From: Harriotta raleighana
Taxonomy: Eukaryota
Length of the DNA stretch: 64,000 bases
Direction: 5' to 3'
NCBI GenBank assembly: GCA_050575255.1
Contig: JBNZDD010013718.1
Location: 2,472,113 to 2,536,112 of the forward strand
Position numbers and translations under genes: made by a program. Numbering within the stretch: the stretch's first letter is position 1; each line of letters starts with the position of its first letter. Under the pieces are notes generated by a model. That model saw only the letters and a program-made list of their open reading frames with translations. It searched no databases and was not told the origin of the DNA. Positions 1 to 64,000 of the stretch are shown here, one piece after another.

Positions 1-184
1 TGGCATCTCTAATATTTATAGCATGACTGTAAAATATATAATATTTATGGACACAGCAATTTTCTTAGCTTTCACAATAATAAAATATATTCCAACCAGT
101 ATTAATTTCAATAGACAGTTATTACCTGCAATCTCTAACAATTTTTTTAAAATTACAGCTGCTCACCATTCCAAAATCTATCAT

Positions 185-373
185 TGAGAGACCTAGGTTC
201 GATTCCAGGCAGAGCAAACCTTGAGCAAGCTTCCTTACTCCACCCGCCTAATAATTGACTGCCGCCTTTCGCCCACACATATACAGTCAATTCACTTTAC
301 AGTTCATTCTGTAAAGCGCTTTGAGACGTCTAGAAGATGTGAAAAGCACTATATCAAATGCAAGGATTATTAT
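185..373 (+). mobile_element. tRNA-headed SINE (young family A), 5'-truncated and internally deleted, ends at the assembly gap
   Basis: B-box-like GGTTCGATTCC, then the family body (ATATACAGTCAATTCACTTTACAG...CAAATGCAAGGATTATTAT) shared with more than 10 other copies in the window. Confidence 0.85.
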
Positions 374-936
374 NNNNNNNNNNNNNNNNNNNNNNNNNNN
401 NNNNNNNNNNNNNNNNNNNNNNNNNNNNNNNNNNNNNNNNNNNNNNNNNNNNNNNNNNNNNNNNNNNNNNNNNNNNNNNNNNNNNNNNNNNNNNNNNNNN
501 NNNNNNNNNNNNNNNNNNNNNNNNNNNNNNNNNNNNNNNNNNNNNNNNNNNNNNNNNNNNNNNNNNNNNNNNNNNNNNNNNNNNNNNNNNNNNNNNNNNN
601 NNNNNNNNNNNNNNNNNNNNNNNNNNNNNNNNNNNNNNNNNNNNNNNNNNNNNNNNNNNNNNNNNNNNNNNNNNNNNNNNNNNNNNNNNNNNNNNNNNNN
701 NNNNNNNNNNNNNNNNNNNNNNNNNNNNNNNNNNNNNNNNNNNNNNNNNNNNNNNNNNNNNNNNNNNNNNNNNNNNNNNNNNNNNNNNNNNNNNNNNNNN
801 NNNNNNNNNNNNNNNNNNNNNNNNNNNNNNNNNNNNNNNNNNNNNNNNNNNNNNNNNNNNNNNNNNNNNNNNNNNNNNNNNNNNNNNNNNNNNNNNNNNN
901 NNNNNNNNNNNNNNNNNNNNNNNNNNNNNNNNNNNN
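374..936. other. Assembly gap (563 N)
   Basis: Run of N; ORFs spanning it are artefacts. Confidence 0.99.
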
Positions 937-2820
937 GTGCGATGGCGGTATAATCCATCGCAAACTGTGAAATGTGTATTTGCTAACTGTAATTGTAGTG
1001 CAATGAACAGCACCTATTTATAGATCATGGAGCTTTTGTGGCTGATCTGAAGGGCTCTGACTGACCTCAAACACTCAAGTCAGCAGATAATACCCTTTAA
1101 GCTCGGTGATGTTTTTCTGCGTGTGTCAGGCACCAGGCTAACCCACCCAAAAAAAATCAGTGGATAAGTGTCCGGAATGAGGGCTCAAAAGAGTGTTACA
1201 TTCCCATGGCAACCCTGTATCGAACTCCAAGGATTTAGAAAAGGGGTTTATCAAACACCATGCAATCCAGAGCAGTGAGGAAACGTAGAGGTTCTCAATG
1301 CAATGATAAATGACTCTGAGCACTGTCATGAAGGCGAAACTCCAGACGGAACTTAATCTCTTTGACAAACAGATCATGAAGTCACTGCAGTTTCTTTAAT
1401 GCTGTAACAGCTTGCTCATGAAGGTTTAAGTGCTTGAAGTTTAATTCTCACTGTATAATTAAACTCAAATAAGTCTAAATGGAATACATACTGGGATTCA
1501 TACAGGAAGCAGTACCTAATATTTAAACTGGAGTTGTTTATGGAAGTGTTACTCTAGGATTTTACTGTTCACTTCTAGGAGCCGTTAAAGATTTTTATAT
1601 TTTATCTGTCTTTTTAACTTGGAAACAAGATTCCATGCTGTGTCAGAATATTGCAATGAAGTTGCATATCAGTTACATTTTTCCTCATGTGCTAACATTT
1701 GGTTTCATATTCAGTTCAACATTTTCTCACAACTGTATTTAATTGTGTGGAAACTATGATCACAACTATTTCACAGTTAAGGGCACTCTCGCTGCCAAGT
1801 CAGATAATTTTGTGTGGAGATGATAACAAACATCTTGTACCACCAGATATACAGGAGTCTCCCTCACCTGCTGTAGCTGGTGATTACTCTCTGTGTAAAG
1901 GAATAGTTTTCTGCTGATATCTTAGACTTTCAGAGTTTTATTTTGCGCTTTGCAGCCTTTACCCACTGACCTGTAGGAGAAAGATAATTTCTGGGACCAA
2001 TGAAAGACCGGTCCATTTTTATAAACCCAGGAGTTTGTGGTTTTCTTGTTTTATACCATTGCACCTTATAGTCGGTGTCAGCTAATCCCAATATCTTTAT
2101 TTGAAATCTTTACCATGTTTGTTAAACACCAGATCAGACACATTAACTAGACTTAATCCTCTCAGCTACTTTGCTGGAAAAGCTAATCCTTTGGTGCCTG
2201 ATTTTGTGACTGGACACAAATTTCAAACACATCCCAGTGCTAAATACATCAATACAACCTTACAACATTTCAATAATTTAGCGAGAAATGTAGTTAAGAA
2301 TATTACATCCCAACAAAGTACTTGTTCTGTAACTGACATTTTAAAAAATGACGTATTCTCCGATGGAACAAATAAAATTTGAGTGCATTTTCAACTCAGT
2401 TTGTGTGTCTTGTGGGAATTTTGATGCTCATGAAAGAGACACATTTTGGTGCTGCAGAACGGATTGCTTTTTGAAATTTGACACTGAAGCGCCGCAAATT
2501 CCATCAGGGGGTAAAACGTACGTGTTTTAAAATCTGAGAATGTGCAGAACTGTTCGAAAATTCTTCAGAGCAGTCTTACATTTCCAACCAGGTTGTCATA
2601 GTTCTAACCATCCCTTGCCAAGCTCAGACTCCCAGTTCAGTGAAGAGAACCACTTTGAGACGTCCTTCTGACATGAAAGGCCCTACATACATAAATGTAA
2701 ATCGTTGACTCCAAAATTTAAGTTGAATGTAAGAATGTCTCACAATTCTGCACCATCTCAGATTTTAAGAGAAAAAAACATTGTGAGGGTTTCACATTTT
2801 AGGATAGATAATAAATTTAC

Positions 2821-2906
2821 CTTCCAGAGCATACTTCATGTCCTGGGCAAACAGTTGCCACATAACCTCAGCACTTATTTTTCCCATATTAAGTTCTTGA
2901 GGGAAC
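2821..2906 (-). CDS. UNC13C: UNC13C coding exon, 86 nt ([28 protein letters not shown]), MUN/MHD1 region; last exon found in the window
   Basis: Acceptor tttcag|G, donor G|gtaaat; phase 2 start fits the CA| end of the 8072 exon; peptide closely matches recalled vertebrate Munc13-3. Confidence 0.95.
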
Positions 2907-3284
2907 CTGAAATGCAATCATATTCCATTAGTTCAATTTAACTTTTGAAACATGGTGCAATCATAACATACACTTTTAAAGCAGAGAACATTGGAATCCA
3001 TTGCATTCTGCAAAGAACAAGGATGTATTTCACGCATATAGTTTTTCTTTGGGATATTCTTGGTATTGGGATTTCTTGAGATTATTTTTCACTCAGCTAC
3101 TGATTACATTTCTTGCCACAGAATGCCATGCACATCATGCCAGGGGGACGAAAATGAGTCAGTCTCCACAAAATCTGAGCCAAAGGAGTCAACTGGGTCA
3201 CAGTAATGTTCTAACATGTTGGGTGAAGAAAACTGAGCAAGCGACAATGTCAATGCATGTAATAAATTTGTGGCAAACATGGAA

Positions 3285-3394
3285 ATTTGCAACAAAAACA
3301 GAATTTGCTGGGAGCACTCGGCAGGTCAGAGAGCAACTATGGAGAAAGGAAAAGTGAGTCAACGTTTTGGGTCCACGACCTTTCGTCAGAACTG
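3285..3394 (-). mobile_element. Penelope-like terminal repeat fragment with degenerate hammerhead-ribozyme core
   Basis: Minus strand reads CTGACGA-aa-GGTC-gtg-GACC-caaaacgtt (hammerhead CUGANGA / stem II / GAAA, with the G mutated); same family as 20345, 23535, 36545 and 45509. Confidence 0.6.
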
Positions 3395-3994
3395 AACGGA
3401 AATGGCATGGAAATTTATAATGGATCCGTTTCCACACATATATATGGACTGTTACATCTTTAATCGTTCCCCTTCTTGAAGCAAGTTCTTCTACGTGGCA
3501 GAACTTATTAAAAGCGCTGTCTGAAGCGGAGGATTTTCCAGAGCTACTTAGATGCCCCGTGAGATAATGATTTGAAAACATGCCAACACCCATCAATAAT
3601 AGTTTTAGCTGATATGCATCAACTGGAGCAGATGTGGTGATTGATGATCCACAGGCGTTTCTAAAAATACAGCTCCTGGTTGGAATCAGAGCAGTCTCTA
3701 GGTTGCAGGTTAGAGATACATGATGCAGCAAAAAAGATTTAGAAGGATTTATATGTACTGCATAATTGGGCAGATAAATAATTGGGCTTTATCAAAAGCA
3801 AGTGTTATTATTATAACATAGCATTTTAGCAAAGAAAATTGTGTCAATAATAAACAATAATAAAACATGAAACTTTTTATATAATGAAGAGGATTGAATT
3901 GGTAGAGACATAGAAATTAATTTGGGTACACTCATCACATTAAGTGTCAGAATAGTATATTAAAGCAACAAAAAAGCAAATAAAATGTTTGATA

Positions 3995-4332
3995 TATATA
4001 GTGTAGACAGTGGGAGACTGTTTCCCCTGGTTGAAGAAGCTATAACTAGGGATGACAGTTTTAAGATTAAGGACCTTTTCGCAGACAGTTGAGGAAAGAC
4101 TTCCTTCGCTCAGAGGGTAGTGAATTTATAGAATTCTCTACCCCAAAAGGCTGTAGATGCTCAGTCCTTGATATTGATAGACTGAAATTGATAAGATTTC
4201 TTAGGGATTAAGATTATCTGGGGATAAAACGAGCAGGTGGAGTTAGATTAGAAGATCAGCCATGATGTTATTGAATTAAGGGGCCGAATGGCCTACTCCT
4301 GCTCCTAATTATGTTCTTATCTTATGTTCTTA
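3995..4332 (+). mobile_element. CR1-type LINE 3' end (end of ORF2 plus 3' UTR)
   Basis: Degenerate CR1-like coding tail (TTCCCCTGG...CAGAGGGTAGTGAATTTA), then AGATCAGCCATGAT...GGCCGAATGGCCTACTCCTGCTCCT and a (TTATGTTC)n-like tail. Confidence 0.75.
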
Positions 4333-6384
4333 TTTATTTAAAATTGCAGGATATCATTCTAGAGTTAGACTCTTCTACAGTCTAGAAAAAAAAGTAAGTC
4401 GAGAGGAGAAGTAATTGAGGCAATATTAAAGAGTTTAGACAATAAGCCTGAAATGCTATTTTAAATTAAATAAAGGAAAAGATAGCTAGAAAGCATTACA
4501 CTGCATAGTGAAACACAGACATTAGGAATAGTGCTAAACGTTGGGAATAATCTCAGTTAGAGGATCAGAGCCAAAACATTAGGATTGCTGAACCATCAAA
4601 TCAGTAGCTATTCCGGATAAATTGGTAATGCTTCTGCTGCCCAATACTTTCCCCCTCGTCTCATTCAATGATAAGGGCCAATGTTGACTAATGATCCAGT
4701 ACAGATTGATCCAGTTAGGACCTAAAATAACCTTCTGCACTAAACGCATATCGATGAAATTCTAAACCCATTTCCAAAATGTAAATTTTTGACTGGATTT
4801 CAAAGAGTGGCAAAAAAGACAATAATTTAATGGTTTCAATCATTTGCAGAGAATAATAAAATCGAAAACAAAATGAGATCTTAACCTTAAGGATGCCAAC
4901 GAATCCCCAATCCGATCATGTCATCAATGGAGGTTACGCGCTTTGCTTGGTGTGACTGGTGATCAACTTATTGAACTAAACAAAACCCGAATACAGTGCT
5001 TGTCACAATAAAGTGAGTTAAGAATTTAAATGAAATTTTAAGACGACTGCCATGATAGGGTCCAGTGAGAAATGAATCATCAAAACAATATATTAAATAT
5101 ATATTAATAGCAATATACTACTTAGATATATAAAATATATAATTTATAAAACTAACACTAATATATAAAACTAGAATACTCTCCCAAAAGGCATATCTTT
5201 GTGCACAAACCTACACTGCAAGAATTCTATTTATTGTCAAACAATAATCCTAATAAATTTTACTTTTAGCAAATAAATACTTTACACTGTATCTAGGTAT
5301 TTTTATATTAATCTGACACCAAAAGGGTACACTGGAACAATGCAGGAATGTATAATAATGGGCATAAGGGAGAAGAGAAGCATTTACAAAAAGTAAAATT
5401 TTTGTTCTGCCTTATCTTGGAGAATTCATCTTGACTTGATAGCTTATTGAATGGTCAAATTAAATTATTCAAAATGATAGGAGGTTTTGTCAAGATCACG
5501 CCTCAACGGTCTAGAATAGCTAGAGCATCAGTACTGCAAACCCTCGACATACCTCACAGCATACCTTGAACAAAGTCAGAGTATAAAGCATTAGTCTGAA
5601 TTCACAGAGTGAAATAGTAATGCTGGTATTAAACATGTAAGAGTCTTTCGCAAATGGTATTTGAAAGCAATTGGGTTGAAATGTTTCTAATAGTGCTCTT
5701 CACTGCAATGATGGATCGTGCACAAAGCTTGATCTTATGCTGAGTTCAATCTGGTGCACTCTGCTAGAGCATTGAATGGATTTTGTGCCCCAAACAGCTG
5801 TTGTAGAATGAAAAATCATAATGATATTGCGGAACAGAATGAATAGCTATGCAAACACTCAAAAACAACTTTTTAATCTCAGGTAGAACGCCGTTTTGTA
5901 ATACAAAATCTCCTATATATTTATATCCCCTCCCCCGAATAGCTATTGTTAAATAATTCTAAGAGTAGTTCATTTACAGTAAAGGTTGCTCCTAGAAATT
6001 TTACTGCATTTGTTTCGAGCCTAAATACATAATCTTTGTCCTAACGACCAAGGCGTCATAATCCCTAAGGGAAAAAAAGCATGGCGGCAAACAGAGCATA
6101 TAATTTGCAGCTGGATCTAAATCAATTGTGTATTCACTTAAAATGGTTTGGAATAGCTGAATAACCCACAGAGCTCCTAGCCATGTTAAGGTGGCAACAG
6201 GGCAACTCCAAAACAAATGAAATTTTCAGAATCAATTTCCATTCGAACATCAGGTAATCTGAAAATCCTGCCAATTTTCCTGGGTGGCTCACACTTCGTG
6301 GACATTTGTAGCTGTGTTGAGACTGAAAAGGACCAAATACTGTAATGAGACAAACGCTGCAGCATAAGAATTTTTTTTTGCAGT

Positions 6385-6700
6385 TCGCTGCACTCAGTCT
6401 GCCTCCCCCGACCCACCGGCCCCACCATTAGCGGGTGAGCCTTCAGCCACTCTGTAATTTTGTTTGTTGCTGATGTTGTTTCTACGTTATTCCAAGTGAA
6501 GGGTGCTGTATAAACTCAAGTTGTTGTTGTTGTTAGTCACCCACAAATATACGGTCAATTTTTTCCTACTTTCCTTCCCCCAATCCCTACCTCCCACCCC
6601 ATCCCGCTCTGATCCCTACTTGACCGTACAGCACCTTGGGATATCCTCCCGACGTGAAGGTCTCTATATAAATGTAATTTTGATTGATTATTGTTGTTGT
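6385..6700 (+). mobile_element. L2-type LINE/SINE 3' fragments (two tandem tails)
   Basis: Two tails ending ...GTGCTGTATAAACTCAAGTTGTTGTTG and CCTTGGGATATCCTCCCGACGTGAAGG...TTGTTGTTG; the same tail recurs near 9363, 13535, 15340, 20175, 43390 and 58585. Confidence 0.6.
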
Positions 6701-8071
6701 CTTCTCAGGCCACCAGAGGCTTGTTGCCTACACTAGAACGAGCATTTCCTAGCTATCAGAATATAATGATGCTAATAGAACCTTCGCTCTTATAAATTTA
6801 GGTAAAAGTAAAAGTACAACACAATTGATTTGTGGTCCCAAAACGAATGCAGTCTGAACATTCAACCAAATGAGAAGCAGTGATTTGTGTCCTTGGCAGG
6901 GATATGATGAGTACCAGGCTTCAAGGCACTAGGGAGAAATTCCACCTGGATCTAGATTTACTCTGTGATGTGGCATTTTAGTACACCTAGGTTTTGGCAA
7001 GCTTCAAACACAGCCTTAATATTGTGACAATTCTTAAAAGATACTAGGTACAACCAAAAATTAAGCCTGAATTCGACAATTTCCCTAATTCTGCACACAA
7101 TAAAATGATACATAAACAAAGTAAATTGAGACCCAGGCAATCTATTATAATGAGGCTAATTAGGAATATATAATATATATTAATTTCATTAATATTCTTG
7201 AAGGCAGCTCCTCACAAGAAACTAAATTTAGGACAGTATCAATTGTTCCATTAAAACTGCAGTAACATTTTTATATAATCACAATGGACATTACACATGG
7301 AATCAAGTCTTTTGACGCAACTGTTGTCTGCCACTGTTCATACCTCACATGAGCCTCCACTGTTCCTAATCCTTTGTTCCATTCCCTTACAGTCCCTCTT
7401 CCTCATGTATGCATTAAGTTCTCTCTTAAATACGTTGATGCTTTGTGCTTCAACCACTGCTTTTGGCACATTCACTCTTGCACACCCTCCATGTGAAAAA
7501 TGTCCTCCTTACCCCTCGTTTAGAATCGGTTACTGGCTAAAGGATTGTTATTGAGCTATTTCGTTTGCTCGTCACATGGGAAGAATCTCGTTGGCAAAGA
7601 ATTTTCCAGCATTAGATAACACAAGAAAGAAACAGTGCTGAATGCAAGCTCTTGTGACATCTGACAGCTGGGCAAGCTATGAACAGAAGCCAAGAGACAC
7701 ATGGAACAGCAGGTCTTCTGGGGAGGAAGTGAGGGGAATCAGTCCTGAGCTGTATTATTAGTACCAATACACAATGGCATCATTATTAATTTGATTTAAT
7801 CCCGTGTTTGATCACAACACACAGGCGTTTGATAAATAGAAGAAAAAATTTTTTTTTTAAAAAGCTTTTAACATTTAAAGCAAACAGTAGCTGAAGACTT
7901 AAATTTAATTCTGTTTCAAACCAGGGGTTGCACATCACATTTGATTTGGTCCGGCCGGTGTATGATATACCCAGAAACCCATCATCATGCCTCAAATGAC
8001 ACTTTACAATACAAATTAGCTTGTATGGAGTAACCATATTTGAAACACCCAACTTAGAATCCCCAACTTAC

Positions 8072-8205
8072 TGATTCAGAACTGGTGTATAAGCTGTTTT
8101 ATCCTCGTCGACACAAGAGACCATCAGAGTAATGAGCTTAGGCCAGAAGTCCAGGTTTTTGATGTTTGGGCCTTGCTCCTCCCGAGGAACCTCCTGTTTT
8201 TTACT
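8072..8205 (-). CDS. UNC13C: UNC13C coding exon, 134 nt ([45 protein letters not shown])
   Basis: cag|AGT ... CA|gtaagt; phase 0 to 2; MUN-domain peptide. Confidence 0.95.
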
Positions 8206-8502
8206 CTGTCACAGCAAAAAAATAAATCTTGTCGTTAGTATAAAATACCTTAAAGCAAACTGAAATAGCCAAGAAACTGAAAGCCAACAACTACGTTCCT
8301 GTATATGTGTCTGATTGTTCAATCGTGATTCAAGTGTTCGAGTTTTAACAGCCTTCCATTTTGTAGTAGTGTTACATATTTTCCATTCATAATCACCAGT
8401 TGTTAAGAGTTGTAGAAGTCTTTAGCCCTTTCCTCAAGAAACAAAACAATGTTTCTCCTACAATGTCTTCTTCAAGGTCATTCATCAACATTATGATAAT
8501 TA

Positions 8503-8736
8503 AATAATAATAATAATCTTTGCATTTGATATAGCTCTTTCCACGTCTTCTAGACATTTCAAAACGTTTCACAGAATGTGCTGTAAAATAAATTGACTGG
8601 ATATTTGTGGGTGAAACATGGCAGTCAATTACGCACAGCAGTGATCCACAAACAATCGTGCATTAAAATGGCCAATTTTTTTTGGAGGGATTATTATCAG
8701 GCGTGTGGAGTAAGGAAACTTGCCCAAGGTTTCGCT
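8503..8736 (-). mobile_element. SINE family A, 5'-truncated
   Basis: Reverse complement of the family body with (ATT)n tail. Confidence 0.85.
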
Positions 8737-10281
8737 TTAGGAAATACAATAAGAACTGAGCACTAGAATGATTCACACAATACTCAACTGATGTCCACTT
8801 AGAACAATTATCATTGAGAACCCTCACTGTTATTTGGCTGACTAATAATCCAATTTACAGTTTTACTATCAAATGCCACAAGCTTCTACTCTGATTATAT
8901 GTCCTGGGAGAGACCTTGTCAAATACTTACAAGTTCTGTTAATATCCTCAACACAGTCCCATCCAAAAACATTTGTTAGATCAAAGATATCAATATATTT
9001 GATGGGTGTATCCAGCCCAGTCCAATTTATAGTCCAATTTATAGTGCCTTTGCCTTCACAAAAGGCTCCTGNAAGATATCAATATATTTGATGGGTGTAT
9101 CCAGCCCAGTCCAATTTATAGTGCCTTTGCCTTCACAAAAGGCTCCAGAAAAGGCTTCCTATATGCTGTATTTGGCTCATTTTCTCCCTACATCAAGTTA
9201 TATGGAAAGCAAGCCCACTGATAAATATCACTGTCGTTGAGATGGGGAAATGTATGGGTTCAATGGACAAACTTGTTGTTTTTCCAGAAGCTTGACACAG
9301 ATAAATGCCCAAATAAATGCCTACAATACAAATGCCTACATTACATCGCCTATCTTTCAGTGCCTTGGGACGTCCTCCCGACATGAAGGGCGCACTACAA
9401 ATGTAATTCTGTGGTGGTTTTGTTGTTGTTACACAGTTTGACAGGGTCATTTCACAAATCACTTTTAAATGCATCAACATTACTGATTTGTTTGTTAAAC
9501 TGCACCGGTGTCAAAAATAAGACACAATATATATTAGCTCTGAACACAAGGTAAATTTGCATAAATTAGCTTCACATTTTTAAAAGAGCAGTCCAAATAT
9601 TTGCCATTCACAAAGGAGAACTTCCAATTAATTTGGCATGCTCATTATTTGGAATGAAATGATTCATTAAGTACCCAGGAGTAGAATAGATCATTGATTT
9701 CATTCAAGTGTTGTTTGTCACCTTCTCCGTGTGACAATCTTTGCTATTTCATTTGAATCAAATGCATTCCTGCAGCAACAACTTTTTCTATTTGGGATTT
9801 AGGATTACTGCAGCCGTAATGTCGCAGGCAAATCACGCAGTGATATTTGGAATCATGTAAATACAAAAATAGGCAATTTGTTTCCCTTGGTTACAAAGAT
9901 GCTGCCTGTTCAATTGATTTAAATAAATTATAAATGCTCCATACATTTGGGATCACACCTTTCACTATGTCAGGAGAACAGCTCAAAGTGATTTGTTGGA
10001 TTTACAGTAAAGTGGAGTGATTGTATACCTTGTAGGCAAAAGCGGCAGTCAATTTATGAAAAGCAATATCCCACAAAACAGTTTAAAAAGGTAATCTTGG
10101 GTAAAACATATTTGAAGCACTTTGCAGTGTACTTTTGAAATACATTTATTGTGGACCCTGGTCTTTTATTACAGAGGTAGATACAACATTTGTTAAATAG
10201 TAGCTTGCAAGATGAATAGCCTTATAAGCACTTAATCTTTGAATCTAGTAGTTCTATAAGAAATGGAGAAAGATTTGTTAC

Positions 10282-10410
10282 CTGATCTAGCATCTGGTTA
10301 TACAGATCATGGCAATTGTCAAAAATATACTTGTAAGTTGAGTCCAAGCAAGCTTTTACACAGTCTTTCACTACCGAACTTGCCCTTGGAGGACTCTGCA
10401 GCTCCTGAAC
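10282..10410 (-). CDS. UNC13C: UNC13C coding exon, 129 nt ([43 protein letters not shown])
   Basis: cag|GTT ... CAG|gtaac; phase 0/0; MUN domain. Confidence 0.96.
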
Positions 10411-10691
10411 CTGAAATGGACAAGGATCAGTCAGTAATTTCCATCTACAGATAACACAGACTTTTTACTCCACCACATTACAGCTGTAATAGGGTCAAGT
10501 CACTTGAGGAACCTGCCCTGTTGAAGGTATTGATTTGAGCGAGCATACACAGCGCATGGAGCAGAACATAAAACATTCTCCTTTACAACATATATGATCA
10601 CGATTAACAATGAACAGACCAAATTTGGCCTCGCTAAAAATGGATGCTTTGCTTTCCGTGGAAAGTAAGTGGGATAACAGTAGTGTCTCAC

Positions 10692-10781
10692 CTTCATTCG
10701 GAAGAACGTAATGCTGGTTAAGAGATCAACTGTTGACTTCAGGTCCTGCAGTCTTTCTGGGTTAACTGCAGGAAAATTATC
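10692..10781 (-). CDS. UNC13C: UNC13C coding exon, 90 nt ([30 protein letters not shown])
   Basis: cag|GAT ... AAG|gtgag; highly conserved Munc13 peptide, visible inside ORF 10500..11009. Confidence 0.97.
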
Positions 10782-11799
10782 CTGGGAAGGGCAATGCAGA
10801 AGAGGTTTTTTTTTGTTTGCTTTAAAGCTGTGAAAACAGCCACTTGACATGATATGAATACAAGGCCCAGTTTGGTTGCAAAGGTTACCTGTTAACACAC
10901 TGTCTTTATTAATAGGCATAATAAGGATATCATGAGAACAAGAAAGATACTGAGGGTTGAAGGATCTTTCTTCATGCAACAGGAAATTATAAGATGAACA
11001 AGTTGTCATTCTGGCTACAGCCCATATGATATCACTGACTATTTATTAAAAAATAATTCAGATATTTTGAAAATTTGACAAACAACACATCACTAATGAA
11101 AACCAACACGTTTCCCCCACCAAAATCTAAAACAGACGAGATTAACCAACAGATGTTCCACGGGTAAGATTATAAAACAAGTCACCCCAAATCTATGCAA
11201 TTTCTTACTGCAAAATGGCAGAGTGGAGGATTTCACTGGGGGTTTTTGCACTTTGTGTAATTTACAACAATAAAATATAAATCGGCAGCTATAGTTGATA
11301 ACTTGATAATATCTTGAAATTATGCGTTCTTTGTTTTTTCCACTCTTGATCTGTCAATCTTAAATATACTCTATATGAAGAATGTGTGGAAAGATGGTGT
11401 GGGACTTTGTTTTTAGGGTGAATTAATTATTTACCTGTCTTCTATAGCTACGTACTTTGCTTGCCGAACTACATTTGTCTGCAATATCAAATTGTTCAAA
11501 ATGACTTCTACCTGCTTTCAGGAACAAGAGAGGATATTTTATAAGCAGGTGCAGCTGGGAGCAATCATAATGAAGATGGATATCTTGCAATTGATGTTTC
11601 CTGAGAAAGTCTGTTGGGGCTCTGAGGGACTCTGACCCAATTTAAGCTTGAATAAAGCCAGGATCATCTAATGACTGTTAAGATTTGTGTTCTCTCCTCA
11701 AGTGCGCATCAAATGGCAAAACCTGCTGGCAGAGTTCCACAGACTGAGGAAACAGTAGAATGTTCTGAATATCAATCAACAATTATTGTCGATTCTCTT

Positions 11800-11963
11800 C
11801 ACTTGGTGCGCCAGGATTTTACAGTGCGGGTGAACTGATGTCTTGATGCGACACAGTTGATGTAGAGCCTTGGCAACTCAGCTGAGAGACCCCCGAAGAG
11901 TTACCAGCTCATCTAGTGTGCCATCGACACCAAAAAGAAGGATTATAATAATAATAAGAATAA
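11800..11963 (+). mobile_element. Probable retroposon 3' end (RTE-like?) with (AAT)n tail
   Basis: GC/CpG-richer segment ending in GAAGGATTATAATAATAATAAGAATAAT; family assignment uncertain. Confidence 0.35.
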
Positions 11964-12386
11964 TCCTTGCACCAAGCCGAACGTTTGGATATTTGTACTG
12001 TACCTGGATTCAAAATGTTTGATCGGATTGTTATTTTCATTATTGTTATTTCTGTGTCATTTCTCAATATATATGCCTAATAATTTAGTCTTTATTATAC
12101 TATTCGGTGACATAGCATTCGGGAATAGGATCAAAACCACTTTTGCAGGGACGTGATGCTCTAGTGCATGACTGGATACTAAAATGTCACTCAACAATTC
12201 GACCGATGCAACCATTCCATCGATGCAATTTCTCCCCACATTAATTTTCATATATATGACCTTAGAAAACAAAAATAAAATGGTAACCTTGTCACAGTAT
12301 GTTGTGACAATTTTTCATGGCCACTTCCAACAGCAAGCATGCCAGTTGTGTTTGAAATGGATCAGGTTCCTTTCTGATGTACATAC

Positions 12387-12455
12387 CCTGTATTTAGAAA
12401 GATCAATCCTCAATGAATTGTGCAATTGATCGAGTAACTTTATAAATCGTTCCCT
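12387..12455 (-). CDS. UNC13C: UNC13C coding exon, 69 nt ([23 protein letters not shown])
   Basis: cag|AGG ... AGG|gtatgt; phase 0/0; conserved Munc13 peptide. Confidence 0.96.
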
Positions 12456-13534
12456 CTGTAAAATACATGAAAAAAATGTTTCTTCTAGAAATAAATTACA
12501 GTATAGTGACTCTAAAACGATTTTAATGGTCTGAACACAAATAATTTGGTAAATAACAGTGACATATGGTTCAATAACTGCAACTGTGCCATTCTTGTTC
12601 TTTACATACTTGTAAAAATATTAGTAAGTAATTAAATTTCTATTTGAAATTTGCAAAGTGCTTTTTCTTCAAATTCCATTGCAACTACTGCAGTTTTTAT
12701 TATTATGTCAGCAGCAGAAATAATTTGATTCACAGATATTTATTCCATTCTATAATCCCATAGAAATAAACTGCATTTTGGAAATGTTAATGCAAACGGA
12801 TATATACTGAAAGGATTACCAGGCTTTTAATTTTGCCTTGTTTTGTTCAGAAAGACAATTGTGTTGCTCCAGGAAGAATAGGGATGACAATGTCACATCT
12901 CCAGAACTCTCTGTGCAATGTTTCAGGCAATTCCAACAAAATAATCTATGCTTTGTTCTGACACAATCACATAATTTGAACACTCACATTTGTTTAAACC
13001 ATTCACAATTCACTTCCATTTTAAAATAAGCAAAACATTGAAGAAATCCAATTGTTTTTCTCCAGGAGAAAAGTGGTAAATATATAATATATAAAACACA
13101 ACAACAGGCCTGTCCTAGTTTCTCCAATAGCACATACTTTTTTTAAATAAATACAGTAGATAGGTGATGATTTCATGAAATTGCCTCAATAGATAGATTT
13201 TATGTCTAGGGGGATATGATTACAATTATACTTGCTGGTACATCCAACATCATAAAAATGCTTTACTGGGCAAGAACAATACAAACATTATTTTCATTTT
13301 ATTTTCCAGTAAGTGTCTGTAATAAAATAAATCGCAGCATGACTTTTGTTGAAGAGTGTGGAATTTAGAAAACCAAAGAATTCCTCTGGTAACTTGGCCA
13401 TTAATAACTGGTATTAATTGACCAGTCATCTCCTTGGTGTGGGGGCATTAATCTCATTGCTTTTTGGGGTGTAAACAGCACTGACTAGTTGTGTTTTCTT
13501 GCTCATGACTGATCACTACAACACGTGCAACTAT

Positions 13535-13900
13535 ACAACAACAACAAAATTACACTTGTATAGCTTCTTTTACATCGGGAGGACATCCCAAAGCCCTGAA
13601 CAGTCAGATCGGGACCCAAGCAGGGAGAGAGGGCCAGGGTAGGGGGAGGTGGAAGGAGAGTGAGAGAGGGGGAAGAGTCAGAGGGGGAGCCAAAGGCATG
13701 GTTGAAGAGGAAAGTCTTGAGACCAGCCTTGAAGGAAGAAAGAGAAGAAGCAAGATGGAGGGACTGCCTCCAGCCCGGCCACCAATGATTGGGCGGTTAG
13801 GGCAGTGGACGCAGAGCAGGCCTGCGTCTGCTGAACGGAGGGTGTGGGCGGGTTGATAGGGAGACAGCAGATCAGAGAGATAGGCAGGGGCAAGGCCGTG
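13535..13900 (-). mobile_element. L2-type LINE 3' fragment
   Basis: GC-rich block; the minus strand ends with the shared tail GGGATGTCCTCCCGATGTAAAAG...TTGTTGTTG preceded by a degenerate L2-like coding end. Confidence 0.6.
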
Positions 13901-14467
13901 AGTGGCTAACTATAGCATATTATCCACAGAAAAATATTTCACTTTGACTCACTGAATACGTTTTTTGGTGGCTTTGATTTTGCAATGATTATATAGTCAA
14001 AGTCTCACTATAAATATTTCTGAAAGCACATCTTACTTTCAAGTTAATGAACGCTGATTCAGAATTCCGGTTTAAAAGTGCCATGATATTCTCGGTTCGT
14101 TATATAAGACTATTGGAAAAAATGTATTCGACATCTCAAAATGTATGTTTTCCACTCAGAAAAGTATTGGTAGAGAATATTATTGGTAATATATTAAGAC
14201 GCTCTTGAAAACATAGTGGAAAAAGACAAACGAAACAGAAGAGATCGTTACCTGAATTAGTTAAGTGATCAACATTCTCTTAACAAGTCATGAATCATAT
14301 CCAAAATGGTTGAAGAACAAAGCCTTGATAACACACACGAGAAGTTCAAAACAAAACTACCCCGCCTTTCAGAACACAGAGCAGCAAAATAATAATCTCC
14401 CACAGTGCAGTGATTAAATCAAAATGATTTAAAATCTAGGTTATAATTGAGGAGAAAGTACGCATTA

Positions 14468-14677
<210 letters not shown>

Positions 14678-16810
14678 TTATAGATTATGCATTTCAAAGA
14701 ACTAGTTAAACTTGCCTGCCAATGTGAAGTTATGCAATGCTCACTAGCATTATAATTGCCACAGCTACAGAGCACTTGAATGTTCTAGGGTGACAATACA
14801 GTTATAAAATACACATTTATAATATATTGATGGAACAGATGCAACAAATTCCATCAATGTCTGTCGTATCATAATACAGCCACAATGTGCACTCTTAGGT
14901 AAAGTTTCGGAGTGATGTTTAAATGAAAATTGCTGTTTGATGAATATATTTTTAATCATGTGGTGGGGGTCGGTGAAGTTGTGGGGGGGGATGCCGGGCA
15001 AGGAGGATTTGCAAAGTGGCGATCTATTTACTTCACTGCAGTAACACTAAATAATAATCATAACCCATAACCTGACCTCATTGCCAGTTGCTGGTAAGCT
15101 ACTGAATCTTGGAAAGTCATTCAACTTCAGGCTGGTAACCAATTTGAAGTCTAATGCATTATCGCTCAGATTATATTTCCGGAGATGATTCATCATCACT
15201 TCCAGCATTAAAGTGAGGGGGTTGCACAAATTCCAATTTATACAGTGTGCTCTGACTTCGCCACATTGCTATGCTGACTGCAGTTGAAACATGGTCAATG
15301 TTTAAAATGAGTGAATTTAACCACATTGGAGCCAAGAACAACAAAATTACACTTGTTTAATAGCGCCTTTCACGTCAGGAGGACGTCCCAAGGCGTTGGA
15401 AGCAGATTTTAAACATTAAACGTGGTCCCAGCAAATGATTTATCATTACTCCCAGCATTACAATGAGGGAGTAACATAGAATACATAGGAATTGCCACAT
15501 GTGGGCAAGACACATGGAACTTTCTTGGTTTGGATACTCCTCAACATCTGCCAGACACCTGACTGACCAAATAAAATAGGTCTTGGTTATTTCTGGCCTA
15601 ACTAAGCTACAACACCAGAAGATGTTAAAGCCAACCAATGTAACTAGAACAAAATGGACTGCAATCTCCAATTCATGTAGCAATCACTAGTGACATAAGG
15701 CATTCCCAGTTTTGAGAAGATAGATAAGACTCAAGTTCTGAATATGTTTAATATTACTGCAGTAAAGTCAATCAATCCCTTTGCAAAGATTGCATCCCCT
15801 TCCCGTGACTTTAACCATATTCATTGATCAGCTATTTCCATTTAAATATTGTTGCTATGTTACAGTAAAATATTCACTACTGGGAGAAAATGATATTCCT
15901 TGTGAGAGGAGTGGAAGTCTGTATGGAATAATGCCTGATAGTTATTGCCAGGCATTATTCAGATAGTTCACCTCAGACAGCATATTATTGACTGAGTAGA
16001 AGGTTTATTTTTTCACCTCCAGTGTGCTAATGATATAGTGAGAAAATCAGCCCCCACATTCATTTCTAATTATCTTGTGTGTTACAAATCAACCTGTTTT
16101 AATCAATCTGTTTACTCTGGTGGGGATGGCTATTTTTACATCCTTCCCAGGCTAGTGTACATTATGTTTGGTGGAATGGGTTGGACAGAACCACTAACTT
16201 GTGAGGAACACTGATTAAAAATAGGATTATTTTTATGTAAAACAAAATATTGTGGTATTATGGTGGTATGTTGTGGCTGTAGTATGAACACAATGCTTAT
16301 ATTTTAAGGGATATTTATCATCAATGCAATGTCAACAACAACTTGCACTTATATAATGCCCTCCATGCAGGGTAAGTGTGCTTAACAGTGGCGGAACCTG
16401 ACTTCACATCACTAGTTCCCATATTTGCACAGAAATAAAGTGGATGGTTCTTGCTACTAAGAGATGAAACAATGATCTCTCAGCTGGTTTATATGAACGA
16501 AACAACAATAAAACTAAGTGTTTTCCTGTGTGTCAAACGCCCAAGGTGAGATCGCAGTGTACAATGTCTGTGTTAAAATGCCTCTGAGCAGAGTAGGCGG
16601 ACATCAACAAAAAAAACAAATAGTCTGGCATGACTGACTGTTGTTGGTAAAGACACAGTTTCAGTAAAAGCACTTCTTTTGCCTGGAACAAAAATGATCG
16701 ACTAATATGTTACAAAACGTGTTGGTGAAAATGAAACCAAGCAGCCTTCAGTTTGATGAGCTGGTTTGTGGGGATTTGTGTGCCAAAAGTATGCAAAATA
16801 AGACACTTAC

Positions 16811-16974
16811 GTCATCGCTTGGTAAATTGATTCAATTCCATAGCGTATCGCAAATTCATCCACAATTTCTTGAGGGGAATCTCCAAAGTATACTTTCCAT
16901 GCCTCGTCTCCTTTCAATTCCGGGATTTTTACCACACCGTTATACTTGACCTCAGTCAAATGATTGAACAGGTT
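16811..16974 (-). CDS. UNC13C: UNC13C coding exon, 164 nt ([55 protein letters not shown])
   Basis: cag|AAC ... AC|gtaagt; phase 0 to 2; start of the MUN region. Confidence 0.97.
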
Positions 16975-17649
16975 CTGGAGTGAAGGGGATGGAAATCTTT
17001 GAATTACGCTTCTGAATAATTTCACCGTATCTAAATATAGAGAGACATTCTCACTTTCACTTTAAAGTTTGCCGCCACGCTTTCGATCGATAGTAAAAAA
17101 AAATTCAGAAAGTTCACTAATTTCACCGCACTGAATTTTAAGAGAAACTATGTATACACACAGACAACAGGTGCAGGATTCAAATTCCAAAGTTCAATTC
17201 AAAATCCAAATTCAAAATAAATTAAAATATCTCTTTCCTCTCAGTGTACATGGAAAAGACGAGCAACAAAAATAACTGGTGCTGCATCACTGAGTTCCTG
17301 TGACACAGTAGGTGCTTGAGTAGAGTTCTAGAGAATTGGGGCACAGGGGGAGGCTCAGACAAACAAATTTCCCGAGAGACACGACGATTTGCAAACTGCG
17401 AGAGCACGGAAGAGGGAATGCCTATCTGTGCAGTGAAGAAGGTTGGTTTGAACAGTGGGAACGGAAGACGAGAATCTCCATTCAGAGCTTTAGCCTATAC
17501 CGTAGAAGAATCCTGTTTTTTTTTAAATTAGTTTGGACAAAGCGTGGAGTATCTAAAGTTATTGATGGGTTTTGTTACTATTCAAGAAAACGTCACTTAT
17601 GTACATTTGAAACCGTCAATTGAGATGCATGAATGTTCGCTAAATTTTT

Positions 17650-17980
17650 GGAGTCCTGTAGCTCAGTGGTGAGAGGACTCGCCTTACAAGTGTGAGACCT
17701 GTGTTTGAATCCAGGCAGCTCAATGCCAAAACTTGGGCAAGTTTCCTTACTCCACATGCCTAATAATAAACCCTTCAAAAAAAAACCTGAATAATAATAT
17801 TGGTCATTACAATCCACGACTGTTTGTGCGACACCGCTGTGTGCAACTGGCTGCAGCGTTTTGCCCACAAATATACAGTCAATTCACTTTATAGTATATT
17901 CTGTGAAGTGCTTTGTGACGTTTAGAAGACGTGCAAAGCGCTATATCAAATTCAAGGAATATTATTATTTTTTATTATTA
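17650..17980 (+). mobile_element. SINE family A, full length (~330 bp)
   Basis: Head GGAGTCCTGTAGCTCAGTGG (A box) ... GTTTGAATCC (B box), family body, (ATT)n tail. Confidence 0.9.
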
Positions 17981-18130
<150 letters not shown>

Positions 18131-18270
18131 TTATTTGGCGTATTTTGCGGGGTGTGCTTCAGAGTCTGCTACTAAATTGAATGATAATGATTTATAAGTG
18201 ACTACTCGTTCATAATTTGCAGCCTTCAACTTAGTCTCCGACAACTTGCATTCATATAAATACAGGACGT

Positions 18271-18579
18271 GGAGTCCTGTAGGTCAGTGGTTAGAGCACT
18301 CGGCTTACAAGCGTGAGAATTGTGTTTGAATCCAGGCAGGTCAGGGTAAAACCTTGGGCAACTTTCCTTACTCCACATGCCTAATATTAATCTCTCTAAA
18401 AAAAAACATAATAAATTGGTAATTTCAATCCACGACTGTTTGTGGGACACCTCTGTTGACAATTGGCTGCTGCGTTTCACCCATAAATATACAGTCAATT
18501 TATAGTATATTCTGTGAAGCTCTTTGAGACATCTAGAAGATGTGAAAAGTGCTATATCAAATGCAAGGATTATTATTAT
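18271..18579 (+). mobile_element. SINE family A, full length
   Basis: A box TAGGTCAGTGG, B box GTTTGAATCC, family body, (ATT)n tail. Confidence 0.9.
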
Positions 18580-19055
18580 AGAGCACAACTTTGAGCTTAC
18601 TGGTGTCTTAGAATTCTTAAGTAGCTTTATAAGTTCTTGTTTGTTTACTCAACTGCGGACTAGGCTGGGGTCTGACTGTTTTTCTGTGTTCCTCTTCAGG
18701 AAGTTCAATATGTGTCTGAGATCTTGACGTTCTTGCACCACATCCTCAGCTATCAATGTGCCATATCCAGTCTTCGCCTCGATCCCGGGACCTCTCTCCT
18801 CTGGGCAAGTGATTTGACAATGACCAAAGTTTGACAATTGCCATGTTAATGAGCACCAAGACTCCCATTGGGAAGTTTCCTTTCTTTGTTCTGAACCTGG
18901 GATTGAGCTGTTGCCTTCCAGGCAATACTACAGGCTGTGTGTTTGTGCTTATCTCGCCCTCCCATCGCCTTATTGAAAACATTACCCAGTCTGCCTGACC
19001 ATCATACAGTATTTCAGTTTCTCTTCAACCAGTCAATCTATCATTGCATAACGAT

Positions 19056-19298
19056 GGAATCCTGTCGCTCAGTGGTTAGAGCGCCTGCCTCGCAAGCAAG
19101 AGACCTGGGTACGTTTGCTGGCAGGGCGAAACCTTGGGCAAGTTTCCATAACTGTTTGGGGACACTGCTGTGCGCAATTGGCTGCCACATTTCGCCCACA
19201 AATATACAGTTTATTCACTTTACAATATATTTTGTGGAGCACTTTGAGACATCTAGAATACGTGAAAAATGCTATATCTAATGCAAGGATTATTGTTA
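19056..19298 (+). mobile_element. SINE family A, internal deletion
   Basis: tRNA-like head joined directly to the 3' body and tail. Confidence 0.85.
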
Positions 19299-20344
19299 TG
19301 CTCCAAAATATGATAGGAAAGAATGCCTTTTATTTGCAGCAGTCACAAATTTGTTCTAGGCTCTAAAGCCTTGATGTGTGGTACCAACCTTGTGTTAAAG
19401 CAACAGGATAATATATAGCTACCTAACCACTGTGAAAGAGAATGGTTTAAGCAAAGATGGAAAATTATATCGAGATGAAACTGTGCTTTTCACGGTGAAT
19501 CACTGCGAGCAGTAAAAGGTAATTTCTGATTTCAGCCACAATAATTTGCTCTCAAGAACAACACGGTCAGACCACTTTGAGGAGATGATTTTGGAGCGCC
19601 GCAAACTGACGTGATGCAATTATATATAAATATCGATCCAGCCTCTAGCGTAATTATTGCAGTGCAAATAAATTTAGCCTTCAAAAAAATTGATAGCTTA
19701 AACGTTCCACTGTCCGAGAACTGTTAAAGAGATCTTTAATATTAACGAACCACTCAAGCGACCAGCTTTTAACAAAAAAGAACCAGTGTGCTTGACACGA
19801 GTTAGCATAGCTCTACTGCTAGTATGTCTATAAGCAACCCCTCCACAGCCTCCGGCTTTCCACTCCTAATCACTTCACAGCTTAAGGCAACAATAAATCT
19901 CTTCTTCTAGCAGTATAAACTGGGGATGAAAATCCGCTATATAGATATTATATCCCGAAGAATGTTTGAATCTATAAGTCACAAAGCTGCTGTAAAGCTC
20001 TCTGCAGTTAGCAATTTGGGATGTTTTCAGAGAGCTAATTGTTTGAGAGCTGTTGGGGCATAAATTTGCTGCATAGTGATTGCTCGTTCAATTTGTCTTT
20101 CATAATATTTTACTGAAAGTTTGCTGTATTGCAACTTTCTGCATAATCAAACAATCATTGACTGTCCAATGTTTTGGGACGTCCTGACATGAAAGACAAG
20201 TGGAATTTTGTTGTTGTTATCAGGCAGGATTTTACACATCAGTTGTTTCTTTTTGTGTTGGAGAACAGTGAAAACGATGACCGGGTGAAAAAAATAATTA
20301 TAGACAGGAATGTTTACTTTCAACCAAGCAATAGTGAGTAAGGG

Positions 20345-20840
<496 letters not shown>

Positions 20841-22510
20841 TTATCGCAATGGGCTTCACAGGTAGTTTATGTAGGCAAAAGTAACTACCATTACAACAAC
20901 AACTTGCAATTATGCAGTGCCTTTCATGAGGGTTAGCGTCTTGGAGCACTTCAATATTACAGAAAAGAGTTTTAAACAATTTTACACTGGAACATCATTT
21001 TCATTCTACTCATTAATTAAGCAAATGATGAATTGCACGATTAATTAAAAGCAAGGTCATGGTTAGTTATCCATTCACTGTAGGACGGTTGCGCATAACA
21101 TTTAGCCGTGCATTGCAACCTGAAGAACATTTTCTTGTTTCGTTGTAATTTTCCAATAACAAATATCCTGCATTAAGACAAATGGGATGTCAAATAAATT
21201 GTTGCTGGGAATATGGCTGCAGCTTCAGAATTAGTAATTCTGCATGGAAGAAATACATTGTAGACACATGATTGAAATCATTAACCAAATAGAGTTACAG
21301 GCACTGCACTGAGGATAAGTGATGGTATTTATTTTGGGTTTGCTTTCCATCCAGTGTTGTAAGAATACATTATTTCAAATATTAATGTTTTTAAGGAAGA
21401 ATGGCAACCATTCTGAGCAAGAAAACAATACAAAATTACATTTGCAAAGCGCCTTTCATGTTGGGAGAATGTCCCAAGTGCAAGTGTGTCAGTTGTGATC
21501 AATTACAATCAAATTATTATTATTATTATCATTATCATCGATAATGCTAGAATCAAAAGTTTTATTGCAAGATACTCTAAACCTTTGAAGCATTTTTTAA
21601 ACAAAAACACACACCATGTCCAAACTTTTCTGCAAATCAGAAACTTATGCTATTGTGCTCTTCATTGTTAGCAAAGTAATAATGGCCGGGGAAAGATTCC
21701 ATCCCTCCAGTGAACAGCTCAGATAATCTCTTATTTTTGGTCAAACCCTTATCAGCTACATAGAGATACATAGAATACGATACAGAAAGAAGCTTTTCGG
21801 CATGTGATTTTGCCCTATTAAGTCTCCCCTCATCTCCTATTCCTCTCCTAGTGGTGTGTGGTACTCGTCCACAGAGAGCAGGCAGATACCGCAACTTTAC
21901 TAAATCTGGGCTTTAAAGGTTCAAAATACTGAACCACCAGGAAACCAGAGGAACCACTTCAGAGTTGATGTGATTGAATCTGCCTTAGTTCCAACCAGAA
22001 AGGGATCCTTGCGCAAAGCCCAACTTAATGACATGGAACAAGATTTGCTTTCTGCCCTCTACATGTACGGATACAAAGTTGGCTTCTGGCCAACTTAAGA
22101 TGCTTTGTGATTACAGCTAGAACAGCTGGCAAGCAGAGATTCAGTGGTTTGGAGCAGAAACAAAAAAAAACCACCAAGGACATGACTGAAGTTGGTTTCC
22201 AGAGTTTAGGGGTAAGAAATGAAGGTGGCATATTTTAATCTGCATTGATATCTCAAGTGTTAAAGGATTCAAAAGGTTTGATCCCAGTCATCAGTCTCCC
22301 CATCGCGCATGCTATCCTTTCCTTCTTTGGTCTGGAAACAACACTGAACTGTAAAAAAAAAAGCCTTAAATTAAAAACTACAACTCTTCATGATTTGACC
22401 CCCAGGAAGTAAGACAATATGTGCAAGTGCAAACTATGGAACTCAGACATGCCCAATGTCAGTGTCTGTTCACGTGGTGATTACCCTTACGTTTAGAAGC
22501 CAGTACTTAC

Positions 22511-22652
22511 AAGTGAAATTTTTCATCCCAGCTGGGGTTGAGATTTCCAAAAATGGTTTTGGTTCTCCTTTTGGTTTTACCCACTTGAACTGTGACATAC
22601 GGGTCACTTGAGCCTGTCTTGTCTTTGGCTTGTAAACCCTGAGCACAAAGCA
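22511..22652 (-). CDS. UNC13C: UNC13C coding exon, 142 nt, C2B domain ([48 protein letters not shown])
   Basis: cag|TG ... TT|gtaagt; phase 1 to 2; C2 signature SDPYV. Confidence 0.97.
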
Positions 22653-23008
22653 CTGTAAGCACAAAGGAAAGCCTGGAATATTTAACAAAGCACTTCAGAC
22701 AGATACTATCTCAAAGATAATCTGGGGCAAAACATACGTAGAATATCAATGGACACAACAACCTACTTGCAATTAGATGGTGGGGGCTTAGTACAAAATC
22801 ATCAGCGGTACTAATTTCATACGCAGTTTGCTGAGAAGTTTTGGGGGGTTTTTAATTGTTAATTTTAGGGAACGGCTATACATTTGTCTGGCCAGTTTTA
22901 ATATTCACTGCAAATACAAACTAAATCACAAACTAAAGTTTTGAATTTGAAGCAGGAATATTTTGCATGGTAATTCAGATTGGTTAGTGTTCGCATTATT
23001 GTGACATC

Positions 23009-23096
23009 TTAAATCCTACTGCTGCGTTTCACATCATTGAAGGCTAAGAATACTTGACTACTAATTGCATATTTACATGTAAAATTTAAAATCTGA
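23009..23096 (+). repeat. ~88-bp diverged direct repeat, copy 1 (copy 2 at 24903-24989)
   Basis: Shared core CACATCATTGAAGGCTAAGA(A)TACTTGACT..TTGCATATTTACATG..AATCTGA. Confidence 0.85.
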
Positions 23097-23704
23097 TGGC
23101 TGTGCGGGGTTTAGTTAAAACCAAATTGCTTTCTTATTTTTCCTGGAAAGGCATTTAAACTTGATTCCTTGGTGATTAATCAAATCCACAGTTTTAAGGA
23201 GGCTGATTTATAATACTGTACATACATTATTTGCTTCTAATCCAGTATTTATACTGCTGGGAGTGAAGTCACCTATTGCTCAATTGTAGGGAAATCATGG
23301 GACACTGAGCATAATAATTTAATAGAACAACAACTTGTATTTATACAGTGCCCTTCACATGGGAGTTTGCTGCTACTACACCAGCCTCCATCCATCCTAA
23401 ACTCCTACACTTCTCTATTCCCATCTCTTTCATGTACAGATCAAGTTTCCTCTAAAATCCACCATCTAATTTTGCTTCAACCACCAGCTTCCAGCAGTGG
23501 CTTCTGCATTTTCACCACTGTGTTTTGGCGAGTTCTGACTAATGGTCGTTTACCAAAAATGTTAACTCATTTTCCTCTCTCCATAGATGCTGCCTGGCCT
23601 GCTGCATGTCCCCAATGACTGCTGTGTTGAGATTATATTTACATCCCCTTCATTTTGGATTCATCAACAGGTCGAAACAACTAATTAATCATAGAGAATC
23701 TAAC

Positions 23705-23932
23705 CTGTTATGGTTAACTTTGCTGACCACTTGGAAGTCCCATCCAGGACATTCTGCTTCGCTGCTTTTAAATTTTGTGCATAGTTTTCTTTCGACACTT
23801 GGAATTGCTCTTGAATCAGCTCAAAAATCTCTGGGTTATTTTGCTCCCGGATCTTCATTCTCTCTTTCATGGCTGTGATGATGTTTTGCGTCTTGTCCTC
23901 TGCTCCGTGTTTGGAACTTTTCTCAGCTGCAC
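23705..23932 (-). CDS. UNC13C: UNC13C coding exon, 228 nt, C1-C2B linker ([29 protein letters not shown]...[14 protein letters not shown])
   Basis: cag|GT ... G|gttag; phase 1/1. Confidence 0.97.
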
Positions 23933-24626
23933 CTGGAGTTGGAGGGGAGGGGGGCGGTCGCGGGTGGGGAAACATTGAAAGAGTTTCCAAACTTTGAACA
24001 ATTCTCTATCTTGATGATGGAACAAATACTCCCTATTAAATAATTTTTCAGTTTACCAGAACTTAATGGAGCAGATCTATTTAACTTCAAGATCTTGAAC
24101 ATTATCCATGTAATGTTGTAGCAATCTATATTATTATTTAGAAGTCCTGACTTATAAAAGTCAGTGAAATGTCTTGCTCCTGGTGATCACCAACGTATCT
24201 TGGCTCCAGTAATTCGTCCTGTGCAAAAGGCCTTTGCCTGCTACAAAGTAAATATTCCATATTTACAGTAATTAAAAAACAAATGAGGGTCGAAGATTGC
24301 CATTACTGGAGTTATTTTTGTTAAATTTAAACAGAAATACAGGTAGATTGACCAAAACCTCAAGAAAACAGAATTGAAAACCATTTGAAGGGCCCATCCA
24401 GCAATTCCAGGTAGCAGTGATCAGAGCTGATTTGCAAAGGGCATTAAATGGCTTGCAGGTAGAGGCTCCAATTTTGGCACAAAATTAAACAGGGCAATAG
24501 AAGCAAAAGTTTCCAAATCTAGACTGCTTTGTGGGTTGTTTTCTAAAGTTCTGAATTCAAGGCCCCTGTACTGTGATTGTGAACAGGATTCTGGCTGTCT
24601 CTCCTTCTCTCAGTGAAAGTCAGTCA

Positions 24627-24869
<243 letters not shown>

Positions 24870-24902
24870 TTAAGATGAAGAACTGGAATCTGTTCATTTC
24901 AA

Positions 24903-24989
24903 TTAAATCGCACTGCTTTGTCTCACATCATTGAAGGCTAAGATACTTGACTGCTATTTGCATATTTACATGAGAAATTTTAAATCTGA
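24903..24989 (+). repeat. ~88-bp diverged direct repeat, copy 2
   Basis: Matches 23009-23096; contains the octamer ATTTGCAT. Confidence 0.85.
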
Positions 24990-26835
24990 ATGATTTGCAA
25001 TCTCAATGATACAACAAGAGAGGCGCTTGTTTGAGGCACTTTATAATATATCATGTCCTATAATAAGATTAATAGAATCAAAGATATAATCAAAGTCACA
25101 TCACCTAAACTCAAAAATCCTTCTCGATTCTGGTTATAAGTAACTTCAGCAAAGCACTTTTAGCAATAGTATCACCAAAAACTTATATATTTGGGCTCAT
25201 AACTGTACAAGCTAGTCTCAAACAAATTATAAAGTAAACATATCAAACAGAAGTTGGGTAGATTTTTTCTATCCAAATTCCTCAGCAATTCGGGTTTAAA
25301 TGACTAAGGGAGTAAAGAATACAATTTGAGATTGAAAAATCTGATTCTTTTTCTTCCCAAACATTAGCTTGGATACAGTCAGTGCATGTACACAATGGTC
25401 ATATTTCAAAGAAATACATTTGTATATTATGCACTGAAAGCTGTACAATTTGTAAAGTGGACTGGACAGTTTGGAATGATGTATACGAGGGAGTCTTTTG
25501 GAAGATCATTCCAAATGACACTTCTTTAAGCCTACAGTTTCCAATTTATCTTCAGGATTCCTTTGAGTAATTCTACCCAAAGTGATCTGGCAGTGAATGT
25601 TACATCCATCAAATTATTTTACCAGGGATAAAATCTGACTTGTTAACTATTTTACAAGTGATATTTTAATACATCAATCCTTCTGCATTAAAATACATGG
25701 TTACCATAGGTAAATGCACTGTTGCGTTGGACAATGCATGTAATTAGCTATGCCTCACTGCTTTTAATTCTCTTTCCATTTAATGGGATTTCAATGTATG
25801 AATCAATTTAATTGAAACTATGCTTCAGAACAGGTCATTGGTCAATCAAAACATTTATTTTAAACCACCTCTAAAGTGCTAAAGTAAATTTACATTGATT
25901 TGATTTTCCAAAATGGGGTCCACTTTCCTCAACAAATATGAAGCGTGAGTGAAGAAACTCAGGGAAGAATGTTTCGAAAAGAAATTAGTGATGGTGACCA
26001 ATGCGGAAATTGGCAGTTTGGTAGGTGAAGAGCTCGCAGTAATGTACCAAACACTTTCTTTCAACAAATGTCATACAGCCTTAACACAAGTCTCATTCAT
26101 ATGGAGTCTGTATGAAAAGAGGCTGTAGTTATTTGTTGCCCTCCTAAATGTTTTGAACTCTGCTAGTCTCCCTTCAACCATGGACCAAATTCATCCAATG
26201 ACCATCTGATATGTTGGTAGTCAATTCAACTAACTCTTACTTACACTTGATTTGCTTGTCACCTCACTCAGTGCTTAACAACACAGTGGCTTTCTCTCTG
26301 CCTGTCTGGAAAACTTTCTCAAAGACTTAGTGCATAATTTGTGCGCAATGTGCTGCAGTGTCACTAAACACAGAGAATGAGAAACACCAAGTAATTGCCA
26401 TCACTTCACGCAAAGCTTTCCCTTGATGTGAAGTGCGCAAAACCAATATAATTGCTTCTCTCGCTCCCTCAACACCCGCACCTCCCCTCGCCAATCCTTG
26501 CATCATTTTCATAGTGAGCATTTTCCTCTCTTCCCAGCCAGGAACAACCACTTGGAAAACTGCAGATTGACTGGGATTCATAGATCATGGGTAATGTGGT
26601 GAGGTTGAAGTTTGCATAGGATAAAAGAACGATTGAGAATATGTTTATATGTACTAGTTTTACCGGCACCCCCAGTTCTTTAGAGATTTTGTGGCTTAAG
26701 CGTTATACTGTATAAGCACAAATAGGTGCTCAGTAGCTCGAAGACCATGATGTCCCATAGCTCTACTCTAATCCACTAATCCACTGGGTGACTGATAAAA
26801 GTTGTGCTGATAAACACATAAACAAACCCACTTAC

Positions 26836-26907
26836 CAATTCTTCATTGTTTAGTGAGGTTCTGGTGGCCATAGCAAAAGATATGCCTGCCTTTCGGGCAG
26901 CAAGAGT
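26836..26907 (-). CDS. UNC13C: UNC13C coding exon, 72 nt ([24 protein letters not shown])
   Basis: cag|ACT ... TTG|gtaagt; phase 0/0; resembles recalled mammalian [24 protein letters not shown]. Confidence 0.95.
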
Positions 26908-28216
26908 CTGTTGAGGCGGGAGAAAAAAAAAAGTGCAACTAGTAAGAGATGAAACGAGAGATGGAGAAGAATCCATGTAAATAATAGCCGTGCACTCAAA
27001 ACTGATGCGATGAAGGGTGCGCAAACTGACACTGTTTCCAATTGGATCCCCATCCTCTCCCCCCCAAAATTTATGGAGTTATTGAGTAGGGTTGCATGTG
27101 CTAAAGTGGTTTACAATTAATACTGAATGAACAAAATCAAATCTTAGTTGTCTGCTTTCACTGCTTTCTCTACCATCATTATTGAAGTTTTCTGTTTAGA
27201 ATTTTTTTTTAACAATGAAAAGACTATTCAATTTTTTTTCAGTACTTTCATTACACATCGAGATTGAGGACATTGAATGCACACAGTTGTTAAGATTTCT
27301 TTTTTTAAATCAGAAATTTGCCTGAGCTTGGAGAGTCTCGCTGAAATAAAACCAAATGGGAATGTCTTGCTCAAATGCACCCAGCAATGTTTTCAAATGT
27401 TGGAAACAAAATTATAAACATACACAGTATGTGGAGTTTGATGTAGATAGCAACATGGTTCACCTCTGATTTGCATTATAAGGATAATGAAAAGTTATTG
27501 ACACTGTTTCCTGAAAAAAGTCATCAATGTCATTTCCTGGGGTGTCTACTCTACATCCTTTCTAACTCTTTAAAACATAAGGACCAAATGAACAAGATCA
27601 GATTTTTAATTGGCGTGTAGAAAATTAGTCAGCTATTGGTGATTTAATCTACTAAATGAATATGCAATCATTTTCAGGCTGCATTTACCAAACTTTGTCA
27701 AACAGAAAATGACAAATGGCGCAGAGGGCATTAAATGTCAATACCAGACAGATTGGGTTTGCAAATCAGGCAATTCAGCCTGATGATAAATGACTCATTA
27801 TAGACAAGACCACTGACCTGGGGACTTGCATATTTAAGGTACCGTGTGCTTTGCTTGAAGGAAATTAGTTTAAAAGTTTAATTTGTCCCTTAAATCAACA
27901 TCTGGCTTCCTTTTTATTTGCAGGATTTAGGATTTTTAGAGCACTTTATATGTTGCAATATATCAAAACTTTTCATAGGTAATTACTGAGGATTTATTAA
28001 TTAATACGAGTCACAAATAAATGTCACAAATCCAATTCACCAGTAACTTAAAATTTACAGCATCATTATTTCACTAAAGTATATAAATCAAAGACATTAT
28101 TTTAAGAAACTTTAACCATAAGTCTACTGAATGAGCGGGGATACAGAAAATACAGTAAATCCTGTGACTGGTATTTTCCAGTTTAACATATCACACTGTA
28201 CTCCATACAAACTTAC

Positions 28217-28222
28217 CATTGC
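28217..28222 (-). CDS. UNC13C: UNC13C 6-nt microexon (GCA ATG = Ala-Met)
   Basis: Minus strand ...cactaac...tgcttcttggattaaacag|GCAATG|gtaagt; restores the recalled mammalian ...IVRDV-AM-TLAARK. Confidence 0.88.
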
Positions 28223-29104
28223 CTGTTTAATCCAAGAAGCATATGAAAGAAATTACAAAGGTTAGTGATTACATTCGCTGCCTCATTAGCAATTGAAATG
28301 ACTGAAGTACAGTGTGGTGAATATTACCTCTGCACAATTGAGAAACTCATTTTTGCATTGATTATACTTTAAAACAATGTTGGTGTCAATGTTGATACTT
28401 TTCCATGTTCCTTAAACTGAACGCGAGAAACTTTCTTTGAAGTGTTTTGAAATTGCATTGGGCTTTCAGAGCACAAAGGGGTACAAATCTCAAGCTAATA
28501 ACCGGTGGACAACAATGTTGGCAACGTGACATTTTATTTCAAATGAAATTTGCTGAATCAATATAAGGTGACATCCTCCTCTGTTTACTTTCAACACTTG
28601 GTGAGCAATATCCTAATTTCTGAAGGGAGTGTATTTGCGTTTAACTTGAAGTTAGTAATAAAGGCTCTTAACATATCGGAAGAATGGAGAACACATAATT
28701 GTCATTGAGTATTGATATGTTGACATTGATGTATGCATCAGTGATGTATGAGTTTACTTCTCATGATAAGATCCCAATATCAGTCAGGTTGGTTATGAGG
28801 GAGGGAGGACGAACCAATTACCCCTGGCATCCAGAATAGCTGCTTACAGTAAATCAATTATAAGGGAATCGGTGGGGGTGTTTCAGGGAGACACCAACCA
28901 CTCTAAAAGTAAAAGAGAAACACAGAATTGAAGAGCTTAAATCTCTTGCGGAATTTCATCAATGTAGCAAGTCTCTTGTTGTCTTGATTGTATTGAGTTG
29001 TTTCTAAACTCTAAAAGCACAGGATTAATGAGTACTTTTTTTATGGCTCGTGTCCTTTCAGTTTAGTGCACCAAACTTCAAACGATTCAAACTAGACAAC
29101 TCAC

Positions 29105-29183
29105 CACATCCCGAACAATAGGCATTGTCTTTTGTCGCCGCAGATCAGGCATGCTGTCGATGCCATAGAGTATGCTTCCAGGC
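29105..29183 (-). CDS. UNC13C: UNC13C coding exon, 79 nt ([26 protein letters not shown])
   Basis: tttag|G ... GTG|gtgagt; phase 2 to 0; conserved Munc13 motif [11 protein letters not shown]. Confidence 0.95.
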
Positions 29184-29964
29184 CTAAAGGATAAAGCTGT
29201 TTTAGTACCGAAACACACACTATATATATGTAATGTACTGGGTAAACAACTTTGAATTGGTGTTTAAGGGAGGAACGTTCTTAATCTCGCCCATCTTCTG
29301 TTGCAGATATGTGAAAATGTATTTACTCCGTAAAAAGATAGTGTTTATCTCTACAGAGAAGTCTGAACTGCTGCAATGCACAAAGTATTACCCAGACGAT
29401 TGTTAGCAAAAATTGGAAGGTAAAGTGAGCTCCATTCTTCTGCGTATACCTATTGGTTCATTAACCACAGAAATTGGCATTGAAATGGACATGTATTGCT
29501 AAGAAAATTACTTGAACTTCCTGTTAAAGATCTCAGGCATAGATTCACATTTTAAACAACTCTTCTTCAATCGCATAACAGAATGATTCAAATCCAGATT
29601 CTTTTCACGCATTTCATTTCTCGTCTATTGCCTTGGAAATCTTTTCCATCCAATGTCAAATGTAAAAATAACATCTGTCCATCTGGAGTGTTCAACACTG
29701 AACCCTTATTCACAAGTTGTGCATTAATGAAATCATTTCATCTACTCACAGGATTATCACAACATTACTATCTCTTTCTCTGTATTTCAAACAGTACATT
29801 GTACCTTCAATATTCACACTGGGAAATATTGGTTGCTTTATTCTACAGAATCTTTTACCACAATTCATATGACCTTCTAGAGCCTAAACCTGCACTTTAA
29901 TTGTTTGCGGGTGCGTACAGCAGATGATACAGTCCAGTATGTTGGAAAATATGTGTGAGCTTGG

Positions 29965-30390
29965 CGTAATAATGGCACACTCGCCTCGGAGTCAGAAGAT
30001 TGTGGGTTCGAGGTCCACATCAGGACTTGGAATCACATTATCTAAAATGACACACCAATGCAGTGCTGGGGAGAGGGATGCATTGTCGGAGATACCATCC
30101 TTTGGATGAGACATTAAACTGAGACTTTAAATATCTGCCTGTTCAGCTGGATGTTGAACATCCCATGGCACTGTTAAAACAAAGGGAGTTTCTCCCAGTA
30201 TTCTAGCCAACAATCCCCCAAATACAATTGGTCACTCACTCCATGGTTGTTTGTGAGACAACGCTGGCTACTGCATTTCATTCACAAAATACAGTCAAAT
30301 CTGTTTCACGTATTTCCTGTGAAGCAATTTGAGATGTCTCAATGACATGACAAGGAACTGTACCAAATGCATTGATTACTATAATAATAA
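29965..30390 (+). mobile_element. Deu-domain SINE (SacSINE1/AmnSINE-like), old copy
   Basis: tRNA head CTCGCCTCGGAGTCAGAAGATTGTGGGTTCGAG; Deu-like core TTTGGATGAGACATTAAAC...CCCATGGCACTG...GGGAGTTTCTCCC; 3' tail similar to family A. Confidence 0.7.
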
Positions 30391-31837
30391 CTAACATTAC
30401 TAAAGAATATTAATAAAGAATATTATTAATAACAATAACTAACAATAATAACTAACATTAATAACTAACATCATTTGGAGAGTTTAAAAGCACAATAAGG
30501 ATATTTAATTTATTTGGGAATTTTGTGCAAATGTTGAGATATACAGCAGCACATACTGTAGCAAATAATCTCTGGGCTTCCGCCACATCTGGGGACATTT
30601 CAGAAACAGTATTTTAATGTTTGCCTTTATAGCTCTTTAATATCAACAGCTTTACAACGTTATGAAAATAATACTAATTGATGGATCTTTGCATCTAGAC
30701 AGAGGGCTTCTCCTGCACCAGCCAATGTAATTAGAAACACGAAGATTGGGAAGATATAAGTAAGCTTCTCAATCCTCATCTCTTTACCACTGTAAATGAT
30801 CTTGGTTCCCAGTGTGTATTGCAGACACTGTCAACTCTTCAACAGTAACTTTCCAGATGTGTTGCTTGCGAAACGTTACTATCACAAAGCATTCATCACT
30901 TCTGAGTTAACCAAAATAAAGTTAGTGTAATGTCGATTAGTTCACAAAGCCTCCTTGGAGTGAGTCTAAAAATAGACTGAGCACGCTTGTGCAACTGCTT
31001 AAACTATGCAAATCTGCTCACAATATTCAGTGCTTGGCTTTAGTCAAGGTACATTTAATCCTTGGTTCTAAACAATGTGAAAATACACAGTCACTACACT
31101 TTACAGTATATCCTGTGAAAAGCTTCGAGACATCCTCCCAAGCTAAGAAAGTGCTGTTATTAAATACAAGGACATAGTAATATATTTGATATATATTCAC
31201 ACCTCCACAGAACTTCCTGCAAAGGATGGTAACTTATTACTGTTATTATTTATTTAAGGCAAAGAACACTTTTTAATGGAAAGAGCTGAACACCAGTTTG
31301 TTTTTACCATTTCATCTTTTCAGCTAAAACATAGGATTAAAGTGGAGGCTTTCTATTTAGCCCACAGCTGTGATTAACGGTTTTCAAATTAAAGTTCACA
31401 TCTCTTAATTGCCCAAAACTGCTGGGAGGCTAGAGAGGCTAACTTCTGCTGTCTGAAGCACAAGGTAAATGAAAACCATGAAATGCTACTGTACAAGATT
31501 GAAGTGGGTTTAAATTGGGGAATTATATTAATGCCACTGGTTTCACTAATGATTAAACAATATATTTAATAGCTGCTATCCAGCTGGTTTGTGCACAGGA
31601 CATTTGAGGCCTGCCCTTATCCACAGAGAGTGTTTTATAACTTTATAATAACATAGGATGTCTCATGCGCGCATAACAGTAAGGCTGATGTCAGTGAGTA
31701 ATCCATTATTCCATAAGGTTTCTCAAGTAACTATTAGATTCCCTAGCAAAAATTCTCAAGCTCCAAGTTTACTGTTTATGCTGAGGGATCAAACTATTAC
31801 ACACTGCATCCATGAGTCTCTGAATTGCATGAATAAC

Positions 31838-32290
31838 AATAATAATAATAATTCTTGCATTTGATGTAGGGCTTTTCACATCTTATCAACGTCTCAAAGC
31901 GCTTCACAGAATATACTGTAAAGTGAATTGATTGTATATTTGTGGGTGAAACGCGGCAGCCAATTGTGTATTGTTGAACAAATGGGATGAAGTAAATGTT
32001 CAATTTCATTTGGGGATTTCTGGCCTGGGTACCAGAAAAAACTGACTTCTCTTCAAACAGTGTCACAGGATTTTTCATGTCTGAATAGGCAACCAGGTCT
32101 TCGATTTAATGTCCCATCCATAGGACTGCTCCTCTGACGCCCCCCAACGCCCTTGACACACGTACACGCACGCTCACGCACACACCCCTCCTCCCTCACA
32201 TTGCTTTGGAGAACCAACCTTGACAATGAGCTCAAAGTCATCCACAACCTTCTTACTTAGATGAAAGGGTGCTACCAAGGGAGACAGGTT
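31838..32290 (-). mobile_element. Family A 3' tail joined to a degenerate Deu-type SINE body
   Basis: 31838-31968 is the reverse family A tail; 32030-32125 is the reverse Deu core (CTTCTCTTCAAACAGTGTCACAGGAT...TTTAATGTCCCATCC). Confidence 0.6.
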
Positions 32291-33721
32291 GATCAAGATA
32301 CCGTAGCTTGCAAAATATCATTACAGATAGTGCAAGCCAGCAATAAATGTTTATAATAAGCCTTCGGGTATGTGACTGAGGGTCGACAAATTCAGAAGGC
32401 AAGTCAAGTCCCAGAGTTGCTGAAAGTTGCTGAAAGCATTGTAAATATTGTCTTTCCTCTATTGCTTCAAATCATGTCCTCTTTCAAATTAGTTTATGAT
32501 CCAGATATAGTGGCGAACAACTCAGTTTATACACTACATGTTGCATTTGGAGAAGCAGCTTATGCTCCATTGTTTTGCCTCCGGTTAAGCTTGCAACCAC
32601 ATTACACCAATCCATTGCGATTCAACTGATGTTTATCCACGAATATGCTGCAGTCATTTGTTGCTTACCTTGTTACTCCGCACAGCAAATACAGCAACCG
32701 AAACAACGCGGCACACTCAGCAATGCGTTTATTTATCTGAACCAGTCTACTGGTTCATTTTACGATTTGAGTACAACTGCAACACTTGCAATCCCCTTAA
32801 ATCTATCTTAATGGAATAAGTTGAATATCGGTCCGATAACACATCACAAATAGAACTTTGTTCTCCAGCTTCACAAAAGATCGTCTGTTACACGTAATAT
32901 TGTTCAGTATCTAAGTAGCCCATTCATTAGAGTGTTTTATTTCCATTGCACAAGAGAAACCATTCATAAGAAGTCACTGTGTTTTTTTTTCTGTATTGGA
33001 AAAGCAATCACATAAACATGTGTATAAAATGACTGAAATATGATACTCGTTTGCATAATGTCATTTTTAACGATATAACAATGCTATTAAAACTCATTAA
33101 AATACTATTGTATGTTTTATCCCCTTACCTCAGCCTCTGCATCGCCCTACAGTATATTTTGCTTGTGACCCTCTAATTAATTACTCCTCTACTTAACCAA
33201 CTCATTTTACAGGTAAGTTATGTTACTCATTAAGTAGGGCTAATTTATTCCAATTCTCTACCATCGCCTTTTAAGTTCTCCCTGCACCGATGATACATTA
33301 TTATTCATAAATACGCCAAAGTATTTTTGCTCCTCCCTCAAAGCACAAGACATGGTTCCAGATTCTCCATCCCTGTATACATATTCATATTCTCTATTTG
33401 GTTTAATTTCTGCTTGATTTAGTGCAAGAGTTATCCACAATAGAAGTTGCAAACTGATAAACGTATGGTAAGCGAGTTACGTTCTCAGTCATTCATCAAA
33501 CGTTAAACGTAGCTTTCAAATCAGCTACACTCTAGCCAGATAATGTCTTAGCTGAAAATGTTATGGATTATTATTTATTATAGTATTATATTCTAATGAT
33601 CTGGAACCATACCACTCAGTGGGATTGACATCCCAAATAATTCTTCCCCATATTACGTATCTAATGCATATTCTGCAGATCACAGAAAGTATCATCGAAA
33701 TAACATTACAAATCAAAATAC

Positions 33722-33975
33722 CTGTTTGATTTCTTTAAACTCCCTGTGATGGACATTGCGTCTTTTGATTCATCATGAATTTCACTTTCTTCAGCACGGT
33801 CTAGGTCTCTGGTATTGTCAAGTAGCACATCGGTCTCTATGGGCTGTTGCTTCATTTTACACTTTGCTATACCTCTCTGCCTCTCATCTGGGTCGCTGTT
33901 CATCCAAAAAGCTTTATATTTTCTTTTCGCCTTTTTCTTTTCTACGTTAGTCGGAGTTTCGAGATTATGGCTCAT
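33722..33975 (-). CDS. Candidate alternative N-terminal coding exon of UNC13C (MSHNLETPTNVEKKKAKRKYKAFW...SLKKSNR)
   Basis: 84 open codons plus 2 nt from aaaATG; donor AG|gtattt in phase 2 matches the phase-2 acceptor at 29183; upstream acceptor-like site at 34073. No homology confirmation. Confidence 0.4.
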
Positions 33976-34529
33976 TTTTGAGAGGTGGAAGGGAGTGAGA
34001 GTTTTCAGCTTCAAGGTGGAAGGGGTGCAGTTGCTCTTAGTGCCTCAACAAAATGAACCTTTTTATGGGAGGCCTGCGAGCGAAAACTAAACACAACAAT
34101 TCCGGTGTTCAAACTTAGCTACACCCTTTCTATTACTCACCAAACAAAACGAAGCATAGGTCATTACAACCAAATGTTTTACATGAATTCAGAGCCCGTC
34201 ATGTTTATCATGTGACAAATTAATTTAATTACTCCATTTTTTTTAAAAAAGGAACGCACCTCATGAGTCATCAGATGTATAACTAAATATTTGCTTTGAA
34301 AATGCAAACAAGCTAAATAAGTTTGATGAAATAGCCACGATAATAATTAACTCAACAGTTCCTTGAATGGCAGAATTTTTCGTTATTTTTTTAACTTAAC
34401 ATCGACGTCCCAAATCATTGTTACTTACATTTAGCATTGTGCTAAAATGTTAAACATTGGGGACACCTGAGTGCGCTTTGGGTGTGTTGACTAAGCACTT
34501 TATAGAAAATATTATCGAGTGGAGTGACT

Positions 34530-34800
34530 GTGTATTTGTAGACGAATGCACACAGATTGTCCCACAAATAGCCGGGACATGAATGACCAATTTTATTTAG
34601 TTCTTTGGCTAGACCATCAGGAGAAACTCCCATCTCTTTTTGAATAATCCAATGGGATTGTTAACATTGAATCTAAACATGCAGACAGAGCCTTGGTTAA
34701 CAAATCCTGCAAAGGATGGCATCTCCAACAATACAGCACTCTACCAGCATTGATCTGTATTGGAAGATCAGCCTAGGCTATACGAGTTTCAAGTCTTGAT
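34530..34800 (-). mobile_element. Degenerate Deu-type SINE
   Basis: Reverse matches to the 29965 copy (GGAGAAACTCCC...GGGATTG...AAAGGATGGCATCTCCAACAATACAGCACT). Confidence 0.55.
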
Positions 34801-35144
34801 ATGTAGCATAGTTCAACTGTGCTACAATCTGAACCAAAGTAACTCCAGACATTATGTTTCCACTTAATTACACAGCAGACAGTATCAAATATTTACCCTA
34901 AATGGCAGGTGGATTACATTAATTAATTAATTAATTACTGCACAGTGAACCAAACAACTTTATGGAATGGAAATCCAACAGGAGGAAACATGCCACACAG
35001 CAAATATTTTGAAAGTAGTAAAAATGTGTCTAGCGTTCCAGAGAATTTTAGATGCCAAGAATCACAAGTCCATTGCGAGCACGATTTTTTACTGCGTTTA
35101 TCTAGATAGAATGCGTCAAAGATTATTTGACCCAAAGAATTGCA

Positions 35145-35365
35145 TCGCAGCTAAGCCTGATCCTGTTCTCACCTGATGTCCACATGTGGACTTTCCAAAA
35201 GGATCACTGGATAGTCATCGAGTGTGGGAGCTGGAAACCTTGACGGCTTTCTTCTTTCTTTACACCTAAAGGCGACTGCTGCATCCCAACTCCTACCCCA
35301 GTTTATATCAGCCAACTCACCAAACCAGGGATTAAAACCATGGCCTTCTGGTCTATATGGCTCAT
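35145..35365 (-). mobile_element. Ancient SINE-like repeat (family C), degenerate
   Basis: Reverse-complement similarity to 38495-38650 and 49570-49772 (GAGAACAGGATCAGGCTTAGCTG motif). Confidence 0.5.
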
Positions 35366-36349
35366 CAATTTATAACGGAGGCGGCAACTTCAATCACTAA
35401 TCTAGTGGAGGTGTTCACCAGAAGATCTTTATTATTCCTATTTGAATCCCGTTGCTTTTAAAGAAGAGAATACTGCCGAGTCACACGTCTATTGCACGAG
35501 AGATGGCAAAAGCTTTAATATGTTTTTGATTAACAGGCAAAGAACATATACATGAGTTTTAAGTAAGATGGAATGGCTACAAGGGATGAAAATTACTCCC
35601 TAGTAACATTAGCGCATGGAAACAAGATATCAGAAGATAAAATGGCTGGTGATAACCTATAATAAATGCAAAAGAGGACATAGCTACAGGATGTTCATAA
35701 TAAAACAAATTACTTCAACGTAATAAACTGTCTAAAGGGGGATAATACAGACCTGCTTTGGATTAACTAATCCTTCATCAGAAATCATGTGTTAGAAAAG
35801 TATTATGTGCATACTGTTGTAGGGGCCATAAAAGCAGAGGATACTTGTTAATTTTGCACGGTACAAATTACTCGCTAGCTTGTATCTCAGGGCAGTTGAT
35901 TTCTAGATTTACCTTTATTGTAAATGCTGTAAATACATGGTTATGGTTATTTATGCCAACTCAGGAAGATAGTCCAACTGAGGCAAGATTTACTCTGTTC
36001 AAAAAATGAAGGGAGTTTCCCCCGGTGTCCTGACCAACAATCTCTCAGATAAAATTAGTTAATCGGTTACTCACTTTGTGAGACATTGCTGCGTGCAAAT
36101 TGACCACTCCTTTCACTGTAACTTTTACTTTAAAAATTATTATAAAATTATAATATTATTTATTCTGTTTTTATACCAATCTAGATAATACTTTGCCCAC
36201 AAAATATATAGCCATTGCACTTTACAGTATATTCTGTGAAGTGCTTATCAAAGACATGATAAGGCACTATATCAAATGCAGGGATTATTATTATCTAAAG
36301 ACTGTTTCCAACATAGATTAGGTGCATTTCAAAGTCCTGTAGGATGGGT

Positions 36350-36402
36350 TATATATGTATATATATATATACATACATATATACATATATATATATAATA
36401 TA
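36350..36402. repeat. (TA)n / TACA microsatellite
   Basis: ATATATGTATATATATATATACATACATATATACATATATATATA. Confidence 0.9.
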
Positions 36403-36544
36403 CATTCTGAGTGAGTTATGATCATATTCTAGTTATATCAATCATTACAATTAACTGCATATTAGGCAAAGGTAATTAGGAAGAAGTAGTAAAACAGACT
36501 ATGGTGTATTTGATTCAAATACCAGGCTACATCACGTGTGGACA

Positions 36545-36693
36545 AAACGCAAAATACTGCAGATGCTGGAAGTCTAAAACAAAAACAGAAGTTATACTGG
36601 GAACAGCAGGTCGGGTAGTATCTATGGAGGAAGGAATGTCAGTCAATGTTTCAGGGCCACAACCCAGCAAAGGGTCATGGACCTGAAACGTTG
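36545..36693. mobile_element. Penelope-like terminal repeat with inverted junction
   Basis: GCAAAATACTGCAGATGCTGG...AATGTTTCAGGG followed by AGGGTCATGGACCTGAAACGTT. Confidence 0.6.
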
Positions 36694-38494
36694 TACGAAA
36701 TGTGTGATGTTAGTTTAGGATATTTTAGATTTAAAACAATACATTACTGGGGAGGTTGTTGGTATAATTTCGGCCTCGGACTCTGCCATTTTGAATTGCC
36801 CGGCATGGAGGGCGCTATATAAATGCAAGTTGTTGTGAAATATAAAGCAAATAGAGATATACGTTTTAAACCAAAACCTAAGGACATGTACAGAGCTCCA
36901 ATAAAAAGCACTGAACACCTGCTAATGTTGTCAAATAAAATTACAGTCTTTGGAATCGTTAAGTTTGGATCAGTTGTTATATTCGAGTCAATTCGATTCC
37001 GAAACCACTATCACTCTACCAGAGGTGGTTTTAACAACGACACACAGAATCACTCACTATAAATGGGAGTCACGTGACACTTCCAGAATTTTTCGATTTG
37101 GATACCTCATCGAATCATGCCAAGAGTGCAGCAATAACTAGGACTTAAAAGCAATAACACCAAATATAACTGCAGTTAAACAATTTTTTTTTAATATAAC
37201 TTATTACACAATATTGTGTACCTAAAGGAAAANGCAGCAATAACTAGGACTTAAAAGCAATAACACCAAATATAACTGCAGTTGAACAATTTTTAAAATA
37301 TAACTTATTACACAATATTGTGTACCTAAAGGAAAAGTATTTCTGCTTTGATTAATCTCATTATCTCTAAAAAGTACCCCTTAGATAATAGGCTTTCACT
37401 CAATATTAAGCTAATTTACAGTTAAGCACTGAGGGAGCCTACAGGTGATATGAAAATGTTTTGACTGCAACATTTACTGTGTAGACCTGCTTCACAGCAC
37501 GTTTGAAATGTTTCTACACCACAAGTAGACAACACTGGATTGCTCTAGGACACTATCACCCCCCTGTTAAAGGACGTAATATAAATGCAAGTTGTTTCTG
37601 TTGCAGTCAAAAGCAATCAGAGTTTCAAGCATATCACTCAGTGATCCGCTCAAACCACTGACTATTTATCCTGGGAGAGAATGAAATCACCATGAGCATC
37701 ACTCGCATTATGAATTCCTGCAGCCTTTCCCAATTGCCCAAACGGCGTTCTGTTAACTGGTTCAGTTTGAGTTTAATTGGCTTACACTCATCACACATAA
37801 ATAACATGACTGCACATGTGTGTGTGTTGTGTGTGTATGTGAGTGGGGGGGTCAAAAGCCTGGATACATTGTGAAGATATTTCCGCATGCTTTTAGGGCA
37901 CTATTTTTTTTGACGGGGGGTATTACACAAAAATCTTCCCACCCAACCCTCCTCCTCTTCTCCTGCAAGTAATTAGCTCCTTTCCCCTTCCACCGAGGAA
38001 CGGTTTAACCAGAAATGCTCACTCTCCCAGCAGCTTGTGCAAATGGATGTTACTCTTGTATGCAAATGCCTTAATCGTGAGTGCAGTGAGTGCTGGCAGG
38101 TTATTCACTCACGAGGTTGGGGCAAAGAAATTGCAGCCATATCTTATACTCTTCTCATCGAACATCCACACATACACACACACATAAGTAGGATTCTCTA
38201 GATAGAGATAAGTAAATGGTTGTCTTTTCCTCACCTAAGCNAAAGAAATTGCAGCCATATCTTATACTCTTCTCATCGAACATCCACACATACACACACA
38301 CATAAGTAGGATTCTCTAGATAGAGATAAGTAAATGGCAAAGGGCAAAGACATCAACCTTAGATCCCTGGATGAATCAAATTAACTCAATAAAACCTCGA
38401 TTTAAACCTGCTTGGTGTGTCCTATACTATTTGCTGACTCCAATAAAGTGTATGTGGTGAAGGCTGGGAGATGGTGGTGGTGGTGGGAGGGTAA

Positions 38495-38650
38495 AAACTG
38501 CCAGGTTTCTAACAAACAATGCTAGGTATGTTTGTGTGTGTGTGGAGGACAGGATCAGATCAGGCTCAACTGTGGTGACCTCCTGACTGAATAGCCTGTA
38601 GCCCTTTACCATCAAAGCTCATGCATGAGTAATTGCCACTCGAGCAAGTA
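38495..38650 (+). mobile_element. Ancient SINE-like repeat (family C) fragment
   Basis: GTGGAGGACAGGATCAGATCAGGCTCAACTGTGGTGACC...GAATAGCCTG; related to the 35145 copy. Confidence 0.5.
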
Positions 38651-40561
38651 AGGGTAATTGAGAGATGTTGAAAGGAAATAAAAAGAGTCAAAGAAATGTG
38701 GACAAAGAAATGTGATTTTTTTTTAGTGGGGAGTGGGGTGGGGTGTGGTGGTAAGTTGTGAAGGGTCCAATTTTTAATAATGTCACAAGTGAATGTTTGC
38801 ATATTTTCTTCCAATTTTTAATGGATTTATCTCCAGCTCAGCAGTAAAATGAGAAACATTGCTGTACTGCTTGATCCCCTCTAGTCATATGAGCAATAAA
38901 AATAAAATGAAGTACTGTAACTATTAAATTTCATCCAGTTGTTTCATACAGATTAAAAGTCTATTTTTTTTACTATTAACCTTGTCATAATGGACAAATA
39001 TTGTCCAATATATGATTTAGATCATCAAACTGAAGTCACGTTACCAACTCCTTCAAAGTTATCATACCTGTAGTTATATCTGACACATGTGATAAAGAGA
39101 TCTGATTTCCTTAATAGTAATTGGTACACTTAAAATATTCATTGTTAATTTTATAATATTGCAGTTCGTATTACAGCTTTCCCTATTGCAAAAAAAAACC
39201 CAGTCCCTTAACCATCAGATAAAGTTCAGCCAAACTTTCCAATTCGGATTTCATCACGTACAAATTCAACACCATACAAAGAATGGTGACCCACTTGTGA
39301 TTGAGGAACTCTAAATCCAAGCAGACGAGTGACATGCAGCAACAACACACTTTTGGCTCGTTCATGGCTTTGGGATCATGAAAATACTCAAACAACATTA
39401 TTTATAAGCTCTTTCGTGTTCCATTTTCATTTAATGTTCTCAAAGAGCCCTTTGGAACATCAGAAAGCTTTTGGTGGAGAGTGGGGAGTGAGTGTACACG
39501 AAGAATGAACACTGATAAAACAACCTTTTCTATTTCCGTGAGTTAGTACCATAGCTTAAAATCCATTGTATAGCCATTTGTGTTCAAAAAGATGAACACA
39601 AATATGTAATGGGCACTCTGTTTAACAATGGGAATTCAGTCAGTGGGCAGGCTTTGCAGAACAAAAAACATAGTTTAAAGGTCTGAACAACAAAAAAGAA
39701 AAGATAAGATAAACACCAATATTATCCGTCAGAAATTGAAATGTTAATAAAAATCAAAACCAGGCATCCCTAGTCACCTGTAGTAATATTGTAATAATAA
39801 TGCTAATGACCCTTACATCTTATCATGTCACAAACTGCTTCACAGAATATACTGTAAAGTGAATTGACCGTATTTTTAATCGGCGAAACAAGTAGTTAGA
39901 AAGCTCCTAAGGCAGACCCAGTTGCTTAGAAGAAGTTTATCTACAATGAAGCACAGTGACATTATTGATGGCAGAAGTGAAAATTAGTTTGCTTTAGGGA
40001 GAAACATTACTGCTCTTGAGTAAAATTTGTGAAATATCTTGTCTAAATGTTGACTCACCCTCCTGTAGGCTTGAAGCCGGAAAGTAGGGCAACATCCAAC
40101 ACATTTCCACTTCCTTGATGAGCCTTTAATAAAAGATAAATAAATAGAAAAGGTCACATTATGAAGTGCTTAAATAATGGAAAAACCTATGTCCTCACAT
40201 TGCACATTTTATCGCACTTACACTACATGTGAAATATTTTATGTGTGATTGTGCTTGCAAAGGTTAATTTTCAACAATAAATATCCTGTTCACATATAAT
40301 GCATTGTGTACTGAATGCAGAACAAGTAATGGCAATTTCATGTAGTTCTGAGGGTGAGATCCATGCGAGACAAGTGGGACATGAAATGGGTACATTCAAT
40401 ACAAAATACCACATTCAAAAATGCAACAAAATTCACATGATTCTTTATGAAAGGTGAAACAGCAATTTAGAACCTGTTTATCCAAAGAACTGTTATCTGT
40501 AAAAGAACCAGGGAGAGGAGGACATAATACGTTAGATAACCAATTTTCTAAAGTAAGGTAC

Positions 40562-40641
40562 TTTGCCTGTCCATTCATACAATAAATATCAGAAGTAGGA
40601 TGAAGAAATACTTCATTTACAGCGGTTATGATGCTCAAGGT
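40562..40641 (-). CDS. Candidate small linker exon of UNC13C (TLSIITAVNEVFLHPTSDIYCMNGQAK if phase 0 to 2)
   Basis: Strong acceptor (ttctaagttttctttcattttgtttctgttccatag|); the donor AA|gtacct is weak and the frame is uncertain. Confidence 0.3.
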
Positions 40642-41176
40642 CTATGGAACAGAAACAAAATGAAAGAAAACTTAGAAACTAATATATATTAAAAAAAATT
40701 AATCTCCACAAATTGTCCATTTTAGTCTTGGTGCAAAAAAAAACCTAGACGTCAAGAAATCCTTAAAGGAAACTTAAAACAATTTCATGGTCAGTCAGTT
40801 ACTAACATGTTGAAACTGTTTAAGGTTGAAGGCCTCAGACAATGATTTAAATACTCAGTCTCATTAATGCCACTACTAAATCATTGAAATTTCTTTCCGT
40901 TTGGAAAATGCACACTGCGAAGTAATGTTCAATCTAAGAATTCAAGATTTTAACTGCTTTGGTGAATGGATTCCAACCACTCAATATAATCTATTCTCAT
41001 GACAATTGGCACCTTGATGCTTCATCTTAGTTTGAAACTAAATCAGTTGTTGAACTCCACCCGCTTTCTTTTTACTCCACAACTTATCCGCACTCACGTA
41101 GTATGCTACTTGGATTCATCTTACAGTTTATATGGATATCTGCGAGATCTGATGTCTTTACATCTGAGAGTGAATC

Positions 41177-41545
41177 AATAATAATAATCCTTGTGATTGA
41201 TATAAAGCCTTATCACATCTTAGAGATGTCTCAAAGCACTTCACTGAATATACTGTAAAGTGAATTGATTGTATATTGTGTGGGTGAAACGTAGGGGCTA
41301 ATTGCACACAGCAGTATCCCAGAAACAGTCGTGGATTGAGTGACCAAATTACAATTATTATTATTTCAAAAATTGAAGGAATTATTATCCCCGGAAAAGT
41401 GATTCACCAATCGATTACCAACCAGGTTCCGACTTACTGCTAGCTAAACAGAGGTGTGCAGCGTAAGGAAACTTGCCCAAAGTTTCACCCTGACGGGAAT
41501 CAAACCCAGGTCGCTGGCTTGCGAGGCGAGTAACAAATTGAATAC
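41177..41545 (-). mobile_element. SINE family A with a small internal insertion
   Basis: Reverse tail, body and tRNA head. Confidence 0.8.
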
Positions 41546-42654
41546 TCCATCAAGGAAAGACATTGCGAATAGGGGAGCACCACCTGCCCTTCTCCCCCAA
41601 ACTAAGCCTGGGAAGGTCTGCAACCCACAAAGATGCTGCCCATTCCTTCCTCTAGACAATCCAGTCAAAAGCTCATTTGTTTTTTTTACAGTTCAAGTCC
41701 TATATTGGAGCTACTTTAGCTATTGCCTTCAGTCGCTTCAAACAGTAAAACACCTCCCATCAGTTAAGAAAAAGCTAACTTATTCCCTTAGCCATTAAAT
41801 TATTTTAATACGTGCACAAAGTTTGACAAATACATGAATTTATGGCGTTACTCACAGTTATCCCTCATTATTGCTTCATTACAAATCAAAGTTTTACATA
41901 TTTGCAATGCTAGTTTCCTTAGAAAAAGGTAGATTATAACACTTGTCACATATTTAACGACTGCAGGTCTGAAATTAGGATTTTCCTTAATTCTACTGCT
42001 GCATATGAAAAATGCAGAATCACTCTTGAGGTTTTATGATTACTCAGAGGGTGAAAATCTTCACAAGGCACATTTTATTCCTGACAATTGCTCTGCTGAG
42101 ATAGAAATCTCCTTTTTTAAAAAACAAATCCAGCCCTGTGCAACTTTATGCTACATTTATATCACACGCCTGGCAGCAAAGCATCAGTTTAAATCACAAG
42201 GTTTATTCAGTCAGTGCAAATCAGGAGATGGCCCCACTCTTGTTCACACTTCAATGATTCAAACTGGTGTGAGTCCCACAAGGTAAGGTCAGATCTCTCT
42301 ATTTGAATAATTTGACCTTCGGATGTTTACTACTGAGAAGGCCCATGAATGACCCACAGGTCACACATGTTTTACAGTCACTGGAGAGACAATCGCACAT
42401 GCTTCTCTTCAGTAACGTTAAACCATCCAAAACCAGGGTTTCAAACTTGACCACTCCCAATACCATGTCATGTAGCACAGAAGTGCAGCTGTGTGAATAC
42501 TGCATAACAGAATCCAATGGGTAAACATAAAATCAGGAGTCAGAGAAGGAAATAGAAGGGGTATGGGGGATGGGGGGGGGGATGGACTTGGGAAAGAATA
42601 TTAGAATGGGTGTAGGCACCTCTGGTGTGTAAATAATAATATAATATAGTAATA

Positions 42655-43095
42655 CTAATAATATTCTTTGCATTTTATATAGATCTTTTCATGTCTTTTA
42701 GATGTCGCAAAGCGCTTCACAGAATATACTGTAAAGTAAATTGACTATATTTCTGGGCAAAACGCAGCAGCCAATTGCGCACAGCAGGGTCCCACAAACA
42801 GTCTTGGATTGAAATGACGAATTGAATATTGTTTTTTTCCGAGGGATTATTATTAGGCATAATAATAATAATTAGGCATGTGGAGTACGGAGACTTGCCC
42901 AATGTTTCGCCCTGCCTGGAATTGAACCCAGGTCTCTCGCTTGCAAGACGAGTGCTCTAACCACTGAGCTACAGGACTCCACCATATACTGTAAAGTAAA
43001 ATGAATTCAATGTATATTTTGTAAGCAAAACACAGCAGCCAATTGCGCACAGCCGTGTGCCACAAACAGTCATGGATTAAATTGACTGTTTTTTT
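42655..43095 (-). mobile_element. SINE family A full copy (42655-42980) plus adjacent partial copy (42984-43095)
   Basis: Reverse head GGAGTCCTGTAGCTCAGTGGTTAGAGCACTCG at 42980; a second body fragment follows directly. Confidence 0.88.
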
Positions 43096-44108
43096 TAGGG
43101 TTACCAGCCTAAAGCTGGCTAGGCTGAATGATCTTTTTCGGTGCTGTAGATTCAATGCAATTCAAAGCACTCTTGAGATGCTACCCCATGTGAAGGATGC
43201 TTTATAAAGCAAGTCGTTGTAATGTATACACAGATTTTTCACTTTGAAACTCCAAGAGGTTTTACTTCACGAATGTGGGAATTATGTATTCTCAGAGAGT
43301 GCGCTCTTATTTGGGATTAAGATGTAGCTTAATATACAGTCAGTTGTTTCCTGCTTTTCTTCCCCCGACCCCTCCCCCCACTTGACTGTACAGCGCCTTG
43401 GGACGTCCTCCTGACGTGAAAGGCGCTATATAAATATAATATATAAATAAAATAATATATATAAAATAAATAGCTAGGATATGATTCTGATTCAAGATGG
43501 TGTTCTCTTGTTTCAGATGACAACTTACTTGACTGAACATTGGAAGATATTGTTTGTTCTATTTAAGACGCTCAATTTATCAGACAAACCCACTTTGATG
43601 TTACGTGCTTTGCTCTCTATTTCTAAACGAGTAAACATTAAAATTTAATCAATTTAAATGCAAAGTGAATGGCAAATCAATTCCATGAGCCTAACATGTC
43701 ATTGGGTAAGTTCTTTTTACTTAAAAAAAAGGTTCATTCACAAAATACCCATTTGTTTAATAGTTCATGTAACATTATCATATTAAAAGGATAATAAATT
43801 GGCAAATAATGCAGTACTTTAGAAGGAGTTATAAGGATTGGGACATTCAATCTATTACAAAATATAGATGATGCTTTTTTTGTATCAATTAATTAGCTGC
43901 AGAATTTAAATCTGAGCAAATTTCCATACTCACTTTCAGCATTTTTGTGACTCATATTCAGAACCTTGAGGAATACTGAATGCCATTACTCACGGGTGCT
44001 CATACAAAATAAAAAACAACAAAGGCTAAACACCAAATAGACTGCCTCAATTCAAACACTTTGAAAATGGCAAAACTAATATCAACCCAACAATAATAAT
44101 TTAAAAAA

Positions 44109-44414
44109 ATAATCCTTGCATTTGTTGTAGCGCCTTTTACATCTTCTAGATGTCTCAAAGCACTTCACATAATGTACTGGAAAGTGAATTGACTGTATAT
44201 ATATGGGCGAAATGCGGCAGCCAATTGCACAAAGTAAAATTCCACAAACCTTCGTGGATTGAAATGACCAATTTATTATTGTGTTTTTCTGGGGGATTAT
44301 TATTAGTGTAGAGTACAGAGTCTTGCCCCAGGTTTCACCCTGTCTGGAATTGGACCCGGAGCTCTCGCTTGTAAGGTGAGTAAGGTAAGGCTAGCCACTG
44401 AGCTACAGGAATCC
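44109..44414 (-). mobile_element. SINE family A, full length
   Basis: Reverse head GGATTCCTGTAGCTCAGTGG, body and tail. Confidence 0.88.
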
Positions 44415-45508
44415 AATAACCCAGCTATCCAAACATTTCAGAATATAAGAATTCCGATGAGGCCTTCGGAGAGAATTTTTTAAATATAAAAATGCCTACT
44501 TGTTTTGGAGATAAGGTTGAAGATAAAGGGAAATGCTTTATTCATTCTCCTTGTGCTCCAACCCTGGCCTGAGAAGTGGCATGTCATCTGCTCCCAAGTC
44601 TCTGCCAATCCCACGTTGACTTTAGTTTTGGCAGATGGGCAAAGAGCAAACAGGGATGGAACTACCTGCTTTGCTGTGCTTTGGGGAAATTGCCTGACCT
44701 TCACTTAGTAGTTCAGGCAGAAAGGCAGTCACGTGTGTTTGACAGATTGTGGACACACACCCACATCTGACCATTCCACTCCACACGTCCCTCATGGTGG
44801 AGGGAGGAAACCAGAAGGAACTAATCTGAGGATCTTGTGAATTGTACTGGACAGGATGCAAGAGCCCAATAATGGTTTCACTGGTTCCTCTATGAAGGTA
44901 AACTTCAGAATAATTCCGATGTCTGCACGCCAGAGGAATATCTCATTCTTGGCCAGATTAGATGCTTCCCATCAGTAACATGCTGTGTTAAGCAAATCAA
45001 ACTGTCAACTGCGTCCCTGGTGTTAGGTGACAGAGTGATACGATCACTTCATTTATTTATAATGTAATTTATAAGGGCAACTTGAACCACATAATTACTT
45101 TAAAAGTTCTGTGCCAATCACTGGTGTGGGCCAAGTTATTCACAAGGGTATCAACCGAGTGCATCAACTATTCCTGGGCCTTGATACTTAATCGAATGAA
45201 TAAAATATTCAACAAAGCTAATAGAATTCCAGAGCAGAGCATAGATGCAGTAACACAAGGAATGACTAGAAACAGGCAGCTCACATGGCGAGCCCCTGAT
45301 CTCAACCAGTCAGTCAGTAGGTTAAAAGGGGAGTGACGACACTCCACAGGGAGACTGTATGTAAAGCCGTGTGAAATCTATTCTGCTTTTGTTTATTTCC
45401 TAGGGTCAGCTCAAGAAGTCAACTTATATCTGCCAGCTCTGGCTGTCTGAAAATAGTGCTCGAGAATACAAAGAGGGAGAAAGCAAGCAAAATAGAATCA
45501 ATTGAATA

Positions 45509-45688
45509 AAAACAAAAACAGAAGTCGCTGGGAACATCAGCAGGTCAGGCAGCATCTATGGAGAAAGGAAAAGTGAGTGAACATTTTGGGTCCATGGCTC
45601 CATAGATGCTGCCTGACCTGCTGAGTGTTCCCAGTGACTTCTGTTTATGTTTCAAATTTTCATCATCGGTAGTATTTGGGGTTTTTGT
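45509..45688. mobile_element. Penelope-like inverted-repeat (hairpin) element with a 16-bp flanking direct repeat
   Basis: Arms ~45516-45563 and 45598-45646 are near-perfect reverse complements; flanks TAGAATCAATTGAATA (45493) and TAGAATCAATTAAATA (45689). Confidence 0.75.
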
Positions 45689-47463
45689 TAGAATCAATTA
45701 AATATTAGTGGGTGACTTAAATCGGGTGGAACATTTGAATCTTGCAGCGGCTGAAGTAGACATTATTCAGATCAGGCAATCAATCCACATTTATGTTAAG
45801 TTATTACGGTGAAAACACACATGCAAGTGGTTCCAGGGATACTTGCAGCTAAATCTGCTCAAATGAATGTAGCCAGGTTAAGGTTCCAGCTAAGTGTATG
45901 GCAGAAAATAGTCTTCCTCACCCCAAAGAAACGTGTTAAAAGGTCGACTAAAATTTGATATGTTTTAAAAAACACAATTCCAAGGGGAATCCCCAAGACA
46001 CAGTCAGAACACACTACCCTGTAAATCTGCGGTGGTTTAATTACTCAAGAAATGTTGTGAACAGAAGCGTTGCAGTGCTTTTCATCCCTGTGGAAGTCGA
46101 GTGGCAAGATTGTGAAACAAAAAGGAAGCTTTGCTAAATGGCTTAGAGGCATGTCAAAATTTGGTTTGTTGACTGCTCAGATGTTGACTGCTCCATTTGC
46201 TTTGGAGGAATGCCAGAGGGCAAGGTGCAAAGGAGGCATGAGGCAGGGTGTTCAGATAAAGCAGCCGGTCTGCGCTCCACAGTGGGGCCAATTAAAGAGC
46301 TATTTATGTGGATGATTCTGAAAGCTTTTGAGGAAGGATATCGCCTTTGGAACCTTCCTGGTAAGTCATTAAGAAACCATGAGAAAAGGTCATTTCAAGT
46401 CTTTCTTAAGCGGTGTCCCTTCCATGGCCCTGCAAACCTGCTCTCCCCATCTCAGTCACAAGGCGAGCTTTCAGGAGAAAGTATTGCGCGGAGACTTGAG
46501 TTTGGGTGTGAGTGCACAAGACAGCAGGATCGATATGTGAAAGCGCAATCTTGGGACTCCCACTCTTTCATTACTCACTTGGAAATGCTCTCTCTCTCTC
46601 TCTCCTCCTCCTGATACTAAATGAATATGCTCGGTGACCAGACAAAATGATGAGTGTAACACTCCAGCAGGTTCATTTTCTGCTAGAAATTGGAATTGCT
46701 GTTGTGAAAGAATTGTAACATTTATTTGATTTCACTAGATTTATTTGATCTGAGTATCGCTCAAAGCAGCCCCTACCAAATTAGCTTCGGTTATCAGTTC
46801 TGTCTGGTTTGATCCTGTCAAACCACACATCCCATATCACTGAACAAACTTATAAAATACTTTTGCTTCACTTAACCAGACTTCAATGTTACTTAACTAA
46901 CACATCATTTATAGTGGCTTGCAAGGCAAATTGGTACATTCCTGCCATCATATAAACTGGAACGAATGTGGGGAGAGGGTCGGGGGCAATATTCGAAATC
47001 TAAAACAAAGACTTGGTTTCAGCTGTAATTATATCTTATTCTGGTATGTGGCATTTCAAGGTTGAAGTGTGGGTCCAGCTGAACTGAGTTACAACACTGT
47101 CCTGCCTGAGATGATAATTGGATGCATCAAAAGGTGGATTACTCCACATGCACAATCTCCTTAGTAAAATTTTACATCATTATCAATCATTACTATCCCA
47201 CCGAGAAACAGCATTAGTTGGGAAATGATGTACATTTTGTTCCTTACAGATCAAATCAGTTGCTCACTTCATGATGACTCTTTGTGGGACACTACTAGGT
47301 GCAAACTGGCTGCAATGGCTATACTTTACAGTAAATCCTGTGACGCACTTTGAAAGATCCTCCTGAGGTGAAAGCTGTTGTATAAAATACAAGGATTGTT
47401 ATTATTATCGTGCTGTAGTATCGTGCATTCAGAAGCGTTCTCTCCCATCTCCACCTTGTTTAT

Positions 47464-47776
47464 AGCTCCTGAAGCTCAGTGGTTACAGCGCTCGTATTAC
47501 AAGCGTGAGAAGCGTGTACAAATCCAGGCAGATCAGAGCGAAATCTTGGGCAAGTTTCCTTACTCCACATGCCTAATAATAATCCGTCCAAAAAAAACCT
47601 ACAATAATAAAAAAATTGGTCATTTTCAATCCACGACTGTTTGTGGGACGCAGCTGTGTGTAATTGGCTGCCACGTTTTGCCCACAAATATACAGTCAAT
47701 TCATTTTATAGTATATTCTGTGAAGCACTTTGAGATGTCAATAAGATGTGAAAATGTCAAATGCAAGGATTATTAT
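47464..47776 (+). mobile_element. SINE family A, full length
   Basis: Degenerate tRNA head, family body and tail. Confidence 0.88.
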
Positions 47777-49309
47777 TTTATAAAAACATAGCTCAGTCAT
47801 TTCCAAGTATCCAAAGTGTATTCATTCAATAAAATTGCTTCCTTATTCCAAGGTCTCCAACCTGATTGAGGTTTGTGCCCATCCCCAGGGCACATAATTT
47901 TATCTCTCTTACTAACATTTCACTCTGTATTGTGGTCTTCTGATGTCATTAAGAGAGGAGCATTGATTTTTCTTTAAAATTATGGCAACAAAAAGTAGAG
48001 AAAACAATTGCTAACATAAAAATTACGACAATGAGGAATTAAAAAGCATCTTGGTTTGGTTTGATAGCTAAGATCTATCAACAGACTCTGAATGGAGATT
48101 CTGCCGAAAGATTTGGCAATAGACTCCCTTTATATAATAAATGTTATGTATATGTTAATTTAAAAGAAGCTTTCCTTCAATTAGCAGCTGAAGATGTACT
48201 CTTTGTTTGTATTGGGTTACAGAGCAAAATAAATTGTCAGTTGTTGACTTTTCTCTTTAAATATTATCTGTTAATATGGAGTTAGTAGAGACCTATGGAT
48301 TTGATCATTTAATCCAATCTAAGGGAATTCAAGTTAGTTGCCAGCAATATTTGGTGAGAGCTGACCACTGTAAAATAAGAACTGACATTTGTAGAGCACC
48401 CTAAGAAGTCAAAACCTTTCAACGTCAAATACAGTGATTGGCAACTTTCTGGTATCATTTGCAGTAATCCACAACAACAACAAATTGCACTGGTACAGCA
48501 CTATTCACATCAGAGAGCTGTCCCAGAGTGTTGAACATTGAGGGTCTTTTGGACTCGAGCTGTGAGTTGGGGCTCGAAGGGTTGGAAGGCAGATGGGGTG
48601 GGGTTGGAAGGGTGACTGAATCATTCATCACAAACAAACGTGAAATGAAAGATCAATTCATCTGGAGAAATGCTGGCCAGAAGAATTGGAGAAACTCACT
48701 TCCCTTTTCGAATAATATCATGGAATCCGAATGCCCAACTGAAGAGGCAGACTGACCTCGATTTAACATTTAATCCAAACACGGCACTCGACATGACAGA
48801 GTTCCCCCCACCCCCAACTCGCCAGTAACTACAATGTGGACTACAATCAGTGTTCTTAGTCAGACTCCAGTCCAGATGTGGGTTTGAATCTTCAGTCACT
48901 GAAGCTGACAAGCTGGGAAGGCAATATCTATCAGTCATTTTCTTTTTATTCGGTAACAAATCCCATTGAAACAAATCAAAAGTAATTAGATTGCTTCACT
49001 TCAAAAATGAATCCGTGACTGAGAATGGCTTTCAGAATTACCCCTGTTTTGTCAGGTTTCAATCATGGGACAATCTGGATATTCCAATGATCCCTACTGT
49101 GCATCTTTTGTATAATGCTTATGGTTAAGAGACTGATGTTTATAGCCTAACACAAAGAACAGCAGACACTCACAGAGTTCAGAGGAATGTAAAGGAAGGA
49201 AATCATTCAGGGAGAAAGACATGATACTATGAGCTCTTTATGTTTCTTTGGAAGAGTTTTATCCTGAAGTAAAAGAACCAGAATTACAATAGGTAGAAGG
49301 TATCAGCCT

Positions 49310-49560
49310 GGTAGCATTCTTCCCTCTGAGTCAGACGTTTGTGAGTTCGAGTCCCTCATCGAGACTTTGAATTCCTGTTCTGGGCTGCCACGCTACCACA
49401 GAGCTGGTAGATGATGTCCTCCAGATCAAACCGAGGACATTAACAGTCCCTTTTGCCCACCACAGAAAGGGAAGGGAATATCTCTCATTTGCCAGATCAT
49501 TCAATTCATGTCTGTTTGCGGGGACATTGCTGTTTGAAAACTGTCTGCCGCGTTTGCCTA
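49310..49560 (+). mobile_element. Degenerate Deu-type SINE
   Basis: CCCTCTGAGTCAGACGTTTGTGAGTTCGAGTCCC head similar to the 29965 copy. Confidence 0.5.
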
Positions 49561-49569
49561 CAGGTATGC

Positions 49570-49772
49570 AATCGCAGTAGCTCAGCAGGTTTACTCAGCT
49601 TATCCAGCTGAGCCATGGAGACTGCAGAGGTCTGAGGTTCAAGCCTTGGTATGCGGTGAATTAGCCAGGAGTCACACAGAGCTGTACAATTAGCCTTAGC
49701 AGCCTGGGCTACGGAGGAGGACATCAGCTAAGGTGCTTGCCCTAAGGTGATTGATATGCTGCTGGAGATAGG
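49570..49772 (+). mobile_element. Ancient SINE-like repeat (family C), 5' part
   Basis: GTAGCTCAG...GGTTCAAGCC (pol III boxes) then TACAATTAGCCTTAGCAGCCTGGGCTA; appears to resume at 50094-50150. Confidence 0.5.
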
Positions 49773-50093
49773 TGTGGCTTAGTGGTTAGAGCACTCGCCT
49801 TACAAGCATGAGGCCTGTGTTCGAATCCAGGCAGATCAGGGTGAAACCTTGGGTAAGTTTCTTTACTCCACACGCCTAATAATAATCCCTCCCAAAAAAA
49901 ACACAATAATAAAATTGGTCATTTCAATCCACGACTGTTTGTGGGACGCTGCTGTGCGCAATTGGCTGCCGTATTCCTCCTACAAATATACAGTCAATTC
50001 ACTTTACAGTATATTCTGTGAAGCGCTTTGGGACGTTGATAAGATGTGAAAAGCGCTATATCAAATGCAAGGATTATTATTATTATTATTATT
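49773..50093 (+). mobile_element. SINE family A, near-consensus copy with a long (ATT)n tail
   Basis: TGGCTTAGTGG A box, GTTCGAATCC B box, intact body. Confidence 0.92.
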
Positions 50094-51639
50094 ATGTGCA
50101 AAGCCCAAATGACAACAGCAACATACTCAGCTTTGATGCCCCCATGTGGCCAACAAATATGAATGCTAATTAAAATGTACTGTACTCCTTGTTACACATA
50201 TAGTTCCCTTCATTTGGATAATATCTCAAAGCCCTTCACAGTGATGGTGTCAGCCATTGGGCAAGGCAGATGGGGAAGGGGGAAAGTTTCCCTGGGCAGG
50301 GTTGAAGAAATATATTCTTCAAGTAGGATTTAACGATAATTAGCAAGAAGATGAGACACAAGTGATATAGTTCTGGATATAGCGCAATTGCTGCCAATTT
50401 ATGATCAGCCCTGACATAATATCATAGCCTTGCCTATCAAGCAAACGCAGCAAGGGCCTGAGTTCCTCAAATAAAACATCCAGTTGAGTAGAAAATGTAC
50501 TCGCTTAGCAGGAGGCTGAACAGATTTTCATTTCAACAAGCAAGAATTTGGAAACCAGTCTCTTTTGATAAAAAGGTTTGTTGCAGGCATGTTGCCCACG
50601 TATTGTTTCCCCCAATCAACAGTATAGGGGGAATCCTATCGGTATAGGGAGCACTGTGGGCCGGCAATGGCTGAACGTTTGAATTTTCCCAAAGCTGCTG
50701 AAAAGTTGAAGTTCACGTTTACGCCTTGTATTTTCATGCCATGATAAAACTCAACAACAACAACAAAACTTCAGAAGACTTGAGAGATTATGACACTGAT
50801 GGAACTGATCACTGATGACTTCATTCTATAGTCTTTTTAAAAAAACACACACACACACACACACTCCAAAATGCACTGTCTCAAATTATTTGGCATTCTT
50901 TCCTTCTCGACGTATTATCCCCATCTACCCCCCCCCTCAGCCCGCAACACCGTAGGAAGTACTGTTGCTTCACTTCCCACGCAATTATTAATGCCAATTA
51001 CTTATGTTGCTAAAGGGGGAAATGCAATACTTGTGTTTTCCAGTGGAAATTCTTCTGCTTGCATTAAAAATGATGATAATTAAGTGAAAAAAAATCCTAC
51101 TCGTTGGGGGTTGAAAATAGTCAGTGGAGTACTCCATGCTTTGTTACATGGGAAAGCTACTCATGTTATGACATAAGCTGCAGGGAAAACCTCCTTGCAA
51201 AGCCCTTTGTTCTGAACTAAAGAACATCTCGAGGTTGTACTGCTGTTACAACCAGAATACTGTACAATGGAATATTTTACTTAGCAAATGGACCAAAGCC
51301 TGGAGATTCTTGAAATCCTTTGTTACAGTTGCTTAGTTCACATAGTGCCAGCAATACTTAATCATCTCCATTGCTGTGGATGTGCTTGGATTGTTGTCAA
51401 ATACTATTTGACTGCACTTGGAACTTAAACCAGACCAATGGTCACGCTGTTCTTGGCAGTCGTGTAGGCAAATTCAAAATTGCTTCACGACAATACAAGA
51501 AATCATAGCAATTCATGCTTGTCCGTTTCAACTGAAGCAATGCTCCATTGACACCGCTGGGAGCAATTTGTTGCAGAATTTTAAATTCCCTCTGCAGAGC
51601 ATTTGCGAATGTGGAACTATACATACGTTCTGCTAATGC

Positions 51640-51756
51640 CGGGTTTTGCCCACAAAATATACAGTCAATTTTCTTTACAGTATATTCGTTGAAGCGCTTT
51701 GAGACAGCTCGAAGATGTGATAAGGTGCTATATGTCAAATGCAAGGATTATTATAT
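51640..51756 (+). mobile_element. SINE family A 3' fragment
   Basis: TTTTGCCCACAAAATATACAGTCAATT...CAAATGCAAGGATTATT; similar fragments at ~36195-36295, 39790-39890 and 53468-53553. Confidence 0.75.
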
Positions 51757-54188
51757 TAAGAGTGATCAACTTTGGTTACGTTTCAACTGATTCGTTCTGA
51801 AACTATCATTTCTGAAACTGTCAAACTGGATTTAACATCATCTCAATCTGTAAGAACTTTACATTCCAGCCCTAATTGAATCAGTGGTTGTGGGTCGATA
51901 AATGAAACGGGGGAGAGGGGGTAAACACCATTGCACTGTATCCTCAGTCTCACTAGAAAGCGAACCGATTTAACCTGAGGTTGTACACCAAGCACTCTCA
52001 GGATAGATTGGTCTGGAGATGGTAAGATCAAGGCTGGACGAGACTTAATAAAGTTCCATAGCTAATGGCAGTTTCTGCAGTACATTAATATAAGCATTAT
52101 ATTTTCATGATGTTTATGTCAAAGAACTCACTCTCTTAATTGAAAACTTGAAATAACAAAATGGATTCAGTCTACTAAAATACCCTAATTTATCTCTTAA
52201 TCTCCTAAAGTCAAGTTCCTTCATCACCAAAGCTAATCAAAGATGATTTATTTATCACCAAATCTCTATCATTCAAGCACGACCTATTTTCCTACCAAAG
52301 ATATCTCAATCTCCAACCTCCCCCCAACCCATCCCCTATAGCAAGATCACAACCACCATTAGGTTTGCGGAGGATTTGATCATCTAAATAAATAAATAAC
52401 TTCATAACCTCCAAAGAGATTCCAAACCACACATTTATCTAATTTGTCTTGAACATCAATTATACTCAATGAGAAAGATGCTCCATACAGTCACAAGTCT
52501 TTAAGGGACAAAATGTTGCATCTAATCTTGTCTCAAGAGGCTTGTTGTTTTCCAACCCCAAGCTCTGTGCTCACAGTCGAAGTCAAATGGCTGATGATAT
52601 TTGCATTTCTATATTTCCAAACAATCTAGAGACCTGCATGGTGGCGTTAATTAATCTACTTCTATGCACTGAAAATAAGTGCATAGAAGTTCTATGCTGA
52701 GCTATATAACTTACAAGCCCTTGTATTATTCTTATTATAACAGTAATATCCTATGTGCATATATATATATTAAATAAATAATGTACACTGGAACTTGTTT
52801 TGATTCTTACAGATATGACAATAATGATAGCTTTACTACTCAGGTAACAAGCACAAATGTAACTGCAGATATCAATAAGATTGTGCGAATAACTCCATGC
52901 AGTATATAGCAAAAGAAAAATTAACTCTCGAAAAGTAAGCGCTTGCATGTAAGTAATTTATGTACTGTCTATTGATAAACTCCTAATACTTGACTCGTCA
53001 AGCTGACAATATACTGGCTGAACATATTTATGTATTCATCCATTATGCCTAACTCGCCACTCCATATAACTCTTCACTTTGAGTCCCTTTCCCTTGGAGT
53101 GACACGTTATCAGCCATTCACTGTAAGCTGCGGCATACAATTCGTGAAAATAAAAACAAAAGTGGAATTGTAGCTGTGCAAAGCATTATGTCCTCAGCAA
53201 AGTAGTTCAGCACTGTCCTACTGCAATGCTACTGTGGTGATCTGCCACAATATAGGGCCCATAAATCAGAGGGAAGAACAAGGCTGAGGTTCTGCTCCTG
53301 ACCTAACTTGGTTAACATTCAGAAACTAACACCTGATTTTAGAGCTCATTTGCACATGCAAAGATCTCTAAATCTGTGTGCTCTTTTTCAACCAGGCGTA
53401 CATGCAATCCTGAGCAAGAAGCATAAATCAGGCCTCCTATTCCACATTGCTCTATAATCAATTCCTCCACAGTATATTCTGTGAAACGCTTTATGAGACT
53501 TTTCAATAATGTGATAGGGTGCTATGTAAAATGCAAGGATTATTGTTATTATTCATAAGAGATCGGTTGCTACATAAATTAGTACAACTTGTTACCTGGC
53601 TTACGTTCGGTACTTTTAGCAGAAATATTTGGTCCTTTTTGCAATATTTACTTTAAAAGAACAATCTAAAGGTAGAAATGATCAAGGTGACAATCATCAT
53701 GTTTGTCTTGAAGAAAGACAATCTATTCTGTGCAATTTTGTAAATCTCAGCATTAGATCTACTCTGGAGAACAAAAGCATGCTGGGTTAAAAAAAAAACT
53801 CTGCGATTTTTGAATTTAAAAGCCCATTAAAGCGATACAATTATAACATTCGACACACATTTTGGCCGTTTAAGTTCCTTTCTGGCCGTATTTCTGTTAA
53901 ATGTCAATTCTGTTAATACAGTAGTCCAGCGACATACACCGAATCCCATCAATTGGGTGAACCAGCTTTTGGGATTCTTTCACTGAACTAGACAGAAAGA
54001 GATGCAGAAAATAAATCCAGAAATGATTCTATTGTAACCACCTCCCATGTTATTTCCAAAAACAGCGGTCACTAAGAGCAAGAACTACGCACAGCACAAA
54101 CTTCACTGCCTATCATTCTATGCCACATTTACATTCACCTTTAATTAAAAAAAAGTTGGATCTAACATTATTCCTGTATTATTAGTAC

Positions 54189-57100
54189 CTCCAGTTAGTA
54201 TCCCCTCTTCCACTTGTTGTTTGTATGCCCTGAACGCAGCTTGTTTGAATGTAGACCTCATTTTAAGTTTCTTTGGAGCTTCAGTAAGTTCCTCTGTAGC
54301 TTGACTTTCAGTGGGTTGTTCCTTTTCACCTATGACTTCAGATGCAGACTCAAGGATATCTTCAGGCTCAAGGATATCTTCAGGCTCAATGATATCTTCG
54401 GCTTCTATCATATATTCAGACTCTAACACATATTCAAGCTCTATCATATATTCAGACTCTATCGCATATTCAGGGTCTATTATAACTTCGGCTTCGATCA
54501 TGTCTTCTGACCCCAATGTGTCTTCTGACCCCAACATGTCCTCCGACTCGAACACTTCTTCGGGCTCAAAGTCTTCGATAATGCTGTTATCATAAGGCAT
54601 CTCGTAGCAGCCCTTGTCTAACATTCGAACACTCAGTTCTTCTGCGGGCTCATATGACGGTGACAAGTCTTCGTTTTCTTTAAGGAACGTTTTGTTTTCC
54701 AGTTTTGCGAGCACTTGCTCCATCACCTCGACATAATCGCTTTCATTCTCCCCGGCGAGTTCACTGCTCTCGTCGTCTTCGGCTCTGTAATAGTAAGGCT
54801 CGTAATACGCATCAGAATCAAGAGTGGTGCAGGAGGCGTCCGCTGTAGATTGAGACAATGTCCTGAAGCGACCAGTTGGTGATTCTCCTTCTTCATACCC
54901 GCTCAGACTTTGGGTGCTTCTGGAGTCCATTTTGTTCCAGACAACCTCTAAGGCAGATTTAGCTCGTTGAAGGGTCGAGCCAAACTTTTCAAAGCTGAAA
55001 CCGGTGTCGGACAGATCGATACTCAGTCGGCTGTGCCAGGTTTTGCCAGGAGTCACCATTGGTTCACTCTCACCTTGCAGCTCACTCTGACTCCGACATC
55101 TTAGCGTGGGTCGGTTTTGATAATGGTCGTTGGAATACGAATTATTGTAGGAGTTGTAGGTGCTGTCCCACTGAGCTTGGGCTGTCCCAACAAAGTCCTG
55201 GCATGCTGAAGGGACACCATCGAGTGTCGTGTCATACTTTTCCGCTTCATAGTCCAGACCTGCGGCCTGATAACGTTCATCGAAATCGGGTGTGTAATTC
55301 AGAACATTTTGGTCGGATGGACTATTGCCTTCAGAAACAAAGACATGTTGCGAAGTATCTAAACCAGAGTCCAAACCTTGTGGTAACGGCTGCCATTCTT
55401 TCCATGGTGAGAGATCACCTTGCAAAGACAACTGGGAGTCGCTGTAGTGACTTTGGTCTCCTGACGCACAGAGTATCCCGTTGCTCACCCCACTGTCGCC
55501 CGTTTCAGTGTTCTCTACCTCGTTTTGTTCGACGTATTGTTGGTCCTCATAATCGTACTGCTGATTATCGGGGATGCTAACCCACCCAGACGCCGCCTCT
55601 TCCTTTCCTCTTGACCAAATATCTTTCTCTGAAGTTGACACGACCGAGGAACCATCAGCCCTGGTGAAGTATTGAGTATCTGAAAATTCTTCAGAGTACG
55701 ATATTGACTGGCAGAGTTTGGAAAAATCCGACTCTGAACGACTGAGTTTGGGCGTCGAGTAATCCCCTTGTAGCGTCCAGGAGGGTGTCGCTTCGCTGTA
55801 ATAAGGCTCTATCTGTTTCTGAGGTTCTGCAAAAGCTGAAGAGTGAAAGCTGTTGTCCGTGCACAGTTGCGTTGAGTTCGAGTACGAACTGCAAACCACA
55901 GTCCGGTCAATGTTCACAAGATTGTGAGATTCTGCCCCTTTATTCGTGGAGATGGACAGTTTTTCGAAAAACGTTTTAGAACTAATTTCAAAACTGCGGC
56001 TATTAAAGTCTTCTTCTACCTCCTTATCGCTGGAATCAGGTGATCCCCACTGATGCCTTCTGAATTCCTCATCGTCCGTTGTTAATTTCATATTCATGCT
56101 TTCGTACGTCTGAGATTTGGGGGGAAGCGAATATTCTTTTCTGCTGTGGAGGTCGTTAAAGATTTCAGTAGAGATTCCAATGCCGGAACCTTTCAGCTTG
56201 TAACACTTTTTGAGAATTAAATCTCTATTTTGTGGACTGTCAAAATACACAAGAATAGGACGGGGCTTGGCATTAGCACAGTCTCTCCGTTGCCCTAACC
56301 TGTGAACAAGTTCCATTTTAACAGTTGTTCGAGCATCCGTAAGCCCTAACCTTTCTTCTACGATTCCATAAATGACATTTTCCGTATTCTCATGGAGCTC
56401 CTCGGGAACATTGATGAATCGCAGGCTCACTTTGCTTCCTTGATAGCTAATTTGTCTAATGTAGTCGTGTATATCTCGGGTTTCCCTTCTGGACTGGACA
56501 AATCCGGAGCGGAGTTGCTCAATTTCACTTTGCACCACCTCCACACTGCTGGAGATTTCGTCGATCGACTGTTTAAGGGAATCAACATGCCCCCGTAGTT
56601 CAGTCAGCTCGGTTTCTATTTGACTTATGCCTTGGAGTTCCTTAAAGATCATCTCCATGACATCGTGGGTTTGACTGATGCAGCCAGTGGAACTGAACGA
56701 AGGCTCCATTGCGCTCTTTTGTTGCATTCGACCCGTTCTGTCCAAAGACTTGCTCCTAAAACCGAGCGTTTTTTTCCAACTGCTCATTTCCGTCTCTGAG
56801 GAGATGCATTCTTGACTTTTTTTCCACTTGCGAAGTTTGCGCAGGGCGCCAAGTCTCAGCAAAGTACGTTCTCCATCTGAGCTTCCATCAGACGGAGCGA
56901 GGCTACTGACACTTTTCCTGTTCCTCCTCACTGGCATCGTCCGAGACCGGCGCTCCTTCCCTTTATGCGAAATGCTCACTTCGTTCAATGATTCAGAGGT
57001 GCCACTATCAACAGACCATACCTCTTGGCATAAGCCCTCATTATTGGATGGAATCACACTCTTCTGCAGTCCATTAGCTATTGCCACCCGGTAACTCAAT

Positions 57101-57375
57101 GTGGGAGAAAGCGAATACTCAGTCTTCCCTTCCTCTTCCTCAACAGATAGATTGCGGGCAGATTGGCATTTTGCTATTCTCCTGACTGTGCTTTTTAGAT
57201 TGGATGAAAATTTCTGATTCCGAACTGGATTGACCTGCTGTGTATGCTTTGGCTGCTTCTTGTCTAGGTTGCTCTCTTTCTTTTTTGTTGTGTTTGCTTG
57301 TTTCCGAGCAAACATTCCTTTGTAAAGCTTTAAGATGTAGGACTCGAGGAGATTTTTCAAAAGAGAAGAAACCAT
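54189..57375 (-). CDS. UNC13C: UNC13C (Munc13-3) large first coding exon, 1062 codons plus 1 nt of the unique N-terminus
   Basis: ATG at 57375 (MVSSLLK..., cf. recalled mammalian MVANFFK...); conserved blocks YSLSPTLSYRVAIANGLQK, SLAPSDGSSDGERTL, THDVMEMIFKELQGISQIETEL, TPKLSRSESDFSKLCQS, LQRAKSALEVVWNK; donor GGAG|gtact, phase 1. The ORF-track TTG start (57387) and read-through to 54145 are not the real ends. Confidence 0.95.
54346..54570 (-). repeat. Coding 18-nt tandem repeat, ~12 hexapeptide units (E-[SPA]-E-[DY]-[MIV]-[IL])
   Basis: EPEEVF ESEDML GSEDTL GSEDMI EAEVII DPEYAI ESEYMI ELEYVL ESEYMI EAEDII EPEDIL EPEDIL. Confidence 0.9.
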
Positions 57376-57660
57376 GGAGGGAGGCAATAGGTATCACCAA
57401 TTCCTAGCAAATACCAGCGTTAAACGAGACCATGAGAACTGCAAGCATTTAAACATGAACATCTTTTTTTCTCTGCATTAAAATAAAAGCAACAAGCTGC
57501 GTGCGTCCTACAAGTTAGCAAGCAGGTAGCATCTGTAAGCTATATATGTTGCACGCAGCCAATTGCCAGAAAGCAGTCAGCCTGTATTTGCATCAGACAG
57601 CAGTTATAAGTCCTGGGGGAAGACCAACAGCACTGAATTGGCTGGATATTCCATGTCTGC
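57376..57660 (-). other. UNC13C: 5' UTR portion of the large UNC13C exon
   Basis: Acceptor tactaatgactttttttcttcttctgtaacaacgcag| at 57660 with branch-point-like TACTAAT. Confidence 0.6.
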
Positions 57661-60600
57661 CTGCGTTGTTACAGAAGAAGAAAAAAAGTCATTAGTATTG
57701 AACCACTTATAATTCTCAGCATTTTTGTCTGTGTGTTAAAAGTCGACAGCTATAGTGATAAACGCATTCAACAGCAAATATATACATCAAAAAATACACC
57801 ACAAGACTCTCGCAAGTCAAGATACTGTATGTACAACTAAGGAAATGTAGTCATGTAGCACATATTTTCACAAGACCTGCGTTTTCAAAAGCTTTGTGCA
57901 AAATTAAAGTCATCTACGAGGCCACATATTGCTATTGTGACTTTGAACAAAACTTTTTTAAGTTCAAGATATTGTGTTGCTTAAAAATATACACCCTGGG
58001 ATCCTATATTAGATATCTCTGCAGATATATAGACTTCCAGTTATATAATTCCAGTTATATAAGATGCTAAAAATGATTCACAGAAGAAGAGGTGTTTTGT
58101 TCAATTTGAACAGAAAGGGCTGCTTGGAATTGTTGGAACTCCAACCAATTTAAACCGGTAAATTTCAATCATTTATGATCACGCTCTCATGTGGTGTGAG
58201 TTCTACAGAATTTCAGTTAATCGACTGTAATGTTTCACCAATAGGATCCCCATTCAACTTGTTGTGAAATGGAAAGGTACCTTAGGAGCATATTGCTACC
58301 TATTAAAACCCGCGTCCCGCAAAGTTTCACCCGGGATAAATCTAAGCAAAAGCATAATTAGGGTTACGAATTGCCATTACTTACAACTTTTTAAAAAAAA
58401 TTAGAATACAGCAAGAAGATATTCCCTGCCACGCCCCCGGGCAGAACAACCTACATGAGAAGGCAAAACATCCCTCATCCACACTGGTGGAAAAATTGAT
58501 TTCTCCATATTAACACATATTTCGCCACAGAGTTGAATTTAGGAGCAAATGATTCAAATTCAACCATTTTGAGGACACCATCCAGGACGCCCTCCCGACA
58601 TGAAAGGCGCTCTATAAGTGTAATTTTATTTTATTGTTGTTGATGATTTCCACCAGCTTATTACAGCTATAACGTCCTCCTTTCTCTAAAAAAAAAGTGG
58701 TCACGGATCCTGTGTCATTGATCAAATTGTGCTAAGGCGTTTAAGTTGTTTTATTGTCAAATTCCTAAATTTAGCATCATCTTAATCACATTAATCTAAT
58801 CTCATTCGATTTTCATGAAATAATGGTGATATCATAAGTACTATCTTTGATTGCTTACTGGCCAAACAAAGCCAGCAATTCATGGACACATTGTGCGAAG
58901 GTTAGATGCAGTAATGATTCAATATATCGGGCCTTTAACCCTAGTTATCACCAATGCTCTTAAAATATGCAATCATGTAGCGATTACTGAATCAAAAATG
59001 TTATGATCTTACACATCACTTTCATTTTGATTTGCATGTGTGTCTGTGGGCTGGGGAGGGTTGCAGTCTTTAGAAATTGGCATTACTCTCTTGAATTCTT
59101 TGATGTTTCCATACAACTCGTTCAGCAACTAGCACAATAAGAGATCTGTTGCTGTAGTTTCTGTAGGGTTCTAAATGTTGTTCTGTAACAAGCCAAAATG
59201 GGAAGGAAGAATTTCTCCTACAAAATTCTTCGTGACAGTTCTTTCCTCCACAGTGAAGGGTGACTTCCTGTAGACCAGCCAAGGGCAAGCAGAATTCGGT
59301 GAAGATGGTCAAAACATCAGTTGAGTTTTGCATTGAAATCCCATGTTCTAATACCAGAGCTGAGATGCCATAGTCATTTAACTTTGATGCCAATTAGAGT
59401 ATTTTGGAAAAGGACTTGCTTCTGTGCTGTCTTTCTTGGATGCAGAACTGGCAAAAATAACCATCTTATGAAGCATTTCAATGGGAAGTTGCCAATGCAT
59501 TCAATACCATTGATGCTTCAAATAAAGTACTATATTTTACTGTAACTTGACAAACAAAATCCATGTCTTGTGTTTTGATTGCAGCATTGGGATTCTATAT
59601 GGATTGTGTGTAAACAGACACTGGAAGAGTCTTTTAAGGTAATAACACAATATAATTGTGGCAATCTGTAAGGTCCTTTAAGGTACGTTTGAAGTTGTAA
59701 AACATGAGTCACTACTTGATTCTGTCTTTTACAGGCAAATAGGTAGTAAAAATAGTAAGTGAATTCTATAGTAAAATGACCATGTTTGACTCCTCAATAT
59801 GAGAAAATATATCTAGTGTGAAAAATCTAATTCAAAACATAAATTCAATTTTCATAATAATAAGGGAACTGTAACTCAATAGGGACTAGGCACTTCTGTA
59901 GAATTATAAATAAGTCTTTAATGCACAGCAAAGCATTTTTTTGTCTGTCTGATTACCATTCGACCAATTTGTTAAGATGCTGTGAACGTTTAAAACCTCT
60001 GATAAAAATGTCAATGGATAATAATGTTTCAACTGAAGGCTGAAATATTAATTTAACTATAAAAAGGATATTTGTCTGTATGAAGGAAGTTACAGTAAAG
60101 TAGCACTTACAAAGGATGTACAATATAGAAATAGGCTACTCACCCCAATCAGGCCCTTGTTCCCAGTCAAATTAAATTCAAGGGGAATGTTAATATAAAT
60201 GCTGGCCATACATACACCCAGATAAAATTAGAGAAATATTTTACTGCTTAGATGTAAGGAATTGAGGCATAATCACCTCAATACATGAATAGCTAGTCAA
60301 AGCTCTATTTTATCATAATTGTAATGCATTCATCTGCATTCACCAGTTTCCATTGGCTTTACTGGCCACTATAATATGTGGTCTATAAACCAGAATTTTC
60401 CAGATACATTTTTCTTAATAAATAAAATCAATGATACAGAAACAAAAATCCCATCCTGCACTATTTTGTTGTAGCGAAAAAAAGATATGACCACGATGCC
60501 TCCTGGTAAACTCAATCGTAGTTTCTGAGCAAATTTCAGAATTATTTACCCTTTCACAGACACAGGACTTTGTTTTGGTTCACCACAAATTGGGTAACCA

Positions 60601-60999
60601 AATGAAATTGGTATCAAATGACATGCTTCATAGCCTTGTGTTTACATGTTAAAAGTCCCAGTATCGATTGAGATGCCAATCCACAACACATTCAATAAAG
60701 TCTGTCTTGTTCCCTCTTTTTTGGTTGATCTCCTATGTTAACAGAGGCCTATTAATTGCCCAAACTCTTGGCAAAGCCAATAGCTCTTCAAACACATCCC
60801 TGTCCTCTGCTTCTGCTTTCAGAAAGCACATCAGCTGGGTGTCTGATGCATGTGGAAATCACAATACTCTTAAGCATGATGACAGGTTTCCGCATGAGTC
60901 AGGCACACATCTGACAAAAAAGGACACTGTGATGGTGAATGGGAGGGCAATATATATTGTCAAAATAATTGTCACTAGATGACTTTGTGGAAGACAAGT

Positions 61000-61123
61000 T
61001 TGCAGAGCTATGGAGAGAGAATGGGGGAGTGGGACTGATTTGGACAGCTCTTTTCAAAGAACTAGCACAGACACGATGGGCTGAATGGCCTCCTTCTGTG
61101 CTGAATAATTCTATGATTCTGTG
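61000..61123 (+). mobile_element. CR1-type LINE 3' UTR fragment
   Basis: GCACAGACACGATGGGCTGAATGGCCTCCTTCTGTGCTG followed by an (ATTCTATG)n-like tail. Confidence 0.75.
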
Positions 61124-64000
61124 AAAATAATTCTCTGAGATATATTCTAATTTCCCTTTAATGGTTGATTTAAATTCTTCAGGTGTTTGAAAGACTTTCA
61201 AGAAACAGCTCAGCCTTTGTAGAATTGCCTACTTACTGACAATACAGTAATATCTTTGGGCTCCTTGCTCCATAAGATAGCAGTTATCCCGCCTTCAAAA
61301 CAGGTCTCTTAAAAACCAATGCTGTCATATTAAGCAGCGGTTTGCAAAATCTAGGCAGTTGCAATCCTGTACATGCTGTGAAGTACATCAGTTAGCAATT
61401 CAGAGAATTCCAGCAATATAAAAAAAATCATAAGATAGCTGCAGGCTAGAACTAAATTATGTAATTTCATTGAACAGAAGAATAAAATATTATAAACCGA
61501 GTTTAAACCTGGTACTCCTTCTCGATTGAACAGGGCTTTGAATTGCTGTACCAGATATAGTTAACTGTTAACAAAAAACTCACATTGGAAATATTTCACA
61601 CTTTGGCTAAGAATGTTTCATTCAACCTAAAATGAGAATCATGTTTTAACTGTCCTATGTTTCTCGAATATTGAGGCTTTTTGAATTTTGTTTGAAGGAA
61701 TGCTCCCAATCGCTAATTGATGGGAGTTCACCACATTACAGACTGTATCCGTAATGTTCAATCAACAAAAGGTCCACTGTCTCTTAAAGGACATCCAGCC
61801 TGATAAATGGCTTTGCAAGATAATTCACCAGAGTAACTAGTGGAGGAGAATTCAGTGGCAAGACCGATGGCACTGTGTTGGCAGTTCATCATCAGTTGGG
61901 ACGGACCAGCCAAAGCATTGATTTTCAAAAAATATTTGAAGCAAAGGGAATAAGCCAAGAACTTTGCACTTCTCTCAGACACATAACATCTGCTGTTGGG
62001 TAAACTTTCCCTGCCGGTCAACACCACAGCGCTTTTGGACATGAACTAAATGCTGTGTGAAACCTCTCCTGATGAGGCTGCAATGCCCCCTTTAAATGCA
62101 GAACCGATTACATACCAGTTGGGAGCTTTCAACTTAATGGTGGAATGCACAACCATGGTAGGTAGGCATGGGGTTTTTCCCAGGCACTATCGGGCGCTGT
62201 GTCATTTAGGATTTAGTATATCCTAAAGGATGGGGCTAAACCTTTTTTTAAAAAAAAACGGATGATTTGGGCGTGACAGAATCAGTGATAATCAAACGAT
62301 ATATTCCCATATCAAAAAAAAAGGCCAAAAAAAGATGACAGGAAGGAACAGCAGAGAACAGGTACAGAACCTGAGAGAACAACTGCCCAGCTTTCCCCGA
62401 CAGCAGTTCTGAACAAAATCCAACGTTACATTTTTTTTTAAAAAGCCTGCTTAGTTGTGCCTGTTCTGCTGTTGTGGATGCTGCTGAACTGCCTGTTGGT
62501 CCAGGGAGATTAATCAGGAACGTGTGGCTTCACAGAACAGTTGCTGCACAATATTTTGGTTTCTATTTATCAACTGACTGGTGGTGGGGGGGTGGGGAAC
62601 AGTGTCTACCACTGCAAAAAATATCTTCCAACAATCCCCTCCCCAGCTAAGAACTGTTTCAATGATCATTGTTAAAGCCTGGTCATTGAGACAGTAACAC
62701 ACAGGAAATTTATATCTCTGAAAGATCAAATAGGATTTACTTACACGAGCAATCTGTGCTTTCTATATAACACCTGAAGTCTCTATTGATTTAAGCAGAA
62801 CAAAAGGCAAAACAGAGTCTATTATAGTATTAACTTATTAAGTGCCAGGCAAATGATTTCAACCGTTTCTTTGCAACCATACTACTTGTAAAGGAAGGGA
62901 TGTAAAATCAGATCATTGATACATTTCATACACACACAAAAAACCCAAAGAAACATACCTGTATTTTTCCAATATTTGATATTGTGAGAGAGATAGAGAT
63001 TACCCACCAGATACAGTACAAGGAACACTTGAGAATTCTTCCTTCAGTGCAAAAACATAAAGCAATACACACACATTTGTTCTTCCATGTTTCAGCCAAG
63101 AGAGCAAATGCTACCACAGACAGTACAGCCGATCCTCAGAGCTTCAACTCAAGTGCAATCAAGCAGCCTGCAAGCCTGCAATGCTATCTGTTTTTCAGAA
63201 TTCCAGTGGTTTCCCTAGGCAGCATTAACTACATCTTTGCAACTTGCTACGTGTAGTAAATTACTGTCACTATTCCCAAGGATCACCTGAAGCGCAATGC
63301 CTTTTTTCTCCCTTTCCTTCCGCACAGCTCTGCGAGTCAGTATCCCTGACAACTATTGAAATTGGCACAGCTTTCAACCATCACAGTGGACCCGACAATC
63401 CTATCATCTCGGGCATCGGGGTTCGACTTCAACTTCACAAGGCAGACTCTTTTGTGCCAATGCTTCATACTCCTCAGCCCACATTCTCAACGGTAATCAA
63501 CGCCAATCTGCCCACCCTCCAATAGTAAGGTGTCTTCCCGCTTCGTGAGTGTGAAATGAGCTCACCACACAAAAAAAAACATTCCCTGCACAGAGATTAC
63601 ACATGCAACCTCCTCAAAGCCTACAGCATTACTAGCTGCAATACTGACAACAGTGTGAAGGCTCTCTCGTCCCCCCACCCCCAACCCCCTCCAGAGCTTT
63701 GTGAAGAAGCCTGTTTGCTGGGGTTATGGGGTACCTGACCTTTCATTTATCAGCTCAACGTGACCCAATGCAATAACTACACACCCGTTCCCTCCTCCAG
63801 CTGCACACTGTGGGGGTGTGTGTGTGTGTGTCTGTGACCAATCCGAAGGATATTTTAATTGACTTTATTTTGAAACAATGTTCTTCTGCACTGGTCATAC
63901 CCATATAAAGTTTTACGTGTTTTTAAAATCAAATCTTGCCTTCAAATGGAAACGGTGGGTATACAGTGGGTATAAAACAAAATTCTGCAATCATTTTTCT

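Follow-up and report, generated by a model that had tools for sequence, protein, structure and literature searches.

LINE ORF1 sequences have been kept as host exons or genes in several lineages, as in Lyosin (L1 ORF1-MYL4), the ORF1 fusion isoforms of RFX5, NUP42 and USP4, and L1TD1 (PMC12129022). Lyosin consists of a coiled coil and an RRM without a C-terminal domain (CTD), and is a sauropsid, testis-expressed gene that was repeatedly lost, whereas L1TD1 is eutherian (PMC12129022). In the same study, Kitao, Ichiyanagi and Nakagawa (2025; PMC12129022; bioRxiv 10.1101/2024.04.25.591049) reported that a canonical exon of UNC13C is likely homologous to L1 ORF1; they read it as coiled coil plus RRM, by AlphaFold modeling of mouse residues 223-404, and it matched L1-11_DR. 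They stated that the exon was not analyzed further, and their passages on it give no age, donor clade or function. UNC13B has no occurrence in the text of ten of their supplements; the figures and the bioRxiv supplements lie outside this count, and an earlier mention there is possible. In the UNC13 field, Kawabe 2017 (PMC5379939) showed that ELKS1 binding needs residues 145-187 of bMunc13-2 and that this binding sets the active-zone dwell time of the protein. A coil 52% identical (for the mammalian pair) was described in Munc13-3, of which residues 1-304 do not bind ELKS1; the passages concerned put the shared motif down to parallel evolution in N-termini that are otherwise unrelated, and contain no shared RRM or transposon link (PMC5379939). 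A further point of comparison is Arc, likewise a retrotransposon structural protein put to synaptic use (mentioned in PMC12129022). Arc is a stand-alone, capsid-forming gene of LTR gag origin, whereas the module described here is a piece of a non-LTR ORF1 joined to a priming factor.

The window analyzed here is a 64,000-nt stretch of the Harriotta raleighana genome. A coiled coil and an RRM are encoded at 56161-56658 on the minus strand, with every motif named in the original prediction present, and form residues 246-411 of a 1082-codon stop-to-stop frame (54145-57393). The putative first coding exon (54189..57403, minus strand; 3215 nt) has an ATG at 57375, a putative acceptor at 57403 and a phase-1 GT donor after 54189, both borders being taken from the sequence alone; its size is thus about 3.2 kb, and not the 3.5 kb first proposed. 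Two minus-strand linker exons, of 23 nt (40474..40496; phase 1 to 0) and 65 nt (40059..40123; phase 0 to 2), and the first exon common to the three UNC13 paralogues (29105..29183, minus strand; GIDSMPDLR) link it to the C1-C2B-MUN core without breaking the frame, and a small exon of the same phase as the 65-nt exon lies at the same place in UNC13B. The best 120 of 443 protein matches were all named UNC13C or were unnamed with the same Pfam domains. Among the matches listed, Callorhinchus UNC13C was closest (94% over the region), followed by sharks and rays (86-89%) and then bony vertebrates (72-78%). From these matches and the downstream exons mapped within the window, the gene is identified as UNC13C. 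The block is present in chimaera-like, shark, ray and bony-vertebrate UNC13C, in agreement with the predicted capture before the jawed-vertebrate radiation. Its orthologous position and amino-acid conservation over a long time in a host gene are likely those of a domesticated transposon exon.

All four of the best sequence matches of the module in the PDB were human L1 ORF1p (2ykp, E = 5.4e-6; RRM-only 2w7a, E = 7.9e-4), the first match to anything else came at E = 0.21, and a 12-sequence profile matched human L1 ORF1p in the PDB at E = 6e-7 (32.5 bits). PF02994 was the top Pfam family, as anticipated, yet scored 20.3 bits against a cut-off of 22.4. In structure comparison, L1 ORF1p filled the top seven Foldseek rows, but the matches were weak, with E values of at least 7e-3. 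The AlphaFold model of the module had a mean pLDDT of 69 and was confident in the helix only. An RRM-only model (pLDDT 52) gave generic ferredoxin-like matches, and VIA-align with this model returned many ferredoxin-like folds at Z < 8, with ORF1p not listed; with the whole model its list was filled by generic long helices. The single RRM (56191..56430, minus strand; LRFINVPE ... HRLG ... KPRPILVYF ... RDLILKK) is directly preceded by the coiled coil (56446..56661, minus strand), and the non-canonical RRM, the motif order and the predicted trimer resemble type II ORF1p (human L1 ORF1p, PF02994). The module differs from these proteins in having no CTD, RhxxhE motif, ORF2 or element context, and in lying inside a host protein of ~2200 residues; no ORF2 (APE plus RT) was found downstream of it, and the frame goes on as the UNC13 N-terminus. 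A PF02994 search of the same genome gave no match and was uninformative, as the control matched nowhere either. Together, the PDB and profile matches and the free relatives that precede APE/RT ORF2s (see below) uphold the proposed ORF1p ancestry, and we consider it very probable that the module is of LINE ORF1 origin.

A search with a combined UNC13B and UNC13C profile gave 1382 matches. Among the best 150 were 42 proteins bearing the coil signature of UNC13 (8 full and 34 partial ones) and 108 non-UNC13 proteins. The best of the latter were mostly unnamed and ORF1-sized, the top ones scoring 60-78 bits versus 32.5 for human L1 ORF1p. Profile-profile comparison of the module with these free relatives gave a probability of 99.8% (E = 1.4e-27), and the free-relative profile aligned with L1 ORF1p right through the CTD. 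In a reciprocal genome search, one free relative (P0143), whose full-length alignment spans coil and RRM (profile positions 6-170), found this exon only (E = 2.5e-17). No relatives were found with P0143 alone in metagenome contigs or with A3 in viral contigs, and leads from the ESM Atlas were unnamed chordate clusters and one cluster carrying Baculo_FP_2nd. Metagenomes yielded 77 loci of the ORF1 family; where at least 800 nt of downstream sequence was available (n = 46), an APE motif was detected in 31 and an RT motif in 19. RVT_1 was found in 12 of the 13 ORF2 frames scanned, the 13th being an APE-only fragment.

The five best-scoring classed loci share one ORF2 type (L036 type), in a biased sample seeded from the top matches. 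The L036 ORF2 matched human ORF2p at 52 bits, compared with 484 bits for an L1-like control (L050). By these scores and in this biased sample, the nearest free relatives are type-II ORF1s that belong to real non-LTR elements and fall outside the L1 clade, contrary to the L1-type kinship first suggested. The L036-class ORF2 has no CCHC knuckle and is the only class that matched L2-like repeats in stretches of this genome; an RT tree of 17 rows, with two long branches, did not resolve. We take the motifs of the L036-type ORF2 to be those of the CR1 group, and the donor was probably a member of this group. The label is soft because the loci were seeded from top matches, 47 of the 77 were unclassed, and three ORF2 classes occur with one ORF1 type. 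Type II ORF1s are documented in the CR1 and L2 lineages (PMC4120745), and the CR1 and L2 elements of present-day vertebrates are reported to have esterase ORF1s only (PMC13343379), in keeping with a donor that has ceased to be common in vertebrates. The pairing of one ORF1 family with three ORF2 classes (loci L035-L111) would fit an exchange of ORF1s among LINE clades. Of the 40 ORF1-like relatives scanned, 8 (P0163, P0168, P0169, P0171, P0181, P0196, P0200 and P0203) end in a NADAR domain (PF08719) that follows the coil, RRM and CTD, and we know of no described ORF1 architecture of this kind.

The genome search with the module returned two matches among five scored candidates, the second being 35% identical (E = 1.2e-22). 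A recent or active element insertion was considered and rejected, as no ORF2 is present and both genome matches, the best candidates, lie in UNC13 genes. The second copy lies within an 886-codon frame, which is followed ~6 kb downstream by the common exon of a gene with a complete UNC13 core; its best match was Callorhinchus UNC13B, and C2A-type exons are located further upstream. Thus the module is not specific to Munc13-3, as had been assumed, since UNC13B carries it too. In UNC13B it resides in the brain-type exon and was found from cartilaginous fish to mammals, with full modules in, among others, basking shark and emu (genes unnamed in both), Anolis and horse. Further B-type proteins listed from mammals and sauropsids (at least 118) had the coil signature in 115 of 118 and the RRM motif in 110 of 118. 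The coil was kept and the RRM gone in 30 B-type representatives, and the five of these that were looked up (Amia, Coilia, Electrophorus, Perca and Xenoophorus) were all ray-finned.

Similarity between the UNC13B and UNC13C N-termini is restricted to the module, which occupies the same position before the common exon in both genes. No module was detected in 118 kb of the 123-kb contig with the UNC13A-like paralogue (assigned by elimination). In an RRM-only tree (91 columns; bootstrap not fully settled), six UNC13B and six UNC13C rows formed one clade versus 39 free ORF1s, with support of 99/97, making one capture likely before the two genes duplicated. We take this duplication to belong to the vertebrate genome duplications; pairwise core identities, with three of four queries anchored, did not single out a sister pair among UNC13A, UNC13B and UNC13C. 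A single capture before the UNC13B/UNC13C duplication is the simplest reading and, for the jawed-vertebrate sequences compared, quite likely the correct one. Separately, UNC13B contains a 3041-codon open frame between its C2A-type exons (L015; G000:C13731:11975055-11984177), which is a giant alternative exon, and duplicated exons in UNC13B (G000:C13731:11934232, 11937505) and the UNC13A-like gene (G000:C13251:50961-52030) are probably assembly artefacts.

The original prediction placed the module in UNC13C in place of the C2A N-terminus. Three intact C2A exons were however found ~46 kb upstream of the module exon (G000:C13718:2577546-2577447, 2576083-2575966 and 2575460-2575337), encoding most of the C2A domain, with AG/GT sites, matching phases and no stops, and with 24/39 to 25/32 identities to UNC13B. 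The Callorhinchus UNC13C model (P0130) starts with the same exons, whereas a first exon and connecting exons for them were not found in the present genome. These features suggest a C2A-bearing (RIM-type) Munc13-3 isoform in chimaeras. Given the intact C2A exons, and given that UNC13B has both N-termini, the module appears to have been added as an alternative start, with no replacement of C2A, and the most fitting description of the ORF1 exon, in UNC13B as in UNC13C, is that of an alternative start internal to the gene. Nor does the size of the intronless exon indicate a retro-origin, as had been argued, because the ORF1 likeness covers only ~165 of 1062 codons and large exons are also used at Drosophila Unc13 N-termini (PMC5379939).

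The part of the module with a described function is its coil. Residues 145-187 of murid UNC13B proteins (rat was not among the matches listed) correspond to it, and the homologous segment of the window (56521..56649, minus strand) is identical to Apodemus UNC13B at 21 of 43 positions. By this correspondence, the published ELKS1-binding anchor of bMunc13-2 is the ORF1-like coil, and the expectation that no functional description existed did not hold for the homologous coil (PMC5379939). In UNC13B the coil is 71% identical from mouse to platypus and sauropsids, versus ~20% in the flanks; in UNC13C, residues 241-300 are 91-97% identical to bony vertebrates, versus 24-43% just downstream. Neither N-terminus has a part that is better conserved than the coil. 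The identity of the coil with the ELKS1 anchor argues that the block, which is predicted to form trimers, likely serves synaptic anchoring and likely not RNA packaging.

We therefore favor, with a probability of roughly 0.6, the reading that a CTD-less type-II ORF1 was captured once, as an alternative first exon in the common ancestor of UNC13B and UNC13C, and that its coil became a protein-binding, predicted trimeric active-zone anchor and not an RNA chaperone. The donor, a non-LTR element that probably belonged to the CR1 group, would have landed in an early vertebrate unc-13, in the intron that separates the C2A-type 5' exons from the common core. Its ORF1 coil and RRM would have stayed in frame, and its CTD and ORF2 would have been lost. 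Since the duplication, bMunc13-2 is held at active zones by binding ELKS1, as Kawabe 2017 showed, through the site that we identify with this coil. Munc13-3 would have retained a coil that is longer and almost invariant, together with an RRM closer to ORF1. It would likely trimerize and bind a different scaffold partner; the Munc13-3 bait that failed to bind ELKS1 stopped at residue 304 and did not include the RRM. For its module we infer anchoring as the function. A bolder version is distinctly tentative: an RNA-packaging retrotransposon trimer, domesticated no later than the early vertebrate genome duplications, might provide a second, RIM-independent anchoring of the vesicle-priming machinery, with bMunc13-2 and Munc13-3 as pre-assembled trimers held by the ORF1 coil, through ELKS1 in one and through RNA (bound by a still-active RRM) or another scaffold in the other.

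An anchor-only model leaves the basic and conserved C-type RRM unexplained. A doubtful alternative shares the same origin and proposes that the Munc13-3 RRM still binds RNA or another polyanion, so that the three RRMs of a trimer would form an RNA-binding or condensate-forming arm. Consistent with this, the coil and the KPRP motif were kept in all 120 UNC13C proteins listed (best 120 of 443), the aligned sequences hardly vary at HRLG, the Arg after it and KPRP, and the RRM of UNC13C has been conserved since the split of cartilaginous and bony fishes. The net charge of C-type RRMs (0 to +5) also resembles that of free ORF1s (median +5), whereas B-type RRMs range from -9 to +1. The ORF1 homology nevertheless ends in the linker that follows the RRM (LKGSGIGISTEI; 56161..56190, minus strand), with no CTD after it: at >15 bits, a CTD was found after the RRM in none of 119 UNC13C tails and none of 109 UNC13B tails, compared with 39 of 84 held-out free ORF1s. 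L1 ORF1p binds RNA by the joint action of its RRM and CTD (PMC5940361). The lack of a CTD and the coil-only UNC13B of ray-finned fish thus argue against L1-style RNA packaging, and the former weakens the case for the RNA binding first envisaged. The RRM is also mostly missing in two gadid UNC13C models (P0134 and P0283), which share an in-frame loss with the coil kept; this is either a real deletion or a gene-model artefact.

The anchoring model as we favor it includes a homotrimer, and the coil of ~10 uninterrupted heptads has a predicted three-helix core. Ile, Val or Thr occupy 8 of 10 a positions and Ile or Val 6 of 11 d positions, and Ile/Val-rich a and d layers favor trimers. When three copies of the module were modeled, the only stoichiometry run, the score was 0.71 versus 0.30 for the best of three controls, with contact agreement between runs of at least 83% and partner pLDDT of at least 77. 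In calibration, which used two-copy jobs unlike the three-copy run, 21 of 30 solved pairs passed the score mark but none of 23 single chains did; for eukaryotes the counts were 17 of 29 and 0 of 30. The model may also echo the solved L1 ORF1p trimer. On this basis the module is predicted to form a homotrimer via its coil, which keeps the proposed trimerization as a prediction. The canonical RhxxhE trimerization motif was not found in the coil, which contains two inverse-polarity ExxxxR pairs at g/e (inverse g-e salt bridges); the motif is missing in three of the five free relatives checked too. In a coil-only test of ORF1 ancestry, forward and reversed profiles scored medians of 5.4 and 5.7 bits (forward higher in 16 of 29), so the ORF1 origin of the coil rests on its position. 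Both results would suit a scenario, improbable in our judgment, in which the RRM alone came from a LINE and the coil is a host-evolved heterotypic helix, pairing for example with ELKS-type coils, with no homotrimer; ELKS1 does bind via its own coiled-coil region, at an apparent ratio of 1:1.69 (PMC5379939). Against it, the coil reaches right to the RRM as in type-II ORF1s, the P0143 alignment covers both parts, and the a/d layers and the trimer model point to self-association.

A further reading, in which the module descends from an ancient coiled-coil/RRM domain of the cell and resembles ORF1 through convergence or host-to-element transfer, is most improbable and largely refuted: the Pfam score under its cut-off and the generic ferredoxin-like matches of the RRM-only model lean that way, but no cellular RRM family occurs among the Pfam or PDB sequence matches, the relatives are diverse ORF1s before APE/RT ORF2s of three classes, and the module was not found in the stretch compared for the UNC13A-like paralogue and is reported absent from Drosophila (PMC5379939).

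The likeness itself is not new, having been in print, unanalyzed, for UNC13C (PMC12129022). Searches of the literature, with most subscription journals outside their scope, found nothing joining Munc13-3 to a retrotransposon or UNC13B to ORF1p, and nothing joining Munc13, LINE-1, ORF1 and the active zone; for UNC13C and ORF1p they returned the versions of Kitao et al. and a cancer review. In the literature searched, we found no earlier report of a copy in UNC13B, of the coil being the ELKS1 site, of a non-L1 donor or of the loss pattern. Unlike Lyosin and L1TD1, the UNC13 module occurs in two paralogues throughout the jawed vertebrates, has its best relatives outside L1, and contains a coil with a mapped protein partner. 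If our reading is true, it would be an older domestication of a LINE ORF1 than either (PMC12129022), and an ORF1 coil tied to a mapped host partner would be a presynaptic counterpart to Arc. It would also explain the source of the 'unrelated' bMunc13-2 and Munc13-3 N-termini, which have ~165 residues in common, beyond the short coil, and it would make Munc13-3 targeting and the role of its N-terminus directly testable on one defined folded module.

The remainder of the UNC13C exon is not uniformly of low complexity, as had been supposed. Frame residues 151-210 (window 56764-56943) and 781-900 (window 54694-55053) are further conserved islands, with 78-88% identity and 70-79% identity to bony vertebrates, respectively, and neither had a family match. 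A basic amphipathic stretch in the sequence of the exon end (54211..54258, minus strand) is presumably the calmodulin site of Munc13-3. Between these, window positions 54345-54560 encode an acidic tandem repeat of a six-residue type (EPEDIL, ESEYMI), which is mostly missing from the Callorhinchus protein and is a lineage-specific expansion.
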